In this document: positions 1-64,000 of the stretch, piece after piece
Position numbering within the stretch: position 1 is the stretch's first letter
How the letters are laid out: every line of letters starts with the position of its first letter
Origin: Candidatus Iainarchaeum sp.
GTDB lineage: Archaea > Iainarchaeota > Iainarchaeia > Iainarchaeales > UBA10219
Assembly: GCA_018304425.1 (NCBI GenBank)
Contig: JAGVWE010000002.1
Location: forward strand, 224,001-288,000
DNA: 64,000 nt
Reading direction: 5' to 3'
The notes under the pieces: generated by a model
Told to the model about the DNA's origin: nothing
Seen by the model: only the letters and a program-made list of their open reading frames with translations
The model's database searches: none
Translations under genes and position numbers: made by a program

Positions 1-1439
1 CCACACTGCCAGGTTCGGCCAATGGCGTCCTTCAAGTGGAGGTCGATTTTGGGGCCGTAGAAGGCGCCATCGCCTGGATTGATTTTGTACGAAACCTTGT
101 TGTCCTCCAAGGCCTTCTTCAGGGTGGCCTCGGCTTTCTCCCAGAGCTTGGGGTCTCCCATGGACTTCTCGGGCCGCGTGGAGAGCTCCACGTGGTAACT
201 GAAACCGAAGGTCTTGTACACGCGGTCACACAATTGCAGCAACTCCTGGATGATGTCCTCCATCTGGTCCTCGGTGTGGTAGATGTGGGCGTCGTCTTGC
301 ACGAACTTCCGCACCCGGAAGAGCCCGTTCAGCACCCCGGAGAGCTCGTGGCGGTGGACGAGGCCGAACTCCGCCAGCTTGAGGGGCAGGTCACGGTAGC
401 TGCGCCGCTTGGTGCGGTAAATGATGGTGCTGGGCGGGCAGTTCATGGGCTTCAACGCGAAGTCCTCTTCGTCGATTTCCAGGCAATACATGTTCTGCTT
501 GTAATGCTCCCAGTGCCCGGAGGTCTTCCACAAGGTGTTGCGCAAGACGATGGGCGTGTTCACGAAATCGTAGTTGAGCTGGAACAACTGCTCGGACATG
601 AACTTGATGAGCTCGTTGTACATGGCCATGCCCTTGCCGTGCATGAACACGCTGCCCGGGCTCTCCGCGTGCATGCTCCACAAGTCGAGTTCCTTGCCGA
701 GCTTCATGTGGTTGCGTTTCTCGGCTTCCACGCGTACGTGCAGCCACTGCTCGAGTTCCTTTTTCTCGAAGAAACTGATGCCGTAAATGCGTTGGAGGGA
801 AGCGTTCTTCTGGTCGGCGCGCCAATAGGAACTGGAAGCCTTCAACACCTTGAAGGCGCCGATGCGGCCCGTGCTGGGAAGGTGCGGCCCGCGGCACAAG
901 TCCACGAAGTGCTCGCCCTGGCTGTAAAACGAAATCTTTTCCCCGGTGGGAAGCTCGTTGATCAACTCGGTCTTGTACTTGTTGCCCTTCTCGCGCTTGA
1001 GGGCCTCGGCCTTGCTGACCTCGACCCGCTTGAAGGGCTGGTCGGCTTTCACGATTTCGGCCATCTTGGCCTCGATTTTCTGGAAGTCCTCGGGCGTGAA
1101 CGGCCGGGGCATGTCGAAGTCATAGTAAAAGCCTTCCTCGATGGTGGGGCCAATGGTTATCTTGACTTCAGGGAACAACGTTTTCACGGCCTCGGCCATG
1201 ACGTGCGCGGTGGAATGCCACAAAAATTCCTTGTAGTCCTTGGACTTGGGAGTGATGACTTCAAAGGCGCCGGAAACCGAAAGCGGCCGGTGCAGGTCGA
1301 GGAGTTCCTGGTCGAGCTTGACGCCGACCGCGGCCTTGGCCAGGCCCTCGCCAATGGACTTGGCTACTTCGAAGCCGGTCGTGCCAGGCTTGAACTTGTG
1401 CTTGGAGGCATCCGGGAAGGTTAACTCAATGCCAGGCAT
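1..1439 (-). CDS. thrS: Threonyl-tRNA synthetase, bacterial-type (TGS + editing domain), runs off the window start
   Basis: Not in the ORF track. The reverse complement from ATG 1439 reads MPGIELTFPDASKHKFKPGTTGFEVAKSIG...WHSTAHVMAEAV...DLCRGPH...KPMNCP...RHELSGVLNGLFRVRKFVQDDAH, which are ThrRS motifs. Confidence 0.95.
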   Translation of the reverse strand, partial: MPGIELTFPDASKHKFKPGTTGFEVAKSIGEGLAKAAVGVKLDQELLDLHRPLSVSGAFEVITPKSKDYKEFLWHSTAHVMAEAVKTLFPEVKITIGPTIEEGFYYDFDMPRPFTPEDFQKIEAKMAEIVKADQPFKRVEVSKAEALKREKGNKYKTELINELPTGEKISFYSQGEHFVDLCRGPHLPSTGRIGAFKVLKASSSYWRADQKNASLQRIYGISFFEKKELEQWLHVRVEAEKRNHMKLGKELDLWSMHAESPGSVFMHGKGMAMYNELIKFMSEQLFQLNYDFVNTPIVLRNTLWKTSGHWEHYKQNMYCLEIDEEDFALKPMNCPPSTIIYRTKRRSYRDLPLKLAEFGLVHRHELSGVLNGLFRVRKFVQDDAHIYHTEDQMEDIIQELLQLCDRVYKTFGFSYHVELSTRPEKSMGDPKLWEKAEATLKKALEDNKVSYKINPGDGAFYGPKIDLHLKDAIGRTWQC

Positions 1440-1667
1440 ACGCTATTCCTCCAGTACGAGAGAAGTTAAAAACCGTTGGTAGGGGAAAGGCAACCGGCGG
1501 GCTAAAAAGAACGAGGAAAACGATTTCACCGACGAGTTTCTGAATCCCTTCTATGCATGGAACATATATTGGCGCTGACCTTGCTTAAATTCGTTTCGGG
1601 GCAGCGGATTTGGCACCGGAAACCCGGCCCCCGCAGGCATTTAAACCCTCACCCCCCCTATTCTCGT

Positions 1668-2903
1668 ATGATATCGCCCCAGCTCTGCGTGCGGTGCAAG
1701 GGAAGGCTCTGGTGCGGGCCCAAGTGCTTCATCCTCGAAAAGTTCGAGGCCCACCGGAAAGTCACGCGGAAGCTCGTGGGGAAGTTCTTCCAGGGCAGCA
1801 GCCCGCCCTCGGTGTTCGTGGGCTGGCACGGCTATCCAAAGGTAACCATTGCCCCGGTTTCGCCCCCGGAAATCCTGGACAACGCGGGGTTCATGGACGA
1901 GCCAGACCGGTGGTTTGGGTTGTCCACCGAGAAAATCGTGCAAATGCGTGAGACGCTCATCCAGAGCAAGAAACCCATCGACATCCACCAGGCCGCGAAC
2001 CCGGACTACAAGCTCATGGAAATCCAGGAAGTCGCGATGAGCGCCGAACCCCTCGACATCGAAGTCGAACTCGAGAAGGCACCCGAAGCCCGGCTGTCCT
2101 TCCAGGAAAGCGCGGCCCCCATCGGCATGAGCGCGCCCCTCAAGAAGTTCAAGTTGACCGACAACCCGAAAGTCCTCCCCAAGGTGGAGTACCTGGTGTC
2201 GGACAGCGAGGCCAAGTCGGGCACGGCTTTGCTGGAGTTGTACCGCGCCGGGGTCTCCGTGCACTCGCTGACCAAGCTGTTGTCCGCGGGCCTGCTCGGC
2301 GTGCAAAAGCGGCGTAAATTTGTTCCCACGCGGTGGAGCATAACGGCGGTCGACAGCAACGTCAGCAAGCAATTGGTGGACGAGAAAGTAAAGTTCTATC
2401 CCACCATCGACGAGTACCAATTGTTCCAGTCGCATTACCTGGACAACCACTTCTACGTCCTGCTCTTGCCGGAGAAGTGGTGCTTCGAGCAGTTGGAGAC
2501 CTGGGAGCCGGGCGGGGCCTGGGCGGTTAACGCCTCGGAACCCATCATCATGGCGGACTGGGAGGGCTATCGCGGGAGGAAGGACTATGCGGATGACGTG
2601 GCCGGAGCCTATTACTCGGCGCGTTTGGCGGTTGCCGAGCACCTGGTGAAGGAAAAGCGGCAAGCCGGCTGCATCGTGTTTCGCGAAATCGGGGAGGGGT
2701 ACAGTTTGCCTCTCGGGACCTGGCAGATACGCGAGAACGTCCGCAACGCCTTGAAGTATCCGCCCATGCGGTTCGGCGACTTCGCGTTGGTGCAGGCGTT
2801 CCTGGAAAAGAAGCTCAAGACGTCCTTCAAGGCCTACAAGGCCAAGTCCAAGTTGCTCGACAAGCTCACGAACCAAAGAAAACTCACGGCATGGTTGCAA
2901 TGA
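1668..2903 (+). CDS. nreA: Nre family archaeal DNA repair protein
   Basis: N-terminal CxxCKGRxWCG Zn site, GSSPPSVFVG and VPTRWSITAVD motifs, and a C-terminal PIP-like QRKLTAWL. ATG 1668 follows TTTAAA. Confidence 0.9.
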   Translation: MISPQLCVRCKGRLWCGPKCFILEKFEAHRKVTRKLVGKFFQGSSPPSVFVGWHGYPKVTIAPVSPPEILDNAGFMDEPDRWFGLSTEKIVQMRETLIQSKKPIDIHQAANPDYKLMEIQEVAMSAEPLDIEVELEKAPEARLSFQESAAPIGMSAPLKKFKLTDNPKVLPKVEYLVSDSEAKSGTALLELYRAGVSVHSLTKLLSAGLLGVQKRRKFVPTRWSITAVDSNVSKQLVDEKVKFYPTIDEYQLFQSHYLDNHFYVLLLPEKWCFEQLETWEPGGAWAVNASEPIIMADWEGYRGRKDYADDVAGAYYSARLAVAEHLVKEKRQAGCIVFREIGEGYSLPLGTWQIRENVRNALKYPPMRFGDFALVQAFLEKKLKTSFKAYKAKSKLLDKLTNQRKLTAWLQ

Positions 2904-3313
2904 ACGACGAACAAATCAAGAAGATTCTTGCTGAGAGCAAGGTCATCGCCGTGGTCGGCTGCTCGCGCGACCCCGCGAAGCCCGCGCATTACGTGCCCGC
3001 CTACCTGCAGGCACACGGGTACCGGATTATTCCCGTGAACCCGGGGGCGGACGAAATCCTCGGCGAGAAGGCCGTGAAGTCGTTGGCTGACATCCACGAG
3101 GCCGTTGACCTGGTGGACGTCTTCCGCCCCTCCCCTAACTGCCTGGCCGTGGCGCAGGACGCGTTGAAGATGCCGCACAAGCCGAAAGTCTTTTGGATGC
3201 AGCTCGGCATCCGCAACGAAGCAGCGCGGAAGCTGCTGGAAGCGAACGGGGTCACAGTGGTGGAAGACCGGTGCACGATGGCCGAGCACGCGCGGCTGGT
3301 GCGGCAAGGCTAA
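2900..3313 (+). CDS. CoA-binding protein (YccU-like)
   Basis: IAVVGCS...IIPVNP...DLVDVFRPS...WMQLGI motifs. Confidence 0.9.
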   Translation: MNDEQIKKILAESKVIAVVGCSRDPAKPAHYVPAYLQAHGYRIIPVNPGADEILGEKAVKSLADIHEAVDLVDVFRPSPNCLAVAQDALKMPHKPKVFWMQLGIRNEAARKLLEANGVTVVEDRCTMAEHARLVRQG

Positions 3314-3341
3314 TAAACCCGGAAGCCAGTAATGGATAGAT

Positions 3342-4046
3342 ATGAGGGAACCCGTTAGTAGGCTGTTAACCGCGAAAGCGACTGGGTTAAGCCCAAAAAG
3401 CTTGCGAAGGGCCGAGAAACGCTTGGAAGAATTTAGGCCAAGGAGAATCGGCCCATATGAGGGGGTTGGAGGCTATCCACTCGATGTCCGCTCTTATCGC
3501 GAGATTTTGGCTGTGCTGCAAAAGCAATTGCATGGCCTTCGCGGCAGGCACATCCTGGAAATCGGGCCCGGCAGCCTCATGTCCCTTTTTGCGCTCAAGC
3601 GCGAGGGCGCGGAAGTGGCGGGGCTCGAAAAATTCATGGATTCCGACCGTGTTCGGGTGGCAGCGCGTGGAAAAATTCCCGTCGAAACCCGTGACCTCGA
3701 AGAGTTGCCGCACGCGTTTGCCGGAAGGCAATTCGATGCCGTTATTTCCCGGCTTATATTCGAGCCAGGCGGAAAAGTCAAACTCTTTGACGACTACAAT
3801 CGGCTTTCAGACCCGCAATGGCAGCAAGCAGCAACCCGCCTTTCAAACTTCGCGAAAGCATTGAACCAAAAAATCAAACCCCGTGGGCTCCTGGTCATGC
3901 AAACCATTAATTCCACGGACATCGTTCCACATCTTGTACCAACCGCTGGATTTGAATTCGTGTACTCGGGATGGCATCCATCCAGGCACCGGGGCCAGGA
4001 AAAGGAAATGCAGTTAATCGTGCTCCGCAAAGTCCGCGACGTCTGA
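3342..4046 (+). CDS. Orphan class I SAM-dependent methyltransferase-like protein
   Basis: ILEIGPGS (motif I), FDAVIS (motif II) and IKPRGLLVM (motif III-like). Confidence 0.6.
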   Translation: MREPVSRLLTAKATGLSPKSLRRAEKRLEEFRPRRIGPYEGVGGYPLDVRSYREILAVLQKQLHGLRGRHILEIGPGSLMSLFALKREGAEVAGLEKFMDSDRVRVAARGKIPVETRDLEELPHAFAGRQFDAVISRLIFEPGGKVKLFDDYNRLSDPQWQQAATRLSNFAKALNQKIKPRGLLVMQTINSTDIVPHLVPTAGFEFVYSGWHPSRHRGQEKEMQLIVLRKVRDV

Positions 4047-4101
4047 GGGGTGAGCGCCCCTCCCCAGCGCGGTTGAATGCGAAGGGGAGGGGCCGAAAGC
4101 T

Positions 4102-4653
4102 TCAAACCGAGAAGCACTCGCAGACCCCGGTCCAGGTGCAAGTCGAGGTGCTCTTGCCCGTGGCCTTGCCGTCCTTGCCATGGTCGTTGGTGCAACCCCA
4201 GGTGCCCGCTGCGTCTCGTTTGAGGGCAGCATAGGGGCATTGGGGGTTCTTGGCGCACAACGCGTCGCAGGCCTTCTGGACGTTGGACTTGGCCGCGGCG
4301 CAGACCGCCTGGAAGGAACCGGCCTTGTCGCAAGTGCTTGCATTGGCCTGGGATGCCCCAGCCGTGACCCGGAACTCCTGCGCGCACTTGGGCACGGCCG
4401 GCGCGACGGGCGGATCCGGGAAATTGACTTGCACGAGGCCGTTGGCCGTGACGACGTAATCGCCGGGTTCGGCGTGCGGCTCCCCGAAGCTCCCCGACTT
4501 GGAGAAGTCGGGTTTTGGCTTCTCCGATTCGGGCGCGGGTTGCACGGGTTCGGGGGCAGCGGGTTGGGGCGGGGGCGGCTGCTTGCCTTCCTGCGCCAGC
4601 GCAAGCCCCACGATTAGGAGCAGCCCGACGGCTAAGATAAGATATCGGTTCAT
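4102..4653 (-). CDS. Secreted protein with Pro-rich linker and Cys-rich C-terminal domain
   Basis: Signal peptide MNRYLILAVGLLLIVGLALA; 10 Cys in the C-terminal ~100 aa; GAGGTGA RBS upstream. Confidence 0.75.
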   Translation of the reverse strand: MNRYLILAVGLLLIVGLALAQEGKQPPPPQPAAPEPVQPAPESEKPKPDFSKSGSFGEPHAEPGDYVVTANGLVQVNFPDPPVAPAVPKCAQEFRVTAGASQANASTCDKAGSFQAVCAAAKSNVQKACDALCAKNPQCPYAALKRDAAGTWGCTNDHGKDGKATGKSTSTCTWTGVCECFSV

Positions 4654-4850
4654 TCTCGTTCACCTCACGTTGGAATGCTATTTCAAGGAAATTTTCTTTC
4701 CCAGCTACAACACGCGAAGAGGTATTTAAGAGTTGCCAGGAAAACAGGCGGCGGCAGAAAGAAAAAATTCCACCCGGAAAAAATTCGGTTCACGAAACAG
4801 GCAGACGGGAAAACGGGTGGGCGGTTCGGGTTCCGAAAAAAGAAGGCCGG

Positions 4851-5813
4851 CTATTTTTTGTATTTCATGAACTGGGCGAGCAGGGCCTCGAGTTGGATGC
4901 GCTCGCTGGCGCCCTCGACGAGGCGAAAGTTGTATTCGCCGATGACGTCCACCAACGCGATTTTTGTCTTGGAGTCGAGTTCGGCTTCGGGGAAGTCAAT
5001 GAGCTCCCGGTATAACTGGGTGATGACGTCTTCGCCGGCCATACCGTACTCGTATAAGAGGGTGTCCAGCTTCTCGCGGGCTGGCAGGAACTGGCCGGAA
5101 AGCGCGAGCCGGATGAGGTCCTTGATTTCCTCGGGCCGCGCGCGGCTCGAAACCTCGTACACGGTTTTCTCGTCAATCGCTTTTCCCATGGCAGCGGAGG
5201 CCTGCAAGACGTTGATGCTTTTCCGCATGTCGCCTTGCGCGACGTAGATGATGGCCTTCAAGGCCTTGTCATCGACTTCGACTTTCTCTTTTTTGGCGAC
5301 GTCCACCAACCGGGCCTCGATTTCCTTGGCGGCAAGCGGGCGGAAGCGGAAGACCACGCAACGAGACTGGATGGGCTCGATGATGCGGCTGGAATAATTG
5401 CAGGAGAGGATGAACCGCACGGTGCGCGTGTACTTCTCCATGGTGCGGCGCAGCGCCTGCTGGGCGTCGTCCGTGAGGGCATCGCTTTCGTCGAGGAAAA
5501 TTATCTTGAACTGCGCGTTGAAGGCCAGCGTCCTTGCGAAGTCCTTGATGGTCGAGCGCACGACGTCAATCCCGCGCTGGTCACTCGCGTTTAATTCCAA
5601 AAAGTTCTGCTCGAAGCCGGGGCCGAAGAGTTCCCGGGCCATGGCCACCGAGGCAGACGTCTTGCCCACTCCCGCGGGACCGGAAAACATCATGTTGGGC
5701 AGGTTCCGGGTCCTGACATAGGACTCCAAGCGCTTGGTGATGTCGGCCTGGCCAACGACTTCCTTGAGGGCCATCGGCCGGTATTTTTCCACCCACGGCA
5801 AACCCAGTTCCAA
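4851..5813 (-). CDS. rfcS: Replication factor C small subunit
   Basis: PWVEKYRP, Walker A GPAGVGKT, LELNASDQRGID, DESD and SRC motifs. TTG start with GAGGGG RBS. Confidence 0.95.
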   Translation of the reverse strand: MELGLPWVEKYRPMALKEVVGQADITKRLESYVRTRNLPNMMFSGPAGVGKTSASVAMARELFGPGFEQNFLELNASDQRGIDVVRSTIKDFARTLAFNAQFKIIFLDESDALTDDAQQALRRTMEKYTRTVRFILSCNYSSRIIEPIQSRCVVFRFRPLAAKEIEARLVDVAKKEKVEVDDKALKAIIYVAQGDMRKSINVLQASAAMGKAIDEKTVYEVSSRARPEEIKDLIRLALSGQFLPAREKLDTLLYEYGMAGEDVITQLYRELIDFPEAELDSKTKIALVDVIGEYNFRLVEGASERIQLEALLAQFMKYKK

Positions 5814-5878
5814 GCAAGACCCCTCGCAATAACCCTGGGAGGCAAGGAATTTAAAGCCAATGGAGCCCAATCCATGCC

Positions 5879-6313
5879 ATGAAGGGCCTCACCAACCAGC
5901 GGCTCAAAGTATGGTTCGTGTTCGCGGTGACCTATGCCGCGCTCTACGCGTTGGCGGTGGCCACCCCCCTCCGGGACTGGGAATTCAATGGCAGCCTCTT
6001 CCAAATGGATTGGCTCGCGTTCTTCCTGCCGCTGCCGGCCTTCGGCCTCATGTACCTCTTGACGGGCTGGCTCAACCAGTACTTCGGCGAAAAAACCGGT
6101 CACTCGTACTGGGTGCCCTTGCTCCTGCTCGTGCTCGGCATGCTGGCCTGGTACGTCGTGCTGTTCTGGTACTACAAGAACGTCGCCGACCTCCGGCAAG
6201 TCAAGGAAATCCAATTCGATTTCGCGGCCAAACTCCTGGACTCGCATTACCCGGAATTCCTCGTGGCGGCCTTCGGCGGATGGCTTGCACACGTGATGGT
6301 GGACCGGGAATAA
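5879..6313 (+). CDS. Hypothetical multi-pass membrane protein
   Basis: About 4 hydrophobic segments; host-like codon usage. Confidence 0.7.
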   Translation: MKGLTNQRLKVWFVFAVTYAALYALAVATPLRDWEFNGSLFQMDWLAFFLPLPAFGLMYLLTGWLNQYFGEKTGHSYWVPLLLLVLGMLAWYVVLFWYYKNVADLRQVKEIQFDFAAKLLDSHYPEFLVAAFGGWLAHVMVDRE

Positions 6314-6346
6314 GCCCTTAAATTCCTTTCCACGGGTTAATTAACT

Positions 6347-7618
6347 ATGAAAGCCTACGTCGCCACCTACGGGTGCAGCCTCAACAAGGCGGACGGCGAG
6401 CAACTGAAGGGGTTCCTGGCCGGCAAGGGCGCGAGCTTCTGCAAGCCTGGGGACGCCGACTTGCTGGTCATCAACACCTGCGCCGTCAAGCAAGTCACCG
6501 AGCAACGCATGCTCAGCCGCATCGAGCGGTTGTCCAAGTTGATGGAGAAGACGGGCAAGAAGCTGGTGGTCACGGGCTGCCTGCCCAAGGTCAGCCCCCA
6601 CAGGATAGCGGAAGCGGCGCCGGACGCCCTGCAGGTCGGACCCAGCCTCGCCGAGTTCTCCGAGAAAATGGGTTGGCCGCGCACGGAGGGCGGGCCGTTG
6701 AACCCGAAGCTCCGCGACAACCAATTCACGTCCATCATTGCACTCAACAAGGGCTGCGCCAGCCACTGCAGTTTTTGCGCGACCAAGCTTGCGCGGGGGA
6801 CTGTGGGGAGTTACGACGCCGAAGAACTGGTGCAACAGTTCCGCCACGCCGTGGCCGAGACCCCCGAAGTCTGGCTGACGAGCCCGGACACGGGAGCCTA
6901 TGGAATGGAAAAGGGGACGAACCTGCCGAAGCTCGTGCAGCGGCTGCTGGAGACGCCGGGAAAGTACCGGGTGCGCGTGGGCATGATGAACCCCCAACAC
7001 CTGCTGCGGTGGGTGGACGACTACCTGGACTTGTTCGAGGACGAGCGCCTCTACCGGTTCTTCCACGTGCCCGTGCAGGCGGGAAGCCCGCGCATGCTCG
7101 ACCTGATGCGACGCGGGTATAAAGTGGAGGACTTCCTGGAAGCGTGCGGGGCCATCCGGAAGCGGTACCCGGACGCCATGATTTCCACGGATGCCATCGT
7201 GGGTTTCCCCACCGAAACCGAGGACGAGTTCCGGGAAACCATGGACGTGGTTGAACGGGTGCAGCCGGAGATGGTGAACGTGTCCAGGTACGGGAAAAGG
7301 CCGGGCACCGTTGCGGCAAAGATGCCGGGGCAACTGACCGAGGAAGCGAAGAAAGCGCGGAGCCGGGAACTGGCCGCCGCGTGCCACCGAATCGTGGCGA
7401 AAAGGAACGCGGGACTGGTGAACCGGGAATTCGAGGTGCTGGTCACCGAGCACGGCCTGAAGGGCCGGTTCCTGGGCAGGAACCAGGACTATAAGCCGGT
7501 CATCCTCGAAGACGACTGGAGGGGAACGTTCGTGTGGGCGCGCGTGAAGCAAGCGGAAGGAGCGTACCTGGTCGGGGAAACCATGGAAAGCCTTTTATTC
7601 AACGCAAACGCGAGGTAA
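6347..7618 (+). CDS. mtaB: tRNA t6A37 methylthiotransferase (MiaB-like radical SAM, archaeal MtaB type)
   Basis: TYGCSLN and INTCAVK (UPF0004), GCASHCSFC radical SAM motif, IVGFPTETE, C-terminal TRAM region. Confidence 0.85.
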   Translation: MKAYVATYGCSLNKADGEQLKGFLAGKGASFCKPGDADLLVINTCAVKQVTEQRMLSRIERLSKLMEKTGKKLVVTGCLPKVSPHRIAEAAPDALQVGPSLAEFSEKMGWPRTEGGPLNPKLRDNQFTSIIALNKGCASHCSFCATKLARGTVGSYDAEELVQQFRHAVAETPEVWLTSPDTGAYGMEKGTNLPKLVQRLLETPGKYRVRVGMMNPQHLLRWVDDYLDLFEDERLYRFFHVPVQAGSPRMLDLMRRGYKVEDFLEACGAIRKRYPDAMISTDAIVGFPTETEDEFRETMDVVERVQPEMVNVSRYGKRPGTVAAKMPGQLTEEAKKARSRELAAACHRIVAKRNAGLVNREFEVLVTEHGLKGRFLGRNQDYKPVILEDDWRGTFVWARVKQAEGAYLVGETMESLLFNANAR

Positions 7619-7621
7619 GCC

Positions 7622-8293
7622 ATGGGCAAAAAAACGAGGGCAACCAAAAAAAACCGGGACACGCGGAAGAAGGGACGCACGGCAAAAAAACGCGCGGCCC
7701 CAGCCCAACGCATTTACCCACCAGGGTGGCCAGTCAAAGGAAAAGTCCTTTCGCGTGCCCACGGCGTCACCCAATGGCGCTGGCACTTGGGCAAACGCGA
7801 GCTCATGGAGAAAATTACGATGAACCCTGAGAGCGCCATGCCCGTGAGAATACTGGTAAGCGAACACCAAACAAAGCTGGCCAATGCCAGGCTCGAACGC
7901 CGGCAAGGGCCCTCGCTGCAGTCGGTTCCCCAACCGGTGCGCAGAATCATTGGCAACCGGGACTGCCTGGAAGCCAGCTGGTACCTGGACGCGGGTAAAC
8001 GGCGCAGGGATGCGCGGCTGGCGGCCCATGGCGCGCTCCCCGCCCTCGCCCAGGTCACGGGCAGGGGAATCGCGGGGCGAATCCTGGGCCCTGCAATCAC
8101 GGAAAACCTGCAGGCGCTGGTCAACCAGGGGAAGAAAAGCGTGGTCGTAATGGCGGCCATCCAGCGGGGCAATGTCCCAAGCGAGCGGATTGCCAAGAGA
8201 CAGGGGTTTGCGCTCAGGCACGTGACGCGGGAAGAAGCCGAGAACCAAACAATATACATGGGCTATTGGCTCAAAACCGTGCGCCCTCACTAA
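7622..8293 (+). CDS. Basic orphan protein with C-terminal GNAT-like motifs (paralog 1)
   Basis: GRGIAG (motif A-like) and NVPSERIAKRQGF (motif B-like); homologous to the next ORF. Confidence 0.6.
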   Translation: MGKKTRATKKNRDTRKKGRTAKKRAAPAQRIYPPGWPVKGKVLSRAHGVTQWRWHLGKRELMEKITMNPESAMPVRILVSEHQTKLANARLERRQGPSLQSVPQPVRRIIGNRDCLEASWYLDAGKRRRDARLAAHGALPALAQVTGRGIAGRILGPAITENLQALVNQGKKSVVVMAAIQRGNVPSERIAKRQGFALRHVTREEAENQTIYMGYWLKTVRPH

Positions 8294-8327
8294 GCCTTTT
8301 ATTCCCGTGAAACCATAAGATATTCCT

Positions 8328-9068
8328 ATGGGACGGCCCCGACAACGCATATTCCGGTTCAAGCCCCAACCAGGAGAGAAAGCACCCCGCATGGAGCGGC
8401 CCACGGAAAAAAAGCGCGCACGCGCAAATGGAACGCGTGGCGGGCATGCCAGCGGGCATGCAACGCCAAGGGAAACCCAGCGCCAGTTCGGCTTCTTGTG
8501 GCCGGTGAAGGGCAGGCTGCTCGGCACCCGCAATGGAACGCGGCAGCGGCTGTGGCACCTGGGCGAGCGCGATTTGGTTGAACATGCGACGCTGAACTTC
8601 CACCCTGAAGCGCACGTGCAAGTGAAAATCGAAGTGAAACCACGGGATTCCTCTTTCGCCAACGCCCATGGCAGCCTGCAGCGGCGATGGGGACGCGGCA
8701 TCGAAGAGTTGCCGCCGGAAGTGCGGCGAATCGTGCGCGGCCAGGAGGTCGTGGAAGCGGCCTGGCACGTTGAACCCGAAATGCGGGAAGAGGATGAAGA
8801 ACGCCGGAGGCGGGGAAAACAAACCCTTGTGCTGGGGCGTGGCATCGCCGGCGGCATCGTGGCACCATCCCTAATGGAGACCGCGCAGGAACTCGCCAAC
8901 CACCGCAAAAAACCCGTCTGGGTGCTGGCCTCCATTTGGCAGGGCAACGAGTACAGCGAAGCAATCGCCAAGCGGCAAGGCTTCAAGTGCCGGCACCACG
9001 AATTGAAAGAATACGACCAGGATTCCCGTTACATTGGTTATTGGCTGAAGAAAGTGAGCCCCCACTAA
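8328..9068 (+). CDS. Basic orphan protein with C-terminal GNAT-like motifs (paralog 2)
   Basis: GRGIAG and NEYSEAIAKRQGF; shares WPVKG, WHLG and GYWLK with 7622..8293. Confidence 0.6.
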   Translation: MGRPRQRIFRFKPQPGEKAPRMERPTEKKRARANGTRGGHASGHATPRETQRQFGFLWPVKGRLLGTRNGTRQRLWHLGERDLVEHATLNFHPEAHVQVKIEVKPRDSSFANAHGSLQRRWGRGIEELPPEVRRIVRGQEVVEAAWHVEPEMREEDEERRRRGKQTLVLGRGIAGGIVAPSLMETAQELANHRKKPVWVLASIWQGNEYSEAIAKRQGFKCRHHELKEYDQDSRYIGYWLKKVSPH

Positions 9069-9126
9069 GCCCAGCCAAACAGTGAAGCTTAACTAGGGGG
9101 TCGCCGGTTGTTATTAGGGGGGTCAC

Positions 9127-9267
9127 GTGGAGCTTGCAAGAAATTTCCGGCCTTCAGGTAAATGGGTGGTGGTTGCCGTCATCCTAGTTATTGACGTGGT
9201 GGCAATAGGGACAAACTTGGGAGCCACGGGAGAGGCCATACGAAAGGCCCTTGGCCTAACGGCTTAG
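9127..9267 (+). CDS. Small single-pass membrane protein, 46 aa
   Basis: GTG start after GGGGGGT; MELARNFRPSGKWVVVAVILVIDVVAIGTNLGATGEAIRKALGLTA. Below the ORF-track cutoff. Confidence 0.45.
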   Translation: MELARNFRPSGKWVVVAVILVIDVVAIGTNLGATGEAIRKALGLTA

Positions 9268-9372
9268 GGAACTAAGAATTCCAGGCTTTTGGTGCCGAGG
9301 CAACGGAACCGTCGCACCAGGACGTGGGGAAAAGCAAAAGGGTTTTATTCCCTTTAGACACCAATATAGGCC

Positions 9373-10134
9373 ATGCAGGACGTCCTGGCAGAGGCGTGGA
9401 GAGAGTACCGGCACAACTTCAAGACCGGGCTCGCCTTCCTGTTGCTGCTGGTGTTCGTGCTGCCCTTCCTCTACCTGCACGGGTTCTACTTCTCGAGCGG
9501 CTCGGTCTTCGCGGACTACGACTTCGCGAAACTCGGCGTCGCGGAGCTGGTGGTTTCCCTGCTGGCCCTGCTCGCGTTCCTGTTCGCGTACTCTGTTTTT
9601 TTGACGCTCACCGTGTTCGCCGTGCGGAAGCGGTACAGCGCCGTGAAAGTGCATTATTTCTTGAGCGAGCAAATCCACAAGTTCGCGTTCAAGGTGTTCG
9701 CCTACCTAGTCATCGTGCTGGCGGCCGCGTGGCTGCTGGGCTGGGTGTGGCTGAGCCTCGGCCTCCCCATGGCGTGGCTGAGCGTGCTCTGGTTGCTGGT
9801 GGCGGTTGCGTTGATGTTCGTGCCGCAAGCCATTGTCATCGACGAACAAGACCTGCCCACGAGCATCGAGCGGGGCATTGAATTCGAGGCCAAGCACAAG
9901 AAGGACCTGGCAACGGTGCTGGCAACCGGGTTCGGGTTGACGATGGCGTTGGTGGGCGTGGAGTTTGTGGTGGACTACTATTTCTTCGTGGGCCGGTATG
10001 CGGCCCTCGTGCTCTCCCTGTTGTTCGTCATGCCCTTCTTCGAGGTGCTGAAGTCCATCCTCTACCTGCGCAAGTTCGAGTTGGTGCGAAGAGCCTACCA
10101 CGCGCACAAGCCCAGACACCATAAAAGCCGTTAA
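9373..10134 (+). CDS. Hypothetical multi-pass membrane protein
   Basis: About 6 hydrophobic segments; TTTTATT upstream. Confidence 0.75.
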   Translation: MQDVLAEAWREYRHNFKTGLAFLLLLVFVLPFLYLHGFYFSSGSVFADYDFAKLGVAELVVSLLALLAFLFAYSVFLTLTVFAVRKRYSAVKVHYFLSEQIHKFAFKVFAYLVIVLAAAWLLGWVWLSLGLPMAWLSVLWLLVAVALMFVPQAIVIDEQDLPTSIERGIEFEAKHKKDLATVLATGFGLTMALVGVEFVVDYYFFVGRYAALVLSLLFVMPFFEVLKSILYLRKFELVRRAYHAHKPRHHKSR

Positions 10135-11849
10135 TTCCCTGTCTTAGGGGCTTCGGCAGGGGTTGGCGCTGACACGGGTTGCTTCATGAAGGTGATGAGC
10201 CGCGTGTTCTCGCCGAGGAACTCCTCGAGTTCCGAGCGCGTGGAAGCCATGTTCCGGAACACGAGCCGCTTCTTCGAGGTCGCGTTGAAGCGCTGGAACT
10301 CCTGTTGGACTTTCCTGGGCTCGGCGACGAAGCCGAGTTTCTCGGAGAGGTGCGCGGCAAACCGGTTGGTCGAGGCGTCATTGCGTTGCGCGGAAAACGA
10401 CCAGGACTCATCGAGGGCCCCGCACAGCTCGGCGAGGATGGACTGGGCTTCCTCCGCGTACTCTTTCTCAGAGAGGCCCTCCCGGAACGCGCGCGGTGCG
10501 TCAAACAAGCCGAACAAGTCCAGGGAATTGCCCGCCGAGGAAATGCCTGGCTCCAGGTGTTGGAGGTACACCCGGGACTTCAGGGTCTCGGCCTTGAGTT
10601 GGGCGAGCGAGGCCAGCGAGGAACAGAGTTCGTTGAGGCGGGCGTCGAACTGCTTCCGGCTGTCCTTGAATGACAGGGCCTGGAGGAGGAGGTTCAGCGA
10701 GGCATCGAAGGCAAGGAACGAGCTTGCATGCGAGCGCAGGCCGTTGAAGGGCCGGAAGGCCGAGGCACGGCAGTTCAGGAGATTCATTTTGCAGTCCGAG
10801 AACAAGCGGTTGTCCAAGAGCTTCAACTGGTACTTGCTTTCAACGCAGGTCACGAGGTCGAACCGCATGCCCTCGATGCCCTCGCAATAGACTCGAATGA
10901 ATTCGTTGGCGAAGTCAAAGGCCTGGTTGGACTGCTTGGAAAAGCCTTCCAGGTGCTCGCGAACGAACAAGTCCAGGCCCACCGAAGGCCGGGCAAAGGC
11001 CTGGGACGAAACCGGGTATAAAGCGTTTAAAACCCGGCATAAGAGGGTTGCGGCCGCTTTCAGGTTCTTCTTCCCCCGGGGCAACTGCCTGGACACCAGG
11101 ACGTTCAAGGCGTTGAGGTTCAGGGGAAGCGAGTGAAGGGGCTGCAACCTCGAAAAGTGTTCGACGAGGTCGGCCACGGCCGAACCCATGGAATCGCCGG
11201 AAAAAACGGGTTCCACGGAACAAGCCAGGGGCCTCGTGGAAAAGTCTTCCACGTGGGAAACGGAATAGTCGCAGGAAAAATGGAACTGCCGTTCCCTGGC
11301 AGGGATTACCTGCAACCAGTTGAATTCGAGGAGGACTTCCCTGTTGGCGAACGGCTCGTTCTCGATTTTTTTCCTCACCTCATAGACCGGCAGGCCCACG
11401 CGTGTGTACTGATTATGAATGGCTTCGTGGCCGTACTCGAGGAGCTTGACGTCCGCCATCTCCCGGATGAGCGGCGTGTTCAGGTAATTGATGTCCAGGT
11501 CCTTCACCTTGTCCTCGACCTCCGAGCCGATTTTTTCCGCGACCCCCCGCGTGATGTCGGTTTCCCGCAGAAGCGACTTGATGATGTTGCCCCGGTCAAA
11601 GGCCTCCATGCGTTCCGCGGACGTGTAGACGTGCAGCTTGTTGAAGGAGGCGTAGACCTGCGCGGCCCGCGGGTTCACGGTTTCCAGGAGCTGCAGGGTC
11701 TTGCGGCGCAAGCCGTCCAGGTTCATGTCCTGTTCCTCGCCGAGGGCCTTGATGATTTTGAGGACGTCCCACTTGCTGCAACCGGCTTCCTCGACTTCCT
11801 TGGCGATGAGTTGCACCGCGGTCCTGACGGGCTGCCCGGATTGCTCCAT
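10131..11849 (-). CDS. ATP-cone protein derived from anaerobic ribonucleotide reductase NrdD, apparently inactive
   Basis: Archaeal NrdD-type cone (YTSAERMEAFDRGNIIKSLLRET...LNTPLIREM...KLLEYG...YTRVGLPVY), a degenerate barrel, and no C-terminal Zn site or RxxGY. Confidence 0.75.
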   Translation of the reverse strand: MEQSGQPVRTAVQLIAKEVEEAGCSKWDVLKIIKALGEEQDMNLDGLRRKTLQLLETVNPRAAQVYASFNKLHVYTSAERMEAFDRGNIIKSLLRETDITRGVAEKIGSEVEDKVKDLDINYLNTPLIREMADVKLLEYGHEAIHNQYTRVGLPVYEVRKKIENEPFANREVLLEFNWLQVIPARERQFHFSCDYSVSHVEDFSTRPLACSVEPVFSGDSMGSAVADLVEHFSRLQPLHSLPLNLNALNVLVSRQLPRGKKNLKAAATLLCRVLNALYPVSSQAFARPSVGLDLFVREHLEGFSKQSNQAFDFANEFIRVYCEGIEGMRFDLVTCVESKYQLKLLDNRLFSDCKMNLLNCRASAFRPFNGLRSHASSFLAFDASLNLLLQALSFKDSRKQFDARLNELCSSLASLAQLKAETLKSRVYLQHLEPGISSAGNSLDLFGLFDAPRAFREGLSEKEYAEEAQSILAELCGALDESWSFSAQRNDASTNRFAAHLSEKLGFVAEPRKVQQEFQRFNATSKKRLVFRNMASTRSELEEFLGENTRLITFMKQPVSAPTPAEAPKTGN

Positions 11850-11950
11850 GAAGGGGTTTGGGCGCAAAAAATGCTTTAAATGGTGGGATGGGCCTTCGAA
11901 AAGCAAACTTTTTATACTGTAGCATGTTTGAATTGTAAAAGGTGCGTGGC

Positions 11951-12424
11951 TTGACGGTTTCACTTGACAAGATTGACCACATGATCATCCAGCGGCTCCT
12001 GGAAGACGGCCGGGTCTCGTTTTCCGCGGTCGCCAAGGAAGTCAGCCTCACGGACGTCGCGATCAAGAAGCGGGTGGACCGGCTCAAGCGGAAGGGCGTC
12101 ATCAACGCGATTACGGCTGACTTGAACCTGAAAGTGCTGGGCTACGAGAACCCCATCTACATCCAGATGCGCACCGAGCTCAGCAAGAACAAGGACGTCA
12201 TCAAGAAGCTCAAGGAATTCGACTTCATCTCGGAACTGTACCAGGTGCTGGGGGAATACAACCTGCTGGGCAAGCTCGTGGTGCCGGATTTGGACGCGGC
12301 CGAGAAATTCATCGGAAAGCTCGGCTTATTGGACGGCATCCTGGACATCAAGACCCAGGTCATCATCTCGGAGTTGAAGAAAACCAATTCCCTGCCGAGC
12401 CAGACCCTGCAGAAGACGCTTTGA
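11951..12424 (+). CDS. Lrp/AsnC family transcriptional regulator
   Basis: LDKIDHMIIQRLLEDGRVSFSAVAKEVSLT HTH and a C-terminal RAM domain. Confidence 0.9.
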   Translation: MTVSLDKIDHMIIQRLLEDGRVSFSAVAKEVSLTDVAIKKRVDRLKRKGVINAITADLNLKVLGYENPIYIQMRTELSKNKDVIKKLKEFDFISELYQVLGEYNLLGKLVVPDLDAAEKFIGKLGLLDGILDIKTQVIISELKKTNSLPSQTLQKTL

Positions 12425-12498
12425 ACGCGGCCGCGTTCCCGCATCCCGCATTCCCTTTTATAACTCCTACCGGTGGAATGAATTAGATTGGTGTCTGG

Positions 12499-15400
12499 TT
12501 GAAGGTCATCGTAAGCGAGAAAGCCATTGCGGGGCGGAGGATTGCCTCGATTCTCGCGGGCAGGGAAGTGCCGCAGTCCACGGAGGGAAAGGCGCCGGTC
12601 TTCTTGTTTGACAAGGACGGCGAAGAGTTCGTGGTCGTGCCCCTGCGCGGGCACATCGTGGACGTGGACTTCCCCAAGCGGTACAGTTACTGGCTTGGAA
12701 CCGACTTGAAGCAGTTGAACAACGCGGAAATCGAGTACGTGGCCACCGAGAAAGAGATTGCCGCTGCCCTCAAAAAGGTGGGCAAAAACGCGGAAGAAGC
12801 CATCATTGCCACGGACGCCGACCGCGAAGGCGAAGCCATTGGCGTCGAGGCCCTGCGGTTCATCCAGGAAGCCAACCCCAAGATACGCGTCAAAAGGGCC
12901 CTTTTCTCGGCGATTACCCCCAAGGACATCCAGGACGCGTTCGCCCAACCCGTCGAGGTGGACCACCACCTGGCGGACTCCGCGGACTCGCGCCGGGAAA
13001 TCGACTTGATTTGGGGCGCGGTCTTGACGCGGTTCATCTCCCTGGTGTCGGGGAGGCTGGGCAAGGAATTCCTCTCCGCGGGGAGGGTGCAGACGCCATC
13101 GGTTGATTATGCGGACGATTTGGTGGTCAAGTCCAGCGAAGGAAACGTCTCCATAGTGAAAATCGGTGCGTTTTGTGAGCGCTTCCTGGATAAACAGAAA
13201 CAGGAAATCGCCGGCTGCGAAGTGTACGACGTAAAATCCGAGGGCTTTGAAGCGTTTTCCTTCAATCCATTGACGTTAACGCTGGAGTTCAAGCCGTTGA
13301 CTGCCGTGGTGAGGCATCGACACGAGGAAGACTTGGTGAAAGTTGGTCTGGAGACGGGCCGTTGGACGCGAATAACCGGCACCCATTCCATTTTCGTGTT
13401 ACGGGACTCCAAGATAGAAATAGTGGTTGGCGGGGAACTACGAGAAGGAGACTTGGTACTGGCCCCGAAATGTATGCCGAGCCAGCCCGCTATTACCGAA
13501 ATAGACCTGCCGCACGCATTCAAGGCGCTCCCCCAAGAAGTGCAGGAAAAGGTCTTTATCACGGAGGCATTCATCCGAAAACGCGTGAGCCTCACGGACG
13601 CAGGCAGGAAATTCCTCAAAATGGCAAGAAAGGGGGCGGTAAGCGCTTATGGCTGCCTAAGCTCAACCATTTCCCAATGGGAAACGGGGAAAAAGAAAAG
13701 CGTGTCCTACCCGTTGCTCGCGAGGTATTTGCAAGCGCTAGGGCATGGTATGGAGTGGTTCTTGGCCAGCGAACTGGGCATGCTCGAGACACCGGTGAGG
13801 CAAGTGCTTTCGGTAGCCGAGTGGCATGCGAACGAAAGGTGCGCACACCTGGGCGAAAAGGCCAAGCTGTGCAGATACGATTATCGGTGGGCTTCTCCCC
13901 TGCATTTGCCGGTCACGAAGGAACTCATGCGCCTCATAGGGTACTACTTGGCGGAAGGGTCGCACGCGGGGCGCAACCTGAGCTTGGATTTCGGCCCGTC
14001 GGAAAATGCCTTGGCCGCGGATGCCGTGAATTGCATTGCCGCAGTATTCGGCAGAACACCAAAAATACATCGGAAACCAACTTCACTGCACATCAATTTT
14101 GGCGGGCATTTCGGGAAAACACTCTTCATGGACGTCTTAAAACTTGGGGAAAACGCGAGGCGCAAGGCACTTCCGAGCCTGGCATTCAACGTGGCAGACG
14201 AAATGAAAAAAGAACTCTTACATGGCTACTTTGAGGGAGACGGCAATTATTCCACCTCCGGGCAACTCCTGTGCCAGACGGCGTCGGAAGGCCTGGCATC
14301 CGGGCTCCTGTACTTGCTACTGCAACTGGGCATCCTTGCCACTTGCTCGCCCACCACAAACACGAGCCCCTTGCCCAACCAACCACCCGGAGGCATCAAA
14401 CCCAGGCACGGATTCAAAGTACGCGTGTCAGGAAAGCACAATCTCGAAAGGGCGCTGGAAATCGTTCCAGCACGCCACAAAGAACGAGTGCTCGCGTACC
14501 TTCAAGGTCAGACCACGCGATGCGGGTTTGACGGCATCCCCATTCACGAAACCGGACTCTCCCGGGTGTGGCCAAAGCTTTCATCAAACCACGCGCAACG
14601 GATAGGCAGCCAAGCGCTCCAAACACTTGTGGAAACAAAGGGGAACCGGCTTGCCTCCATTCAAATCCAACGATTGCAATGCCTTGCCAAAAGCGATTTG
14701 GCGTTTCTCCGGGTCAACCGCGTGGAACGCGTGAAGCCAACCACGCCATTCGTGTTCGATGTCAGCGTGGAAGACAACGAAAACTTTGTCGGCGGCCATG
14801 GAGGTGTTATACTGCACAACACCCTCGCGCTCATCGTCGACCGGGAGAAGGAACGCAAGGCGTTTAACAAGCAAAAGTTCTGGGTGTTGAACGCGGTCTT
14901 CGAAAAGGACCGGAAGCCATTCGAAGCAGAGCACAAGAGCGGGAGGTTCTGGGAGAAAGCCGAGGCCGAGAAAGCGTTCGGCGTCCGGGAAGCGAAGCAT
15001 GGAAAAGTAACCAAGGTGAGCAGCCAGAAGCGCAGCATCGCGAAACCCATTCCCTTCAACACCACGGGTTTCCTGCGCTCGGCCTCCGCCATCGGTTTCA
15101 CGGCCGGGGAGGCCATGAACTGCGCGGAAACCCTTTACCAGATGGGTTTGACTTCCTATCCCCGCACGGACAACACGGTGTACTCCAAGAACCTGGACTT
15201 GAAAGCGGTTTTGCAGGAACTCGGGAAGTGCGTGGAGCTCTCGGCCGAGGTGCAGAAAATCCTGGCCCTGGGACGGATTGACCCCTCGGCTGGCAAGGAG
15301 TCCAAGGACCATCCCCCCATCCACCCGGTGAGCGCCGCACAGAAGGGCAAGCTGGCGGAAAGGCAGTGGAAAATCTATGAACTGATTGTCAGAAGGTTCC

Positions 15401-16338
15401 TGGCCACGCTGTCCGAGGACGCGGAAACCATGAACCAGGCGGTCGACATCGACCTAGAGGGCGAGGCGTTCGTGGCCAGGGGCCAGCTCATCCTCAAGAA
15501 GGGGTGGAAGGAGTTTTACCCCTACTCGCAGTTGAACGAAGTGATTCTGCCGGAGCTGAGGGAACGAGACGTGGTGGACTTGAAGAAGCTGGACCTGCTG
15601 GAAAAGGAGACTGAACCGCCCGCGCGCTATTCGCAGGGCTCGCTCATCAAGCTCATGGAGGACAATGGCTTGGGCACGAAGGCAACCCGGCACGAAATCA
15701 TCCGGAAGCTGTACGCGCGGGCCTACATCCATGGCTTGAAGGCCCTGGAACCCAATGAGATCGCGTTCTCCGTGACGGAGGTCCTGGAAAAGTATGCGGC
15801 TGGCCTCGCCAAGCCCAAGATGACGGCCGAGCTCGAAAACGAAATGGACTTGATTGCCGCGGGCAAGAAGACGAAAAAGGAAGTGGTCGAGGATTCGCGG
15901 CGGCTGTTGCTGGCCAGCCTCGAAGAGCTCTTGAAGAACAAGGCCGACATCGGCCTGGAGTTGCGGAAGGCCCTGCAAGCAGATTCGTTGTTCGGGAAAT
16001 GCGACCGGTGCGGGCAACTCCTCCGCAAAATCAAGTCCCGCAACAACAAGTGGTTCCTGGGCTGCACGGGTTACCCCAAGTGCACGAACACCTACCCCCT
16101 GCCGCAAAACGGGAAGATCACGCCGTTGAGCGTTCCATGCCCTGACTGCGGCAAGCCGACTTTCAGGGTGCAGGGGCAGCGGTACAGGTACGAGATGTGC
16201 GTGGACCCAGCGTGCCCGTCCAAGAAGGACTGGAAGACGAAGGCCAAGAAAATGGCGGCCGATGGGGGCGGGGAAAAACCGGAAGAAGAGGTCGTGACGG
16301 AAAGCGAGAAACAGGAACTCGAAGAAGACCTCTCGTGA
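12499..16338 (+). CDS. topA: Type IA DNA topoisomerase with intein
   Basis: Toprim (SEK, ATDADREGE), GRVQTP, catalytic SYPRTD, GLGTKATR and C-terminal Zn ribbons. Confidence 0.95.
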   Translation: MKVIVSEKAIAGRRIASILAGREVPQSTEGKAPVFLFDKDGEEFVVVPLRGHIVDVDFPKRYSYWLGTDLKQLNNAEIEYVATEKEIAAALKKVGKNAEEAIIATDADREGEAIGVEALRFIQEANPKIRVKRALFSAITPKDIQDAFAQPVEVDHHLADSADSRREIDLIWGAVLTRFISLVSGRLGKEFLSAGRVQTPSVDYADDLVVKSSEGNVSIVKIGAFCERFLDKQKQEIAGCEVYDVKSEGFEAFSFNPLTLTLEFKPLTAVVRHRHEEDLVKVGLETGRWTRITGTHSIFVLRDSKIEIVVGGELREGDLVLAPKCMPSQPAITEIDLPHAFKALPQEVQEKVFITEAFIRKRVSLTDAGRKFLKMARKGAVSAYGCLSSTISQWETGKKKSVSYPLLARYLQALGHGMEWFLASELGMLETPVRQVLSVAEWHANERCAHLGEKAKLCRYDYRWASPLHLPVTKELMRLIGYYLAEGSHAGRNLSLDFGPSENALAADAVNCIAAVFGRTPKIHRKPTSLHINFGGHFGKTLFMDVLKLGENARRKALPSLAFNVADEMKKELLHGYFEGDGNYSTSGQLLCQTASEGLASGLLYLLLQLGILATCSPTTNTSPLPNQPPGGIKPRHGFKVRVSGKHNLERALEIVPARHKERVLAYLQGQTTRCGFDGIPIHETGLSRVWPKLSSNHAQRIGSQALQTLVETKGNRLASIQIQRLQCLAKSDLAFLRVNRVERVKPTTPFVFDVSVEDNENFVGGHGGVILHNTLALIVDREKERKAFNKQKFWVLNAVFEKDRKPFEAEHKSGRFWEKAEAEKAFGVREAKHGKVTKVSSQKRSIAKPIPFNTTGFLRSASAIGFTAGEAMNCAETLYQMGLTSYPRTDNTVYSKNLDLKAVLQELGKCVELSAEVQKILALGRIDPSAGKESKDHPPIHPVSAAQKGKLAERQWKIYELIVRRFLATLSEDAETMNQAVDIDLEGEAFVARGQLILKKGWKEFYPYSQLNEVILPELRERDVVDLKKLDLLEKETEPPARYSQGSLIKLMEDNGLGTKATRHEIIRKLYARAYIHGLKALEPNEIAFSVTEVLEKYAAGLAKPKMTAELENEMDLIAAGKKTKKEVVEDSRRLLLASLEELLKNKADIGLELRKALQADSLFGKCDRCGQLLRKIKSRNNKWFLGCTGYPKCTNTYPLPQNGKITPLSVPCPDCGKPTFRVQGQRYRYEMCVDPACPSKKDWKTKAKKMAADGGGEKPEEEVVTESEKQELEEDLS
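13099..14820 (+). mobile_element. Intein (574 aa) with LAGLIDADG homing endonuclease in topA
   Basis: GRVQTP|SVDY...ITGTHS (block B)...LIGYYLAEGS...LHGYFEGDG...VFDVSV...ILHN|TLAL. Removing it restores GRVQTPTLALIV. Confidence 0.92.
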
Positions 16339-16450
16339 GGGAACTGGTTTTGAAAGTCGGGAAGGAACGGATTTTGAAAAAAAATGGCTGGGGGGTTAAG
16401 TGGAAGAACTGAGTGTCTTGGTGAGCCTAACCCCCGCACCACCTTTTTTT

Positions 16451-16477
16451 GCTCCGGCATTGCTTTCCTGCCGGAGC
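16451..16477 (+). terminator. Hairpin flanked by T runs downstream of topA
   Basis: GCTCCGGCA-N9-TGCCGGAGC perfect 9-bp stem. Confidence 0.5.
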
Positions 16478-16624
16478 GTTTTCTAGGATTGGATCCCCCT
16501 GAAATTTTTACTACACATATATGGGCCTGTCCAGGGATTTAAAAATTTACCGACTTTGGGTGTACTAAATGAGGCATATTGGTTTAAATTAGTATATAGA
16601 TAAGACATTAATAGAGGTAAACGA

Positions 16625-17167
16625 ATGGCGCTGGTCATGCGGGTGGATGACGAAATCCGGCTCAAGATACTGGATGCTTTGCTGAAGAAGCGGTCCGTAA
16701 TCCCGAACATCCGCCAGATCCAGAAGTACACGGGCTTCCACAAGGCCACCATCAAGTCCTCGCTGGACTTCCTCCTGCGCGAGGGCCTGCTGCAGGGGTT
16801 CGGCCCGAAACTCGACTTCAAGAAGCTGGGCTACAAACTCGAGGTGCGGTCGTTTTTCCAGATGGACATGTCGGACAAGAAGCTGTTCGACGAGATGATG
16901 AAGGCCATGGCCGAGGATCCCAACCTCTACCGCGCGACGGCGGTCATCGGCTCGGGCAACTGGAACATGATGGTGAGCCACATCTACCGGGACGTGGAAT
17001 CGTATCACAAGGGAATCATGGAAAAGTATTACCAGAAGATTCCCGGCATCTACAAGGCCATCAAGGACCGGCAGATATTCTATGTCACGGACCCCTCCTA
17101 CAAGAACGAGTCAAGGACCGATTCAGTCATTGAAATCATCAAAACCGAAAAGGGCTTCCAGTTCTAG
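16625..17167 (+). CDS. Lrp/AsnC-like winged-helix regulator
   Basis: VDDEIRLKILDALL...wHTH, LDFKKLGY linker and a RAM-like C-terminus. Confidence 0.75.
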   Translation: MALVMRVDDEIRLKILDALLKKRSVIPNIRQIQKYTGFHKATIKSSLDFLLREGLLQGFGPKLDFKKLGYKLEVRSFFQMDMSDKKLFDEMMKAMAEDPNLYRATAVIGSGNWNMMVSHIYRDVESYHKGIMEKYYQKIPGIYKAIKDRQIFYVTDPSYKNESRTDSVIEIIKTEKGFQF

Positions 17168-17175
17168 GCGGGGGA

Positions 17176-18003
17176 ATGGCGTTGCGCATCCAGTTGAACC
17201 TTGACAAGAGCCTCCAGGAGAATGCGTCCGCCTATTATGCGCTGGGCAAGAAGGCGAAAAAAAAGCTCGAAGGCGTGAAAAAGGCGCTGGAGGCCACGAA
17301 GCAGCGCATGCAGAGGGCCATGGCGGAAAAAGAGGCCGGGGAGCGCCGGCCGAAGATGGCACGGAAGCGGAAAAAGCAGTGGTTTGAGAAATTCCACTGG
17401 TTTTTATCCTCGGACGGGCTGCTGGTCATCGCGGGAAGGGATGCCAGGCAAAACGAGGCCGTGGTCAAGAAGCACATGGAGGACCACGATCTGTACTTTC
17501 ACGCCGAAATCGTGGGCGCGCCGCACACCGTGGTGAAGACCGAGAAAAAGCAGGCCGGTGAGGCCACGAAGCGGGAGGCCGCCCAGTTTGCCGCCGTGTT
17601 CTCAAAGGCATGGGCCTTGAAGCAGGGCCACGTCGACGTGTACGCGGTCAAGCCGGAGCAGGTCAGCAAAAAGGCCCCGACCGGGGAAGCCATGGGCACG
17701 GGGGCGTTCATGATTTACGGGAAACGCGAGTGGTTTCGGAAGACGAGGCTGGAGTTCGCGGTCGGCGTGAAACGGGAAGGCGAGTGCCTGGCCGTGCTAT
17801 CGGGCCCTGAAACCGCGGTGAAAGCGCAGAGCCTGGCGTGGGCGAAGCTCGTGCTCGGCGAGGACCGGAAAAGCGAGGCCGCCAAGAAGCTGAAGAAGCA
17901 GTTCGAGGAAAAACTGGCCAAGCAGGGCGTGGAAGGCGAGGTCAGCCTCGATGAGTTGGTGGCCATGCTGCCGTCAGACAACATACGAATTGAGTGGCCT
18001 TGA
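17176..18003 (+). CDS. NFACT-R domain protein (short Rqc2/RqcH-like)
   Basis: SLQENASAYY coiled coil, WFEKFHWF, AGRDARQNE, FHAEIVGAP, QVSKKAPTGE and GAFMIYGKR. Confidence 0.85.
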   Translation: MALRIQLNLDKSLQENASAYYALGKKAKKKLEGVKKALEATKQRMQRAMAEKEAGERRPKMARKRKKQWFEKFHWFLSSDGLLVIAGRDARQNEAVVKKHMEDHDLYFHAEIVGAPHTVVKTEKKQAGEATKREAAQFAAVFSKAWALKQGHVDVYAVKPEQVSKKAPTGEAMGTGAFMIYGKREWFRKTRLEFAVGVKREGECLAVLSGPETAVKAQSLAWAKLVLGEDRKSEAAKKLKKQFEEKLAKQGVEGEVSLDELVAMLPSDNIRIEWP

Positions 18004-18054
18004 ACGGTGCCCTGAACGCAAGCCTTTTATTGAGTGAAAGCGTTACCTCTACGC

Positions 18055-19161
18055 ATGCGGGTGAAAACGGCTGTTCTGCTGGTGTTACTGGTTGCCCTGG
18101 TAATAGCCGTTGGCTGCACGGCCTTGCCTGCCCCCTCTCGGCAGGCGGCGAAACCCGTGCAGGCAAAGCCCTTGGCGGTTTCCCCAGAGGAACCAAAGCC
18201 AGTGGTTGAGGCGACGATGCCCGCGCCTCCGACAACGGCCAGGGAGTGCAGCGTGGACGAGGACTGTGCTGACTCCATTGCCTGCACCTATGATTTCTGC
18301 GAGCAGGGTTCGGCGACCGCGGAATGCCGGCACCTAAACATAGGCGTCTGCGTTGGGAACGACGAGTGTTGCCCGGCCGGCTGCACCCATGCCGAGGACC
18401 GCGATTGCCCGGAAACGCAAACCCCGCCGGCGCCGGCTCCGCTGCCAACGACTGCAAGCGTGCCGGGCCAGCCCACGGTGGCGGGAGTGCCGGTGGCGCC
18501 TGCGGAAGGCGAGTTGTTTGCCTGCGGGCGGGACGCGGACTGCACGCTGACGGTGAATGGAGCCTGTGACGGTGCGTTGTCCGTCAACAAAGCCTGGCTA
18601 AGTTACTGGCATGAGCAGGCCGTGAAACAGTGGGTGGCAGCCGGTGCACGTGCCTGCAACGAAGCCCAGTACACGCAGGGCTTCCAGCCCTACTGCTATC
18701 AGGGCAAATGCGCGAAGCGCACGGTGCTTAAGCCAAAAAACGCCAGTACCTCCGTGAGTTCAACCAGCTCAACTCCTCCCACCCAGCAAACCCAGGCAGA
18801 CCCCTATGCGTTGACGACTGGAACCTCCCAGGAGTTCGCCATCGACGAGAAGTATGCGGTGTTCTGGGGAACCGGCCCCTATGCGGGCAAGAAACTCCAG
18901 CTATTGCTCAAGAACCTTGTGCGTGGCCCGGATGGCGGGCTTGCCTATGCCGTATTCAACGTGGTGGACGTGGCCAGTGGCAGGACCCTGAGCGTCAAAG
19001 ACCCCAACAGCGGGAGCATCGGGACCAGCTTTTTCGTTCACAACGTGAGCGGCTACTACTTCGCGCCCCTGGATGCACAGAATAGCCCCTTCATGGCAAA
19101 GGAATTCAGCCTCCTCGGCGAAGGCAGCACCTCGAACGTCGTGAGGGTTGCTTGGCGGTAG
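18055..19161 (+). CDS. Cys-rich secreted or lipoprotein-anchored surface protein
   Basis: Lipobox-like LVIAVGC; CSVDEDC...CTYDFC and NDECCPAGC...DRDC modules separated by Pro/Thr linkers. Confidence 0.75.
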   Translation: MRVKTAVLLVLLVALVIAVGCTALPAPSRQAAKPVQAKPLAVSPEEPKPVVEATMPAPPTTARECSVDEDCADSIACTYDFCEQGSATAECRHLNIGVCVGNDECCPAGCTHAEDRDCPETQTPPAPAPLPTTASVPGQPTVAGVPVAPAEGELFACGRDADCTLTVNGACDGALSVNKAWLSYWHEQAVKQWVAAGARACNEAQYTQGFQPYCYQGKCAKRTVLKPKNASTSVSSTSSTPPTQQTQADPYALTTGTSQEFAIDEKYAVFWGTGPYAGKKLQLLLKNLVRGPDGGLAYAVFNVVDVASGRTLSVKDPNSGSIGTSFFVHNVSGYYFAPLDAQNSPFMAKEFSLLGEGSTSNVVRVAWR

Positions 19162-19218
19162 CGGCCATCTCAACCTTCTTAAATTATTCTGTTTATAGTG
19201 GGAGTAGAGCGTGTTTGC

Positions 19219-22200
19219 ATGAGCGAGCCCACCAGGAAACAGATTCAGCTCATTGTCCAGGAGCCCGACCCCAGCCACGTGGGCCGGAACATCGTGACCC
19301 TGGACCGGAAGGCCAAGGAAGAGCTGGGCGTTACTTCCGGGGACATCGTGGAAATAGAGGGCTCCAAGAAGACGGCTGCCGTCATCTGGCCGGCGAGGCA
19401 GGAAGACGAGGGAAAGGGAGTCGTCCGCATGGACAACCTCATCAGGCACAACGCGGGCATCGGCTTGGGGGAAAAGGTGCTGGTGCGGAAAGGCGCCTAC
19501 CAGGAAGCCAAGAAGGTCGTGCTCGCGCCCACCCAGGAAATCCGGATCGTGGCTTCCGGGTATGACCGCATCCTCAAAAAGAACTTCATTGGGAGGCCGT
19601 TGACGAAGGGGGACAACGTGTGGATTTCGGTGTTCGGCTCGGGCTTCGTTTACAGCGTCGTGGACACGAACCCCAAGGGAGTCGTCAAGGTAACGGATTT
19701 CACGAAATTCATCCTCAAAGAGGAACCGGTCAAGGAAGCCCATGAAGGCGTGCCCAGGGTTGCCTATGAGGACATCGGCGGCCTCGAAGAACAGGTGCAG
19801 AAAGTGAGGGAAATGATTGAGTTGCCCATGCGGCACCCCGAACTGTTCCGGAGACTGGGCATTTCGCCGCCCAAGGGCGTGCTGTTGCACGGTCCTCCTG
19901 GAACCGGCAAGACCATGATGGCGAAAGCCGTGGCCAACGAGACCAACGCGCACTTCATCGCGATTAACGCGCCCGCGCTCATGTGTGTCGGTGCGGAGAC
20001 CAGGATTTTGACCAACCCGGAAGGCGAAAAGACGGCGGAATCCCTGTTTGAAGAGGGGTTGAGGCAGGGCACCCTCGTCAACGATGGCGCCCTTAAGATA
20101 GTCGAATTGAAGGAACCCCTGCACGTCTTCGGGCTGAACAAGGACCTGAAGATCCAAAAGGGAGGCATTACCCACATCACCAAGTTAAGGGCAAGGACAG
20201 TGCGGCTGAAGACGAATCTTGGAGATGAAGCAGTGGTTTCGTCCAACCAGCCCTTTGCAACGTTGGATGCGTTTGGAAACCTTGCATGGAAAACGGCGGG
20301 CGAGCTGAAAAAAGGCGATTTCGTGGCCGTGGCAAAGAACCTCCCGGAACCAAGCCCCTGTCAGTTTGAGGTATTCAAATTGTGCAAACCCACGCAACGA
20401 GTCAATGCCTGCACAAGCAACGATGGGAAACGAAAGCCCCGCAAAAAAGCCTTTTCCAAAGCGGTTTCCGCCGGCGACTACATCCAGTTGTCTGATTCCA
20501 TGAACAGAAGGAACCGCGCCTTCGTGAGAATCCCCCTGGAACCCTCGGATGAGCTGGCGCATTTGCTGGGTTTGATGTATTCTGAGGGCTATCTCTCGAA
20601 GGACGGGTTGGTTTTCACCAACCATGACCCAATCCTGAACCGGCAATTCAGCGAGTTGTGTGAAAAGGTGTTCGGGATCCTGGCCACCATAAAGAGGACG
20701 AAGGCCGTCTGCTATTCCACCACGGCCAGGCTGTTCCTGGAGAAGGTGCTGGGCTTTCCGGTCGGCAAGAAAGGGAACTACTCCCTGCCACATTGGTATT
20801 TCAAGCTCTCAAAGGCGCAAACGGCACGCTTCCTGCAGGGATTCTGGGAAGGCGATGGAACAGTTGGAAAAGCCAAGGGCGGCTATCCAACCGTCCGGTT
20901 CTACGCAAAAGGGAAGAGGATTCTTTCGGACCTGTCGGTTTTGAGCAAGCGCCTGGGCTGGGTGTGCCGCCTGACGCCCTGGAAGACGCCCCTGGGCCTG
21001 ATGCAGGCGTTGGTCCTGATGGGGACGCGTTCGCGGGAGCTGTTCGCGGAACAGATTGCTTCCCGCACGAAAAAGTTCGGGCGGCTGAGGAAATGGCAGG
21101 CAAGCCGCACCAAACAAGGGGACAATCTGGGTGTTCCGGACATCAGCCCCCTGCTCAAACGGCTCAAGAGGGAAGCAGGACTCGTGTACGGGAAAAACCT
21201 GCCGGAGGGGCCGACTGAGCGGTATATTTCCGGCCGCGACCCCTTGACCCAGCGGAAGCTCGAGGAAATAAACGCCTTGTTCGGCGGGCACCCCGCGCTC
21301 GAGCGCCTCATCAAGGCGGAAGTCGCATGGTCGAAGATAACCGCGCTCAAGGCGGAAGGGGAAAGAGACCTCTTCGATTTCACGGTGGAGCCGTTCAACA
21401 ATTTTTTGGCGGGCCACAGCCTGCTGGTCATGCACAACTCCAAGTTTGTCGGCGAAGCCGAGGAACGAATCCGGCAGGTGTTCAAGGAGGCGGACGAGAA
21501 CGCGCCCAGCATCGTCTTCTTCGACGAGATTGACGCGATTGCCCCCAAGCGGGATGAAGTGGTCGGGGAAGTCGAGCGAAGGGTGGTTGCTCAACTGCTC
21601 GCCGCCATGGACGGCATGGAGGCCCGAGGCAACGTCATCGTCATTGCGGCCACGAACCGCGTGAACTCGATTGACGAGGCCCTGCGCAGGCCAGGAAGGT
21701 TTGACCGCGAAATCGAGATAGGCGTTCCGACCAAGGAGGGAAGGCGAGAGATTTTCACGATTCATTCCAGGGGCATGCCGTTGTCCAAGGACGTTGAACT
21801 GGATTACTTTGCCTCCATCACGCACGGCTTTGTGGGCGCGGACCTGGCCGCGCTGGCCAAGGAAGCCGCCATGAAGGCCCTGAGAAGGTATTTGCCCAAG
21901 ATCAACCTGGAAGAGGAAACCATTCCAGCGGAAGTCCTGGAAACCCTTGAAGTGACCAAAAAGGACTTCATGAACGCCTTGAAGGACGTGCAGCCCAGCG
22001 CGTTGCGGGAGGTAACCGTGGAAATCCCGAACGTGCGCTGGACGCAGATCGGCGGCTTGGAGGAAACCAAGGAAGAAATCAAGCAAGCCATTGAGTGGCC
22101 GCTGAAGTACCCGGATGCATTCAAGAAGATGGGCATCAAGCCCCCGAAGGGAATCCTCCTGTACGGGCCGCCGGGATGCGGGAAGACGCTGCTGGCGAAA

Positions 22201-22857
22201 GCGGCTGCCACCGAATCGGAGGCCAACTTCATCCCCATCAAGGGCCCCGAGCTGTTCAGCAAGTGGGTGGGCGAGAGTTCGAAGGGCATCCGGAAGGTGT
22301 TCCAGCGCGCGCGGCAGGTTAGCCCCTGCATCATTTTCTTCGACGAGTTCGACTCGGTGGCGACCCGGCGGGGCCACGGGGATGATTCGGGCGTCAGCGA
22401 GCGCGTGGTCAACCAGTTGCTGACCGAACTCGACGGGGTAGTTGAGTTGAAGGACGTGGTGTTCGTGGCCGCGACGAACCGGCCGGACCTGATTGACCCG
22501 GGAGTCATGCGACCGGGGAGGATTGACAAGGTCATCAAGGTGCCCGCACCCGACGAGAAGTCGAGGCTGCAGGTGTTCAAGGTGCACACCAAGAACGTGC
22601 CGATGGCAAAGGACGTGGACTTGAACGCACTGGCGAAGCAAACGGTTGGCTATAGCGGGGCTGACCTGGAGGGAGTGATAAGGGAAGCCGCCTTGATCAG
22701 CTTGAAGGAAAGCGACATGAAGCCGGGCGTGGTTACCTGGAAGCACTTCGAACTCGCCTTGAAGAAGATTCCGCCCAGCCTGCCAGAGGAAATCACGAAG
22801 GCCTATGATGCTTTCAGGGTGCAGCAGGCGGACTTCAAGCCCAGCTACATCGAGTGA
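19219..22857 (+). CDS. cdc48: CDC48/VCP AAA+ ATPase with intein
   Basis: N-domain followed by two AAA modules ([32 protein letters not shown]). Confidence 0.95.
19984..21438 (+). mobile_element. Intein (485 aa) with LAGLIDADG homing endonuclease in cdc48 D1
   Basis: APALM|CVGAET...LLGLMYSEG...[10 protein letters not shown]...LFDFTV...VMHN|SKFVGE. Removing it restores [10 protein letters not shown]. Confidence 0.92.
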
Positions 22858-22876
22858 CGGATTTTTTTGGGTTGGC

Positions 22877-23467
22877 TTAGAAGAAGCCGAGGCCCACGGC
22901 TTTTGAGCCCAGGATGGTGCCGAAGAAGGCGAGGCCCCACACCAACGGATTCCAGGTGAAGACCTTGGAGCCGTCCAGGGGAAAAATGGGGATGAGGTTG
23001 AAGGTGGCGAGGCCGAAGTTGATGCTCGCGCCATAGGCTGTGATGAGGCCCAGTAACTCAGGGGGGTGGAAGAATAGGTAGGCGAGCGTGAACAGGCAGC
23101 CCAACACAATGTTGGTCAGGGGCCCGGCCAGGGAGATGAAGCCGTTTTGCTTGCGGGAAAGGTTGTCGGAAAAGATGTAGACCGCGCCGGGTGCCGCGAA
23201 GACGACACCGAAAACCGCGGCCATGACGACGGCGAGGACGAGGCCGGACTGCCACATGCGGTACTCGGCGTGCGCGCCGAAGCGGATGGCGACATACTTG
23301 TGCGCGAGTTCGTGGAAGATGAAGCCCGTGCCGGTGGCGACCAAGACGATGGGCATGAGCCGGAAGAAGTCGCCGAACTGGAAGATGCCGCCGCCAAAGG
23401 CCCAGGCAAAGGCCACGCTGATGGTGAGCCAGCTGATGAGGATTTCGTTGCGTTCGCGGTCTTCCAT
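22877..23467 (-). CDS. Site-2 (M50) membrane metalloprotease
   Basis: HELAH, LAGP and NLIPIFPLDG motifs. Confidence 0.92.
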   Translation of the reverse strand: MEDRERNEILISWLTISVAFAWAFGGGIFQFGDFFRLMPIVLVATGTGFIFHELAHKYVAIRFGAHAEYRMWQSGLVLAVVMAAVFGVVFAAPGAVYIFSDNLSRKQNGFISLAGPLTNIVLGCLFTLAYLFFHPPELLGLITAYGASINFGLATFNLIPIFPLDGSKVFTWNPLVWGLAFFGTILGSKAVGLGFF

Positions 23468-23558
23468 GGTTCTCCAAGGAGTGTAAGGGGAAAAAAGATA
23501 TAAATAGATAATTTCGTTAATCGACGAATATTTAAGGGGTTCGTTTCATGGGCTTATA

Positions 23559-23921
23559 ATGGAGTTAAGCGACCAGCTGATTGGGTTCGCGGCGGCAGGG
23601 TGCGCGGTGATAGGGCTGGGCCTGCTCTTCTACGGGTTGCAGGCCGCTGAACCCCTCCCCCTACGAATTGCGGAAATCGATGAAACGCTGGCCGGAAAAA
23701 AAGTGGCGCTCCAGGGAACCGTGGAGTGGACGCGGCAAGCCAAGACTGCGTTGCTCGCGGGGTTGAAGGACGGAGAGGAAATCACGGTGGTTGCCTTCAA
23801 GCCCGGTGAAGGGGAACTGCGCCTGCTCCGGAAAGGCGGCACCGTGAAAGTGATTGGCCGAATCCAGGAATACCGCGGCGAACTCGAAGTAGTCATCGAA
23901 CGCGTTGAAGCACTTGACTGA
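23559..23921 (+). CDS. Membrane-anchored OB-fold protein
   Basis: N-terminal TM; VKVIGRIQEYRGELEV OB-fold strand pattern. Confidence 0.75.
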   Translation: MELSDQLIGFAAAGCAVIGLGLLFYGLQAAEPLPLRIAEIDETLAGKKVALQGTVEWTRQAKTALLAGLKDGEEITVVAFKPGEGELRLLRKGGTVKVIGRIQEYRGELEVVIERVEALD

Positions 23922-25116
23922 AGAACTGCTCTGGCTGATACTGGGCTGGCTGCTCGGAGTAGTTGCGGGACTGCTTCCCGGCATCCACGCGAACACGATT
24001 TCCTTTCTGCTGCTCGGCTTCGCCGCCAACACGGGTCAACCCGACAAATGGGCCTATGTCGTCGTGGGCATGAACATCGTGCAGGCCTTCGTGGACTTCA
24101 TCCCCAACATCTTCCTGGGACTGCCGGACAGCGAAGCCTTTGCCTCCCTCCTCCCGGGGCACCGGTTTCTCGCAAAGGGCAAGGGCTTGTACGCGGTGAG
24201 GCTGGGCATTATCGGCGCGCTGAGTGGAAGCCTCCTCGCAGCCCTGCTGTTCCCCTTGTTCGCTGGTTTCCTTGCGAAAGCCCTTGACTTCGTGGAAGCC
24301 ATCATCCCCTTGGCGCTTGGACTCGTGCTGGTATCCCTGGTGGCAGGGGAAAGGGATTGGAAGAAACGAGGACAGGCCGTGGCCGTGATTGCCTTGGCCG
24401 GCGGGTTCGGGTTACTGACACTGCCCTCCAGCGCGTTCGCGGACCCCTTGTTTCCCGCCATCACCGGGTTATTCGGGGTGGCAGGGCTCCTGAACGGCTT
24501 GCGAGGGGAAAACCGGGTGCCCGAACAACTTGACGGCATAAGCCCCCTCAAGCCCAAAAACCTCTTGGAGGGCGGCGTGCTCGGCTCCCTCGCGGCAGGC
24601 ATCGTTGCCCTGTTGCCGGCCATCGGACCCGGAGAAGCCTCCTACCTGCTCATGAAGTTGTTCAAGAAAACGAGTGCCAGCCTCTACTTGATCATCGTCG
24701 GCTGCATCAACGCCGCGAACCTCTTGTTCAGCTTCCTCTTCCTCTACTTGCTGGGGAAGACGAGGACCGGCGCCGCAGCCGCCCTGGAAAGGCTTGGCCT
24801 GCTGGACGCGCCCACCCTGGTTGCCGTCACGGGCGCAAGCCTGGTGAGCGCGGCGGCGGGTGCCTGGCTGTGCCTGTGGCTGGCCAAGGCAGCCGCCAAA
24901 AAAATAAGCCAAGTCAACTACCGGTCGCTGAACGCGGGCGTGATTTGCTTCCTGGGAGCCATTGTTTTTCTCCTGCAAGGCCTGCCCGGCCTGCTGGTGC
25001 TCGTCGTAGGCACCGCGATCGGGCTGGTCCCGCTGGCGTTCGGGGTGCGGCGCGCGCACGCCATGAGCTACTTGATGGTGCCCACGCTGGCCTACTACCT
25101 TGGCTTCCCAGGATAA
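23905..25116 (+). CDS. TctA-like (DUF112) membrane protein
   Basis: GLLPGIHAN, DFIPNIFLGLPD, LLPGH and GKTRTG motifs; many TM segments. Confidence 0.85.
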   Translation: MKHLTEELLWLILGWLLGVVAGLLPGIHANTISFLLLGFAANTGQPDKWAYVVVGMNIVQAFVDFIPNIFLGLPDSEAFASLLPGHRFLAKGKGLYAVRLGIIGALSGSLLAALLFPLFAGFLAKALDFVEAIIPLALGLVLVSLVAGERDWKKRGQAVAVIALAGGFGLLTLPSSAFADPLFPAITGLFGVAGLLNGLRGENRVPEQLDGISPLKPKNLLEGGVLGSLAAGIVALLPAIGPGEASYLLMKLFKKTSASLYLIIVGCINAANLLFSFLFLYLLGKTRTGAAAALERLGLLDAPTLVAVTGASLVSAAAGAWLCLWLAKAAAKKISQVNYRSLNAGVICFLGAIVFLLQGLPGLLVLVVGTAIGLVPLAFGVRRAHAMSYLMVPTLAYYLGFPG

Positions 25117-25147
25117 GCATTTATGCGCGTGCGTGCAAATAGGGTGC

Positions 25148-25513
25148 ATGTGGAAGATAAAACTGGCCACCCTTGAATCCATCCTCTTGGCGGCGCGGAA
25201 CACGTACCCAAATGAATTCATGAGCCTCCTAGGCGGAAGCAGGCAAGCGAAAAACATTGACGAATTGGTCGTCGTTCCGGCGGTGTTCGGGGAAACCTTT
25301 ACCCTCGTGCAGACGCATTTGATTCCCTTCGACCAACGCATCGTGGGCTCGGTGCACTCCCATCCCTCCGGACGGGCATCGCCTTCGGCAGAGGACTTGA
25401 ACGCGTTCAGCGCCTTTGGAGACATCCACTTGATTGTCGGGGAACCCTTTGCCTTGGACTCCGTCCGGGCCTACACCGTGGCCGGAAAGGCCGTGCGCTT
25501 GCAAGTCGTTTGA
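25148..25513 (+). CDS. JAB1/MPN (JAMM) metalloprotease
   Basis: YPNE and HSHP...PS..D JAMM motif. Confidence 0.9.
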   Translation: MWKIKLATLESILLAARNTYPNEFMSLLGGSRQAKNIDELVVVPAVFGETFTLVQTHLIPFDQRIVGSVHSHPSGRASPSAEDLNAFSAFGDIHLIVGEPFALDSVRAYTVAGKAVRLQVV

Positions 25514-25553
25514 GCCCTCAAGCCATTTAAAGAGATGCGGGAATAATTCTCAC

Positions 25554-26780
25554 ATGAACGCTTCCAAGGCATTGCTGGTTTCCCTGGACGGGTTGGGGGA
25601 TAGGCTCATCCCTGAATTGAAGGGAAAAACGCCGCTGGAGGCCGCCAAAAAACCGAACCTGGACCGGCTCGCGCGCGAGGGCATCACGGGCTTGATGAAC
25701 ACGGTCGCGGTCGGGGTGCGACCGGGCTCTGACACCAGCCACTTGTGCATGCTTGGCTATGACCCCAAAGAATATTACACGGGCCGCGGGCCCATCGAGG
25801 CAGCAGGGGTTGGAATTTTCACCCAGGCCGGGGACGTCGCCTTGCGCGGCAACTTCGGAACCGTCGACGAAAAGTGGATAATCAAAGACCGGCGGGCGGG
25901 ACGGATTTTGGACGTCAGTGAACTGTGCAAGGCCCTGGACGGGCTTGAAATCAACGGGGTTACGTTCAATGTCAAGGCCGGAACCGGACACCGCGCCGCG
26001 GTGGTGATGCGGGGCAAGGGTTTGAGCAGCCAGGTCTCAGAGGCAGACCCCCATGTGGCGGACGCGAAGGTGGCTGCCGTGAAGGCCTTGGATGGGAGTA
26101 GGGAAGCCGCGTTCACGGCCCAGGTACTGAACGCGTTCATGGAGAAAAGCCACGCGGTGTTGAAAGCACACCCGCTGAACCTCGAGCGCGTGAAGGGCAG
26201 AAAATTGCCGGCCAACTTTTTGCTGTTGCGGGGCGCGGGCATGGTGCCCAGGCTGCCCAGCTTCCAGGAGAAATGGGGCTTGAAGGGGGCTGGCATCGCG
26301 GGCGGGGGCCTGTACAAGGGGATTATTCGCTTGCTGGACATGGAATTGATTGCGGTGAAGGGAGCCACCGGGTTGCCGGATACCGATGTCAAGGCCAAGT
26401 TCGCGGCCGCGCGCGAGGCGCTGAAAACCCATGACTTCGTGTTCGTGCACGTGAAAGCAACGGATATCTTCGGCGAGGACGGGAACTGGAAGGCCAAAAA
26501 GGAGTTCATCGAAAAGGTGGACAAGGGCTTGGCCGAGGTCATGGGCTTGAAGGAGGTTTTCATCGCGATAACTGCTGACCACTCGACGGCCTGCTGTTTC
26601 AAGGCGCACACCGCGGACCCGGTGCCGCTCGTGATAAGAGGAAACGGGGTGCGCGTGGACGACGTGAAAAGCTATGGGGAACGCGCGTGCGCCAAGGGCG
26701 GCCTCGGCAGGATAACGGGATTGCAGTTGCTGCCCCTCCTGGTCGACTTGATGGGAAGGGCACGGCTTTACGGGGCATAA
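25554..26780 (+). CDS. apgM: 2,3-bisphosphoglycerate-independent phosphoglycerate mutase
   Basis: DGLGD, TPLEAA, PGSDTSH, GRGPIEA, DRRAGRI and TADHST motifs. Confidence 0.92.
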   Translation: MNASKALLVSLDGLGDRLIPELKGKTPLEAAKKPNLDRLAREGITGLMNTVAVGVRPGSDTSHLCMLGYDPKEYYTGRGPIEAAGVGIFTQAGDVALRGNFGTVDEKWIIKDRRAGRILDVSELCKALDGLEINGVTFNVKAGTGHRAAVVMRGKGLSSQVSEADPHVADAKVAAVKALDGSREAAFTAQVLNAFMEKSHAVLKAHPLNLERVKGRKLPANFLLLRGAGMVPRLPSFQEKWGLKGAGIAGGGLYKGIIRLLDMELIAVKGATGLPDTDVKAKFAAAREALKTHDFVFVHVKATDIFGEDGNWKAKKEFIEKVDKGLAEVMGLKEVFIAITADHSTACCFKAHTADPVPLVIRGNGVRVDDVKSYGERACAKGGLGRITGLQLLPLLVDLMGRARLYGA

Positions 26781-26819
26781 GCCGATTAGCCTTTTAATCC
26801 CTTCAACGCTTTATTGGGC

Positions 26820-27209
26820 ATGCGTGGCCAGATTAGTTTGGACCTGGTTTTGACGGTGCTCGTGTTGGGCGCGTTCCTACAGATTCTCATGGGGCTGGGT
26901 GCTGATTTGGTGCAGGGACAGGCCAGCGCTTCCCTAAACCACCAGGCGCGGGCCTTGCTGGGGGACGTGGAAGGCCGACTAATGGCCGGGCAAGGGGTTG
27001 GTCCGAGCCTCTCCCTGGAAGGAACGCTGCCCAGGCTCCGCGACCCGGAAACGGGAAAGGAACTGGCCTGCGAAGTCAAGGCCAAGGGAACCCGGCTAGA
27101 GTTGTGGGCGGAAGGAAAAACACGGGCAGAGCAAACGCTGGCCCTGCCAGTCGAAGAAGGCGCATGGAAGTGCGGCGAAAAAATGGGGCTGGGTGCGGGA
27201 AATGCGTGA
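26820..27209 (+). CDS. Class III signal peptide (pilin-like) protein
   Basis: MRG|QISLD followed by a hydrophobic helix. Confidence 0.75.
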   Translation: MRGQISLDLVLTVLVLGAFLQILMGLGADLVQGQASASLNHQARALLGDVEGRLMAGQGVGPSLSLEGTLPRLRDPETGKELACEVKAKGTRLELWAEGKTRAEQTLALPVEEGAWKCGEKMGLGAGNA

Positions 27210-27687
27210 ACGGGGGCAGATTTTTTCCGTGGACTTCATGATATCGGTTTCCGTGGTGGTGCTGGCCCTGGCCGTCCTCGTGCAAGCCATTGAGTTAAGC
27301 AACCACGCGGGCCAGGATGCCTTCAACCAAGGCGAGTTATACGGGAAAGCCGTGCAGGCCACGCAGTTGCTGGTGAGCAATGAGGCCTGGACCTGCCGGT
27401 TGGGACTGGGCGCAGCGGGAATGGGGTTGGACAATTGCCTGGATGCGGGAAAGGCCGTGGACAAGCAGGGGCTCGGGTTGGGCGAAGAGTTCGGGTGCCA
27501 AGCGGTTGGTGTGAAGGTAGCAGGGTGCGACGAGGAGCCGGGAAAAGCAGGCAACGTCGTTGGATTGAAGCGCGTCGTGGTGATGGGCTCGGGTCTGGGC
27601 TTGGAAGAATTCCGGGCCTGCCGGACGGGAAGGGCGTGCAGCTTGTCCGCGCCCAAGGAAGTCGAGTTACGGGTGTGGCGGAAATGA
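27202..27687 (+). CDS. Class III signal peptide (pilin-like) protein
   Basis: RERG|QIFSVD followed by a hydrophobic helix. Confidence 0.75.
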   Translation: MRERGQIFSVDFMISVSVVVLALAVLVQAIELSNHAGQDAFNQGELYGKAVQATQLLVSNEAWTCRLGLGAAGMGLDNCLDAGKAVDKQGLGLGEEFGCQAVGVKVAGCDEEPGKAGNVVGLKRVVVMGSGLGLEEFRACRTGRACSLSAPKEVELRVWRK

Positions 27688-27965
27688 GGCGGGGATTTAT
27701 TTTCACGGTGGACGCGGTGTATGCCCTAGTGCTGGCACTCCTACTGGTTAACATCTACATAATTAACTCGGCGGCGACCCCTCCCGCCAAGACCGGCATA
27801 GACCACGAGTTATTGGCCAAAGACAAGGCTTTGACGGCGTTTTACCGGGGGGCCGAATTGGGGGGAATGCGGGAGGGGCTGGCTGGGGACTATTATTGTT
27901 ACCCGGTGGTGCGGGAAAAAACTGGGAAGCGGGTAGCCGAAAAACAATGTGAGGGTCGTCCATGA
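27684..27965 (+). CDS. Class III signal peptide (pilin-like) protein
   Basis: MRRG|FIFTVD followed by a hydrophobic helix; ATGA overlap with the previous gene. Confidence 0.75.
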   Translation: MRRGFIFTVDAVYALVLALLLVNIYIINSAATPPAKTGIDHELLAKDKALTAFYRGAELGGMREGLAGDYYCYPVVREKTGKRVAEKQCEGRP

Positions 27966-28354
27966 ACGAGCGCGGCGCCTATAGTGCGGTCATGGCCGTG
28001 CTGGCCGTGGCCTTGCTGGGCCTCACCCTGTTGTCGGTGAAGGTGGAAAGCGAGCAGGCAGCGAACCTGGGTGTGGCGTATGACGCACGCCCGGTGTGGG
28101 TGAATGCCTTGGCGTTGGCGCAGGACAAAATCCAGCAAAGCGCGTGCGCTGATGGGGGAAGAACGAGCCTGGAACCGGAATTCGGGTTGCTCGAAGAGGA
28201 AACCGGTTTCCGGTGCACGAGCACGCCGGCGGAAATCACGGTAAAGGATGGGGTGGCAGCGTTTGAGTTGGCGTGCGAGAAAACGGCTGGCGAGTTAACG
28301 GCGCGGTATGCGCGAAGGGCCGAGCTTCTCGTAAGCGGTTGTCAGGCCCGGTAG
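27962..28354 (+). CDS. Class III signal peptide (pilin-like) protein
   Basis: NERG|AYSA followed by a hydrophobic helix; ATGA overlap. Confidence 0.6.
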   Translation: MNERGAYSAVMAVLAVALLGLTLLSVKVESEQAANLGVAYDARPVWVNALALAQDKIQQSACADGGRTSLEPEFGLLEEETGFRCTSTPAEITVKDGVAAFELACEKTAGELTARYARRAELLVSGCQAR

Positions 28355-29784
28355 AGGCGACCGACTTCCTTGCCAAGGCCCGAACCATACTGCAAGGCCT
28401 TCTTCGGCCGCTTCCACACGTACTCGGGCAAGCCAAACTCCCTGGCCAGCGCGCGCACGGGGTGCTTGCGGATGGAATCGGTTGAGTCCGCGATTTTCTC
28501 GGAAGCGGGAAAGGCCATGGCTTGTCGGAGGAACTCCGTGTCCAGGAAGGGCACGCGGAGCTCCAGGGAATGACGGGCAGTAAGCGCGTCATCGCGGTAG
28601 AGGTTCCGGTTCCAGAGGTTGGAGAGCGTGGCCCAGATTTCCTCTTCGACTGCGGGAAAACCGGACTTTGCCAGGATGTCCTTATAAGCCGAATAACCGG
28701 CGAATACCTCGTCGCTGCCTTGGCCGGAGAAGACCACTTTGCAGTTGGCTTGCCTGGCGGCTTCGGCTGCCAGGTAGGTGGGAACGCCGATTTGGAGTTG
28801 GAGTTCGTCGAAGAACATCAGGGCTTTGAGCGTGGCGAGTACATAGCCATTCAATTCCCGGGGCTGGACTTCGCGCACCACCAGGTCAAAGCCCTCGTCC
28901 CTGGCGAGGCGCCGCGCGAACCCAAGGTCTTCCGCGCCCTTCAAGCCCACCGTGAACAAGAGGGTCTGGTTCACGTGCTGGTTGACGGCCTTCGCAATCA
29001 ACGAGGAGTCAACGCCACCGGAAAAAAAGACGCCCGCCTTTTTCAGGGCACGCGTGCGCAGGGCAATGGAGTCGTCGAAGGAGGCGCGGAGCGCGGCAAG
29101 CGAGTGGGTGCCTGGGACGAGCCGGCGGAAATCGTCGAGGGTGAAAACCGGTTGCGAGGAAAAACCGTCCGGGGAAAACGAGAGCAGGTGCCCGGGAAGC
29201 AGCGGCTGTGGGAACGTGATGTCAAGCCGCTTGAGCGCGATGGGCTCGGAGGCCAGGGCGTGGAACTTCGCGTTGGAGCCGAACCACAGGGGCTTGACGC
29301 CGAGGCAGTCGCGGAAGGCGTGGAGCACGCCCTTGTACGTGAAGGCGACTGCGTAATCGCCGCGCGCGACCTGCATGAAGGAGCGCACGGCCTGGAGGGG
29401 GGACTGCGTGCGAAGGGCTTCTTCGAGGAAGTGGGCCAGGGTCTCCGAGTCCGAGGTGGAAAGGAACTGGTGGCGGGAGAGGCCCTGGTTGAGGGCCTCG
29501 AAGTTGTAGAGTTCCCCGTTGTGGGCCACGGACAAGCCGGAGTCACAGCCCTTAATGGGTTGGAAGCCGTGCCCGGTGATGCCCAGGCGGGAGTGGGCCA
29601 GGCCCAGGCAGCCTTCCAGGGAACGCGCTTGCAGGGGCTTCAACTGGCTGGCGGAAACGGTTTGCCCGTCCACGGATACCCCGAAGCCGTCGCGGCCGCG
29701 GTGGGCCGTGGCATACAACATGTCCACCAGGAAAGGGTGGACGTCCTGGCCTTGGCGCGAGCAAAGGCCCAAAACCGAGCACAT
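28342..29784 (-). CDS. asnB: Asparagine synthetase B-like glutamine amidotransferase
   Basis: N-terminal Cys (MCS), HRGRDG, HNGELYN, SGGVDSS, SGQGSDE and LRVPFLD. Confidence 0.88.
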   Translation of the reverse strand: MCSVLGLCSRQGQDVHPFLVDMLYATAHRGRDGFGVSVDGQTVSASQLKPLQARSLEGCLGLAHSRLGITGHGFQPIKGCDSGLSVAHNGELYNFEALNQGLSRHQFLSTSDSETLAHFLEEALRTQSPLQAVRSFMQVARGDYAVAFTYKGVLHAFRDCLGVKPLWFGSNAKFHALASEPIALKRLDITFPQPLLPGHLLSFSPDGFSSQPVFTLDDFRRLVPGTHSLAALRASFDDSIALRTRALKKAGVFFSGGVDSSLIAKAVNQHVNQTLLFTVGLKGAEDLGFARRLARDEGFDLVVREVQPRELNGYVLATLKALMFFDELQLQIGVPTYLAAEAARQANCKVVFSGQGSDEVFAGYSAYKDILAKSGFPAVEEEIWATLSNLWNRNLYRDDALTARHSLELRVPFLDTEFLRQAMAFPASEKIADSTDSIRKHPVRALAREFGLPEYVWKRPKKALQYGSGLGKEVGRLYRA

Positions 29785-29902
29785 AAGGGAGACTCCCCCT
29801 AAAGGGTTTTTAAACGGTTTCAGGGGGAATAGGTTAGGCGTTTCCCTAACCAAATGAAAAGGGATTAATTAGGCGGGGAGCGTAATAGGTGTGGTGATGT
29901 TC

Positions 29903-31414
29903 ATGGCGAATGACAACAAGCTTATTTTTGTGGGCGTGCTGGCGGTGGTGCTGGTCGGGATACTGGCGGTGAACGGCTTTTTCGTGCCCGCTGACCGGTC
30001 GGTTACCGTGCCAAAGTACAACGTCAACGAATTCAGTTACACGGTTTCGGCGGAAAAGCCTTCCGCGGTCATCGCCAACTTCGCTGAAAGCGAGGCCAGC
30101 GGGGAAAAGACGGCCACCGAGTTAACGGTGTACAACCAGGACCTCGCCCTGATAAAGGAGCGGAGGACCCTGGACCTGAAAGCGGGCTTGAACCTCGTCA
30201 AGTACGAGGACGTCGCGAAACTGATTGACCCGTCCAGCGTCTTGTTCCGGGACCTGACATCCAACAGCACCTTCATCGCGGAACAGAACTACCAGTTCGA
30301 TACCGCGAACACCGCCAAGCTGCTGGAGAAGTACGTGGGAAAAGAGATAACGGTCAATGTGGCGAGGGGCGATGCCTCGGAAGAAGTCCGTGGAACCCTC
30401 ATCAGCCGGGAGGGAAACCTCATGCTGCAGACCCTGGAAGGCATTGAGAGCCTCAACAACGTGGAAAGCATGGTGTTCCCCTCGCTCCCCGAGGGCCTGC
30501 TCTCCAAGCCGACCCTCGTGTGGAAGGTTTACGCCAACGGCGCGGGTTCCAGGGAAACCGAGACGAGCTATTTGAGCCAGGGCTTCAACTGGAAAGCCGA
30601 TTACGTGGCCGAAGTCAACGAAGGCGAGACCCAGATGAACCTCAAGGGCTGGGCCACGGTAACCAATGCATCGGGCTCGAGTTACCCCAACGCGAAACTC
30701 AAACTGGTGGCCGGGGAAATCCACCGGGTCACGCCGCCCACCTATTACGGCGGCTATGAACGGGATTACGCGGCCAAGGGCATGGCCATGGAAGCCGCTG
30801 TTGCGCCCTCTCCCCAGGGGTTCGACCAGCGGGCGGTCTCCGAGTACTACGCCTACGGGTTGCGCGAGCCCACCAACGTGCTGGACAACGAGACCAAGCA
30901 GATTTCGTTGCTGGCAGCCGACCAAGTCAAGGTCCAAAAGGAGCTCGTGTACGACGGCCAATACAACGGGGAAAAAGTGCAGGCCAAGCTGAACTTCACC
31001 AACAAGAAGGAAGACGGCCTTGGCATGCCCCTACCCGCCGGAAAAGTGCGCGTCTACAAGCATGACTCGGACGGGCAAATGGTGTTCCTCGGTGAGGACT
31101 CCATCGACCACACCCCGGAAAACGTGGAACGGAAACTGTTCGTGGGCAGCGCCTTCGACGTCACCGGCGAACGCAAGCAAACCAACTACGAGGACCTGGG
31201 CAGGCGGAACCGGCAAACCTACGAGATAACCCTGAAGAACGCCAAAGACCAGGAAGCCGAGGTAGTCATCCTCGAGCACGCCTGGGGCGAGTGGAAACTG
31301 GTCTCGAACTCGGACCCCTACGAGAAAAAAGACAATAGCCAGTTCGAGTTCAAGGTCAGGGTGCCAGCCAAAGGCGAGAAGACGGTAACGTACACGATTG
31401 AATACAGCTACTGA
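29903..31414 (+). CDS. DUF4139-domain exported protein
   Basis: N-terminal TM, LTVYNQDLAL, SYL...WKADY, LGMPLPAGKVRVY and FLGEDSIDHTP. Confidence 0.8.
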   Translation: MANDNKLIFVGVLAVVLVGILAVNGFFVPADRSVTVPKYNVNEFSYTVSAEKPSAVIANFAESEASGEKTATELTVYNQDLALIKERRTLDLKAGLNLVKYEDVAKLIDPSSVLFRDLTSNSTFIAEQNYQFDTANTAKLLEKYVGKEITVNVARGDASEEVRGTLISREGNLMLQTLEGIESLNNVESMVFPSLPEGLLSKPTLVWKVYANGAGSRETETSYLSQGFNWKADYVAEVNEGETQMNLKGWATVTNASGSSYPNAKLKLVAGEIHRVTPPTYYGGYERDYAAKGMAMEAAVAPSPQGFDQRAVSEYYAYGLREPTNVLDNETKQISLLAADQVKVQKELVYDGQYNGEKVQAKLNFTNKKEDGLGMPLPAGKVRVYKHDSDGQMVFLGEDSIDHTPENVERKLFVGSAFDVTGERKQTNYEDLGRRNRQTYEITLKNAKDQEAEVVILEHAWGEWKLVSNSDPYEKKDNSQFEFKVRVPAKGEKTVTYTIEYSY

Positions 31415-31446
31415 CGGCGAAAGCCGCCAGCCTCTTTCTTTTTTTT
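31411..31446 (+). terminator. Hairpin plus T-tract between convergent genes
   Basis: CGGC-GAAA-GCCG followed by CTCTTTCTTTTTTT. Confidence 0.45.
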
Positions 31447-33260
31447 CAAACCGACGCGTAGTAGTAGTCGCCGCTGGCCTTTTGCTCGCGGTCCTTGACC
31501 GAGTCGGGTTTGTTGGCCCGCGGGCGACCGGTTACCTCGTCCCGGCGGTAGGTGATGCCGAGGTTCTTGAGGAACAAGTTCATGCCCTCCCGCATCGACG
31601 AAGGCTTCAAGGCATGGCCGTGCACGGCGGACTCGCCCTCGAAGACAATCAAGCGGTCGGAAACATAGTCCTGGAACAGGATGTCGTGGTCAACCACCAA
31701 CGCGACCTTCTTCTTCTTGTCGACCACGGAACGGATGCAGTCGGCCACGGCCAAACGGTCTTCGACGTCGATGAAGGCCGAGGGCTCGTCCAAGAGGAAG
31801 ACATCGGCTTCCTGGCAGAGCGACAAGGCAACCGAAACCTTTTGGAGTTCGCCGCCCGAAAGCGATTCAACCGCATGGTCCATCACGTCAACGATGCGGA
31901 GCTTCTTGTCGACTTCCGCGCCAAACAATTCCAGGTCAATGGGATACTTGTCGAAGAGCTCGCGCACGGTGAGCCCGGCCTCGGGGACGAGGTACTGGGG
32001 CTTGTAGGAAACCCTCAACTTCAAGTCGTGCACGCCCTCGTCAGGCTTCTCGAGGCCCGCCAAGAGCTTGACAAAGGTTGTTTTTCCGATGCCGTTGGGG
32101 CCGAGGACGCCGATGACCTCGCCCTCGCGGAGGTCGCCGCCCTCCGTGGAGAGCTTGAAGCCCTTGAACGACTTGTGCAGGGCCGGGAACTCGGCAATGA
32201 GCCGCCTCTTCTGCGTGTCATGGGGGGGCCGGACCTCGAACCGCAGTTCCCGGGCGCGGAACCGCAGGTTCTCGTCGGGAATGAAGCCCTGCAGGAACTC
32301 GTTGATGCCGTTCTTGCAGGTCTTGGGGTTTGAGACCACGCCATAGGTGCCCTTCTTGCCGAACAAGATGTGCACGTAGTCGGAGAGATAGTCCAGCACC
32401 GCGAGGTCGTGTTCGATGACCAGAACGGATTTGTTGTTGGCGGTAAGGCCCTTCAAGACCCGGGCCATCCGCAGGCGCTCCGAAACATCGAGGTAAGAGG
32501 AGGGCTCGTCAAAGGCGTAGAGGTCCGCGTCCTTCAACGCGGAAGCCGCGATGGCCACGCGCTGGAGTTCGCCGCCGCTCAACTGGCGGAGCTCGCGGTC
32601 CAGCACCTTGGATAGGTTCAGGCTCTCCACGACCGCCTCAAACTGCTTGCGCTCGTCAACTTTTCGGAGGAGGGCTTCGACCTTGCCCTTGACTACTTTT
32701 GGCAGGTCGTCCATGTTCTGTGGCTTGTAGGAAAACTTCAGGCCCCGGTCCCTGGCCTGCTTGAAGAATTCCTGGATTTCCTTGCCCCGGAAGTGCTCGA
32801 CGAGCTGGTCATAGGAAGCAGGCTTTGAGTAGTCCCCTAGGTTGGGCACCAGCTGGCCGGCCAACGCCCTGAGCACCGTGGTTTTGCCGATGCCGTTCAC
32901 GCCGATGAGCCCGACCACGGAACCCGGGCGCGGATAGGGCAGGCGGTAGACGCGAAAGGAGTTCACCCCATACTGGTGGATGGGTTCGTCGAGTTTCGCG
33001 GTCAGGGAAACGATGCTGATGGCGTGGAAGGGGCACTTGATCACGCACAACTGGCAGTCGATGCACAGCGCCTCGGAGATGACGGGTTTTTGCTCGGGCT
33101 CGTGGGCAATGCATTTCTTGTCCATGCGGTTCACGGGGCAAACCCGCTCGCACAGGTAGCCCCCGCAGCCCACGGGATTGCACAAGTCGTAGTCGATGAC
33201 GGCAATGCGAATCTGCTGTTGCTCGGCGCGTTTGGCGGCGGCAAGCGGTTTCTCGGCCAT
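31446..33260 (-). CDS. ABCE1/RLI ribosome recycling ATPase
   Basis: N-terminal 2x[4Fe-4S] Cys cluster, two ABC domains (LSGGELQ) and GRPRANK. Confidence 0.96.
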   Translation of the reverse strand: MAEKPLAAAKRAEQQQIRIAVIDYDLCNPVGCGGYLCERVCPVNRMDKKCIAHEPEQKPVISEALCIDCQLCVIKCPFHAISIVSLTAKLDEPIHQYGVNSFRVYRLPYPRPGSVVGLIGVNGIGKTTVLRALAGQLVPNLGDYSKPASYDQLVEHFRGKEIQEFFKQARDRGLKFSYKPQNMDDLPKVVKGKVEALLRKVDERKQFEAVVESLNLSKVLDRELRQLSGGELQRVAIAASALKDADLYAFDEPSSYLDVSERLRMARVLKGLTANNKSVLVIEHDLAVLDYLSDYVHILFGKKGTYGVVSNPKTCKNGINEFLQGFIPDENLRFRARELRFEVRPPHDTQKRRLIAEFPALHKSFKGFKLSTEGGDLREGEVIGVLGPNGIGKTTFVKLLAGLEKPDEGVHDLKLRVSYKPQYLVPEAGLTVRELFDKYPIDLELFGAEVDKKLRIVDVMDHAVESLSGGELQKVSVALSLCQEADVFLLDEPSAFIDVEDRLAVADCIRSVVDKKKKVALVVDHDILFQDYVSDRLIVFEGESAVHGHALKPSSMREGMNLFLKNLGITYRRDEVTGRPRANKPDSVKDREQKASGDYYYASV

Positions 33261-33307
33261 ACGCAGTTTGTGCGGCGCAACGCTTTTATAGGAGTTCGCG
33301 CTTAAGT

Positions 33308-33700
33308 ATGCCCGACACGGACCTTAAAATGTCGACGGACGCAAAACTGGTTTCACTGGCCGGAGTCATCTTGTTCGCGGTCGGAAGCATCCTTCCCTGG
33401 GCGAGCATGGGCGCTGGAAAAAACCTGGCGGGTTTCAGCACGCCCGTTTTTCCCCTCGCGGCCCTGTTGACCGCGGCGGCCGTGGCCGGCGTGAACACGG
33501 AGTTCAAGTTCAGCGGCGGCATCTCCTTGGCTGCCTCCGTGCTTTCCCTGGCCGTGGTGTTGTACACGTTTTTCACGGCCAGCAACCTCGTGCAGGCAGC
33601 CAATGGGGTGACGACCAGCACGGAGTACGGGTTGATGATTTCCTTGCTGGGCAGCATCGCGGTCTGCATTTCCGCGGTCATGGGCAAGGACCGCTATTAG
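33308..33700 (+). CDS. Hypothetical membrane protein
   Basis: Four hydrophobic segments and an LPW motif. Confidence 0.65.
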   Translation: MPDTDLKMSTDAKLVSLAGVILFAVGSILPWASMGAGKNLAGFSTPVFPLAALLTAAAVAGVNTEFKFSGGISLAASVLSLAVVLYTFFTASNLVQAANGVTTSTEYGLMISLLGSIAVCISAVMGKDRY

Positions 33701-33736
33701 CAGCCTTTAAATACTTCTTGGCCAATAAAGCGGTAT

Positions 33737-34777
33737 ATGCGCATCCTCAAGGTGGACCAGCGGAACCACTATTTCGAGGTCATCCCCGAGAACACGGAGG
33801 ACCTGTGGCACCTCGAAAAGGTCATCGAAAAGGGAGACGTCGTCAGCGGCAGCTCCACGCGCAAAATCAAGGGCAAAAGCGAGGGCGAGAAGGCCGAACG
33901 CTTGAACGTCTTCGTCGAGGTGCAGGCCGAGAACGTGGAGTTCCACGAGTTTTCCGGGCAGCTCCGCGTGAACGGCCTGGTCGTGAGCGGCAAGCCCGAG
34001 GAATACGTGGAATTGAAGAGCTTTCACGCCCTGGAAGTGGAGCCAGGCAAGAAAATCGGCGTCAAAAAGCAGGCCCTCAAGCACTGGCAGATTGAAAGAT
34101 TGGAGCAGGCCAAGAAGTCGAGTGCCCGCGAAAAACTGTTGGCGATAGTCCTCGACGACGAGGCCGCGGAGCTGGCCCTGGTCAAGGAAACCGGGTTCGA
34201 CGTGAAAGCCAAGGTCTTCTCCGGAAAGGAAGGAAAGCAGTTCGGCGGTGGAGGCGACCCCAAAAAGTACTTTGAGGAAATCGCGAGGAAGGCGCTGGAC
34301 CTGAAGCCCGAGAAGGTGCTGGTGGCCGGACCCGGCTTCACGAAGGAAGCGTTCAAGAAGTTCCTGGCCGAGAAGCGGTTGAAGCTCGAAGCGGTTTACG
34401 AGTCCACGAACTCCGTGGGGGAAACGGGTTTGAACGAGCTGCTCCGCGAAGGCAAACTCGAAAAAGTCGCCCAAGAAATAGGCTTGACCCGGGAAACAAA
34501 GGCAGTGGAAGAGTTCTTGATGCACGTGGGCAAGAATGATGGCCTCGCCGAATACGGGTTGAAAGAGGTTGGGGCGGCGCTCCAAGCGGGAGCCGTTGAA
34601 CGGCTGCTGGTCGCCGAGGAAACGCTGTTCGGGAACCGCGCCGCCGTCGAGGCCTTGATGGACGCGGCCGACCGCCAACGGGTGGAAGTCAAGGTCATTG
34701 GCTCCCAACACGAGGCCGGACGCAAGCTACAAGGCCTCGGAGGGGTGGCGGCGGTGCTCCGGTACAAGAGGAGATGA
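33737..34777 (+). CDS. pelA: Pelota (aPelota) ribosome rescue factor
   Basis: EDLWHL, LRVNG, AGPGFTK and LGGVAAVLRY motifs. Confidence 0.95.
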   Translation: MRILKVDQRNHYFEVIPENTEDLWHLEKVIEKGDVVSGSSTRKIKGKSEGEKAERLNVFVEVQAENVEFHEFSGQLRVNGLVVSGKPEEYVELKSFHALEVEPGKKIGVKKQALKHWQIERLEQAKKSSAREKLLAIVLDDEAAELALVKETGFDVKAKVFSGKEGKQFGGGGDPKKYFEEIARKALDLKPEKVLVAGPGFTKEAFKKFLAEKRLKLEAVYESTNSVGETGLNELLREGKLEKVAQEIGLTRETKAVEEFLMHVGKNDGLAEYGLKEVGAALQAGAVERLLVAEETLFGNRAAVEALMDAADRQRVEVKVIGSQHEAGRKLQGLGGVAAVLRYKRR

Positions 34778-34783
34778 GCCGCC

Positions 34784-35458
34784 ATGAGGCTTCGCAGTCT
34801 GCCGAACTGCATCCCCGAGCACGGGCTCGCGCTGCACGGCACCCTTTATAAGAAAGCGCAAAGAATTCGAAAAACAGGCCTGCAGGGCTTGGGCTATATC
34901 TGCCCGCTCCCCCCTTGGCAGGCGCAGGTCTTCGAGGGCATCGGGCAACGAGAAGCGATCTCCCGGATTATCGGCAGCGTCCTTTTTGCTCAAAAATTTG
35001 GGTCAGGCGAGGAATTGGGGCGACGCAACCTTTCGAGAGGAAATCTCCCCGCGGTCGTCATATTCAGAGGTGCGAAGCCACTTGGTCTCGTCGGCACCGC
35101 GCCCTTGAGCGATTTCCAGCGGCATGCAGTCAGATTCGGTGGCAAGGGATACGACGATGATATGGTCCAACGGAGAAGGAAGCCGCCCTTCAAGAGCTAT
35201 ATCTCCTTCGGCAAGACCCCAGTCGGCTACATCTCGGCCGAACAGGTCGCTGCCATCGCACGTGTCACACCGGCCGAATATCTCCAGCTCAGGCGCAAGG
35301 TCATCAACCGGATACGCCGGATGGGGGTGGCGATGACGCGGCCGCTCCTCCATAACCACCTGGAGTCGGAGGTCCACAGCCTCCTCACGCGCAAGACGCT
35401 GAAGCTCCTCCATGAAGAGAGCCAAAAAGGCGAGGCTAGGCCTAAACCGCTCACTTAA
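34784..35458 (+). CDS. Basic orphan protein with an N-terminal ADP-ribosyltransferase-like HGT motif
   Basis: LALHGT...AQRIRKTGL. Confidence 0.45.
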   Translation: MRLRSLPNCIPEHGLALHGTLYKKAQRIRKTGLQGLGYICPLPPWQAQVFEGIGQREAISRIIGSVLFAQKFGSGEELGRRNLSRGNLPAVVIFRGAKPLGLVGTAPLSDFQRHAVRFGGKGYDDDMVQRRRKPPFKSYISFGKTPVGYISAEQVAAIARVTPAEYLQLRRKVINRIRRMGVAMTRPLLHNHLESEVHSLLTRKTLKLLHEESQKGEARPKPLT

Positions 35459-35741
35459 TCCGGTATTCGAGCCAGTCCACGGCCTTGGCCTCGACCAATT
35501 CCTTGACGCGTTTCTGTTTGTCGGAGAGCTGGGAGGAAGCGGCCTTGAACTCGCAGAACACGATTTTGTCGTCCGCGAAGACCAGGCCGTCGATGGGCGT
35601 GCCGATGAAACGGAACTGCTCTGGCGAATAGGGAAAGTCCTTGGTGAAGGGAATCCATTGCTCGGTCAGCTTCCCGTACTTCACGGACTGGCTGGACTTG
35701 CTGAAAGACAACTCGGCGAGCTCGGACTGCGTGAAATCCAT
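35451..35741 (-). CDS. Holliday-junction-resolvase-like PD-(D/E)xK endonuclease (Endonuc_Holl type)
   Basis: SQSVKYGKLTEQWIPF, FRFIGTPIDGLVF and FCEFK. Confidence 0.8.
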   Translation of the reverse strand: MDFTQSELAELSFSKSSQSVKYGKLTEQWIPFTKDFPYSPEQFRFIGTPIDGLVFADDKIVFCEFKAASSQLSDKQKRVKELVEAKAVDWLEYRIK

Positions 35742-35760
35742 TCAAGCCACTTAACCGGAC

Positions 35761-36108
35761 TTAGAAATACTTGGTTCCGTCGCCGGTTAGGACGACGAAC
35801 TCGTACTTGGAGGCCTTTTCCTTGAGCGCGGCAATCAACGCCATGTGCTCCTTGCCCGAACCCGAAATCAGGGAAACCGCTATCTCGCCCTCGGGCAGCT
35901 TTTCCTTGATGGTGTCCTTGAGGATTTCAAAGCCCGCCCGGTTGTTGATCAAAATCCACTCGGCTTCCTTGGAGGGCGCGAAGTTCTGCTGGCCCCACTC
36001 GTTGGAAATCAAGAGAATCTTGTCCCACTCGGTTTCCGCAATCAACCGCGCCACGTGGCCCCAGGTGCCCTTGCCGATGCCGAGCACCGCCATCAACGAT
36101 TTACCCAT
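35761..36108 (-). CDS. Small stand-alone CARF-like Rossmann-fold protein
   Basis: N-terminal strand plus GKGTW; IAVSLISGSGKEHMAL resembles the CARF (S/T)GGxK motif. Confidence 0.5.
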   Translation of the reverse strand: MGKSLMAVLGIGKGTWGHVARLIAETEWDKILLISNEWGQQNFAPSKEAEWILINNRAGFEILKDTIKEKLPEGEIAVSLISGSGKEHMALIAALKEKASKYEFVVLTGDGTKYF

Positions 36109-36111
36109 ATT

Positions 36112-36129
36112 TTATACTATTCAGTATAA
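36112..36129. promoter_or_regulatory. Palindromic operator candidate upstream of the CARF-like gene
   Basis: TTATACT-N4-AGTATAA lies between the TATA-like TTTATTAA and ATG 36108. Confidence 0.45.
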
Positions 36130-36208
36130 TACTTAATAAAACGAATCCAAGGACCCCGGTAAACGCTCTCGAAGCCGCACCCCCAAGGCCTCGCCTATAA
36201 GGCCTCGC

Positions 36209-37789
36209 CTACAAGGCTCGGGAGACATAGGGGCCCTCGTTGTGGTAGCCGAGTTGCTTGCGGTAGTAAGCGCGGACGCCGAGACCGGCAAGGACCCCCA
36301 GCTTTTCCATGCCCTGCTCGCGTGCCAGGTCAGCGGCCTTCTCCATGAGGGTGCGACCAAAACCCCGGTGCTGGAACTCGAAGTCGGCCGGCTGGTCCTC
36401 CAAGGGAACGACGTGCGAGTAGACATGGAGTTCGCGCACGAGCCCCGTGGATTTCGAGACTTCCTTTCGGAATGGCCTGAATGGAATGCGGAGGCGCACG
36501 AAACCATAGAGCGCGTCAGTGGCGGGGTCGATGAGGGAAATGAAGTGTTCGCGGCCGCCGCTCGCCTCATAGGCGTGGGTCTCGAAGACCGCCTTCGCTG
36601 GGTTGAGGCGCACCCCTTTCTTGTGCGCGAACAAGCCAGCCTCCCGGCAGCGAATGCACTGGCAGCGGATGCCCTTCGCCCGGCACTCGGCTTCGACGAG
36701 CTGCCGCAGGTTGGTGTTCGAGACCCCCCCCGCAACCAACGTGGAAGGGATATCGCGGTTGACGCGCATGACGCGCACGTATTTGGGGATGAACCGCTTC
36801 ATTTCCGCGATTTCCTCGGCGGCCTGCTCGCTGGACAGGGGCTGGAACTTCCCCTGCTTCCATTGGCGATAGAGCGGGGTGCCGGGAATCACGAGACAGG
36901 GATAGAATTTCAGCATGTCCGGGCGAAAAGAGGAGTCATCGAACAAGCGCTGGAAGTCGGCAAGGTCGCCTTCCCGCGTGGAACCGGGTTGGCCCGGCAT
37001 CCAATGGTAGACCATCTTGAAACAGGTGTCACGCAGCCTTTGCGTGGCCAGGGCCACGTCCTGCACGGAGTGGCCGCGCGCGGTCTTCCGGTAAATGGAT
37101 TCGTCCAGGGTCTGCACGCCGAGCTCCACGCGCGTGGCCCCAAGAGAGAGGAGGCGGTTGATTTCCGTTGACCCACACCAGTCCGGCCGGGTTTCAATCG
37201 TCAAGCCAACGACGCGGTGCCTGGCGGTCTCGCACGCCTTCTTGGCGCGGGCCAGGGAGGGAAGGGTTTTGCCACAGACGCCGTCCAGCATGCGTTTCAC
37301 GGAATACTTTTGCTGGGGCCAGGGCAGCGAGGGAAACGTGCCTCCCTGCACGATGAGCTCGATTTTGTCCGCGTTGTGCCCGATGGCCTCGAATTGGTGG
37401 ATGCGGTTTTCGACGATGGCGTAGGGGTTGTAGTGGAGGCGAATGGCCCGCATCGTGGAAGGCTCGTGGCCCGTGTAACTCTTCGGGGTTTCCACGCCGA
37501 TGCCGCTCGGGCAATAGGTGCAATGGGCAGGGCAGGGCGCGGGCTTGGACATCACCGCGACGACCGCGACGCCCGAGAGGTTGCGCACAGGCTTGATGGA
37601 GAGGAGCCGGCGGACGCGCTCGGAAGGGTGTTTTGCGAACGCCAGCAGGTCGGGGTCGGTGGGAAAGGACTCCAGCTTGAGTTCCGTGCAGAGCCGGGCC
37701 TTGAGGCTGCTCAACTCGTCCTTGGAGTTGACTTCGCCGGAGTCGATGGCCGCGATGACCTTTTGCGCGTAGACTTGCAGGGACGCCAT
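36209..37789 (-). CDS. elp3: Elp3 tRNA U34 acetyltransferase (radical SAM + KAT)
   Basis: SGVAVVAVM, CPAHCTYCP, KSYTG, IETRPD, RELHVY and QHRGFG. Confidence 0.95.
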   Translation of the reverse strand: MASLQVYAQKVIAAIDSGEVNSKDELSSLKARLCTELKLESFPTDPDLLAFAKHPSERVRRLLSIKPVRNLSGVAVVAVMSKPAPCPAHCTYCPSGIGVETPKSYTGHEPSTMRAIRLHYNPYAIVENRIHQFEAIGHNADKIELIVQGGTFPSLPWPQQKYSVKRMLDGVCGKTLPSLARAKKACETARHRVVGLTIETRPDWCGSTEINRLLSLGATRVELGVQTLDESIYRKTARGHSVQDVALATQRLRDTCFKMVYHWMPGQPGSTREGDLADFQRLFDDSSFRPDMLKFYPCLVIPGTPLYRQWKQGKFQPLSSEQAAEEIAEMKRFIPKYVRVMRVNRDIPSTLVAGGVSNTNLRQLVEAECRAKGIRCQCIRCREAGLFAHKKGVRLNPAKAVFETHAYEASGGREHFISLIDPATDALYGFVRLRIPFRPFRKEVSKSTGLVRELHVYSHVVPLEDQPADFEFQHRGFGRTLMEKAADLAREQGMEKLGVLAGLGVRAYYRKQLGYHNEGPYVSRAL

Positions 37790-37832
37790 GAAAGGAAAGG
37801 GCCTGGGATGGCTTTTAAAGCCTCTGTTGGGC

Positions 37833-38633
37833 TTATGGCAGGAACGGGGCCAGCAACGCGTTCAAGAAGTAGAAAGGCGCCAGGGAATAGGTGTAGAAGG
37901 GGAAGCCATAGCTCGCGGCTTCTAGTTTTCCTTGGAGGGTGGGCCGGACTTCGAGGACGGCGTCAAAGCGGTTGACGGGCTGGCTGGAGACCAGGGAGCG
38001 GACGGAAAACGAGAAGGGCGCGCGGGAGGCAACAACGGGATGCACTGTCAACGTGTAGTCCAGGGTCGAGCGGGGCTTGAGCGAGAGCTGCACGGGCTTG
38101 AACCAGTTCAAGCCCAGGGTGGACTCGACGGAAACCGAGTGCACGGCAATCGAGTCGTTGAGGAGCGAGAGCTTGAAGGAAACCGGCTGGTCTTGGGCGG
38201 TCAAGCGCTTGAGGTTCGCGATGTTGGCCTTCACCAAACCCCTTTCCACTTGGATGAGGGCGTCGAAGACCTCGTTGGAATAGTCTTCGCTGCCGCTCAA
38301 GAGCTTGACGCGGAACGAGTACTCGCCCGGCAAAGCCGTCAAGGGAACGAATATTTTTACCAAAAAGTTTTTGCCAACCAAGCCGGAGTCCTCGGCGCGC
38401 CAGCCGACGGGAAGGAACCTGGGTTCGACGATGGCCTGCTTCCAGGGAACGGATTCCGGGCCCGTGGAACGGGAGACAATGAGTTCCAGGGTTTCCCCGG
38501 CCTGGAGGCTGCCCAGGGCCACGGTTTCCTGGTGCGAGGCCTTGTACTCGACGGGGCTGACCAAGCCGATTTCAGCGGAAACCAGGGCGGACAAGAGGAT
38601 AAACGTGAGCGGAAAAACAAGCTTTTTAAGCAT
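37833..38633 (-). CDS. Hypothetical exported protein with beta-rich domains and a hydrophobic C-terminus
   Basis: Signal peptide MLKKLVFPLTFILLSALVSA. Confidence 0.65.
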   Translation of the reverse strand: MLKKLVFPLTFILLSALVSAEIGLVSPVEYKASHQETVALGSLQAGETLELIVSRSTGPESVPWKQAIVEPRFLPVGWRAEDSGLVGKNFLVKIFVPLTALPGEYSFRVKLLSGSEDYSNEVFDALIQVERGLVKANIANLKRLTAQDQPVSFKLSLLNDSIAVHSVSVESTLGLNWFKPVQLSLKPRSTLDYTLTVHPVVASRAPFSFSVRSLVSSQPVNRFDAVLEVRPTLQGKLEAASYGFPFYTYSLAPFYFLNALLAPFLP

Positions 38634-38682
38634 GGCTTGAACCCATTATATACGCACTAAAGTGGATTAAAAGGTGATGGTT

Positions 38683-39099
38683 ATGCCGACGCGAACCCCG
38701 AGACCGGAGCGGTTTCCCGTCCATCGCGGCAAAGCGATTCCAGGGTGGGGGCCGAAAAAGATTCTGGGCCTGCTAGGGGCACGGGAAAAACCCCACAGGC
38801 TGGTTTTTTCCGGAAACGGGTTCACGTGGGAGGGCAGGGGCTCGCTGGCCCGGCCAACCATTGAACCCTTGTCTTTTTGGGTGGAAGACGGGCGAGGCCG
38901 GACCCACCTTTGCAGCGTGCAGCCGCGCTTCCCAACCGAAGAAGAAGCCAGGCAGGGAAGGAAGGAAGTGATTGGAGGGCAAACATTTTTTGTTTACCCC
39001 TGCAATTTAGCCGTTTCCACGATGATGGGCAAGAGGGAGCGAAGGATTGGATTAGTCCGGTTTGAGGTTGCGACCCCAATGCCAATCCAAGAGGGGTAG
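38683..39099 (+). CDS. Basic orphan protein
   Basis: AGGTGA RBS; Arg/Pro-rich N-terminus; fills the gap before taw3. Confidence 0.5.
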   Translation: MPTRTPRPERFPVHRGKAIPGWGPKKILGLLGAREKPHRLVFSGNGFTWEGRGSLARPTIEPLSFWVEDGRGRTHLCSVQPRFPTEEEARQGRKEVIGGQTFFVYPCNLAVSTMMGKRERRIGLVRFEVATPMPIQEG

Positions 39100-39120
39100 C
39101 CCTGCAGTGAAGGTGAATGC

Positions 39121-39729
39121 ATGCACGCCGACGAAAATGATTTCAAGGGCGAGCGCTTCCACATGATTAAAGAACGCCATAAGGGCACTTTCGAGAAGGC
39201 GCTGGGCGAGGGCAAGGTGGATCCCCAGATGAAGAGCCTCTGCCGGTTCGTTGCAGGCACCATGGACTACTTCACGTCCAGTTGTTGTTCGGGGAGAATC
39301 ATGCTCATCGACTTGCCCAAGGGCGAGGACAAGCTGGGCAGCCGGTTCCACCGGAAATGGCACCGCACTGTGGCCTTCAATGAGTTGTGGGTGGGCTTGA
39401 ACGACGAGAGCCAGGGCGAGGTCTGGTTCAAGCAGGAGCCCTTCATCCTCCACATTGGCTGCCCTGACCTGGAACGCGCGCAAAAGGTCTTGCAAGCCAT
39501 GAAGAAGACCGGCCTCAAGCGGGGCGGCATCATGTTTGCGGCCGAAGGCAAGTGGATGCTCGAGTTGATGGGCACGCAGAACCTGGCCGTGCCGGTCAAG
39601 AAGGGGGCGAAGGTCTTGATTGAGCGGGACTACTTGAAGCACCTCCTCCAGCGCGCCAACGAGAAGCTCAAGAAGAACTACGCCTTGCTGAAAAAGTTCG
39701 AGAAAAACTGTAGGAGGCTCCTCGAGTGA
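39121..39729 (+). CDS. taw3: tRNA wyosine methyltransferase Taw3/Tyw3
   Basis: YFTSSCCSGRI, KWH and EPFILH motifs. Confidence 0.88.
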   Translation: MHADENDFKGERFHMIKERHKGTFEKALGEGKVDPQMKSLCRFVAGTMDYFTSSCCSGRIMLIDLPKGEDKLGSRFHRKWHRTVAFNELWVGLNDESQGEVWFKQEPFILHIGCPDLERAQKVLQAMKKTGLKRGGIMFAAEGKWMLELMGTQNLAVPVKKGAKVLIERDYLKHLLQRANEKLKKNYALLKKFEKNCRRLLE

Positions 39730-40262
39730 GCGACGTGAAACGCATGTTCGTCGCCGTCAACCTGCCGGCGGAAATCAAGAAAGGCATTCACGAAAAACTG
39801 GTGCAGGCCATCCCGGCCGGCAAGGCCAGGCCAGTGGAAACGGAGAACCTGCATGTGACGCTCAAGTTCCTTGGCTATTTGCACCCCGAGAAACTGGCCG
39901 AAGTCAGGGAAAAGCTGCAGGCGCTGGCGGCCGTGAAAAAGTTCGAAGTCGGACTCGCGGGCATTGGGGAGTTCGGGGGCCGCGTGGTCTGGCTGGGCGT
40001 CTCCAAGGGAGGCGAGGAAATGAAGGCCTTGAGCGACAAACTCGACGAACTCCTGCAGGTGAAGGACGACCGCTTCCACGCCCACGTTACCCTGGCGCGC
40101 AACAAGGAACTGAAGGCACCGGAAGTCAGGGAACTGCTGGCAGCCCTCGAAAAAGAGGGTTGCAGCTGGTCGTTCAAGGCCGAAAGCGTGGACGTCATGG
40201 AATCCGTGCTGTCGGCCAAGGGCCCGAAGTACGCGCTGCAGTTCCGGCAACCGCTTGAATGA
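39726..40262 (+). CDS. thpR: RNA 2',3'-cyclic phosphodiesterase (2H family)
   Basis: RMFVAV and two HxT motifs (HVTLKFLG, HVTLAR). Confidence 0.92.
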   Translation: MSDVKRMFVAVNLPAEIKKGIHEKLVQAIPAGKARPVETENLHVTLKFLGYLHPEKLAEVREKLQALAAVKKFEVGLAGIGEFGGRVVWLGVSKGGEEMKALSDKLDELLQVKDDRFHAHVTLARNKELKAPEVRELLAALEKEGCSWSFKAESVDVMESVLSAKGPKYALQFRQPLE

Positions 40263-40274
40263 GAAACGTTTATA

Positions 40275-40298
40275 TATGTGATATCACATAGTTATGTG
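40275..40298. promoter_or_regulatory. Antitoxin operator candidate
   Basis: Perfect palindrome TATGTGATATCACATA (40275-40290) plus a third TATGTG half-site, overlapping the TTTATATA box. Confidence 0.6.
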
Positions 40299-40309
40299 GG
40301 TGATAGCTT

Positions 40310-40531
40310 TTGAGTAACATCACGTTATCGGTTCCAAACGAAATCCACAAGGAAATGAAGCAGTACTCTGAAGTCCGCTGGAGCGAGGTGGCCCGGAAGG
40401 CCATTACAGAAAAGCTGGACGCGCTGCGACTGGCCGACAGGCTCGCCAAAAAAAGCAAGTTGTCCCAGGAAGACGTCGAGGAGTTCAGCAGGAAAATAAA
40501 GGCATTGGCAACCAAGAGGCTCAGGGAATGA
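40310..40531 (+). CDS. RHH-type antitoxin (VapB-like)
   Basis: NITLSVP...WSEVARKAI; overlaps the PIN gene (ATGA). Confidence 0.8.
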   Translation: MSNITLSVPNEIHKEMKQYSEVRWSEVARKAITEKLDALRLADRLAKKSKLSQEDVEEFSRKIKALATKRLRE

Positions 40532-40944
40532 ACATTGTCATCGACTCGAATGTTCTCTTCGCCGCCCTTATAAAGGATTCAACCACGCGCAGGCTCATCC
40601 TTGAATTTGACGGCTTCTTCCTCTTCCCCTCCTATATCTTCGACGAAATGGAGAAACACAGAAGCGAGCTCCTGCAAAAGTCCGGGATGACGGCAAAAGA
40701 GTTCGAAACGCTCCTCCAACTCATACTCGCTAAAGTCCTCATCGTGCCAGCCGAGGCGTTCAAGCCCCACGCCAAGGAAGCCCTTAAAATAGTTGGCTCC
40801 ATCGACCCTGACGATTCCGCCTTCTTTGCCTGCGCGCTGGCCTATCCGGGCAGCGTCATTTGGTCGGACGACAAGCGATTGAAAAAGCAGTCCAAAATAG
40901 GTGTCCTCCACACAGTCGAAATTGTCGACCTAATGAGGCGCTGA
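40528..40944 (+). CDS. PIN domain toxin (VapC-like)
   Basis: VIDSNVL, DPDD and IWSDDK acidic PIN motifs. Confidence 0.9.
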   Translation: MNIVIDSNVLFAALIKDSTTRRLILEFDGFFLFPSYIFDEMEKHRSELLQKSGMTAKEFETLLQLILAKVLIVPAEAFKPHAKEALKIVGSIDPDDSAFFACALAYPGSVIWSDDKRLKKQSKIGVLHTVEIVDLMRR

Positions 40945-40980
40945 AGCAGGTTAAATTAATATTTGGCAAAGACCTAGGTT

Positions 40981-42369
40981 ATGGCTATGAACCTGGCCAC
41001 GCTCAAGAAAGCCGTGCTCAAGAAAGTCAAGCCCTCGGCCGAGGAAGTCGCGGCCGAGCGGAGGATGGCCCATGCCTTGATGGAGGAAATCCGCGGACTA
41101 GAGGGCTCGCACGTGGAAGTCATGCTCTGTGGTTCCCTGGCCCGGGAGACCCACCTCAAGGGAGACCGGGACTTGGACCTCTTCGTGTTGTTCCCGGAAA
41201 GCGTGCCCCGCGAGCGTTTCGTGGAAGAAGGGCTGCGCATCGGGAAAACGATTTTCAGGGGGCATCCGTGGGAGGAAGCCTACTCCGAGCACCCCTACAT
41301 CCGGGGGGAAATCCGGGGCTTCGAAGTCGAGGTCGTGCCCGGCTACAAGGTGAAGAGCGCCGAAAAAATCCAGTCAGCCGTGGATAGAAGCCCCTTCCAC
41401 CAGCGATACCTGGAGAAGCGGTTGACGGGCAGGCTGCGGGACGAGGTGCGGCTGGTGCGGCAGTTCCTCAAAGGCATCAAATGCTATGGCGCGGAATTGA
41501 GGTATGCCAGCGTGCCAGGCTATGTCACGGAACTGCTCGTGCTCAAATACGGGTCGTTCGAGGCCACGGTAAAGGCGATGGCTGCCTGGAGGAAAGGCGA
41601 AGTCATTGACCTCGAAAACCACCGCCCCGCCGAAGACGCGCGGAAAAAGTTCGACGCGCCCTTCATCGTGGTCGACCCCGTGGACCGGGAGCGGAATGTC
41701 GCGGCCGCGCTCTCGCTCAACCAGTTCACGCGCATGATTGCCGCGGCGCGCGCGTTCACGCAGAAGCCGCGGTTGAGCTTCTTCTTTGGGAAGAAGGAAA
41801 AAACCTGGCCGCTCGCGAAAGTCAAGGCCATGCTCCAGAAAACCGAGCTGGCCGGGGTGGAGACCGGCTACCCGAAGGCGGTTTCAGATGTGGTGTGGGG
41901 CCAGTTGCGCAGGTTCGGGAAGAAGCTGGCGAACGAGCTGGGCGAGCTGGACTTCAAGGTTTTACGGCATGACGAGTGGACGGACGAGAAGAAACGCATG
42001 TGCTGTTTGTATGAGCTGGAAGCCGCCACCCTGCAAAAGGCGATGACCCGCACCGGGCCGCCTGTCACCGACCAGGCCAACAGCGCGGCCTTCCTGGCGA
42101 AGCACCAGAAACCCTTGTCCGGGCCCCGCATCGAGGAGGGCAGATGGGTGGTCGAGGTCGAGCGGAAGCACACGCAGGCGAAGACGGCGCTAAAGGAACT
42201 GCTGCAAAAGACCAAGGCGAGCGAGCGGGAGGGCCTGCGGCAGGCGCTGGCGAAGAAGACCCGCGTGCTGGATGAGAAAGCGCTTGTTGAATGGTATACA
42301 AAGGATAAGGAATTCGCCGAGTTCCTGACGGAATTCCTCAAAGGCGAAGAAGACTTTTTGGATTATTGA
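40981..42369 (+). CDS. cca: Archaeal (class I) CCA-adding enzyme
   Basis: GSLARETHLKGDRDLDLF, EHPY, VDRSPFH and DPVD...RNVAAA. Confidence 0.95.
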   Translation: MAMNLATLKKAVLKKVKPSAEEVAAERRMAHALMEEIRGLEGSHVEVMLCGSLARETHLKGDRDLDLFVLFPESVPRERFVEEGLRIGKTIFRGHPWEEAYSEHPYIRGEIRGFEVEVVPGYKVKSAEKIQSAVDRSPFHQRYLEKRLTGRLRDEVRLVRQFLKGIKCYGAELRYASVPGYVTELLVLKYGSFEATVKAMAAWRKGEVIDLENHRPAEDARKKFDAPFIVVDPVDRERNVAAALSLNQFTRMIAAARAFTQKPRLSFFFGKKEKTWPLAKVKAMLQKTELAGVETGYPKAVSDVVWGQLRRFGKKLANELGELDFKVLRHDEWTDEKKRMCCLYELEAATLQKAMTRTGPPVTDQANSAAFLAKHQKPLSGPRIEEGRWVVEVERKHTQAKTALKELLQKTKASEREGLRQALAKKTRVLDEKALVEWYTKDKEFAEFLTEFLKGEEDFLDY

Positions 42370-42376
42370 GGAGAAG

Positions 42377-42451
42377 CGGGCCCGGAGGGATTTGAACCCC
42401 CGTCCTCTCGGTCCGAAGCCGAGCGCCATATCCTGACTAGACCACGGGCCC
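42377..42451 (-). tRNA. tRNA-Arg (anticodon TCG), no intron, CCA not encoded
   Basis: GGGCCCGTGGTCTAGTCAGGATATGGCGCTCGGCTTCGGACCGAGAGGACGGGGGTTCAAATCCCTCCGGGCCCG forms a full cloverleaf with A20 and a TTCAAAT T-loop. Confidence 0.95.
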
Positions 42452-43200
42452 TAATATAATGACTCCACGTCCAAAGCCTTATCTAGGATTTGTTTACGCT
42501 GCGCATAGGTCGTATAAGGCGGACAGTGCCCATATTCGCTCCAAATGAGGAATCTACTCAGTTTAGAGGGGTTGGCAAATCCGATGTCTTTAATCCAGTG
42601 CAGTAGGTTCTCAGTCCCAGACATGAGAATACGGTGGTCGGCACCCCAATTTGTGTTTCGGCGTGGAAAAATGTATGCCTGATAGTTAAAGTTCAAAGCA
42701 CTAAGTAATTTTTGAACTCCCTCAAATAGTGGCTTGGAGATAACACTTAGGCCGAGAACGGGATAGCAGTTGTGAGTTTTCCTATATTCCGAATAGCTTT
42801 CTCCTTTTTGACGTTTGAAATGAATGAAACCGTCTGTGTCAAATAACCCCCGCAAAAAACGTTTATAGAATTCTGGGTCGTGCGAATCGAAAATGAACTT
42901 AGGAATCTCGACTATTGCTGATTTGGCGCCAAAAGGGAATCCAAGCGAATGCATGAATGAACATATTTTCTTTCCGCAAATTGAGCATCCGTACGTATTC
43001 CTGGAAGGAAAATACTTAGCGCGGATTTCTTTTTCGAAGACTCGCTGAAACAGGAGGACAATGTGTTCATCGTAATAGGGTCTTTCTTCCACGTGTCCGC
43101 TAATGTCGAGTTCGTAATGGCCGCCACGTCCACGCATATACCCATCCCCCGCATGGATGCCGCAGATTTCGGCCAAGTCCGCGCTCAACTCGAAGCCCAT
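42451..43200 (-). mobile_element. Free-standing two-motif LAGLIDADG homing endonuclease gene
   Basis: LAEICGIHAGDG and FLRGLFDTDG motifs; visibly more AT-rich than its neighbours; no intein splice motifs. Start is 43200 (about 25 nt after TTTAAG) or 43272. Confidence 0.88.
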
Positions 43201-43251
43201 GGAATTATCTGCGTTTGACCCGTTCTTAAAGGCCGGTCGAACGGGTGATTT

Positions 43252-43515
43252 CCGGTGCGAAAGAGGAGTCATAAGGACCCCTCCTTCTTCGTGCAGAGCA
43301 GGTCTGCGAAAGACAAGCCGTCCGAAAAGGGGTTTCCACGGTTGGAGACCTTTGACTCAACGTGATAAAGGTTCAAGCGAACCACCTCCGAAGACGGCTT
43401 GCGGCTTTTGGAGGCATTAAACCCTTTCCACCAACAGGCCGCGTTCGGAGGTGGAAAGGTTTAAGCCGAGAAAAGCCGAGTCGAAGGAGGTAGTGAGCGA
43501 CCTTTATCGCCAGGA
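43252..43515. ncRNA. Unidentified large structured RNA candidate
   Basis: Nested helices: 43257-66/43501-10, 43280-87/43483-90, 43314-22/43393-401, 43331-38/43343-50, 43370-74/43379-83, 43402-09/43471-78, 43417-32/43450-64. Confidence 0.5.
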
Positions 43516-43547
43516 GACCAAAATAGTTAAAGGTTTGGGGCTCCGGC

Positions 43548-44018
43548 TCACGGAGGAGTCAATCGGGCCAGGGCAACCTTGGCAGCCACTGCCACCTGCG
43601 GGTGCTCAGAATTAGATGCCCGGTCGAGAATCTGACGCATGCGGGCAAGAATACTTTCCTCAGCAGGTTTGCCCAACTGCGCCAACCCCCAGGCGGCTGT
43701 GAACTGGACCGGCAGATGGCCGTTACTCAACCCCTCGATCAACTGTTCACGACCCGCAGCGTTACCGAAATGGGCGAGGACGGCAGCAAGATGCACGCGC
43801 CTAGCAGGATCCCTTACATAACGTTTGCGTTGCAAGGCATCAAAAACTAGTTTCTCGGCCCTTTCACGACCAGCTGCGATCAAGGCAGCTGTCGCAGTTG
43901 CCCTCGTTGCTGGACTCAATTGCCCCAAATTATGGATTTCCGACATTAGTGGATGGCTCTCGTGGGGCCAAGGGGGAGCAGCGGCACCGGGTCTAGCAGG
44001 CCTGCGTTCGGGCGACAT
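43548..44018 (-). CDS. HEAT/PBS-lyase-repeat orphan protein
   Basis: Repeats RVHLAAVLAHFG, VQFTAAWGLAQLG and VAVAAKVALARL. Confidence 0.65.
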   Translation of the reverse strand: MSPERRPARPGAAAPPWPHESHPLMSEIHNLGQLSPATRATATAALIAAGRERAEKLVFDALQRKRYVRDPARRVHLAAVLAHFGNAAGREQLIEGLSNGHLPVQFTAAWGLAQLGKPAEESILARMRQILDRASNSEHPQVAVAAKVALARLTPP

Positions 44019-44060
44019 ATACTATCTGGAGTGGACGTGGAATAAATAGGTTTGCCCGGC

Positions 44061-45248
44061 TTATAAAACCTTGAGCCGCTTCCCGACCTTTTCGAAGACG
44101 GCCAGGGCTTGGTTCAAGTCCTTCTGCGTGAAGGCCGCGTTCATCTGCGTCCGGATGCGTGCCTTGTCCTTGGCCACCATGGGGAAAACGATGGGAACCC
44201 CGAAGACGCCTTCCTTGAACAACTCGCGCGAGAACTCCTGCGCGCGGTTGCTGTCGCCCAACATCACGGGAATAATTGGTGTTTGGCTCTTGCCCGTGTC
44301 AAAGCCCAGTTGCTGGAGGCCCTTGCGAAAGAACTCGGTGTTCTTCCAGAGCCGGGGCACGATTTTCTTGTCCCTCTCAAGGACTTGCAAGGCAGCCGTG
44401 CAGGCCGCGACCGTGGCAGGGGGCGCGGAACCACTCAACAGCCAGCTGCGCGACTTGTTGTACGCGTACTCGCAGACCGCTTGAGAGCCACAAGCATAGC
44501 CGCCCATGACGCCAAAGGCCTTGGAGAAGGTGCCGACTTCGACGTCGATTTTGCCGGTCAAGCCAAAGTGATGGGTTACGCCGCGGCCCTGCGGGCCGAG
44601 GACTCCGTCGCCATGCGCGTCATCCACATAGGTAATGCAATTGAATTGCTCCGCGAGCTTCACGATGCCGGGCAAGGGCGCGATGTCGCCATCCATGGAG
44701 AAAACCCCGTCCGTGACTATGAACGTGCGCTTGAAGTTCTTGGACGCGTTCTCCTTCAGGACGCGTTCCAGGTCGGCCACGTCATTGTGCTGGTAAACGG
44801 CTTTCTCGGCCTTTGACAAGCGGATGCCATCGATGATGCTGCCATGGTTGAGCTGGTCGCTGATGACCAAATCCCCTTCGGCGAGGATGGCCGGGAGCAG
44901 GCCCGCGTTGGCGGCGAACCCGGTCTGGAAGTAAATGGCTGAATTCGTGTGCTTGAATTTCGCGATTTGCCGGTCGAGCTTGATGTGCAAGTCCATGGTG
45001 CCCGCAATGGCGGGAACCGAACCCGAGCCCGCCCCATATTTCTTCACGGCTGCTACCGCGGCTGCCTTGACCTTGGGGTGGTTGCTCAAGCCCAAGTAAT
45101 TGTTGGCTGCCAAGAGGAGGACCTGCTTGCCGTCCACCCGGGCGCGGGGCTGGGAAGGGCCCTGGAGCTGCCTACGCGTCCAATAGAGGCCGGAAGCCTT
45201 CAAATCAGCCACTTGCTGGGCCAAAAAGCCTTCGAATGCCGCGTTCAT
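44061..45248 (-). CDS. kbl: Glycine C-acetyltransferase (2-amino-3-ketobutyrate CoA ligase)
   Basis: ANNYLGL, LNHGSIIDG, DGVFSMDG, DDAHG and GTFSKA; adjacent to tdh. Confidence 0.88.
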   Translation of the reverse strand: MNAAFEGFLAQQVADLKASGLYWTRRQLQGPSQPRARVDGKQVLLLAANNYLGLSNHPKVKAAAVAAVKKYGAGSGSVPAIAGTMDLHIKLDRQIAKFKHTNSAIYFQTGFAANAGLLPAILAEGDLVISDQLNHGSIIDGIRLSKAEKAVYQHNDVADLERVLKENASKNFKRTFIVTDGVFSMDGDIAPLPGIVKLAEQFNCITYVDDAHGDGVLGPQGRGVTHHFGLTGKIDVEVGTFSKAFGVMGGYACGSQAVCEYAYNKSRSWLLSGSAPPATVAACTAALQVLERDKKIVPRLWKNTEFFRKGLQQLGFDTGKSQTPIIPVMLGDSNRAQEFSRELFKEGVFGVPIVFPMVAKDKARIRTQMNAAFTQKDLNQALAVFEKVGKRLKVL

Positions 45249-45264
45249 CGAACCCCTCCCGGTC

Positions 45265-46302
45265 TCACTTGCCGTCCACGTGCATGATGATTTTGCCGGA
45301 GTTGCCGGAATTCATCAAGTCAAAGCCCTTCCGCCAGTCGCTGAACTGGATGCGGTGGGTGATGATGTTGGAAACATCGAGTGCCCCTCCCTTGATGAGG
45401 CCCGCCATCTTGTACCAGGTCTCGTACATGCGTCTCCCGGTGATGCCCAAAACCGTTGCCCCCTTGAAGATGATGTCGTTGGGCAGGTCCAGGGCAACCG
45501 GCTCCGAGGGCAAGCCGAACAAGGAGATTCTGCCAGCATCCCGCAGGGCCTTGAAAGCGGATTTGACGGCCGACGGGTTGCCGGAGTTTTCCAACACGAC
45601 TTCGGCGCCCAAGCCATTGGTCTGGTCCTTGATTTCCTTGGCCACGTCGGTTTCCTTTGGGTTGAAGACGTGCTTGGCCCCGATTTTCTTGGCGAGCTTC
45701 AAGCGGTAATCGGAGACGTCGCTGGCAAAGATTTCGGCGGCGCCGGCGGCTTTCGCGACTGCGATGGCCATCAAGCCTGCGGGCCCGCAGCCGAACACGG
45801 CCACGGTTTTCCCCGCGACCTCGGTTTGGAGGGTGGTGTGCACCGCGTTGCCGAGGGGCTCCATGATGCAACCGGCTTCCCAGGAAATGTGTTTGCCGTG
45901 CTTCCAGACGCAGATGTCCGGGACGCTCACGTATTCGGCGAAGCCCCCGTTGGTGTCAACGCCCAAGATTTTCACGTTGCTGCAGACGTGCGCGTTGCCG
46001 GTGCGGCATTGGTAGCAGGCCTTGCAGATGATGTGGCTTTCCGCGGAGACGTGGTCGCCTTCCCGGATGTAAACGACTTCTTCGCCGACTTTCTCGACCA
46101 CGCCCGTGAACTCGTGGCCCATGATGAGGGGTGGCTTGATACGGTTCTGGCTCCACTTGTCCCAGTTGAAGATGTGCAGGTCGGTGCCGCAAATCGAGGC
46201 ATACTTGACTTTGATGAGGACGTCTCTCGGCCCCACGGCCGGCATGTCCACCCGACGCAGGTCGAAGCCGGGAGAGGCATTGGGTTTGACGATTGCTTGC
46301 AT
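45265..46302 (-). CDS. tdh: L-threonine 3-dehydrogenase
   Basis: ICGTDLHI, GHEF, Zn Cys cluster, EPLGNAVHT and GITGRRMYETW. Confidence 0.92.
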   Translation of the reverse strand: MQAIVKPNASPGFDLRRVDMPAVGPRDVLIKVKYASICGTDLHIFNWDKWSQNRIKPPLIMGHEFTGVVEKVGEEVVYIREGDHVSAESHIICKACYQCRTGNAHVCSNVKILGVDTNGGFAEYVSVPDICVWKHGKHISWEAGCIMEPLGNAVHTTLQTEVAGKTVAVFGCGPAGLMAIAVAKAAGAAEIFASDVSDYRLKLAKKIGAKHVFNPKETDVAKEIKDQTNGLGAEVVLENSGNPSAVKSAFKALRDAGRISLFGLPSEPVALDLPNDIIFKGATVLGITGRRMYETWYKMAGLIKGGALDVSNIITHRIQFSDWRKGFDLMNSGNSGKIIMHVDGK

Positions 46303-46499
46303 CTTGTGAATGAAGGATCCCTCCAAAAGGAAAACGAAAAAAAAGTGGTGGTTCTGACTAATCTCGGAGGGCTAAGCTTAAAAACGAAACGGCGGTTGCC
46401 TGAATTAATTCTGTCAATTGACGTGAAAACGAGTGAGTGTGGTTTTTTAAAGCTAATCCTGGAAGAAATAGGTATTTCCTGTTTTTTGGAGGAACGCGA

Positions 46500-46655
46500 A
46501 TGAAGGCCTGCATGAGCTGCAATAAAGAGGTTTCAGGGGACTACCTGGAGTTCAAGTGCCCGAAGTGCTTGAAGTCGACCATGGTCCGATGCGATCACTG
46601 CCGGGTTACGTCCAAGGAATACAAGTGCGTTAACTGCGGGTTTGAAGGCCCTTAA
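46500..46655 (+). CDS. Small Zn-ribbon protein (DUF1610 type, usual neighbour of EF-1beta)
   Basis: Four CxxC pairs ending CGFEGP. Confidence 0.85.
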   Translation: MKACMSCNKEVSGDYLEFKCPKCLKSTMVRCDHCRVTSKEYKCVNCGFEGP

Positions 46656-46669
46656 ACGGGTGCAAGGCC

Positions 46670-46933
46670 ATGGGTTCCAAGATTCTGGTTGTTTTCAAGG
46701 TCTTTCCGGAGGGCCCGGACGAAGTGGCTTCCGTCAAGGAAGGCGTGAAAGGGGTCAAGGCAGGGGAATTCAAGGACCTCAAAGCCGAGCCCCTGGCCTT
46801 CGGCCTCGAAGTCATCAAGGTGGCCTATGTCATCCCCGACAAAACCGATGGCGCCATGGAAGCCCTGGAAACCGCGGTCAAAGGCGTCAAAGGCGTGAAC
46901 CAGGTAGAGGTTGAAGCCGTCACCCTCCTGTGA
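46670..46933 (+). CDS. ef1b: Translation elongation factor 1-beta
   Basis: KVFPEG, EPLAFGL and VEVEAVTLL. Confidence 0.9.
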   Translation: MGSKILVVFKVFPEGPDEVASVKEGVKGVKAGEFKDLKAEPLAFGLEVIKVAYVIPDKTDGAMEALETAVKGVKGVNQVEVEAVTLL

Positions 46934-46972
46934 AGCGGTTTAAATTAGGTTTCGCGGACTAATTCTCTTGAC

Positions 46973-49042
46973 ATGATCAAGCGCGTGCAGTTGCAGAACT
47001 GGCGGACCCACAAGGACTCGGAGTTCGAGTTCAGCCGGGGGACGAATGTCCTGGTCGGCCCGATGGGCGCGGGCAAAAGCTCCGTCATGAGCGGCATCTG
47101 CTTCGCCTTGTTTGGCACCTTTCCTGAAGTCGTGGCCCGAGACCTCAAACTAGAGGAAGTCATTACGTCCAAGCCCCATCCCGCGGAGTACGCGCGCGTG
47201 AAAGTCGAGTTCGATTACGGCGGGGAAGAGTACGCGGTGGAGCGCACGATTCACCGCAAGGGCACCAACGAGGGAAAGCTCTACCGCGCCGGCAAACTGA
47301 TTGCCGGGCCCAAGACCACGGAGGCTACGAAGCGGCTCGAGGAAATCCTGGAAATGGATTACGACCTGTTCTCGCGCGCGGTTTACTCGGAGCAAAACCA
47401 GTTGGACTACTTCCTGCGGTTGAGCGCCTCGCAACGCAAGGAGAAATTCGACGAGCTGCTAGAAATCAACAAGTACGAGCGCGTGCGCGGCAACGCCGTA
47501 AGTGTCGGGAACCGGGTCCGGAGGCTCGCGGAGGACCGGAAGGAGTTCCTGCGGCGGCTGCGCGAGCGCCTCCCCCAAGGGGGCGAGCACGGGCTCCTGG
47601 AAACCAAGAAGAACCTGGAGCAAAAGGAAAGGCAGGCGGCCGAGCAGGCCGGGAAACTGGAGGCCGAGAAAAAGAACGTGCTGGGGTTGGAGAAGAGCGT
47701 GGCTGCGCTCGCCGAGCGGGAGCGGGCCTTCAAGGCGTTGAAGGAAAAGGCCGTCAAGGAACGGGCGCGCGCCACCGAGGCGGCGCGGAACCTGCGGGAA
47801 GTCGAGCGGGAAGCCAGGGGCGTTTCCCTGGAGGCCAGCAAGCAGCGGTTGAAGGAATTGGAGGCGGAGGTCCGACAAGCGCGGGAAAAAGCAGCGGCCC
47901 ACGAAAAGGAGGCAGAGGCCAGGGAGGCGGAGCGCACGGCCCTGTTGCAGGTAGCGGCAGGCAACCAGCGGGAAATCGAGCGGCTGGAGAAGGCCGGCAA
48001 GGCGTTGCGGGAGGCCAAAGCCAACTGCCCGGTGTGCAAGGCCGGCCTCGAAGCCCACGCCAAGCATGCGTTGCTCAAGGAATACGAGGCCGAGGCCCTG
48101 GAATTGGAGCGCAAGAACACTGGATTGAACGAGCACGGCCGGAAGATGGAGCAGGAAAAGCAGCGACTCCGCGGCGAGGCCAAGGAGTGCCTGCGCCGGG
48201 CCGACAGGTGCCTGGAAGAAAAAGGAAGTGTGGAGCGGCAGCTTGTTTCAGTTGAGCGGCTGGAGAAGGCGCGCGCGGAAGGGGTTGAACTCGAAAGAGA
48301 GGCCGCAAGGGCCGAACGGGAACTGGCGGCCATGAAGTTCGACGAGGAAAGGCTGGGAGACGAGCGCGAAAAACTGGCCACGGCGCGGGAGAAAGTGCTT
48401 TCCCTGGAACAGGGGCTGCGTTCGGTCAAGGAACTCGCGCGCGAAATCGGTTTGAGGGTCAAGGAATTCGAGGAACAGAAGAAGCAGGCCGGCGAACTCG
48501 AGGCAGAGGTGACGGCGCTGGAGGCGGTGGCTGGAAAGCTTGCGGTGTTCACGAACGCCTTGAAGGCCACGCAGGCCGAGCTCAGGGAGAGCCTCATCAA
48601 CACCGTCAACGAGGCCATGGCCGACGTCTGGGAAAAGATTTACCCGTACGGGGATTACCGGAGTTGCCGCATTGAAATCCAGGAAGGCAGCTACGAAGTC
48701 ATGGTGCAGGAGCGCGGCGGAAAATGGGTGCGGGTCGAAGGCATCCTGTCGGGAGGCGAGCGGAGCGCCGTGGCGATTACCCTGCGGGTGGCTGTTTCCC
48801 TCGTGCTGGCGCAGAACCTTTCATGGCTCATCCTGGACGAGCCCACCCACAACCTGGACGCGAATACCGTGGAACGGTTCAGCGAGATGATGAAAACGCA
48901 TCTGCCGAGCCTGGTGGACCAGGTGTTTGTCATCACGCATGACAAGCAGATGGAGAAAGCCGCGTCCGCCAGCCTCTACGTGCTGGAACGGGAAAAAGAA
49001 ACCGATGGCGCGACCAAACCCATGCTGGCGCACGCGGAATGA
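46973..49042 (+). CDS. rad50: Rad50/SbcC-like SMC ATPase
   Basis: GPMGAGKS, coiled coil with CPVC zinc hook, LSGGE, ILDEPT and ITHD. Confidence 0.85.
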   Translation: MIKRVQLQNWRTHKDSEFEFSRGTNVLVGPMGAGKSSVMSGICFALFGTFPEVVARDLKLEEVITSKPHPAEYARVKVEFDYGGEEYAVERTIHRKGTNEGKLYRAGKLIAGPKTTEATKRLEEILEMDYDLFSRAVYSEQNQLDYFLRLSASQRKEKFDELLEINKYERVRGNAVSVGNRVRRLAEDRKEFLRRLRERLPQGGEHGLLETKKNLEQKERQAAEQAGKLEAEKKNVLGLEKSVAALAERERAFKALKEKAVKERARATEAARNLREVEREARGVSLEASKQRLKELEAEVRQAREKAAAHEKEAEAREAERTALLQVAAGNQREIERLEKAGKALREAKANCPVCKAGLEAHAKHALLKEYEAEALELERKNTGLNEHGRKMEQEKQRLRGEAKECLRRADRCLEEKGSVERQLVSVERLEKARAEGVELEREAARAERELAAMKFDEERLGDEREKLATAREKVLSLEQGLRSVKELAREIGLRVKEFEEQKKQAGELEAEVTALEAVAGKLAVFTNALKATQAELRESLINTVNEAMADVWEKIYPYGDYRSCRIEIQEGSYEVMVQERGGKWVRVEGILSGGERSAVAITLRVAVSLVLAQNLSWLILDEPTHNLDANTVERFSEMMKTHLPSLVDQVFVITHDKQMEKAASASLYVLEREKETDGATKPMLAHAE

Positions 49043-49064
49043 GCTGGCGGCATGTTTAAATATA

Positions 49065-49085
49065 TGTAGCTACACCGTATATACG
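49065..49085. promoter_or_regulatory. Tandem palindromes at the toxin-antitoxin promoter
   Basis: TGTAGCTACA and CGTATATACG directly after TTTAAATATA. Confidence 0.45.
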
Positions 49086-49092
49086 TGGTCGC

Positions 49093-49320
49093 GTGTATTA
49101 CGAGCGCATCGTGTTGACGTCCCACGCACGGAAGCGATTGCACCGCATCGGGTTCGCCAACGTCTTTGAGCTCGTAAAGCATGGGAAAATCATTAGGAGA
49201 CCGAAAAAAGATGGGGAACCCGGCACCCTGCAAGTAAGCGGCTCCAAACGCACGGTTCTAATGGAATTCGTGCTGTGGAAAAACGAGTTAATCATCAAAA
49301 CGGTCAAGACGAAGGGATAA
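49093..49320 (+). CDS. DUF4258-like putative RNase toxin
   Basis: IVLTSHARKRL...VKHG...IIKTV pattern; toxin-first two-gene unit. Confidence 0.65.
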   Translation: MYYERIVLTSHARKRLHRIGFANVFELVKHGKIIRRPKKDGEPGTLQVSGSKRTVLMEFVLWKNELIIKTVKTKG

Positions 49321-49323
49321 ACC

Positions 49324-49653
49324 ATGAAAAGATACTGTGTGAACTGTGAAAGTGAAACCGAGATGAGGGAACGACTAGAAGACCTGGACGCGGACACGGG
49401 CGTGTTCGTGCGGGCCAGCGTATGCACCCGGTGCGGGGAAAGCTACACGGACGCCCACGAATTCGAGCGCGCGGAAAAAGAATTCAAGGCGAAAAACGTG
49501 TTGGTGTTCGAGAAGAAAATCGTGAAACTCGGCAACTCGCTCGGCCTGTGGCTGCCAAAGGAAATCTCTAAAGCCGCGCGCGTTGGCGAAAACAAGGCAG
49601 TCAGGGTATATGTTGACAACCAACGCAGAATCATTGTGGAAGCGGCGCGATAG
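49324..49653 (+). CDS. Zn-finger (MqsA/YgiT-like) + AbrB-like putative antitoxin
   Basis: CVNC...CTRCGE followed by KIVKLGNSLGLWLPK. Confidence 0.7.
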   Translation: MKRYCVNCESETEMRERLEDLDADTGVFVRASVCTRCGESYTDAHEFERAEKEFKAKNVLVFEKKIVKLGNSLGLWLPKEISKAARVGENKAVRVYVDNQRRIIVEAAR

Positions 49654-49655
49654 AA

Positions 49656-49856
49656 CTAGTTCGCGGCTTTCTTGGCTTGCTTGAATTTCCTGGTCATGAA
49701 GCCCGCGATGAGGTTGCGGTTGGTTTTGGGGAGCGGCAAGCCCAGGGAGTTGAGCAGGGCCTTGTTTTGGTCGAAGCTGTCCGTGACCTTGTCCGGAAAG
49801 TATTTCTGGATTTCCTCTGCCTTTGCCTTGATTCCCTTTGGAACGGCTTTACCCAT
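49656..49856 (-). CDS. rps17e: 30S ribosomal protein S17e
   Basis: MGK...IK...F..NK...RNLIAGFMTR. Confidence 0.9.
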   Translation of the reverse strand: MGKAVPKGIKAKAEEIQKYFPDKVTDSFDQNKALLNSLGLPLPKTNRNLIAGFMTRKFKQAKKAAN

Positions 49857-49866
49857 ATGCATTCCC

Positions 49867-50073
49867 TCAGAATACTTCTATACGCGTAATCAAGCCGTCC
49901 GGGAATTCCCGCAAAACGGCGAGCGGCAGCACCTGTTCCTGGAGTTCAAGCCGGGCAATGTCCAAGGCCGTTGAATATTTGGGGGCCTTGACCAGTACCG
50001 GCGCGCCCAAAGACAATTGGAGGGCACGCGCGGAAATCAACCGGGTGCGTTCGAATCGCGTGAGTGCTTCCAT
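49867..50073 (-). CDS. rpoK: RNA polymerase subunit K (Rpo6)
   Basis: TRFERTRLISARALQLSLGAP. Confidence 0.95.
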   Translation of the reverse strand: MEALTRFERTRLISARALQLSLGAPVLVKAPKYSTALDIARLELQEQVLPLAVLREFPDGLITRIEVF

Positions 50074-50174
50074 GCCAACCACGAAAAAGGAGACCCCCTA
50101 ATGGAGGCTCTAATTACTTGCCACCGCAAACGTTTAATAAGGTATTGCCGGGCGGGCCAGGGTGGGGCCTGGCT

Positions 50175-51719
50175 TCAGGGCCGGGAGACCCCGAACCCGT
50201 GGTTTAACTCCAGGGCCGGGAGGGGCAAGCGGTGTTGCAGGGAGAAGTCTTTGACCAAGGCCCAGGGGCTTTCATGGCAGAAGAAGGCCCTCGAATGCCG
50301 GGAACCCAGCCATTTGCCGCCGCGGGCCAACGCAAATTCCTTGAACTGGTTAATGGCAAGGGCTTGAATGGCTTCCAGGGAAGCGGCCAGGGCCTCGAAG
50401 TAGAAGGCCGAGCGCTTGTCCGTTAACTGCCGGGGGATGCCGGCCAAGAGGTCGGACAGGCAGCTCCTTGCCTGGCTCAAGTAATAGTAGTCGGGTTTGG
50501 CGGCCAAAGCGGTTTGCGCGGCCAGCTTGTTCTCGGAGAGCGTTTTTTGCTCGAGCCCGGAAAGGGCCTGGGCAAGCGAGGCCTCTAAGCGGGAGAGCCG
50601 CGCGAGTTCCTGGGCGAGGCCGGAAGGGGCACGCGTGCAATGCCATTTCAGGGAAGCCTCTTTTTCGGCCAACATGGCTTTGCCGTGCCGGACGAGTTCG
50701 AAGGCGTCGGGCAGGGGAACGGCGTCCACCTGGTTCCTGGAAAAGGGGCCGATGGGCAGGGTGTGGAGGGAGGACTCGAGCTTGAAGCGCAACCGGTTTT
50801 CCTTGCCAGGCCTGGCGGCATGGAACCGGTTGGCGAAGGCCTCGCTGACGGACTGGAAGTAAAAAAAGTCCGCCTGGAACCGCACGAAGACCAGGGAATC
50901 CGGCAAGAGGTTTTTGGCTGCAATGTTCTCCGGCATGCAGCACGGGCATTGAAGGGTGTCCGGGCCCAGGTTGTAGTGGGCAGGCAACAGGAGTTTGGCC
51001 AGGGTGTTCGAGAAATTGAGCCCACTGGATTCCTCCAGGGAAGACGACCAGGGCCAGGCCTTTTTTTCGGCGGAAAAATCGGGGCCCCGGTTCCTGGTTG
51101 GAAGCCCGGCCCGGAAGAAAGCGTTTTGGAGGAACAGTTCCGCGGCCTGACTGGCGGAGTCCGGTGCCTCGGTTGGGGGAATTGCCAGCAGGTTCGCGTA
51201 CGCGATTTTTTTGGCGAACCCGGCAGCGGTTTCGGTGTGGGCTGCGCTTCGGAGGAGTTCCGAGAGTTCCACGGAAACGGGGCTGGAAAGGAAGTCCAGG
51301 CGCGCGCTCGACAGGCCAGGGGCGGGAATTTTTTCGGGCGCGTCCCGGTCGAGGGCGAACGCGTCAAAGTAACTCCAGTCGCTGGAGAGCAGGAACTGCC
51401 TTTCCGGTTCCAGGGGTTTTGCGTCGTACTGGAACATGGAGTCCAGGAGCCTGGAGAGCTTGACCAGGTCCGAGTGCGTGGACGCCTTCACCTCGGCGGC
51501 GAAGCGGTTCACGGTCTTGAATGAAAACTTGGTGGGGCCATACAAGTCCAGGGCCTGCTGCAAGTGATCGGCAGGCAGTTGCTGGCGGTCCACGTAGAGG
51601 CGGGGGAAGAAGGGAAAGGATTTTGCGGACTGTTGTGCGTCATTCGAGAAGAACACGCGCACCGCACGCCGCTTTTCGTCGTATTTTGCCGAAGCTAGGG
51701 CAAGGGCATTGGGAGCCAT
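50175..51719 (-). CDS. Catalytically inactivated family B DNA polymerase-like protein
   Basis: FPFFPRLY N-terminal motif; YNLGPDTLQCPCC matches PolB xNISPDT.xC.CC; motif A/B/C positions are degenerate. Confidence 0.7.
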   Translation of the reverse strand: MAPNALALASAKYDEKRRAVRVFFSNDAQQSAKSFPFFPRLYVDRQQLPADHLQQALDLYGPTKFSFKTVNRFAAEVKASTHSDLVKLSRLLDSMFQYDAKPLEPERQFLLSSDWSYFDAFALDRDAPEKIPAPGLSSARLDFLSSPVSVELSELLRSAAHTETAAGFAKKIAYANLLAIPPTEAPDSASQAAELFLQNAFFRAGLPTRNRGPDFSAEKKAWPWSSSLEESSGLNFSNTLAKLLLPAHYNLGPDTLQCPCCMPENIAAKNLLPDSLVFVRFQADFFYFQSVSEAFANRFHAARPGKENRLRFKLESSLHTLPIGPFSRNQVDAVPLPDAFELVRHGKAMLAEKEASLKWHCTRAPSGLAQELARLSRLEASLAQALSGLEQKTLSENKLAAQTALAAKPDYYYLSQARSCLSDLLAGIPRQLTDKRSAFYFEALAASLEAIQALAINQFKEFALARGGKWLGSRHSRAFFCHESPWALVKDFSLQHRLPLPALELNHGFGVSRP

Positions 51720-51940
51720 GCAAGAAACAGGTTTCCGGGCTTTTTAAAGGCCCTGGAACAGGGTGGATTTCCGGTGCCAAACCGCGCACGCCGGAAAAGC
51801 CCCTGGGCAGGGTGGGAAGGGCGTATAACGAAAAAACGTTTCCGCAGCGGAAAAAAGTAGAACAAGCCCTGAAGAGAATCAGGGCCTGCGCAAATAGGTT
51901 GATGGAAAAAAATGCTGATGACTTTCATCCATGAATTCAG

Positions 51941-51988
51941 TCAGCGCTTTCTCTTGGCTTTCTTCTTAGTAGTCTTTTTCTTTGCCAT
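51941..51988 (-). CDS. 15-aa Lys/Arg-rich micro-protein MAKKKTTKKKAKRKR
   Basis: AGGGGG RBS 6 nt before ATG; TTAAATATAA at 52043-52034; sits in an otherwise empty intergenic region. Confidence 0.55.
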   Translation of the reverse strand: MAKKKTTKKKAKRKR

Positions 51989-52092
51989 GTAAAACCCCCT
52001 TAGCGGTTTAACTACGTGCTATTAAGTGTGTTCTTATATTTAAGCGTTGGCTTTGACGGAAAAACAGCACAAAAAAAATTTTAGCGGAAAAA

Positions 52093-53646
52093 TTACAGGA
52101 ATTCCTCGGCCTCGTCGAGGCGCGCGTCCTTTTTTTCCTCGAAATCGAGCGCTGCCTTTTCGAGCGGCACCTCGTGCCTCGACTCCATGGAAACGCGTTT
52201 GCGCACGCGGAAAAAGACCGGGTAGTTGACGGCCTCGCCGATCATCAGGGCCTCGCCCACGCGAAGCGAGGTAATCATGTCAAGGCTGCGCCGGTCCAAG
52301 CCTTCGGCGGACTTGCCGATGTGGTCCAGGTCATAGGGGTTGGTGACGCGCAGGATGATTTGGGTACCGCACTGGGACAGGGTGGTCGTGTCCAACTGGA
52401 TGGGGCGCTGGCTGATGAGGACCAGGGAGGCCCCGAATTTCCTTCCCTCCCGGGCAATGGTGCGCATGATGCTCCGGGAAATCGCGCCCTCCCGGGAAAC
52501 CTTTTCCGGGATGAACTGGTGCGCTTCCTCGAGGACCAAGGCGAATGGGGGAATTTTCTTGGCGCGGCGGTCGGAAAACATCTTCTGCGCGAAATAAGCC
52601 ACGATGATCTGCTTCTTCCGCAAGTCAATGACCTCGCTCAAGTCGATGACGGTCAGGACTCCAGGTTCGACGATGTCGTAGAGCGAGGGGTTGTCCGTGC
52701 GGTCGAACAAGTGGAGTTCCTCGAGGCTCAGGATCCAGCTCATGAGGACCTTGCGCGTGGCCTCGTTGATTTCCTCGTCCTTCACGATTTCGGCCTGCAG
52801 GGTGGAGAGGTTGAAGGGCTCCATGCCGTTGCGGAGTTCGCGCCGCAACCGGTTCAGGACGCGTTCGAGGTCGCGTTTCTGGGGCGTGCTCAGGCCCGGA
52901 ATGATGTTGGCAATGAGGCCGATGTTGAGTTTCGGGACGCCGATGCGGACATCCCTTGCCTTGACGAGCTTCGTTTGCGTGGAATAATCGGTGAACTCCT
53001 TTTTCGTGGCCTGCTCCGCGAAACTCGTGTACTCGCCGTGCGCGTCCAAGACCACGACGGCCAGCCTGCCCTGTTCTTTCCTCCGGTTCAGGAGTTCCTC
53101 GAAGAGCACGGAGACCAGGTAACTCTTGCCCGCCCCGGACATGGCGAGGATGGCCAGGTGCTTCTGCAGGAGCCTGGAAAGCGGCAACCGGACCAGCAGG
53201 TCATGGAATTCCACGGAGCCCAGGAAGAGTCCGTCCTCGGCAAAGCCCAGGAAGCTCTTCAAGGTGTTGGCATTCGCTATCCGCACCTTGGTGCCGGGAC
53301 TCGGCGGAAAGGTCGGCCGCTTGAGTTGGCTGCCCGCGTAAACCCCCAGCGGCCGCGTCCGTGCAAGAAGATATTCCCATTCGCTGGTCGGGAACTGGTC
53401 GAAGAGCTTTTTGCCCGATGCCTCGAATTCCTTGACGGACTCCGCGCGCTCGAAGTAGCGGTTGGTTTTCACGACGTCGTTGACCAGGGCGACGAGCGTT
53501 CCCTCCGAGTAATCCATTTCCACGAACTGACCGCGGTGCACGACTCCCTCGTTGACGACGAAGTCAACCGAGGAAGGGCTGGGCCCCTCCGGAGTCGAAA
53601 CGATGGTGCCGATGTCTTCTTTGCCGAGGTCTTCTTTCATGTACAT
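52093..53646 (-). CDS. herA: HerA helicase/ATPase
   Basis: HAS barrel, LAMSGAGKS, LEEAHQF, REGRKFG and SQRP. Confidence 0.92.
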   Translation of the reverse strand: MYMKEDLGKEDIGTIVSTPEGPSPSSVDFVVNEGVVHRGQFVEMDYSEGTLVALVNDVVKTNRYFERAESVKEFEASGKKLFDQFPTSEWEYLLARTRPLGVYAGSQLKRPTFPPSPGTKVRIANANTLKSFLGFAEDGLFLGSVEFHDLLVRLPLSRLLQKHLAILAMSGAGKSYLVSVLFEELLNRRKEQGRLAVVVLDAHGEYTSFAEQATKKEFTDYSTQTKLVKARDVRIGVPKLNIGLIANIIPGLSTPQKRDLERVLNRLRRELRNGMEPFNLSTLQAEIVKDEEINEATRKVLMSWILSLEELHLFDRTDNPSLYDIVEPGVLTVIDLSEVIDLRKKQIIVAYFAQKMFSDRRAKKIPPFALVLEEAHQFIPEKVSREGAISRSIMRTIAREGRKFGASLVLISQRPIQLDTTTLSQCGTQIILRVTNPYDLDHIGKSAEGLDRRSLDMITSLRVGEALMIGEAVNYPVFFRVRKRVSMESRHEVPLEKAALDFEEKKDARLDEAEEFL

Positions 53647-53648
53647 CC

Positions 53649-54728
53649 CTAGAATGGCCGGTTCTCACGGCGCATGCGGAGCTTGACGCTCTTGCCGAGC
53701 TTGTCAAAGATCTTGTTGTAAACAATATTTATTTCCTCGGGTTTGAGCCGGGCACGCAAATCCGCCTCGATGAGGACGCTCGGATAGGCGTACTCACGGT
53801 GCAGCGAGGAAAGCGAGTGGACTACCGACGCGATTTGGTCCACGTTCCGGGAAAGCGAGGGACCGCGGCGGATGAATTCCACGCGCAGGGGCCGGTCGTA
53901 GTCGGAGGGCTTCAAATAGAAGGCGTAAATGTTTTTGCTCCATTTTTCGTCGAAGTCCATGAGGATGGGGTGCTCGTCGATGCTCTTGGAGTAGGGGAAG
54001 GCGAGGCTGCGCTCGCCCCTGCGGAGGAGGTGCTCGAGCAGGCCCGAATCGTAGACGTTTTCGAGGCGCGCGGGGTCGAGGACGGGATGCTTGGGCAGCA
54101 CTTCTTCTTGGAGGATTTGCCTGAACCGGCTGCCCCTCGAGTCCTCAACCGTTGCCACCAGCGTGGAACCGCATTGTTCGGCGAGCGCGTAGAGGGACTG
54201 GAAGTGGTCGAGCAGGCCGTGGTAGAGTTCGTTGACCTTGGAGTCCTTGCGGGGCTTGTCCAGGTACTGGGGAATGATGGAACCGTCCAGGAAAAGGAAT
54301 GCGGGGCTGAATTGGGTGAGGAGCTGCTTGGCTGCATTGATTTCCTCGCGGAGGCGGAGCAGGCTCTTCGAGCAACTGAATTCGTCGAAGTCCAGGGCGT
54401 GGTTGGAGAGGTGGGGCAGGGGAAAGTGGTAATAACCCGGGTAATAGGCCGAGTCAACGACTTTGCCATCCGCGTACTCGAATATGACTCCCGCCGCGCG
54501 GATTAACACCAGGTCAATGGAGTGAATGCTTTTCTCGACGAAGCCCGAGTCCACGCCCCCAATTTTCCCGGTCAACAGGAACGGGGACACGGGGTAAACG
54601 AGCTGGTCTTCGTGGAGGCCCAGGCTTTTTCGGGCAAGCGGTTTCAAGGCAGCGGCAATGGATTTCCTGGTTTGCTCGTTGCCGTGGATGCAGGAAACGG
54701 CTTCGTTGATGGCTTCATGGATGAACAT
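53649..54728 (-). CDS. nurA: NurA nuclease
   Basis: GVDSG, FLDGS and YPSVLIEAD; operonic with herA. Confidence 0.9.
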   Translation of the reverse strand: MFIHEAINEAVSCIHGNEQTRKSIAAALKPLARKSLGLHEDQLVYPVSPFLLTGKIGGVDSGFVEKSIHSIDLVLIRAAGVIFEYADGKVVDSAYYPGYYHFPLPHLSNHALDFDEFSCSKSLLRLREEINAAKQLLTQFSPAFLFLDGSIIPQYLDKPRKDSKVNELYHGLLDHFQSLYALAEQCGSTLVATVEDSRGSRFRQILQEEVLPKHPVLDPARLENVYDSGLLEHLLRRGERSLAFPYSKSIDEHPILMDFDEKWSKNIYAFYLKPSDYDRPLRVEFIRRGPSLSRNVDQIASVVHSLSSLHREYAYPSVLIEADLRARLKPEEINIVYNKIFDKLGKSVKLRMRRENRPF

Positions 54729-54929
54729 CAGATGGAATGGGTTTCAAGGCTTTTTAAGGGTTTGGAGACCCCGGATTTCCGCTGCCAACCGGAAAAAGCG
54801 CGGGCACCCAAAAACCAGGAATGCCTTGGAAGGCGCTAAAAGGGGGCAGCCAGGCATTTCTTTATAATTGTTTGTTCTTATTCTATAATAACGGATTGCC
54901 TAAGCAAGGCAATTAAAGGGAGGGTTTGA

Positions 54930-55847
54930 ATGAAGACGAATCTGGCGCAACTTGCGATAACCGCGTTGCTGCTTCTCAGCATTGCCAGCATGGCCTCGGC
55001 CAGGGAATTTGTCCAGACGGACAAGGACATCTGGGGCGGCTTCTGGGCGGTAGTCAACGAGAAACCATATTGTAGAATCTATCAATGGGTGTTCAAGCCA
55101 TACATGGAGGGAACGCTCGCATCGACCTCGATGAAAGCCTTCGGCGAAGAGAACGCCATCAGGTACCGGGGAATCGAGAGCTGCTTTGCCGGCTTGAAAG
55201 GCAACGTGACCACGGCAGAAGTCGTCCGCACCGAGCCAACCTTTGAAGGCGAGCGGAACGCCGAGGAACCGGCGGCGAAAAACTATGAGACCGCGCCCAA
55301 CCGGGAAGCCCGGATGCAGGAAGTCAAGGCCCGCTATTACGGCCGGAGAAACGAAGCCGGCGCGAGAGTGGCCATCCGCAGAGGCGAAATCAAGGGCGAA
55401 TTCATTGCCCCCAACTTCAACTCGCTGGATGATGTCTCCAACTACCGGGACCAGATCATCAACGGAACCTATGCGGCCAGGCCCTGGGTAAGATACTACG
55501 CGCAGAGCTGCAACAAGTATCCCCTGGAAGCCATGGTGGAAGTCGCGAAGACCGGCACCACCAGCTACATGTCCGTAACCGATACCCAGCGCAGCATCCA
55601 CGAGTTCACGACCTGTTTCAAGGAACTCATTGATGACGTGCTCGCTGCCACCGGGCAGACGCAGCTGGTCATCACGCGGGGCGTTACCTCGGGCGTGAAA
55701 GGCGAAGTCTCCATACCGGTTTCAGTGGCTGCAAAGGCAACCAACTATCCACCGGCGTGCACCAAGAAGTACATGATGCGCTGGATAGACCACTGCGTTG
55801 GCACGGGACAGTGCCCGACCGGCATGAAGCAGGCCTGCGGTCTGTGA
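54930..55847 (+). CDS. Secreted Cys-containing protein (paralog A)
   Basis: Signal peptide; GGAGG RBS; homologous to 56661..57464. Confidence 0.75.
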   Translation: MKTNLAQLAITALLLLSIASMASAREFVQTDKDIWGGFWAVVNEKPYCRIYQWVFKPYMEGTLASTSMKAFGEENAIRYRGIESCFAGLKGNVTTAEVVRTEPTFEGERNAEEPAAKNYETAPNREARMQEVKARYYGRRNEAGARVAIRRGEIKGEFIAPNFNSLDDVSNYRDQIINGTYAARPWVRYYAQSCNKYPLEAMVEVAKTGTTSYMSVTDTQRSIHEFTTCFKELIDDVLAATGQTQLVITRGVTSGVKGEVSIPVSVAAKATNYPPACTKKYMMRWIDHCVGTGQCPTGMKQACGL

Positions 55848-55873
55848 ACGGCTAGGGGAGCAAACCCTCCCAT

Positions 55874-55908
55874 GCCCCCTTTTCCGGGGGGGCCTCTTTT
55901 TCTTTTTT
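55874..55908 (+). terminator. Hairpin plus T-tract
   Basis: GCCCCC/GGGGGC stem followed by CTCTTTTTCTTTTTT. Confidence 0.6.
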
Positions 55909-55916
55909 GAACGCGG

Positions 55917-56058
55917 CCAGCCGCCCGGCTAATGGCAAGCCTATGGCCCAGTCGAGCCCCAAAGGAGTCTACCGGCTGACTGGGCAAGGCCTACCGTCCC
56001 ACCGAGCCATCAGCGAGGTGGGACACGTCCACAGACGCCAGCCGGCTGTGGCGGCTGG
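55917..56058 (-). ncRNA. Unidentified ~140-nt four-way-junction RNA candidate
   Basis: Six helical segments pair almost the whole stretch; four positions are G-U on the minus strand but A-C on the plus strand. Confidence 0.55.
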
Positions 56059-56173
56059 TATGGAATCCGAAAAAATGGGCGCATAACCTTGGGAATTCAA
56101 ACCCGCAACCCTTAATATGCGGCCCCGCTTATTTAGTGTGCGCTCCCATGAGGGGCCATTCAGAGGGATAACC

Positions 56174-56551
56174 ATGAAGGCATTGTTTGAAGTCAAGGAA
56201 ATCGTGAACGACTGGGCGCCGCCCTTCCAGAAAAAGGTGTCGCTGGCCGAGTACGTGGTCAACGAGGCCGAGGGTTTCAGCCAATTCGATGGAACCAATG
56301 AAACCGTTTTCCGGCTCCTGACGGTGAGGAACGGCAACGCGTTGGTGGAATACAATAACGCGTTCACCTTGAAGGGACACGAGCACCCCCAGAACCACCA
56401 GGTGTGGGTTTCACGCAACCAACCCATCAGCTTCACGTTCTTGTGGGGCGAAAAGGGTGTGACTAAAACCCTGCTGTTGAAAGACGTCGGGGTCAGCGAA
56501 CAGGTTGCCCAGACAGCCGAGGAAACCGCCGCGGCAACCGGCCCCAACTGA
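56174..56551 (+). CDS. Hypothetical protein
   Basis: GAGGGA RBS; host-like codon usage. Confidence 0.65.
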   Translation: MKALFEVKEIVNDWAPPFQKKVSLAEYVVNEAEGFSQFDGTNETVFRLLTVRNGNALVEYNNAFTLKGHEHPQNHQVWVSRNQPISFTFLWGEKGVTKTLLLKDVGVSEQVAQTAEETAAATGPN

Positions 56552-56660
56552 TTCTCTCCGCTTTGCTGGCTGCCGGGCACGGCACGACATAGATATATAT
56601 AAATAAGGGTGGGAAAAGAATTGGTTTAACGTCTCCTTAGCGGGGCGTGGGGGTAATGAG

Positions 56661-57464
56661 ATGAAGCTTGCACTGTTGTTGGTGGTTGGATTTTTGTTGC
56701 TGGCCTTGGCCGGACAAGCCCTGGCAAGGTCCTCGTTCGAAGAAAAGCAGGTTGTGAACGCCGAGACCTGGAAATACGTCAAGGACCGCATGCAGGCCAT
56801 GCCCAAATGCGCCCTCTGGAGTTCGTTGATCGAGGAAACCGTGGCCTCGGGCAAGGTGCCCAACCTCCGGGAATACCATGCCACGCGAAACTACACCTTT
56901 GAAAAGTGCTTCCCCGACGTGGCCATGAACCTTGGAATAGTGTCGGGCATGGAAGAAAAAGCCAAACCCATTTCCGAGAAAAAGTCTGCCGCCGTGGAAC
57001 GCGACAAGAAAACCCTGGAACGCGTCAACGTGCCCAAGCGGGTGCCGGCCGGCCAGTACGCGGAAGGCCTCACCGAAGCCGAACTGGTCGCGGCCAGGGA
57101 AGCCATTGCGCATGACAACATCAGGGGAGAAAAGTGCAAGCGCATCTCATTCGGTGACCTGGACCGGCTCGCGCGGGGCAACCTCGACGTCCTGATTCCG
57201 GGGCCGAGGTCGCTGAGACCCTTGTTCCTCTACTGCTACAAGGGCGTGGTCGACAAGGTGTTGGCGGCCATGGGCGGAAACGTCGAGGTCATGGCGGGAA
57301 CGACTTCGAGCACCATCCCCGAGATCGTGAAAAAGATCAGCGTTGAAGCCCCAACCATGGCTCCAACGGCAACCGGGGTCTGCGCGAAGTACACGCGCCG
57401 CCAGATAGCGGACGCCTGCAAGTTCAAGCGGGGCGACAAGCGCATCCTGGTAAACTGCTGCTAA
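56661..57464 (+). CDS. Secreted Cys-containing protein (paralog B)
   Basis: Signal peptide; shares F..C(F/Y)K...D.VLAA.G with 54930..55847. Confidence 0.75.
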   Translation: MKLALLLVVGFLLLALAGQALARSSFEEKQVVNAETWKYVKDRMQAMPKCALWSSLIEETVASGKVPNLREYHATRNYTFEKCFPDVAMNLGIVSGMEEKAKPISEKKSAAVERDKKTLERVNVPKRVPAGQYAEGLTEAELVAAREAIAHDNIRGEKCKRISFGDLDRLARGNLDVLIPGPRSLRPLFLYCYKGVVDKVLAAMGGNVEVMAGTTSSTIPEIVKKISVEAPTMAPTATGVCAKYTRRQIADACKFKRGDKRILVNCC

Positions 57465-57471
57465 GGCCTTT

Positions 57472-57502
57472 TGGCGGCGTTTGCCGCCAGCCTTCTTTCT
57501 TT
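57472..57502 (+). terminator. Hairpin plus pyrimidine tract
   Basis: TGGCGGC-GTTT-GCCGCCA followed by GCCTTCTTTCTTT. Confidence 0.5.
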
Positions 57503-57528
57503 CGGATTTTGAGTTGGGGGAAACGGGT

Positions 57529-57879
57529 ATGGAGTACAAGCAGGTCATCGTCGTGCGGGCAGACCTCAAACTGGGCAAGGGCAAGCTCGCGGCACAGGCC
57601 GCGCACGCTTCCCTGGAAGCCTACCGGAAGGCAGAGCAACGGGAAGGGGAAGCCGTGCGGGCCTGGCTGGCCGGCGGCGCCCAGAAAGTCGTGGTGAAAG
57701 TGGGTTCGGAAAAGGAGTTGCTGGAATTGTTTGAAAGCGTGCGGAAACGGTTTCCCGCGGCCCTGATTGTGGACGCGGGGCACACCCAGGTGGAGCCGGG
57801 CACGAAAACCTGCGTGGGCATCGGGCCGGCCGAGGAACGGGAACTCGACAAGTTCACGGCACAGTTGAAGTTATTGTAA
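57529..57879 (+). CDS. pth2: Peptidyl-tRNA hydrolase Pth2
   Basis: KQVIVVRADL, GKLAAQAAHA and DAGHTQ. Confidence 0.95.
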   Translation: MEYKQVIVVRADLKLGKGKLAAQAAHASLEAYRKAEQREGEAVRAWLAGGAQKVVVKVGSEKELLELFESVRKRFPAALIVDAGHTQVEPGTKTCVGIGPAEERELDKFTAQLKLL

Positions 57880-57892
57880 GGGGTTGACGGAC

Positions 57893-58660
57893 ATGACGGA
57901 AAAAAGTGGGCACTGGTCAAGGGTAGTCAAGGTGGTGGAGCAGGCCGATGTGGTCATGGAAGTGCTGGACGCGCGGTTCCCCGAGCGGACGCGGCACGCC
58001 GGGCTCGAGAGCCTGGCCCGGGAGAAGGGGAAAAAGGTCTTGCTGGTGATGAACAAAGCCGACCTGGTGAAAAAAGAGAAACTCGAAGAGTCCCGGAACA
58101 AGTTGTTGAAGAACTGGCCCTGCCTCTGCGTCTCGGCCAAACAGCATGAGGGCTCGAACGCCTTGTGGGCCGAAATCTCTAGGCTCACCGGTGACCAGGA
58201 GTGCAAGGTCGGCGTATGCGGGTACCCCAACACCGGGAAGAGCTCCATCATCAATTACATGAAGGGCCGGAAGGTGGCCCAGACCTCCATCAAGGCGGGC
58301 TTTACCAAGGGCGAAAAACTGGTGAAGGTCAGCGAAAAAGTGTACTTGATCGACAGCCCGGGAATCATCCCCTACGAGGAACGCGACCAAAACGAGTTGG
58401 TGCTGGTGGGGGCCAAGAACCCCGAACAGGTGTCCGACCCCTTGGGGGCAGCCGAGTACCTGATGGAATTCATCGCCCAGGAAAACCCCAAGGCCTTCGA
58501 GGAATTCTATGGCGTGGGCATCGAAGGCAAGGACTTTGAACGCATCCTCGAAGAAATCGCTTACCGGAAGCGGCGGCTCCGCGTGGGCGGCAACCCGGAC
58601 CTGGACGTCATCAGCCGGATGCTGATCATGGACTGGCAGAAGGGAAGGCTCAAGCTCTAG
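57893..58660 (+). CDS. Circularly permuted GTPase (YlqF/RbgA family)
   Basis: DAR, NKAD, GYPNTGKSS and DSPG in permuted order. Confidence 0.92.
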   Translation: MTEKSGHWSRVVKVVEQADVVMEVLDARFPERTRHAGLESLAREKGKKVLLVMNKADLVKKEKLEESRNKLLKNWPCLCVSAKQHEGSNALWAEISRLTGDQECKVGVCGYPNTGKSSIINYMKGRKVAQTSIKAGFTKGEKLVKVSEKVYLIDSPGIIPYEERDQNELVLVGAKNPEQVSDPLGAAEYLMEFIAQENPKAFEEFYGVGIEGKDFERILEEIAYRKRRLRVGGNPDLDVISRMLIMDWQKGRLKL

Positions 58661-58698
58661 CCCAATATCCTTAAATATTTCCTCAACGTAGTCCTTGT

Positions 58699-59070
58699 AT
58701 GGGCTTGATTGGAACCGCGAGGCGGAAGCTCGGTAATCAATTGGAGCGATTGAGCGAGCGGCGCATGGCGAGACTCGGCAACCGACGCGACAAAAGAATG
58801 GGCACACGAAACCGAACCGGGGGCGAGTTGACGAAAGCGCTTCACGATTTGGCGGCAGCCCGCGGCTGGCGCGAAGGACGTGGCAGGCAGCAGACCGACT
58901 ATGGAATGGCCCGCGAGACCGCGGCTGCGGCCGGCAAAGTGCGAAAGGCCGCCAAAGCCCATGCACGCGCCATTCGCCGCGACGACCGGGATGTGCACAG
59001 GTACCGGCGCATCCGAAAAAGACATGCCAGCGGCTGGATTGGCCAGAGCATCCGGTGGCTGCAGAAATGA
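58699..59070 (+). CDS. Arg-rich orphan protein
   Basis: CTTAAATA about 25 nt upstream; fills the intergenic space. Confidence 0.45.
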   Translation: MGLIGTARRKLGNQLERLSERRMARLGNRRDKRMGTRNRTGGELTKALHDLAAARGWREGRGRQQTDYGMARETAAAAGKVRKAAKAHARAIRRDDRDVHRYRRIRKRHASGWIGQSIRWLQK

Positions 59071-59134
59071 GCCCAGCCAAGCCCCTGGCCTAGTCAGAGG
59101 CGGGGCTACTTTTAAATACCTCTAATCCCTACTA

Positions 59135-60124
59135 ATGGACATGGCGGCCCCGGAAAAGAAGAAGGCGATGAGCGCCGACGAAGAACGGCTGGCCGGCATG
59201 AGCCTGGACGAGGCCCTGCCATCCAGGGAAGAACGGCAGCGCAAGGCCGGCTTCGAGGAACCGGCGGCCTTCGGGGCCTTTGAAGCCCCGCAAGCCGTGG
59301 GCGGAGAAGAGTTCCGCATCGAGTTAGGGGAACGGCCCCGGATACGCGAGCGGATTGTGGACAGCTGGGCCGAGCCCCTCGACTACGAGCGCGGCGGCGA
59401 AGCCGAAGAAGACGCTTTCACGGGGTTGTTGAACCGCTTGCTTCCACGGCTGAGCCTCACCGAGCACAAGCGCGCCATTCTCGCGGGGTTTGCCGTCATC
59501 TACTTGGTCTTCGTCGGCATGCTGACTTACCTGTTCTTCTTCAACTCGGGGCTGGCCTTCGAGAAAGGAGGGGGAGAAGGACCAAGCGCCTTGCTGCTGA
59601 AAAACGTTTCCCAGCACGTGGCCAACGACGTGGTGGTCAGCTTCCAGGCCGAGAGCGGTGAAACCGTGAAGGTCGGGGAGTGGAAGCAACTCCTGCCAGG
59701 CGAAGGGCAACCCATTGAAGTCGCCAAGCTGCCGCGCCAGAAAAGCATTGAATTGATGGCCACTGCACGCTATCACCAGGGCGTGAACGCGCGCCTCTCC
59801 CTGGAAAAGCTTGAACGCGAGACCAAACTCCGAAGCAGCTTCCGCGCGCCCACCGTGGCGTTCGTGGACGAATCCTTTGAAATCAAGGCCGAGGTCTGCA
59901 ATGAGGCCTTGGACGAGGAAGTCATCAACGTACGGGAATCGCATGACGCCCGCGTGTTCAAAGAAGAGGCGCGGGGCTACGCCCTGGAACTGGCCGGCCA
60001 GCAATGCGCGGAAATCGTGGTGCCGTTCACGCCCAAGGCCGCGGCAAAAACCACCATCCTTTTTAACCTCATTAGCAGAGATAATAGCGAAAAGCAGCAG
60101 ATACGGCTGGAGGTAAGAGAGTAA
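59135..60124 (+). CDS. Single-pass membrane protein with beta-rich extracellular region
   Basis: Acidic N-terminus, one TM, then beta-strand-rich segments. Confidence 0.7.
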   Translation: MDMAAPEKKKAMSADEERLAGMSLDEALPSREERQRKAGFEEPAAFGAFEAPQAVGGEEFRIELGERPRIRERIVDSWAEPLDYERGGEAEEDAFTGLLNRLLPRLSLTEHKRAILAGFAVIYLVFVGMLTYLFFFNSGLAFEKGGGEGPSALLLKNVSQHVANDVVVSFQAESGETVKVGEWKQLLPGEGQPIEVAKLPRQKSIELMATARYHQGVNARLSLEKLERETKLRSSFRAPTVAFVDESFEIKAEVCNEALDEEVINVRESHDARVFKEEARGYALELAGQQCAEIVVPFTPKAAAKTTILFNLISRDNSEKQQIRLEVRE

Positions 60125-60783
60125 TGCCTGAACCCAAGACCGAGGCCAGCATCATTGACGTCATCCGGCAGATGGTGGCGGCCGGGGAAAGCGAGGAAAA
60201 AATCCTGCAAACCCTGAAAGACCTGGGAGTCGAACCCGCGAAAGCCCAGCGGCTGCTGTTATTGGGGCAGGCGGACACGTTCACCCTGTTGCGGGGCGAG
60301 ATAAACAAGATCGTGACCGAGTACGTGGAAAAGGAAAAGCCGCGCATGGTGGGCTTCATCGAAGAAGAAGCCGTGAAGGCCGGCGAAAAAGCCAGGAGAG
60401 AGGTCACGAAAGCCGCGAAAGAAGACTTGGACCGGTACGAGAAAGACATCACCGGGCAAAGCAAGACCTTCCAAGAACAAATCAATGAAACGGTTGCCAG
60501 CATGGCGGAATTGAACACGCGGGTGCGCGAAAAACTCAACGAACTCGGCGAACAACTCCGGCAAGCCCAACTCGACCTAGAAGAAATGAAGTTGCGCGGC
60601 GTGGGCGGCAGGAACCGAATCATTTCCCTGGGCCTCGTACTGGTGGGGCTGGCGTTCTTCGCCTACGACTTCTACTTGTTTTCCACGCAGTTCGGCGCGG
60701 TTTTGACCATTGACTCCATGATCGTGGCCATCGTCGTCGGCCTCATCGGGATAACCTGCTTGTTCGTGGCCACGCTGGTGTAA
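60124..60783 (+). CDS. Coiled-coil protein with two C-terminal TM helices
   Basis: TAATG coupling to the previous gene; heptad-rich middle region. Confidence 0.75.
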   Translation: MPEPKTEASIIDVIRQMVAAGESEEKILQTLKDLGVEPAKAQRLLLLGQADTFTLLRGEINKIVTEYVEKEKPRMVGFIEEEAVKAGEKARREVTKAAKEDLDRYEKDITGQSKTFQEQINETVASMAELNTRVREKLNELGEQLRQAQLDLEEMKLRGVGGRNRIISLGLVLVGLAFFAYDFYLFSTQFGAVLTIDSMIVAIVVGLIGITCLFVATLV

Positions 60784-60788
60784 GCCCG

Positions 60789-61493
60789 TTACCTGCGCCG
60801 GTCTATCTTGCCGACGAGGTCGTCGAAGAATTCCTGGTGCTTGGAGGCGGATTCCGCGACCGCGTCCTTGATGCCGAGGCCGAAGCCCAAACCGAAGGCC
60901 AGGGCCACCGCGACGATGGCCGTGGTCAACAGCAACTCGATGAGGCGCTGCAAGACGTTTATCTGGGGCTGCAGGCCGGGAAGGATGAGGGGCAAGGCCA
61001 GCACGGCCGCAATGTAAATGAACAAGGCGTGAATGCCCAGGGCCACGGGCTTGGCTAACATGATGCGCCGGTTGTCCCGAATGGTCTTGGTCACGTACGC
61101 AGCAACGAACAGCATGCCCACCAAGACGATGAGGCCCTGGGCGAGGTTCGGGAGGTAGCCGAGCAGGCCCCAGATGAGGTCCGTGAAAAACGAGATGCCC
61201 GCGATGTACGCGGCCTGGCCAAGGAATGCCAAGACGATGTAGACTTTCAGGAACACCGTGGCGATCTGGGTCACCGTAAAGCCGCCCAAGGCGCCGGAGA
61301 AGCTGCGCTTCGCGATTTCTTCTTCGAGGCGAATCCGCTTCAAGCCGGTGCGCAGCAGCTTGTTGACGAAGTCCGCGACCAGCAACCCCAAGGCCAGGAA
61401 CACCAGGAGGACCAGGGCGGAATACACCCAGGCCATGAAGTCCGAAATGAACGCGTTGACGAAGCCGCTGAAATCCAATCCATTGAACGCCAC
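60789..61493 (-). CDS. MscS/CmpX-like TM-helix membrane protein
   Basis: GYLPNLAQG and ALAFGLGFGLG motifs. Confidence 0.7.
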   Translation of the reverse strand: MAFNGLDFSGFVNAFISDFMAWVYSALVLLVFLALGLLVADFVNKLLRTGLKRIRLEEEIAKRSFSGALGGFTVTQIATVFLKVYIVLAFLGQAAYIAGISFFTDLIWGLLGYLPNLAQGLIVLVGMLFVAAYVTKTIRDNRRIMLAKPVALGIHALFIYIAAVLALPLILPGLQPQINVLQRLIELLLTTAIVAVALAFGLGFGLGIKDAVAESASKHQEFFDDLVGKIDRRR

Positions 61494-61556
61494 AATCCCA
61501 TCCCCCGTTCATGACAAGAATTTAGCAATATAACGGCGAAGTAGTATTTAAGCCTT

Positions 61557-61691
61557 TCAGGGAACGACTTTGAGGCGCTGGAACTCCTTGATGGCGTCCA
61601 TGGCATGCTCCAACTGGATTTTGGCGCGGATGCTCTTCTCCTTGTCCAGCAGCTTCTTCAAGTCGGAGAGCATGAGTTCGAGTTCAAGCAT
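61557..61691 (-). CDS. Small helical protein, 44 aa
   Basis: MLELELMLSDLKKLLDKEKSIRAKIQLEHAMDAIKEFQRLKVVP; host-like codons; TTTTTAA upstream. Confidence 0.55.
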   Translation of the reverse strand: MLELELMLSDLKKLLDKEKSIRAKIQLEHAMDAIKEFQRLKVVP

Positions 61692-61726
61692 GAAATAAGG
61701 GTGCAGGGCAAGGTTAAAAAAGCCCA

Positions 61727-62134
61727 TCAATGGGGTAAAACCGCCATCCGGCCGGTCAAAACCTCCAAGTCAATGGCTTTGGCGACGGCGTGGCGCAGGG
61801 AAATGGAGTAGTTTTTCTCGGCCTTCGAGAAGTGCTCGGGTTTCAAGAAAAACCAGCCCCGACGGGGGTACTTCCAGGCAATGAAGACCTCGGCGCCCGC
61901 GCGCTCGCACCAGGACAAGAGTTCCTGCATCTGGGAGACCGGCAAGTGGATGGAATCAGAGGCCCAGGCCTTGCATTCAAAGGCCAGGATTCGGCTCTTG
62001 TGCAAGGCAAGGAGGTCGGGGGCGGGAAGCGCGGTTTTCCCCGAACCCGCCACGCGCACCACGGAAAAGCCCTTGTCGAACAGGAGGTGGATTAGCTCGC
62101 GCTCGGCATCCGCTCCCTTCTTGTAATGGGCCAT
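61727..62134 (-). CDS. hjc: Holliday junction resolvase Hjc
   Basis: KGADAEREL, GFSVVRVAGSG, PDLLA and ECK. Confidence 0.92.
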   Translation of the reverse strand: MAHYKKGADAERELIHLLFDKGFSVVRVAGSGKTALPAPDLLALHKSRILAFECKAWASDSIHLPVSQMQELLSWCERAGAEVFIAWKYPRRGWFFLKPEHFSKAEKNYSISLRHAVAKAIDLEVLTGRMAVLPH

Positions 62135-62296
62135 GACAGGGAAAAGCAGCAAAGGAATTAATTAATGAGCGGCAAAACCTGAATTGGTGGGGTTTTAGGG
62201 TTTTCGGGGCATGGCTTTAAAAAGGCCTTGCCCAAGAAGGTATGTGTTAGGGTCCCGATAGGGGACGCTTAAGGCAGTAAATTTTTGTTTAAGCTT

Positions 62297-62584
62297 ATGA
62301 GCCCGGAACCGGTTCAAGGAATCACCCTGAACGTCAAGGTCTTCCCGGGCAGCAAAGAATTCGCATTCGAATTCGATGAAGCTGAAAACCTGTTGAAAGT
62401 CAGGTTAAAAGAAAAAGCAATCAAGGGCAAAGCCAACCAAGCGTTGCTGAAAGCCCTCAAGAAAGCGTTGAAGGCGCCCGTTGCGATTGTCGCAGGGCCT
62501 TTGTCAAGGGACAAAAGAGTTTTCGTGGAAAACCACACGAAAGAAAACGCTTTGAAATTGCTTCTTCGAAAATTCGCGCCTTAA
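62297..62584 (+). CDS. DUF167 (YggU) family protein
   Basis: VKVFPGS, GKAN and G..SRDK. Confidence 0.85.
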   Translation: MSPEPVQGITLNVKVFPGSKEFAFEFDEAENLLKVRLKEKAIKGKANQALLKALKKALKAPVAIVAGPLSRDKRVFVENHTKENALKLLLRKFAP

Positions 62585-62651
62585 GCTCTTTCTCCGGGAA
62601 ACACCCTAAACACAGCGTGCGCTCAGTCACACGCAATGGAAGTGAAAACAA

Positions 62652-64000
62652 ATGGCGAAAACATACGTGAATACTGTCAAGTACATGATTCACATCAAGT
62701 TCGAGGTAAAGGGAATCGTTGACAAGCCAGACATCGTTGGCGCGATTTTCGGCCAAAGCGAGGGCCTGCTCGGCGACGAAATGGACCTCAAGGAACTACA
62801 GAAGAACGGCAAAGTCGGGAGAATCGAAATCGAGCACAAGTCAGCCTTGGGCAAGACCAAGGGCATGATTTACGTGCCGAGCTCCATGGACATGGTGGAG
62901 ACCAGCATCCTGGCCGCGGCGGTTGAGTCCGTTGACAAGGTCGGGCCCTGCGAGGCCAAGTTCGAGGTCGCCAAAATCGAGGACACGCGCGGCAACAAGC
63001 GCGAAGAAATCAAGAACCGGGCCAAGGAACTCTTGAAGAACCTCATGGACACGCAGGCGCCTGAGACCACGGAAATCAAGACGGAAGTCCAGGAACAAGC
63101 CCGGGCAGCGGACATCGAGACCTATGGCGGGGACAAGTTGCCCTGCGGCCCCGACGCCAAGACCGACCCCGAAATAGTCGTGGTGGAAGGCCGCGCGGAC
63201 GTCGTGAACCTCTTGAAGAACAACATCAAGAACGTGGTCGGCATGGAGGGCAGCAAGATCAGCCAAGACATCGTCGACCTGTGCCGCGACAAGCAGGTCA
63301 CGGTCTTCGTTGACGGCGACCGCGGCGGGGACTTGATTGCCAGGAAGCTCATGCAGTTGGCGAAAGTCGACTTCGTGGCAAAGGCTCCTGACGGCAAGGA
63401 AGTCGAGGAACTCCAGCGCAAGGAAATAATCATGGCCTTGCGGAAACGCATGACCCTGGAAGAGTTCGACAACGCCCAGGCATTCCGGCCCCGCGAGGAA
63501 AGGCCCTTCAACCGCCCCGAAGGCGAACGCCGGGAATTCGGCGGCCACGGCGAAAGAACGGGCTTTGACCGCGGGTTTGGACGCGGACGCGGCTTCGGCG
63601 AACGAAGCGAGGGCTTCGGCGGCCGAGGCCAGGGCTTTGCACGCGGACCGCCAGGCGGCGAACGCGGTTATGGCCCCAGACCGGGATTCCGCGAACGCAG
63701 TCCCAGGGGCCGGTTTGAACGCGGCCAGTTCGAAGGCAACCAAAGCGCTGGCAGCCCCTCCGAAGGAGGGGAAGGCGAAGGCCAGGGCTTTGAGACCAGG
63801 GAAGGACGCGGTCAAGGCTTCGGCGAGCGAAGGCAGAGCGGCTTCGGACGCGGGCGCGGACGCTTTGAAAGAGGCGGCCCCCGGAGAGGAGGAAGCGGAC
63901 GCATGGGCTTCCACGGCAGAGACCGACCCGGTTACGGCGAAGAACCCGCGTTCCAGGAGGGAACCGGCGGACCCGCTCCCCTCGGAGAGCGAAAGCCGTT
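62652..64000 (+). CDS. dnaG: Archaeal DnaG (exosome-associated primase-like protein), runs off the window end
   Basis: Not in the ORF track. MAKTYVNTVKY...DKPDIVGAIFGQSEGLLG...VEGRADV...FVDGDRGG...APDGKEVEEL. Confidence 0.93.
   Translation, partial: MAKTYVNTVKYMIHIKFEVKGIVDKPDIVGAIFGQSEGLLGDEMDLKELQKNGKVGRIEIEHKSALGKTKGMIYVPSSMDMVETSILAAAVESVDKVGPCEAKFEVAKIEDTRGNKREEIKNRAKELLKNLMDTQAPETTEIKTEVQEQARAADIETYGGDKLPCGPDAKTDPEIVVVEGRADVVNLLKNNIKNVVGMEGSKISQDIVDLCRDKQVTVFVDGDRGGDLIARKLMQLAKVDFVAKAPDGKEVEELQRKEIIMALRKRMTLEEFDNAQAFRPREERPFNRPEGERREFGGHGERTGFDRGFGRGRGFGERSEGFGGRGQGFARGPPGGERGYGPRPGFRERSPRGRFERGQFEGNQSAGSPSEGGEGEGQGFETREGRGQGFGERRQSGFGRGRGRFERGGPRRGGSGRMGFHGRDRPGYGEEPAFQEGTGGPAPLGERKP
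63481..64000 (+). repeat. RG/FG/ER low-complexity coding repeats inside dnaG
   Basis: In-frame GFGRGRG (x2), GRGQGF (x2) and GRFERG (x2). Confidence 0.85.

What the first reader, a model, noticed from the sequence alone, without database searches (positions are those of the whole stretch)
42377..43235. Homing endonuclease gene fused to a tRNA: its stop codon ends on tRNA G1
Seen: the LAGLIDADG ORF ends GAG TCA TTA TAT TAG, and that last G (42451) is the first base of the tRNA-Arg acceptor stem. No convincing TATA lies right before the tRNA, but TTTAAG sits about 25 nt before ATG 43200. The ORF is AT-rich and is neither an intein nor an evident intron. Inference: a selfish element that occupies the tRNA 5' leader and uses the tRNA promoter. 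tRNA 5' processing would excise it without harming the host, and would also cut the stop codon to UA, leaving a non-stop mRNA that could limit nuclease expression. This would be a splicing-free way for a homing endonuclease to be neutral.
Basis: partly seen in the sequence, partly recalled or inferred. Interest (0 to 1): 0.78.

Follow-up and report, generated by a model that had tools for sequence, protein, structure and literature searches.

The report
Homing endonuclease gene abutting tRNA-Arg
A selfish DNA-cutting enzyme gene sits flush against the start of an essential tRNA gene in a tiny archaeon, and the same arrangement recurs at tRNA genes in many related archaea.

Summary
A 249-aa (longest frame 273 aa) double-motif LAGLIDADG ORF ends TAT TAG, and the G (42451) is base 1 of tRNA-Arg(TCG).

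It is not a one-off. In 80 loci encoding relatives, 56 have a same-strand tRNA whose first base lies within -110..+80 nt of the ORF's stop. The stop shares its last base with G1 in 4 and lies inside tRNA nt 2-26 in 20. Endonuclease clades track tRNA identity.

In the window's own order, the syntenic locus EF-1beta / Zn-ribbon / tRNA-Arg(TCG) / CCA-enzyme is filled in 7 and empty in 15 of 22 assessable genomes. Both states occur within single families.

The ORF has 45% GC in a 58% GC genome.

Best reading: a free-standing homing-endonuclease cassette targeted to the tRNA gene's 5' end.

- The TTTAAG box belongs to the cassette's own promoter, about -30 from the ATG in 41 of 55 relatives.
- A TATA-like box for the tRNA lies inside the ORF's last codons in most relatives, but is weak here.
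- The stop/G1 overlap is a by-product of a fixed junction.
- The non-stop-mRNA idea is untested.

The parts
42376..42451 (-). tRNA-Arg(TCG). Complete, no intron, the only tRNA with this anticodon in the genome.
   Evidence: ARAGORN. Rfam RF00005, 59.6 bits. Whole-genome ARAGORN list.
42451..43200 (-). LAGLIDADG homing-endonuclease ORF from the probable start ATG 43200 to the stop TAG 42453-42451 (249 aa). The longest frame starts at ATG 43272 (273 aa).
   Evidence: Alignments with relatives begin at about residue 24-30 of the long frame. Model pLDDT 97.3; best fold matches are I-Tsp061I and I-DmoI.
43141..43176 (-). First LAGLIDADG motif (LAEICGIHAGDG) with the conserved acidic residue.
   Evidence: Invariant A10 E11 G14 G18 D19 G20 in 9 sequences. 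G14 D19 G20 invariant in 61 sequences.
42829..42858 (-). Second LAGLIDADG motif (FLRGLFDTDG).
   Evidence: Invariant F115 R117 G118 F120 D121 T122 D123 G124. G118 and D121 invariant, D123 in at least 90%.
42451..42453 (-). Stop codon TAG whose G is tRNA position 1.
   Evidence: The same junction occurs in L003/L053, L089, L094 and L101 and in L064 by eye.
42478..42485 (-). Weak TATA-like TAGATAAG inside the ORF, at -34..-27 of tRNA G1 (codons of ILDK). Relatives have a clean A/T box at this position.
   Evidence: Sequence. 23 of 32 abutting relatives have an all-A/T 8-mer starting at -42..-26, against 4-19 in control windows. Its function is inferred.
43225..43230 (-). TTTAAG: TATA box of the endonuclease gene, -30..-25 of ATG 43200. 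No Shine-Dalgarno sequence follows, so the mRNA is probably leaderless.
   Evidence: Sequence. Positional A/T peak at -30 in relatives, 41 of 55 loci. Inferred; no start-site data.
43249..43261 (-). Conserved upstream motif TTCGCACCGGAAA (core CACYGGMMA), 13-17 nt upstream of the TATA box.
   Evidence: Same motif upstream of endonuclease genes at tRNA-Arg, -Leu, -Thr and -Lys loci, and not found in the empty alleles examined. 25 copies in 23 of 95 loci within -140..-20 of the match start.
43382..43493 (-). Conserved long hairpin of about 110 nt. In relatives it precedes a 47-50-aa ORF and then the endonuclease gene. It is probably part of the same inserted module.
   Evidence: Alignment A3. 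36 predicted pairs, 13 with compensatory changes in 6 sequences. No Rfam match.
43273..43376 (-). Position of the small ORF of relatives. Here it is a 34-codon TTG frame with no visible likeness to theirs, so probably decayed.
   Evidence: read by eye. Pfam finds nothing for the relatives' small ORF.
40981..42369 (+). Convergent class-I CCA-adding enzyme gene, ending 6 nt from the tRNA 3' end. It is the host flank that fixes the right-hand boundary.
   Evidence: Pfam. The tRNA-Arg(TCG)/CCA-enzyme linkage is kept in filled and empty loci.

Best explanation
This is a free-standing, monomeric two-motif LAGLIDADG homing-endonuclease cassette lodged flush against the 5' end of the single-copy tRNA-Arg(UCG) gene of a small DPANN archaeon. 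Relatives of the same order carry record titles naming Candidatus Iainarchaeum.

Composition of the cassette:
- its own promoter (a conserved motif, then TTTAAG about 30 nt before the ATG; probably a leaderless mRNA);
- the 249-aa ORF;
- in this lineage, a conserved upstream hairpin and a decayed small ORF.

It belongs to a large family in DPANN archaea. Each clade of the family sits at the 5' end of a particular tRNA gene, and a few clades sit at the start codon of a thiolase gene.

Inferred mechanism: the enzyme cuts the unoccupied allele in or next to the conserved 5' part of the tRNA gene, and repair from an occupied allele copies the cassette in.

Because the cassette ends 2 nt before tRNA G1, it lies outside the mature tRNA and needs no splicing. 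The ORF simply runs until the first in-frame stop, which here is TA + G1.

The tRNA is then made in one or both of two ways: from read-through transcripts trimmed by RNase P, or from a TATA-like box embedded in the last codons of the ORF. That box is clear in relatives and weak here.

Shown: anatomy, recurrence, clade/target match, filled and empty alleles, foreign base composition.

Inferred: cleavage, homing, both promoters, processing.
For: Protein:
- Pfam LAGLIDADG_3 above cut-off.
- Both motifs, with their acidic residues, are conserved in 9 and in 61 sequences.
- Model pLDDT 97.3. Best fold matches are archaeal I-Tsp061I (TM to target 0.79) and I-DmoI.
- PDB sequence hits are intein and intron endonucleases.

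Free-standing:
- The tRNA is complete.
- No intron family matches in Rfam.
- The ORF has its own ATG.

Recurrence:
- All six closest homologues in the order (40-46% identity), plus one truncated remnant, lie directly 5' of tRNA-Arg(TCG).
- 56 of 80 loci from named DPANN genomes have a same-strand tRNA at the ORF end.
- 53 of the 74 ARAGORN tRNAs of those loci fall in about 4% of the sequence.

Specificity:
- The tree of 88 proteins clusters by tRNA identity. A 50-row clade (SH-aLRT 95) holds all 37 rows labelled Arg-TCG.
- The labels need 28 changes on the tree, against 44.8 for shuffled labels (as low in 0 of 200 shuffles).

Mobility:
- 7 filled, 15 empty and 1 unassessable tRNA-Arg(TCG) loci in the same order, within the shared synteny EF-1beta / Zn-ribbon / tRNA / CCA-enzyme.
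- Both states occur within family codes f21, f25 and f24.
- Decayed copies exist: L017 is truncated, L144 is frameshifted, and 8 of the 100 loci of the two surveys have in-frame stops in the matched stretch.
- ORF GC 0.451 against 0.599 (sd 0.033) for the genome's ORFs.

Promoters.

RNase P RNA is present in the genome, 107 bits.
Against: - No enzyme activity, target site or transcript has been observed for any member.
- No closely related filled/empty pair was found. The nearest CCA-enzyme relatives are 50-57% identical, and contigs of four runs that hold the stretch showed only the filled form. The left boundary is therefore not defined.
- Endonucleases at the same tRNA are only 40-48% identical across genomes. 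Long vertical descent with repeated loss would also give a patchy pattern.
- An intact tRNA is left beside the gene, so how the occupied allele escapes cutting is unexplained.
- The conserved upstream motif has no assigned function.
- In the window the internal TATA-like box is poor (two G/C in eight).
- Genomes of one order are kin, so the counts overstate independence.
- Five of the 80 loci are the same DNA as loci from the relatives search.
Confidence: 0.72

Rival explanations
1. The endonuclease ORF sits in the tRNA's 5' leader and is driven by the tRNA's own promoter. RNase P releases the tRNA and thereby truncates the stop codon to UA, giving a non-stop mRNA that keeps nuclease levels low.
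For: - There is no space for a terminator between ORF and tRNA, so a co-transcript is expected.
- RNase P RNA is present.
- In 24 of 56 related junctions the stop codon is made partly or wholly of tRNA nucleotides. RNase P cutting would remove the stop in a whole class of these genes.
- In six relatives, a displaced tRNA 5' stub with a TATA box at about -30 lies upstream of the cassette. There the native tRNA promoter does point into the cassette.
Against: - The TTTAAG box is downstream of a motif that travels with the endonuclease to different tRNAs and was not found in the empty alleles examined.
- An A/T box sits at -30 of the ATG in 41 of 55 relatives whatever the target. That makes it the cassette's promoter.
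- Most relatives carry a TATA-like box for the tRNA inside or just after the ORF.
- Junction variants with 10-44 nt spacers (21 of 56) keep an ordinary stop codon, so a truncated stop is not a conserved feature.
Confidence: 0.15
2. A domesticated LAGLIDADG protein, such as a WhiA-like DNA-binding regulator or a factor acting on the neighbouring tRNA gene or its transcript. It would be inherited vertically from an ancestor of the order and lost many times.
For: - WhiA in an RNA polymerase complex is among the fold matches (rank 28, TM to query 0.61).
- There is a conserved C-terminal helical tail beyond the core.
- Identities of 40-48% between genomes fit old divergence.
- A conserved cis motif lies at fixed spacing from the TATA box.
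Against: - The catalytic acidic residues of both motifs are kept throughout.
- Presence and absence both occur inside single families.
- Truncated, frameshifted and stop-containing copies exist.
- GC is 4.5 sd below the genome's ORFs.
- The same family also sits at unrelated targets: other tRNAs, 3' ends of convergent tRNAs, and a thiolase start codon.
Confidence: 0.08
3. Chance juxtaposition of an unrelated ORF and a tRNA in a compact genome.
For: Gene spacing is tight in this 1.48-Mb genome. The CCA-enzyme gene ends 6 nt from the tRNA.
Against: The recurrence and enrichment, and the clade/target match.
Confidence: 0.01

Closest known systems
Phage T4 SegB, a free-standing GIY-YIG homing endonuclease in the T4 tRNA gene cluster (PMC2330249; abstract read)
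   Same: - A free-standing endonuclease gene lodged among tRNA genes.
- Its recognition site includes a conserved tRNA motif (the T-psi-C stem-loop).
- It spreads together with the flanking tRNA genes into relatives that lack it.
   Different: - Different nuclease fold (GIY-YIG, not LAGLIDADG).
- A phage rather than a cellular archaeal chromosome.
- Not fused to a tRNA 5' end, and no stop codon shared with the tRNA.
- SegB's activity and homing were shown by experiment. Here nothing has been assayed.
Archaeal intron-encoded LAGLIDADG endonucleases I-DmoI and I-Tsp061I, and intein endonucleases (PDB 2vs7, 2dch, 7qsu)
   Same: - Same fold and the same two-motif monomer architecture.
- Archaeal hosts.
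- Targets in conserved RNA or protein genes.
   Different: Those enzymes sit inside rRNA introns or inteins and are removed by RNA or protein splicing. This one lies outside the mature product, with its own promoter and no splicing element.
[quoted passage not shown]
   Same: LAGLIDADG genes that have proliferated in the stable-RNA genes of ultrasmall, genome-reduced, uncultured prokaryotes. One of those enzymes cleaves its own insertion site.
   Different: - Those insertions lie inside rRNA genes and mostly have group-I-like structure.
- Their proteins are mostly single-domain homodimers.
- Here the targets are tRNA gene ends, the protein has two motifs, and no intron structure is found.
Fungal mitochondrial homing-endonuclease ORFs lying between a gene and a partial duplicate of that gene's end (PMC6279837; two passages read)
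   Same: Endonuclease ORFs flanked by a complete gene and a duplicated fragment of it. Six relatives here have a displaced 5' stub of the tRNA upstream of the cassette.
   Different: - There it is the C-terminal ends of protein genes (cob, atp6).
- Here it would be the first 12-23 nt of a tRNA gene.
- It is seen in only 6 loci, and not in the window.
tRNA punctuation of animal mitochondrial transcripts, with stop codons completed after tRNA excision (recalled, not looked up)
   Same: An ORF abuts a tRNA, so that tRNA processing defines the mRNA 3' end and leaves an incomplete stop codon.
   Different: There the incomplete stop is completed by polyadenylation and the arrangement serves host genes. 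Here it is a by-product of a mobile gene's junction. No processing data exist.

Membership tests
LAGLIDADG homing endonucleases (two-motif monomers) | Two LAGLIDADG helices, each ending in a conserved acidic residue | tested here: met
   LAEICGIHAGDG and FLRGLFDTDG. D19 and D121 are invariant and D123 is in at least 90% of 61 sequences.
LAGLIDADG homing endonucleases (two-motif monomers) | Profile match above the curated cut-off | tested here: met
   PF14528, 35.4 bits, cut-off 22.5. The match covers only the second half (residues 134-231 of the long frame).
LAGLIDADG homing endonucleases (two-motif monomers) | Pseudo-symmetric alpha-beta-beta-alpha-beta-beta-alpha fold, twice | tested here: met
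   Model pLDDT 97.3. Foldseek best matches: I-Tsp061I (E 4.8e-11, TM to target 0.79) and I-DmoI (TM to target 0.66-0.74).
LAGLIDADG homing endonucleases (two-motif monomers) | Site-specific double-strand cleavage of the unoccupied allele | not testable with these tools
   Needs purified protein and substrates carrying the empty allele.
Homing (mobile) genetic element | Presence/absence polymorphism at one homologous site | tested here: met
   7 filled and 15 empty of 22 assessable tRNA-Arg(TCG) loci, with shared flanking genes. No pair is close enough to define both boundaries.
Homing (mobile) genetic element | Phylogeny that conflicts with the host's, or other signs of recent transfer | tested here: inconclusive
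   GC is 4.5 sd below the genome's ORFs, and both states occur within families. No host tree was compared, and identities are only 40-48%.
Free-standing endonuclease (not intron, not intein) | No host gene is interrupted and no splicing element is present | tested here: met
   The tRNA is complete by two programs. No Rfam intron family matches at E up to 1 in 40000-46000. The ORF has its own ATG and no extein-like flanks.
Archaeal bulge-helix-bulge intron carrying an ORF | The insert lies inside the mature RNA, between exon halves | tested here: not met
   The 7-bp acceptor stem and all arms are contiguous downstream of the ORF. A bulge-helix-bulge fold across the cassette was not searched for formally.
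WhiA-type domesticated LAGLIDADG regulators | Loss of the catalytic acidic residues | tested here: not met
   The acidic residues are retained. WhiA appears only as a lower-ranked fold match.

The most novel reading that the evidence does not exclude
The family may be a previously undescribed kind of self-complementing homing cassette for tRNA genes.

Proposed mechanism:
- The enzyme cuts inside the D-arm region of a tRNA gene.
- The DNA copied in consists of a promoter unit, the ORF and a fresh copy of tRNA nt 1 to about 12-23.
- The gene is thereby rebuilt without any splicing.
- The old 5' stub, with the native promoter, is left upstream to decay.

What the cassette would supply:
- its own stop codon from tRNA nucleotides (TA+G1, U8-A9-G10 or nt 13-15);
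- a TATA box for the rebuilt tRNA, inside the codons of its conserved C-terminal I-L-(N/K)-G motif.

The window would be an old copy whose stub has vanished.

Evidence so far:
- Stubs with a TATA box at about -30 are seen in L020, L077, L087 and L094 (12-mer test: 5 of 61 loci, one of them spurious, against 0 in three control regions). L057 and L060 were seen by eye.
- Every stop codon that overlaps the tRNA lies within nt 1-22.
- A general alignment test over all loci was negative.
Probability: 0.3. Interest if true: 0.85.

Novelty: new variant of a known kind. Interest (0 to 1): 0.7.

Why it matters
Homing endonucleases are thought to persist either by hiding in self-splicing introns and inteins or, as free-standing genes, mostly in phages. 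Here a large family sits at the 5' boundary of tRNA genes in the chromosomes of genome-reduced DPANN archaea. The family has 1550 cluster representatives at E up to 0.001, and 488 candidate stretches in one genome per species encode a relative. That is a third way to be harmless: lie just outside a conserved stable-RNA gene and hand it a promoter.

Practical and conceptual consequences:
- It would give a set of natural meganucleases whose targets could be read off the neighbouring tRNA.
- It is a natural case of overlapping coding: protein tail, TATA box, and a stop codon made of tRNA bases.
- It bears on the long-standing idea that archaeal tRNA gene oddities (introns, split genes) are shaped by mobile elements.
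- It matters for annotation. These ORFs run into tRNA genes, and many of the tRNAs carry several introns that ARAGORN misses.

I found no description of the arrangement in seven full-text searches (and the passages).

Tried and rejected
Repeat search. I looked for a partial tRNA copy or terminal repeats around the ORF in the window and found only short matches of chance size.

Rfam. The scans of 40000-46000 and of five related loci found nothing but tRNAs. The region upstream of the ORF is not a known intron or RNA family.

General test for a displaced tRNA 5' fragment upstream of the cassette:
- Local alignment of tRNA nt 1-35 against 370 nt around the ORF start gave a mean score of 14.45. 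The tRNA 3' end gave 13.67 and shuffled queries 13.35.
- 4 of 51 loci beat all 20 shuffles, against 2 of 51 for the 3' control.
- One of the four (L020) was in fact a neighbouring whole tRNA gene.
- So stubs are not a general feature.

I first read the conserved motif CACYGGMMA as the D-loop of such a stub. I dropped that reading for three reasons. The motif is the same at different tRNA targets. It is tandemly repeated together with its TATA box in L093. In L020 it is separated from the stub.

Close relatives:
- A metagenome scan with the CCA-enzyme gave only 50-57% identical relatives. 13 of the 16 loci had the tRNA, and 3 had the endonuclease: two near-identical copies and one frameshifted.
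- Contigs of four runs laid on 40500-45500 showed no joint skipping the ORF and no other letters. One contig spans 42374-43212. These runs may come from the same campaign as the assembly.

No RNA holder was listed among 17 runs.

The synteny tblastn found EF-1beta, the Zn-ribbon gene or the CCA-enzyme in only 12 of the 80 genome-contig loci. That synteny is therefore a feature of the window's order, not of all hosts.

I considered an integrated virus or plasmid using the tRNA as an attachment site. I rejected it because the extra DNA is about 1 kb, lies between host genes of normal GC, and has no integrase.

Full report
THE OBSERVATION. On the minus strand the window reads ...GAG TCA TTA TAT TAG|GGCCCGTGG....
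- The longest frame is 42451..43272, 273 aa.
- ARAGORN calls tRNA-Arg(tcg) at 42376-42451. Rfam's tRNA model (59.6 bits, E 2e-11) begins at the same base. The G of the stop codon (42453-42451) is therefore tRNA position 1.
- The protein matches Pfam LAGLIDADG_3 (E 1.3e-8).
- The ORF is AT-rich: GC 0.40-0.45 in sliding windows against about 0.6 in the flanks. From ATG 43200 it is 0.451, against a mean of 0.599 (sd 0.033) for the genome's 1827 crude ORFs of 200 aa or more. Only 8 of those are as low.
- TTTAAG lies at 43230-43225, 30 to 25 nt before ATG 43200.

THE PROTEIN.
- Relatives align from about residue 24-30 of the long frame, so ATG 43200 is the likely start (249 aa).
- Both LAGLIDADG motifs, with their acidic residues, are conserved in an alignment of 9 and of 61 sequences.
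- An AlphaFold2 model built on the 61-row alignment has pLDDT 97.3.
- Its best matches among solved structures are the archaeal intron endonucleases I-Tsp061I and I-DmoI, followed by intein endonuclease domains. WhiA and the bI3 maturase rank lower.
- A profile search of PDB sequences agrees.
- About 35 residues of conserved helical tail (...GFCPP.TT..QRK.IL....LDP..FY) follow the core.

THE HOST.
- The genome is 1.48 Mb in 7 contigs, 58% GC, and about 93% complete.
- It has RNase P RNA (107 bits) and a single tRNA-Arg(TCG).
- Five loci from genomes of the same order are identical to records titled Candidatus Iainarchaeum or 'archaeon'. This is a DPANN archaeon of that order.
- The tRNA is followed, 6 nt later, by the end of a convergent class-I CCA-adding enzyme gene.

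RECURRENCE IN THE SAME ORDER.
- In 60 genomes of the order the protein has many relatives: 47 of 61 genomes including the window's own, with intein copies counted.
- The six closest (40-46% identity) and one truncated remnant all lie directly 5' of tRNA-Arg(TCG).
- In L003 the stop TAG shares its G with G1, exactly as in the window. In L006 the frame runs 15 nt into the tRNA. In L017 a remnant reads through the tRNA. L004, L005 and L007 have a 33-aa longer tail and then 26-36 nt of spacer.
- More distant paralogues abut other tRNAs (Leu-GAG, Arg-GCG, Lys, His) or the 3' ends of convergent tRNAs. In L010 and L019 they overlap the start codon of a thiolase gene.

RECURRENCE IN OTHER DPANN GENOMES.
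Of these, 488 encode a relative, and the best 80 were kept. Their record titles name Woese-, Pace-, Nano-, Iain-, Micr- and Aenigmarchaeota, plus a few probably mislabelled bins.
- ARAGORN finds 74 tRNAs in those 405,843 bases. 53 of them are on the ORF's strand with their first base within -110..+80 nt of the ORF's stop.
- A scan of my own that tolerates introns finds 56 of 80.
- Junction classes among the 56: the stop shares its last base with G1 in 4; the stop lies inside tRNA nt 2-26 in 20; the frame runs deeper in 4; a gap of 0-9 nt in 5; 10-44 nt in 21; 45 nt or more in 2.
- By eye, nine more loci have multi-intron tRNAs that both programs miss, among them L064 with another shared stop/G1. 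One more locus is a thiolase case, and two are cut by contig ends.
- Five of the 80 duplicate loci of the relatives search.

WHY THE STOP TOUCHES G1. The junction is fixed: the conserved final Tyr codon, two bases, then G1.
- If the two bases are TA, the frame stops on G1 (window, L003/L053, L089, L094, L101).
- If not, it reads GGN NNN and stops at U8-A9-G10, which is TAG in most of these tRNAs (14 loci at offset -9).
- In another register it stops at nt 13-15 (5 loci at -14).
The overlap is therefore a by-product of where the cassette ends. It is not a conserved device.

TARGET SPECIFICITY.
- In a maximum-likelihood tree of 88 proteins, all 37 rows labelled Arg-TCG fall in one 50-row clade (SH-aLRT 95). 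Twelve rows with stops or short matches were dropped before the tree was built.
- The other rows of that clade are ARAGORN misses or probable mislabels.
- Leu-CAA, Leu-GAG, Arg-GCG, Arg-ACG, the class-II tRNA group and the thiolase pair form their own groups.
- The labels need 28 changes on the tree, against 44.8 for shuffled labels (as low in 0 of 200 shuffles).
- Kinship inflates such tests, but the pattern is plain.

FILLED AND EMPTY ALLELES.
- A search with the tRNA itself recovered tRNA-Arg(TCG) loci in the same 60 genomes.
- Of 23 loci, 7 have the endonuclease. 15 have none within the 674-1300 nt available upstream. One has no upstream sequence.
- Most share the neighbours EF-1beta and a small HVO_2753-type zinc-finger gene (divergent, upstream) and the CCA-enzyme (convergent, downstream), whether filled or empty.
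- The window itself has the CCA-enzyme but a different upstream flank.
- Both states occur inside family codes f21 (G041 filled; G020 and G056 empty), f25 (G043; G024) and f24 (G042 remnant; G057).
- Empty alleles show a TATA-like box some 25-45 nt before G1.
- Metagenome contigs tell the same story: 13 of 16 CCA-enzyme loci carry the tRNA, and 3 carry the endonuclease, one of them frameshifted.

THE CASSETTE'S OWN PROMOTER.
- Upstream of the ATG, all-A/T 7-mers peak sharply at -30..-26 (96 counts, against 14-44 in the other 5-nt bins).
- 41 of 55 loci have one starting at -36..-25, against 14-28 in control windows.
- The window's TTTAAG sits exactly there, and no Shine-Dalgarno sequence follows. 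This fits a leaderless mRNA.
- Thirteen to seventeen nt further upstream lies a conserved motif (window: TTCGCACCGGAAA; elsewhere CACTGGACA or CGCCGGCAT).
- The pattern CACYGGMMA occurs 25 times in 23 of 95 non-duplicate loci within -140..-20 of the match start. I estimate about 0.5 expected from pattern probability. There are 25 and 11 other copies on the two strands of 446,623 bases.
- It accompanies endonucleases at Arg, Leu, Thr and Lys tRNAs and was not found in the empty alleles examined.

A PROMOTER FOR THE tRNA.
- In loci where the ORF abuts or enters the tRNA, 23 of 32 have an all-A/T 8-mer starting at -42..-26 of G1. Seven control windows inside the ORF have 19, 8, 8, 11, 15, 9 and 4.
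- In the spacer class the figure is 18 of 21, against 2-11 in controls. A/T reaches 0.91 at -30..-26, overlapping the stop codon.
- In the abutting class the box is typically ATTTTAAAGG, which is also the codons of the conserved I-L-K-G.
- The window has ATCCTAGATAAGG (I-L-D-K), a degraded version.
- In the window, tRNA-Arg may therefore depend more on read-through from the cassette and RNase P trimming.
None of this has been measured.

AN EXTRA MODULE.
- Between the cassette and the upstream HEAT-repeat gene, the window has a long hairpin (43382-43493).
- The same hairpin precedes a 47-50-aa ORF and then the endonuclease in L005, L007, L068 and L141 (all tRNA-Arg) and in L008 (tRNA-Leu).
- RNAalifold predicts 36 pairs, 13 with compensatory changes in six sequences. 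The G-U pairs favour the endonuclease strand.
- No Rfam or Pfam match was found.
- In L007 and L068 this module lies between the zinc-finger gene and the endonuclease, so it too looks inserted.
- In the window the small ORF seems to have decayed.

STUBS.
- In L077, L087 and L094 (tRNA-Arg) and L020 (tRNA-Lys), a copy of the first 12-16 nt of the tRNA lies just upstream of the cassette's promoter unit, preceded by a TATA box at about -30.
- L057 and L060 show 22-23-nt stubs by eye.
- The 12-mer test found 5 of 61 loci, one of them a chance match in the zinc-finger gene, against 0 of 61 in each of three control regions.
- A general alignment test was negative, and the window has no stub.
- Where present, a stub means that the resident gene was broken in its D-arm and that the first 12-23 nt of today's tRNA came in with the cassette.
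I keep this as the boldest reading, not the main one.

WHAT IS NOT KNOWN.
- No cleavage, target site or transcript has been seen.
- How an occupied allele with an intact tRNA escapes cutting is unexplained.
- The left boundary is undefined.
- No close filled/empty pair was found. Population contigs showed only the filled form.

LITERATURE.
- Seven full-text searches and passages of the paper on archaeal group I introns turned up no description of LAGLIDADG genes at tRNA 5' ends in archaea.
- The closest cases are T4 SegB (abstract), CPR rRNA insertions (abstract) and fungal mitochondrial endonuclease ORFs beside partial gene duplicates (passages).
- Supplements were closed, and many journals are not in the library.

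VERDICT. The best explanation is a free-standing LAGLIDADG homing cassette aimed at the 5' end of tRNA-Arg(TCG), a member of a widespread and apparently undescribed tRNA-associated family in DPANN archaea. Its promoter capture and designed non-stop mRNA do not, or are untested.

Noticed in passing
window 43382-43493 (-); L005 1120-1290, L007 1150-1335, L008 1030-1205, L068 2105-2285, L141 3985-4190: A conserved hairpin of about 110 nt (36 predicted pairs, 13 compensatory in 6 sequences), followed in relatives by a Shine-Dalgarno sequence and a 47-50-aa ORF (...DFP.P..EEI...R.IW.L...). It has no Rfam or Pfam match. It travels with the endonuclease to both tRNA-Arg and tRNA-Leu loci.
   Followed up: partly
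G000 outside the window, e.g. upstream of tRNAs at C1:75282, C1:289627, C1:292582, C3:227888, C4:80777, C4:155167, C5:170565, C7:53910: Many tRNA genes of the window's genome share a leader of the form hairpin, then ttttcgcaRRccttttgtaaaaaggcct, directly before G1. A second shared leader (atatttatgtccc...gggacgacgtatgcggtg...) precedes class-II and some other tRNAs. These are repeated structured tRNA leaders of unknown role.
   Followed up: no
L010 (G008:C5), L019 (G051:C3), L103: A clade of the same endonuclease family ends on the start codon of a thiolase gene (ATGcgTAG, TAATG or GTGcgTAG overlaps). It keeps the same ...LDP..FY tail a few codons earlier.
   Followed up: partly
L093 about 2300-2440; also L083, L086, L095, L111, L121, L013: The promoter unit CACTGGACA-N13-TATA upstream of the endonuclease is tandemly duplicated in several loci.
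   Followed up: no
G000:C3:121963-122319 (-), locus L002: The only other LAGLIDADG match in the genome lies inside a 1304-aa open frame (E 5.4e-4). It is probably an intein endonuclease domain.
   Followed up: no
L064, L086, L087, L091, L093, L098, L127: tRNA genes beside the endonuclease often carry two or more introns (D-loop, anticodon loop, T-loop). ARAGORN misses them or gives the wrong anticodon (SeC-tca for Arg-tcg).
   Followed up: partly
L023-L045 versus L003-L007: In the window's order, none of the 15 empty tRNA-Arg(TCG) alleles has an ARAGORN-called intron. Five of the 7 filled ones do; the window and L017 do not. In other DPANN lineages filled alleles are mixed. A link between intron and endonuclease was not tested.
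   Followed up: no

Follow-up and report, generated by a model that had tools for sequence, protein, structure and literature searches.

A conserved hairpin upstream of a LAGLIDADG endonuclease-like gene in a DPANN archaeon and its predicted role as a translational leader

Results

The window analyzed here, a 64,000-nucleotide stretch of a Candidatus Iainarchaeum sp. contig, carries on its minus strand a LAGLIDADG endonuclease-like ORF at 42451-43272 (from the ORF list; Pfam PF14528, E = 1.3e-08), the end of which is directly abutted by a tRNA-Arg(TCG) gene at 42376-42451, also on the minus strand (ARAGORN; Rfam tRNA model, 59.6 bits). In 15 of 20 relative loci scanned the LAGLIDADG gene was likewise directly followed by a tRNA, called as Arg-TCG in 10 of those 15. 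The element described below is bounded on its other side by a minus-strand HEAT-repeat ORF at 43548-44018 (Pfam PF13646). By synteny, this ORF together with kbl and tdh (44061-46326) separates the element in the window from zinc-finger, aEF-1beta and Rad50-like genes, which adjoin it in relatives. Genes related to tRNA are found in the same neighbourhood.

The long form of the LAGLIDADG protein has 273 amino acids from ATG 43272, and its conserved core starts at ATG 43200 (249 amino acids). Among 256 homologues of about 45% identity, the named ones nearly all from DPANN archaea, both LAGLIDADG motifs and their Asp residues were invariant. Of 7 relatives, 6 keep the long-form frame open, and the N-terminal extension is weakly conserved. 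Near the long-form start, alignment A2 showed a nucleotide motif, CCGGTG (CACCGG on the minus strand), at 43252-43257, for which the strand is undefined; the motif is kept upstream in loci with and without the hairpin and, by eye, falls in three different reading frames. A preliminary description of this DNA, made from the letters alone, had noticed that a minus-strand hairpin would bury GGAGGGG and ATG 43272. RNAfold of the junction gave such a hairpin, a local one of 12 bp at 43259-43287 (minus strand, -21.0 kcal/mol) in which GGAGGGG is buried and ATG 43272 falls at the loop and 3′ stem, and this remark fits the evidence better than the headline proposal of the same description, namely a novel nuclease-associated RNA, a ribozyme or a very divergent housekeeping RNA.

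Complementarity within 43215-43520 exceeds chance. Perfect stems of at least 8 bp numbered 7 in this region vs 0.80 ± 0.86 in 300 dinucleotide shuffles (0/300 reached 7), and those of at least 9 bp numbered 4 vs 0.18. The helices listed in the preliminary description all exist as perfect complements, i.e., CAAGCCGTC 43314-22 with GACGGCTTG 43393-401, CCTCCTTC 43280-87 with GAAGGAGG 43483-90, CGGCTTTT 43402-09 with AAAAGCCG 43471-78, and CCTTTCCACC 43423-32 with GGTGGAAAGG 43450-59, the latter with TTAAACC 43417-23 / GGTTTAA 43458-64, and so does its alternative 11-bp pairing of CCACCTCCGAA with TTCGGAGGTGG (43382-92/43444-54); the outer helix GCGAAAGAGG/CCTTTATCGC, inspected by eye, contains a single A-A mismatch and is absent from the list of perfect stems. 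Folding z-scores were -5.83 (plus strand) and -4.57 (minus strand) for the whole region, -4.97 and -4.94 for 43377-43510, and -0.65 and -0.71 for 43250-43376, which folds no better than shuffles. The folding signal is concentrated, and the conserved RNA structure occupies about 43380-43500 only. The multi-helix architecture of about 260-300 nt that had been proposed is replaced by a single hairpin of about 125-170 nt, the 5′ 120 nt not being structured beyond chance. The relatives support the CGGCTTTT/AAAAGCCG and TTAAACC...CCACC/GGTGG...GGTTTAA helices and a basal CCACCTCC/GGAGGT helix, and only these. Two helices of the earlier set (and a basal helix that had been used otherwise) are thus conserved, and the 43280-87/43483-90 and 43314-22/43393-401 pairings are specific to the window and compete with the conserved ones; as a conserved alternative fold, the long-range helices had no G+C-rich counterpart in 7 relatives.

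As judged from its minimum free energy (MFE), z-score, covariation and a covariance model, CM R1, the conserved element is a long imperfect hairpin at 43380-43500; it is probably read on the minus strand. In plus-strand coordinates, it is built from a basal helix (43382-89/43486-94), helices at 43395-99/43479-83 and 43402-09/43471-78, a 3x3 internal loop (GGA 43410-12/GAG 43468-70), a short helix of GGC 43413-15 with GCC 43465-67, a bulged A at 43416, a helix at 43417-21/43460-64, a bulged C at 43422, a helix at 43423-32/43450-59, and a variable terminal loop at 43433-49. In the window, the base is extended on the minus strand by a further 9 bp specific to this copy, seen both in the full-region MFE structure and in the list of perfect stems, in which GATAAAGGT (43364-43372) pairs with ACCTTTATC (43500-43508); the first of these covers codons 2-4 of a small minus-strand ORF, and the second is close to where the leader is expected to begin. 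The MFE of the hairpin is -59.4 kcal/mol on the plus strand and -53.1 to -57.4 kcal/mol on the minus strand, with z about -5 on both. It is a single, unbranched hairpin.

The hairpin recurs upstream of LAGLIDADG genes in relatives, which bears out the earlier claim of a structured, conserved RNA beside the LAGLIDADG-tRNA unit. CM R1 scored 100.6 bits (E = 2.4e-17) on the window itself, and of 79 related DPANN loci 7 gave a match, each upstream of the LAGLIDADG gene (E <= 8e-21); single-sequence nhmmer and blastn, profile nhmmer and CM R1 all led to these 7 loci. A relaxed motif scan of 846 kb, whose 9 matches all fell on this element, added a divergent eighth locus, L044, for a total of 8 of 79 loci, 5 of the 79 carrying less than 400 nt of upstream sequence. 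The L044 copy is without the small ORF and without Shine-Dalgarno-like arms. No second copy was found within the window, and blastn of 43250-43530 against phage and plasmid collections gave no match. On a quick tree of 77 LAGLIDADG proteins, the hairpin label needed 8 changes vs 8.6 in shuffles (169/500 were as low) and is unclustered by that test; 7 of 9 hairpin-labelled rows fall in one starred clade of 16 rows, and the distribution inside one clade is patchy.

Conservation and covariation of the hairpin were both observed directly. In the 8 sequences, 94.0% of the cells pair vs 31.8-62.5% when the partners are slid, and 15 of 38 pairs change on both sides vs 2-6 when the partners are slid; 0/500 shuffles reached any of the measures, and one helix holds four different compensatory pair types. 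The collection of homologs and test of covariation by which the preliminary description was to be checked came out in favour of the RNA. Conservation at the DNA level rather than as RNA structure, whether of a protein-binding palindrome, of back-to-back promoter elements or of an endonuclease target, appears to us very doubtful. It draws on the position of the hairpin between divergently oriented genes in 7 of 7 relatives, on an invariant TTTAA(G/T) preceded by AAAGG in both arms, on the symmetric outcome of the strand tests described below, and on the fact that a palindrome recognised by a dimer can covary in a way that looks like RNA pairing. Against this, the arms are 55-75 nt long with conserved asymmetric bulges, the inter-arm loop varies from about 8 to about 40 nt, and one helix carries the four compensatory pair types; therefore, an RNA hairpin fits better than an operator of fixed spacing.

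Rfam was scanned with the window at gathering score and with 42900-43900 and 43370-43515 at E <= 10. At these settings the window, the hairpin alone and L013 returned only the tRNA gene and microRNA-type noise, and no Rfam family matched the element at E <= 10. For the RNase P RNA models (archaeal types A, M and T), neither the window at gathering score nor 42900-43900 and 43370-43515 at E <= 10 gave a match. SRP RNA was likewise rejected, having no Rfam match and facing a single-hairpin structure, and a group I or archaeal bulge-helix-bulge intron was rejected since no Rfam intron family matched and the LAGLIDADG gene stands by itself, with the leader on one side and an intact tRNA on the other. 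By eye, the 3x3 loop is symmetric and is not two 3-nt bulges 4 bp apart, and readings as a K-turn, a bulge-helix-bulge or a C/D box were rejected. Given this, there is next to no probability that the element is a highly diverged housekeeping RNA (RNase P RNA or SRP RNA), a ribozyme, or an intron of the LAGLIDADG gene that has degenerated. The size of the interval, its strong folding and the neighbourhood of tRNA-related genes speak for such a reading; set against them are the missing Rfam match at E <= 10 even with short inputs and lax filters, the microRNA-type noise lying far below gathering scores, a conserved part that is one unbranched hairpin, half of the interval coding on the other strand, and an occurrence in only 8 of 79 syntenic loci, patchy in one clade, which is not that of a once-per-genome RNA.

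Between the hairpin and the LAGLIDADG gene lies a small ORF of 35 codons, read on the minus strand from TTG 43376 to 43269 and identified by translation and overlap analysis. Its stop codon, TGA 43271-69, overlaps ATG 43272 (as ATGA), the start of the LAGLIDADG frame, and in the window and 6 of 7 relatives the small-ORF stop overlaps or abuts (-11 to +2 nt) the ATG of the frame that holds the LAGLIDADG core. A Shine-Dalgarno (SD) sequence, GGAGGTGG, at 43382-43389 (minus strand) ends 5 nt before the TTG, and it is at the same time the 3′ arm of the basal helix on the minus strand, pairing with 43486-94. In each of the 7 relatives the small-ORF ATG is preceded, at 5-7 nt, by GGAGG(T/C)G, again as the 3′ arm of the basal helix in the minus sense. 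In 6 of them that start opens a conserved ORF of 36-49 amino acids with 94 database homologues, and the differences within this family follow a synonymous-codon pattern. The 985-kb contig of locus L033 holds two further copies of the small ORF (P0168 and P0171). Thus, the geometry of SD and start, the overlap of stop and start, and the open frames are matters of direct observation. The window ORF is without the C-terminal motif of the family of 45-49 amino acids found in 6 relatives; it shares PFSDG[IL] and KE.S with a 45-amino-acid ORF in the same position of locus L004, and a database search with this PFSDG-type ORF found only the record of L004 itself. The small proteins had no Pfam or NCBIfam family at a meaningful E-value (best E 0.18 and 0.14, far below curated cut-offs), nor any usable match in the ESM Atlas, and AlphaFold predicted a two-helix hairpin for a 49-amino-acid relative (mean pLDDT 74.5). 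The products of the small ORF are acidic and hydrophilic, and not hydrophobic and membrane-active, for which reason a type I toxin-antitoxin peptide was rejected. For the annotation of the locus, these results amount to a correction, in that the true LAGLIDADG start is likely ATG 43272, a small ORF had been missed, and the "non-coding" interval is smaller; the part of it that stands as structured RNA is 43380-43500, and 43215-43376 is covered by reading frames of the minus strand.

Neither strand is favoured by the folding statistics, and on this count the uncertainty of strand that the preliminary description had voiced still holds. The strand tests were neutral or leaned to the plus strand: in 7 of 8 elements the plus sense has the lower MFE, there are 21 G-U pairs on the plus sense vs 13 on the minus sense, and with composition controlled the z-score favours the plus sense in 3 of 8 elements and the minus sense in the other 5. 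By eye, the plus-sense G-U pairs in the basal helix of loci L027 and L033 become A-C mismatches in the minus sense, whereas the opposite holds in the window. Conserved positions left unpaired are rich in purines when read on the plus strand (GGA, GAG, bulged A), a feature more usual for the functional strand of an RNA. Strong palindromic folding cannot in itself assign the strand. It is from gene architecture alone that the minus strand would be taken as the transcribed, functional one.

The preliminary description had also placed TATA-like boxes on both sides of the element. The box TAGTTAAAGG at 43525-43533 (strand undefined), a candidate promoter of the leader, proved real. Of 8 elements, 7 have a TATA-like hexamer at 29-48 nt from the base of the hairpin, on the upstream side of the anti-SD. 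This box also precedes the divergent zinc-finger gene in relatives; in the window that gene is about 3 kb away with its own box at about 46443-53, and the box at 43525-33 is still kept. The other box, CTTAAAGG at 43225-32, lies within the coding sequence of the LAGLIDADG N-terminal extension, where TTTAAR encodes a recurring Phe-Lys.

These observations bear on the alternative that the functional transcript is a plus-strand small RNA, about 130-270 nt in the window, that carries the hairpin, is fully complementary to the leader, the SD and the small-ORF start, and acts as a cis-antisense regulator of the mRNA of small ORF and endonuclease or as a protein-binding RNA; both strands may also be transcribed. 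We consider this unlikely, but it deserves to be kept in mind, given the lower plus-sense MFE, the surplus of G-U pairs including those of L027 and L033 that exist only in the plus sense, the purine-rich internal loop and bulges, GCGA-type loop sequences that recur among copies on the plus strand, and the position of CTTAAAGG about 25-30 nt before 43256-58. However, the composition-controlled z-scores show no plus advantage, the 43225 box sits in coding sequence, the first 120 nt of such an RNA in the window are not structured beyond chance, and in relatives it would have to start inside or beyond the protein-coding small ORF. No conserved plus-strand promoter or terminator was found, the terminator scan giving 0 and T-runs following the hairpin in some loci only.

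A more specific plus-strand reading, that the hairpin mimics the ribosomal L1 stalk and binds L1 as an operator or decoy, seems very improbable. Its layout would be stem, GGA, GGC/GCC helix, GAG(A), stem, and the GGAGGC (43410-15) ... GCCGAGAAA (43465-73) arrangement of the window resembles two E. coli sequences in layout, i.e., helices 76-78 of the 23S rRNA, GGUGG-GA-GGC ... GCC-junction-CCACC (structure line of the Rfam LSU model), and the rplK leader, GGG-GA-GCC ... GGC-junction-CCC. An archaeal L1 mRNA operator presumably carries nearly the same two words as the hairpin loop of the window, and GAGA(A) is present in 9 of 9 copies. Yet none of 64 window ORFs scanned with Pfam is an L1 or L11 gene, no plus-strand gene follows the hairpin in the window, L031 and L044 (2 of 9 copies) are without the G-C helix, the 3′ junction is shorter than in rRNA, and the SD/anti-SD character of the element is itself a source of GGAGG words. 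The silence of Rfam on an L1 site is uninformative because no Rfam model matches the E. coli rplK leader at E <= 1. A search with an L1 pattern of shorter gap found no match in the window or the loci, no 23S rRNA gene was present in the fetched loci, and a literature search for an L1-type motif returned nothing relevant.

Discussion

As an RNA motif the element is new, though the kind of regulation is a known one, and what the arrangement of the genes suggests is a translational leader on the minus strand. We think it somewhat probable that this 5′ leader hides the ribosome site of the small ORF and that translation of the endonuclease is coupled to the small ORF. The transcription unit would then run on the minus strand from the TATA-like box (43533-25) through the hairpin leader (43500-43380) and the SD (43389-82) into the small ORF (43376-43269), ATG 43272, the LAGLIDADG gene and tRNA-Arg(UCG), with the 5′ end of the leader presumably upstream of the hairpin. 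An anti-SD at the 5′ end of the leader would pair with the SD and, in the window, also with the first codons of the small ORF; ribosomes would rarely load on the small ORF because the hairpin holds its SD in this pairing, so that the hairpin would repress translation. In the minus-strand hairpin, the SD is base-paired in a structure of -53 to -57 kcal/mol (z = -4.9) that lies upstream of, and on the same strand as, the endonuclease gene, and the predicted dependence of that gene would run via the coupled small ORF. The SD-like GGAGGGG of the endonuclease itself is buried in its local hairpin, and therefore its start would be reached mainly by ribosomes finishing the small ORF. In sum, a DNA endonuclease that could be harmful would be made in small amounts or only under certain conditions. 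If anything opens the hairpin, it could be temperature, the binding of a protein to the conserved GGA/GAG loop, or a second promoter. For the last, a candidate box is TTTAAT, which is invariant within the 3′ arm and precedes the SD by 26 nt in the window and by 44-52 nt in relatives; transcripts starting from it would be without the anti-SD arm.

A bolder extension, which we hold improbable, is that the hairpin is a sensor RNA that uses the GGA/GAG loop and the bulges, or that a plus-strand RNA is a stand-alone partner of the nuclease. The candidate ligands of the loop would be ribosomal protein L1, the small acidic protein, the LAGLIDADG enzyme or another molecule. If true, the sensor reading would link the synthesis of a domesticated endonuclease that shares its transcript with tRNA-Arg(UCG) across DPANN archaea to the condition of the translation machinery, and either form would represent a new class of archaeal riboregulator. 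Cis-regulatory RNA structures that are conserved and supported by covariation are, to our knowledge, rare in archaea. In the accessible portions of the literature on LAGLIDADG proteins in DPANN archaea and on DPANN structured RNAs, nothing describing this element was found, nor any such structure from a DPANN lineage. The leader favoured above offers a concrete DPANN candidate motif with a testable mechanism, i.e., SD sequestration combined with a coupled upstream ORF.

Comparison with known systems begins with RNase P RNA, SRP RNA and group I/II introns, to which the likeness is that of approximate interval size and strong folding only; unlike them, the hairpin has no covariance-model match, is unbranched and is sporadic in distribution. 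This is also where the earlier suggestion of a ribozyme or divergent housekeeping RNA fails, there being one unbranched hairpin, 8 of 79 loci, and no RNase P, SRP or intron signal. It resembles L1 sites (23S helices 76-78, L1/L11 operators) in the succession of a stem, a G(G)A junction, a 3-bp G-C helix with hairpin cap, a purine-rich 3′ junction and a stem. This likeness is one of sequence layout; it needs the plus strand, and the hairpin lies outside any L1 or L11 operon and lacks the G-C helix in 2 of 9 copies.

Translational coupling via overlapping stop and start codons (ATGA) is found in many prokaryotic operons and in type II toxin-antitoxin pairs. As in these, the stop of the small ORF and the start of the nuclease gene behind it overlap, both in the window and in 6 of 7 relatives, and the upstream product of the relatives is small, acidic and predicted to be a two-helix hairpin. 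As to differences, no Pfam or NCBIfam family applies to the small protein, and that of the window is without the C-terminal motif conserved in relatives.

The closest parallel is found in T-even phages. Stable hairpins there sequester the ribosome-binding sites of the homing endonuclease genes I-TevI, I-TevII, I-TevIII, segB and mobE, and transcripts from proximal promoters lack the inhibitory arm (PMC2988022). Unlike these cases, the present element has an archaeal host and a LAGLIDADG rather than a GIY-YIG or HNH enzyme, is a 110-160 nt hairpin with conserved loops and not a short stem, is unrelated in sequence, and would gate a coupled small ORF instead of the endonuclease start itself. The two have in common a stable SD-containing hairpin directly upstream of a homing-endonuclease-type gene, and TTTAAT in the 3′ arm of the window could play the role of the proximal promoters in the phages. 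Together, these likenesses suggest that a homing-endonuclease-type gene fixed beside tRNA-Arg(UCG) in many DPANN genomes may be under tight translational control, as in phage.

Folding and conservation of the hairpin

The interval 43215-43520 had been described from the sequence as a structured non-coding element of about 260-300 nt beside an endonuclease-tRNA unit. All the helices listed in that preliminary description are present in the sequence, the alternative 11-bp pairing lies exactly at 43382-92/43444-54, and the interval holds seven perfect stems of at least 8 bp versus 0.80 ± 0.86 in dinucleotide shuffles (0/300 reach seven). A 351-nt region gave folding z-scores of -5.83 on the plus and -4.57 on the minus strand. 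The folding signal is local and confined to part of the interval, since 43377-43510 gave z near -5 on either strand and 43250-43376 only -0.65 and -0.71. The structured element therefore holds for 43377-43510, but the remainder is occupied by a small ORF and the N-terminal extension of the LAGLIDADG protein; a TATA-like sequence noted at 43225 does exist but falls within this extension, where TTTAAR represents recurring Phe-Lys codons.

Related loci (79) were taken from one genome-contig scan with the LAGLIDADG alignment, which gave 506 confirmed matches of which the best 80 were kept; in 5/79, less than 400 nt of upstream sequence was available and the presence of the hairpin could not be judged. 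Searches with 43200-43550 using nhmmer and blastn matched 6-8 loci; every match lay immediately upstream of the LAGLIDADG gene, on the opposite strand. A covariance model built on eight sequences matched seven relatives (L004, L013, L027, L031, L033, L037, and L052) at E ≤ 8e-21 and the window at 100.6 bits, with no other match in 846 kb. A relaxed motif scan added a divergent copy in L044, and 9/9 matches were the hairpin element. The L044 copy (5790-5870) consists of a divergent apex (UUAAAC...GGUUUAAG, then UUGAGAG) upstream of a distant LAGLIDADG paralogue with 34% identity, and has neither the small ORF nor arms resembling a Shine-Dalgarno (SD) sequence.

The consensus folds as a single long, imperfect hairpin. 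Its lower part comprises, from the base upward, a CACCUCC/GGAGGUG basal helix, an A/U helix that the window lacks, a short helix bulged on its 5′ side, and CGGCUUUU/AAAAGCCG; there follow a 3x3 loop GGA/GAG, GGC/GCC, a bulged A, UUAAA/UUUAA, and, at the tip, a bulged pyrimidine, CCUUUGC/GCAAAGG, and a variable loop. In the alignment of eight sequences, which was fitted to the model and tested for a structure excluding the basal helix (its columns being misaligned), 94.0% of cells paired versus 31.8-62.5% with partners slid by 1-3 columns, and 15/38 pairs had changed on both sides versus 2-6 when slid; 0/500 shuffles reached any of these measures. The collection of homologs proposed earlier thus supports the hairpin pairing. 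A covariance search of Rfam, also proposed, returned no family matching the element, phage and plasmid collections held no similar DNA, and no description of the element was found in the literature at the level of titles and abstracts.

A small ORF overlaps the start of the LAGLIDADG frame

In 6/7 of the covariance-model relatives, GGAGG(T/C)G lies 5-7 nt before an ATG on the LAGLIDADG strand, this ATG starts an acidic ORF of 36-49 aa, and the 3′ arm of the basal helix is the SD of this ORF. The stop codon of the small ORF overlaps or abuts a second ATG (-11 to +2 nt), from which the frame is open into the LAGLIDADG core, again in 6/7 relatives. The ORFs (L013 5762-5902, L027 5790-5933, L033 5772-5918, L037 3619-3753, L031 5750-5887, and L052 3512-3619) differ among loci in a synonymous and conservative pattern and belong to a family with 94 database homologs, three of them on a single 985-kb contig, and without a meaningful match in Pfam or NCBIfam. 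The family consensus is M.F...P..EEI..VK..A..NP.DLDSRELWVLE, and the predicted fold is a two-helix hairpin (AlphaFold, mean pLDDT 74.5). A small ORF placed ahead of a nuclease with overlapping stop and start recalls antitoxin-toxin pairs. An N-terminal extension in at least nine database entries is a translated hairpin arm, and the hairpin-plus-ORF module therefore exists on further contigs. L004 carries a different 45-aa ORF type at the same place, with only the N-terminus in common with the family; its overlapping ATG starts a 25-aa hydrophobic ORF (5775-5852) rather than the LAGLIDADG frame, whose long form begins about 200 nt further, right at a CACCGG motif.

The window follows the same plan on the minus strand. 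Its SD, GGAGGTGG, is at 43389-82, the small ORF starts with TTG at 43376 and continues for 35 codons, and its TGA (43271-69) overlaps ATG 43272 (ATGA), from which a 273-aa frame runs into the LAGLIDADG core. The preliminary description had a minus-strand hairpin burying GGAGGGG and this ATG, and a 12-bp local hairpin was indeed found by folding at 43259-87. The window small ORF resembles that of L004 alone (PFSDG[IL], KE.S), and a database search with it yielded no homolog beyond L004's; that this ORF is translated may therefore count for more than the peptide it yields. The window (43252-43257) has CACCGG(C/A)A (minus sense) close to where the LAGLIDADG long form begins, and this motif is conserved at the same position in L003, L006, L009, L013, L031, L033, L037, and L052, hairpin-less loci included. 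Because it is read in three different frames, the motif seems to be conserved as a nucleotide sequence.

Strand of the element

The hairpin is nearly symmetric, and folding therefore cannot decide the strand. The minimum free energy was lower on the plus sense in 7/8 elements and G-U pairs numbered 21 on plus versus 13 on minus, whereas composition-controlled z was better on the plus sense in 3/8 and on the minus sense in 5/8. By eye, basal-helix positions that are G-U on one sense and A-C on the other favored the plus sense in two relatives (L027, L033) and the minus sense in the window. The plus strand might be the functional one, carrying a hairpin like those that bind L1: its conserved loops are purine-rich, and GGA-GGC...GCC-GAG(A) resembles the L1-binding junction when compared with E. 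coli 23S helices 76-78 and rplK leader sequences. What points to the minus strand is gene architecture: in every case the hairpin base falls on the ribosome-binding site of an ORF that, judging from the overlap, would be coupled to the endonuclease. In 7/8 elements the anti-SD is moreover preceded, at a distance of 29-48 nt, by a TATA-like box, and the window retains this box although the divergent zinc-finger gene is now 3 kb off with a box of its own.

Genomic context and distribution

The window is archaeal, with a G+C content of about 58%. The ORF adjoining an archaeal-type tRNA-Arg(TCG) (42376-42451, minus) encodes a LAGLIDADG protein with two motifs (PF14528), and its stop touches the first tRNA base (unit 42376-43272; ~6000-6950 in the related loci). 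This protein has 256 homologs at ~45% identity; where the source gives a name, nearly all are DPANN (Diapherotrites/Iainarchaeota, Woese-, Pace-, and Nanoarchaeota), and one (P0024) is labeled a Paceibacterota bacterium. The aspartates of both motifs are invariant (n = 30), and the closest solved structures are intein and intron LAGLIDADG endonucleases. A tRNA lies directly 3′ of the gene on the same strand in 15 of 20 loci scanned (10 Arg-TCG, 1 Glu, and 4 of 85-92 nt without a type call, probably intron-containing). The endonuclease-tRNA-Arg(UCG) unit is conserved across Iain-, Woese-, Pace-, and Nanoarchaeota-labeled MAGs.

Nearby are an archaeal CCA-adding enzyme, a PIN protein, and LigT (Pfam); the window also holds two intein-containing genes, aEF-1beta, an HVO_2753-type zinc-finger protein, and a Rad50-like ATPase. 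The inteins, in a topoisomerase gene (12499-16335) and a CDC48-type AAA ATPase gene (19198-22854), have a LAGLIDADG domain (Intein_splicing + LAGLIDADG_3, Pfam), so the genome holds several LAGLIDADG elements. In relatives, the hairpin adjoins the divergent zinc-finger gene, aEF-1beta, and the Rad50-like ATPase (L052 2793-3247, L033 5047-5500, and L027 5080-5511). In the window, three minus-strand genes (43548-46326; HEAT-repeat protein, kbl-like class I/II aminotransferase-family, and tdh-like) are inserted between the hairpin and this group, and the zinc-finger gene is at ~46501, its TATA-like box at ~46443-53.

On a quick tree of 77 LAGLIDADG proteins, 7/9 hairpin-bearing rows fell, patchily, within a single starred clade (16 rows, Iainarchaeota-type genomes), with the window and L044 outside it. 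The hairpin label needs 8 changes versus 8.6 in shuffles (169/500 as low). Given this patchy distribution, the hairpin is an accessory of the locus rather than a constant companion of LAGLIDADG genes. L007, sister to L013, carries by eye a decayed small-ORF remnant with an in-frame stop and without hairpin (~5800-5900), which suggests repeated or secondary loss of the module.

Proposed mechanism and comparison with known systems

We propose that the element acts as a minus-strand leader, in which the hairpin would hide the SD and start of the small ORF, the endonuclease being made mainly through coupled re-initiation after this ORF. The 3′ arm contains an invariant TTTAAT, which precedes the SD by 26 nt in the window and by 44-52 nt in relatives. 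This box could act as an internal promoter whose transcripts would escape repression, as in the phage cases. As a kind, such an element (SD-covering leader hairpin, coupled upstream ORF, homing endonuclease control) is already known; what is new is the motif itself, how large it is, and that it occurs in DPANN archaea. Homing endonuclease genes of T-even phages have hairpins that sequester the ribosome-binding site (PMC2988022), to which the leader hairpin of the window would be a parallel.
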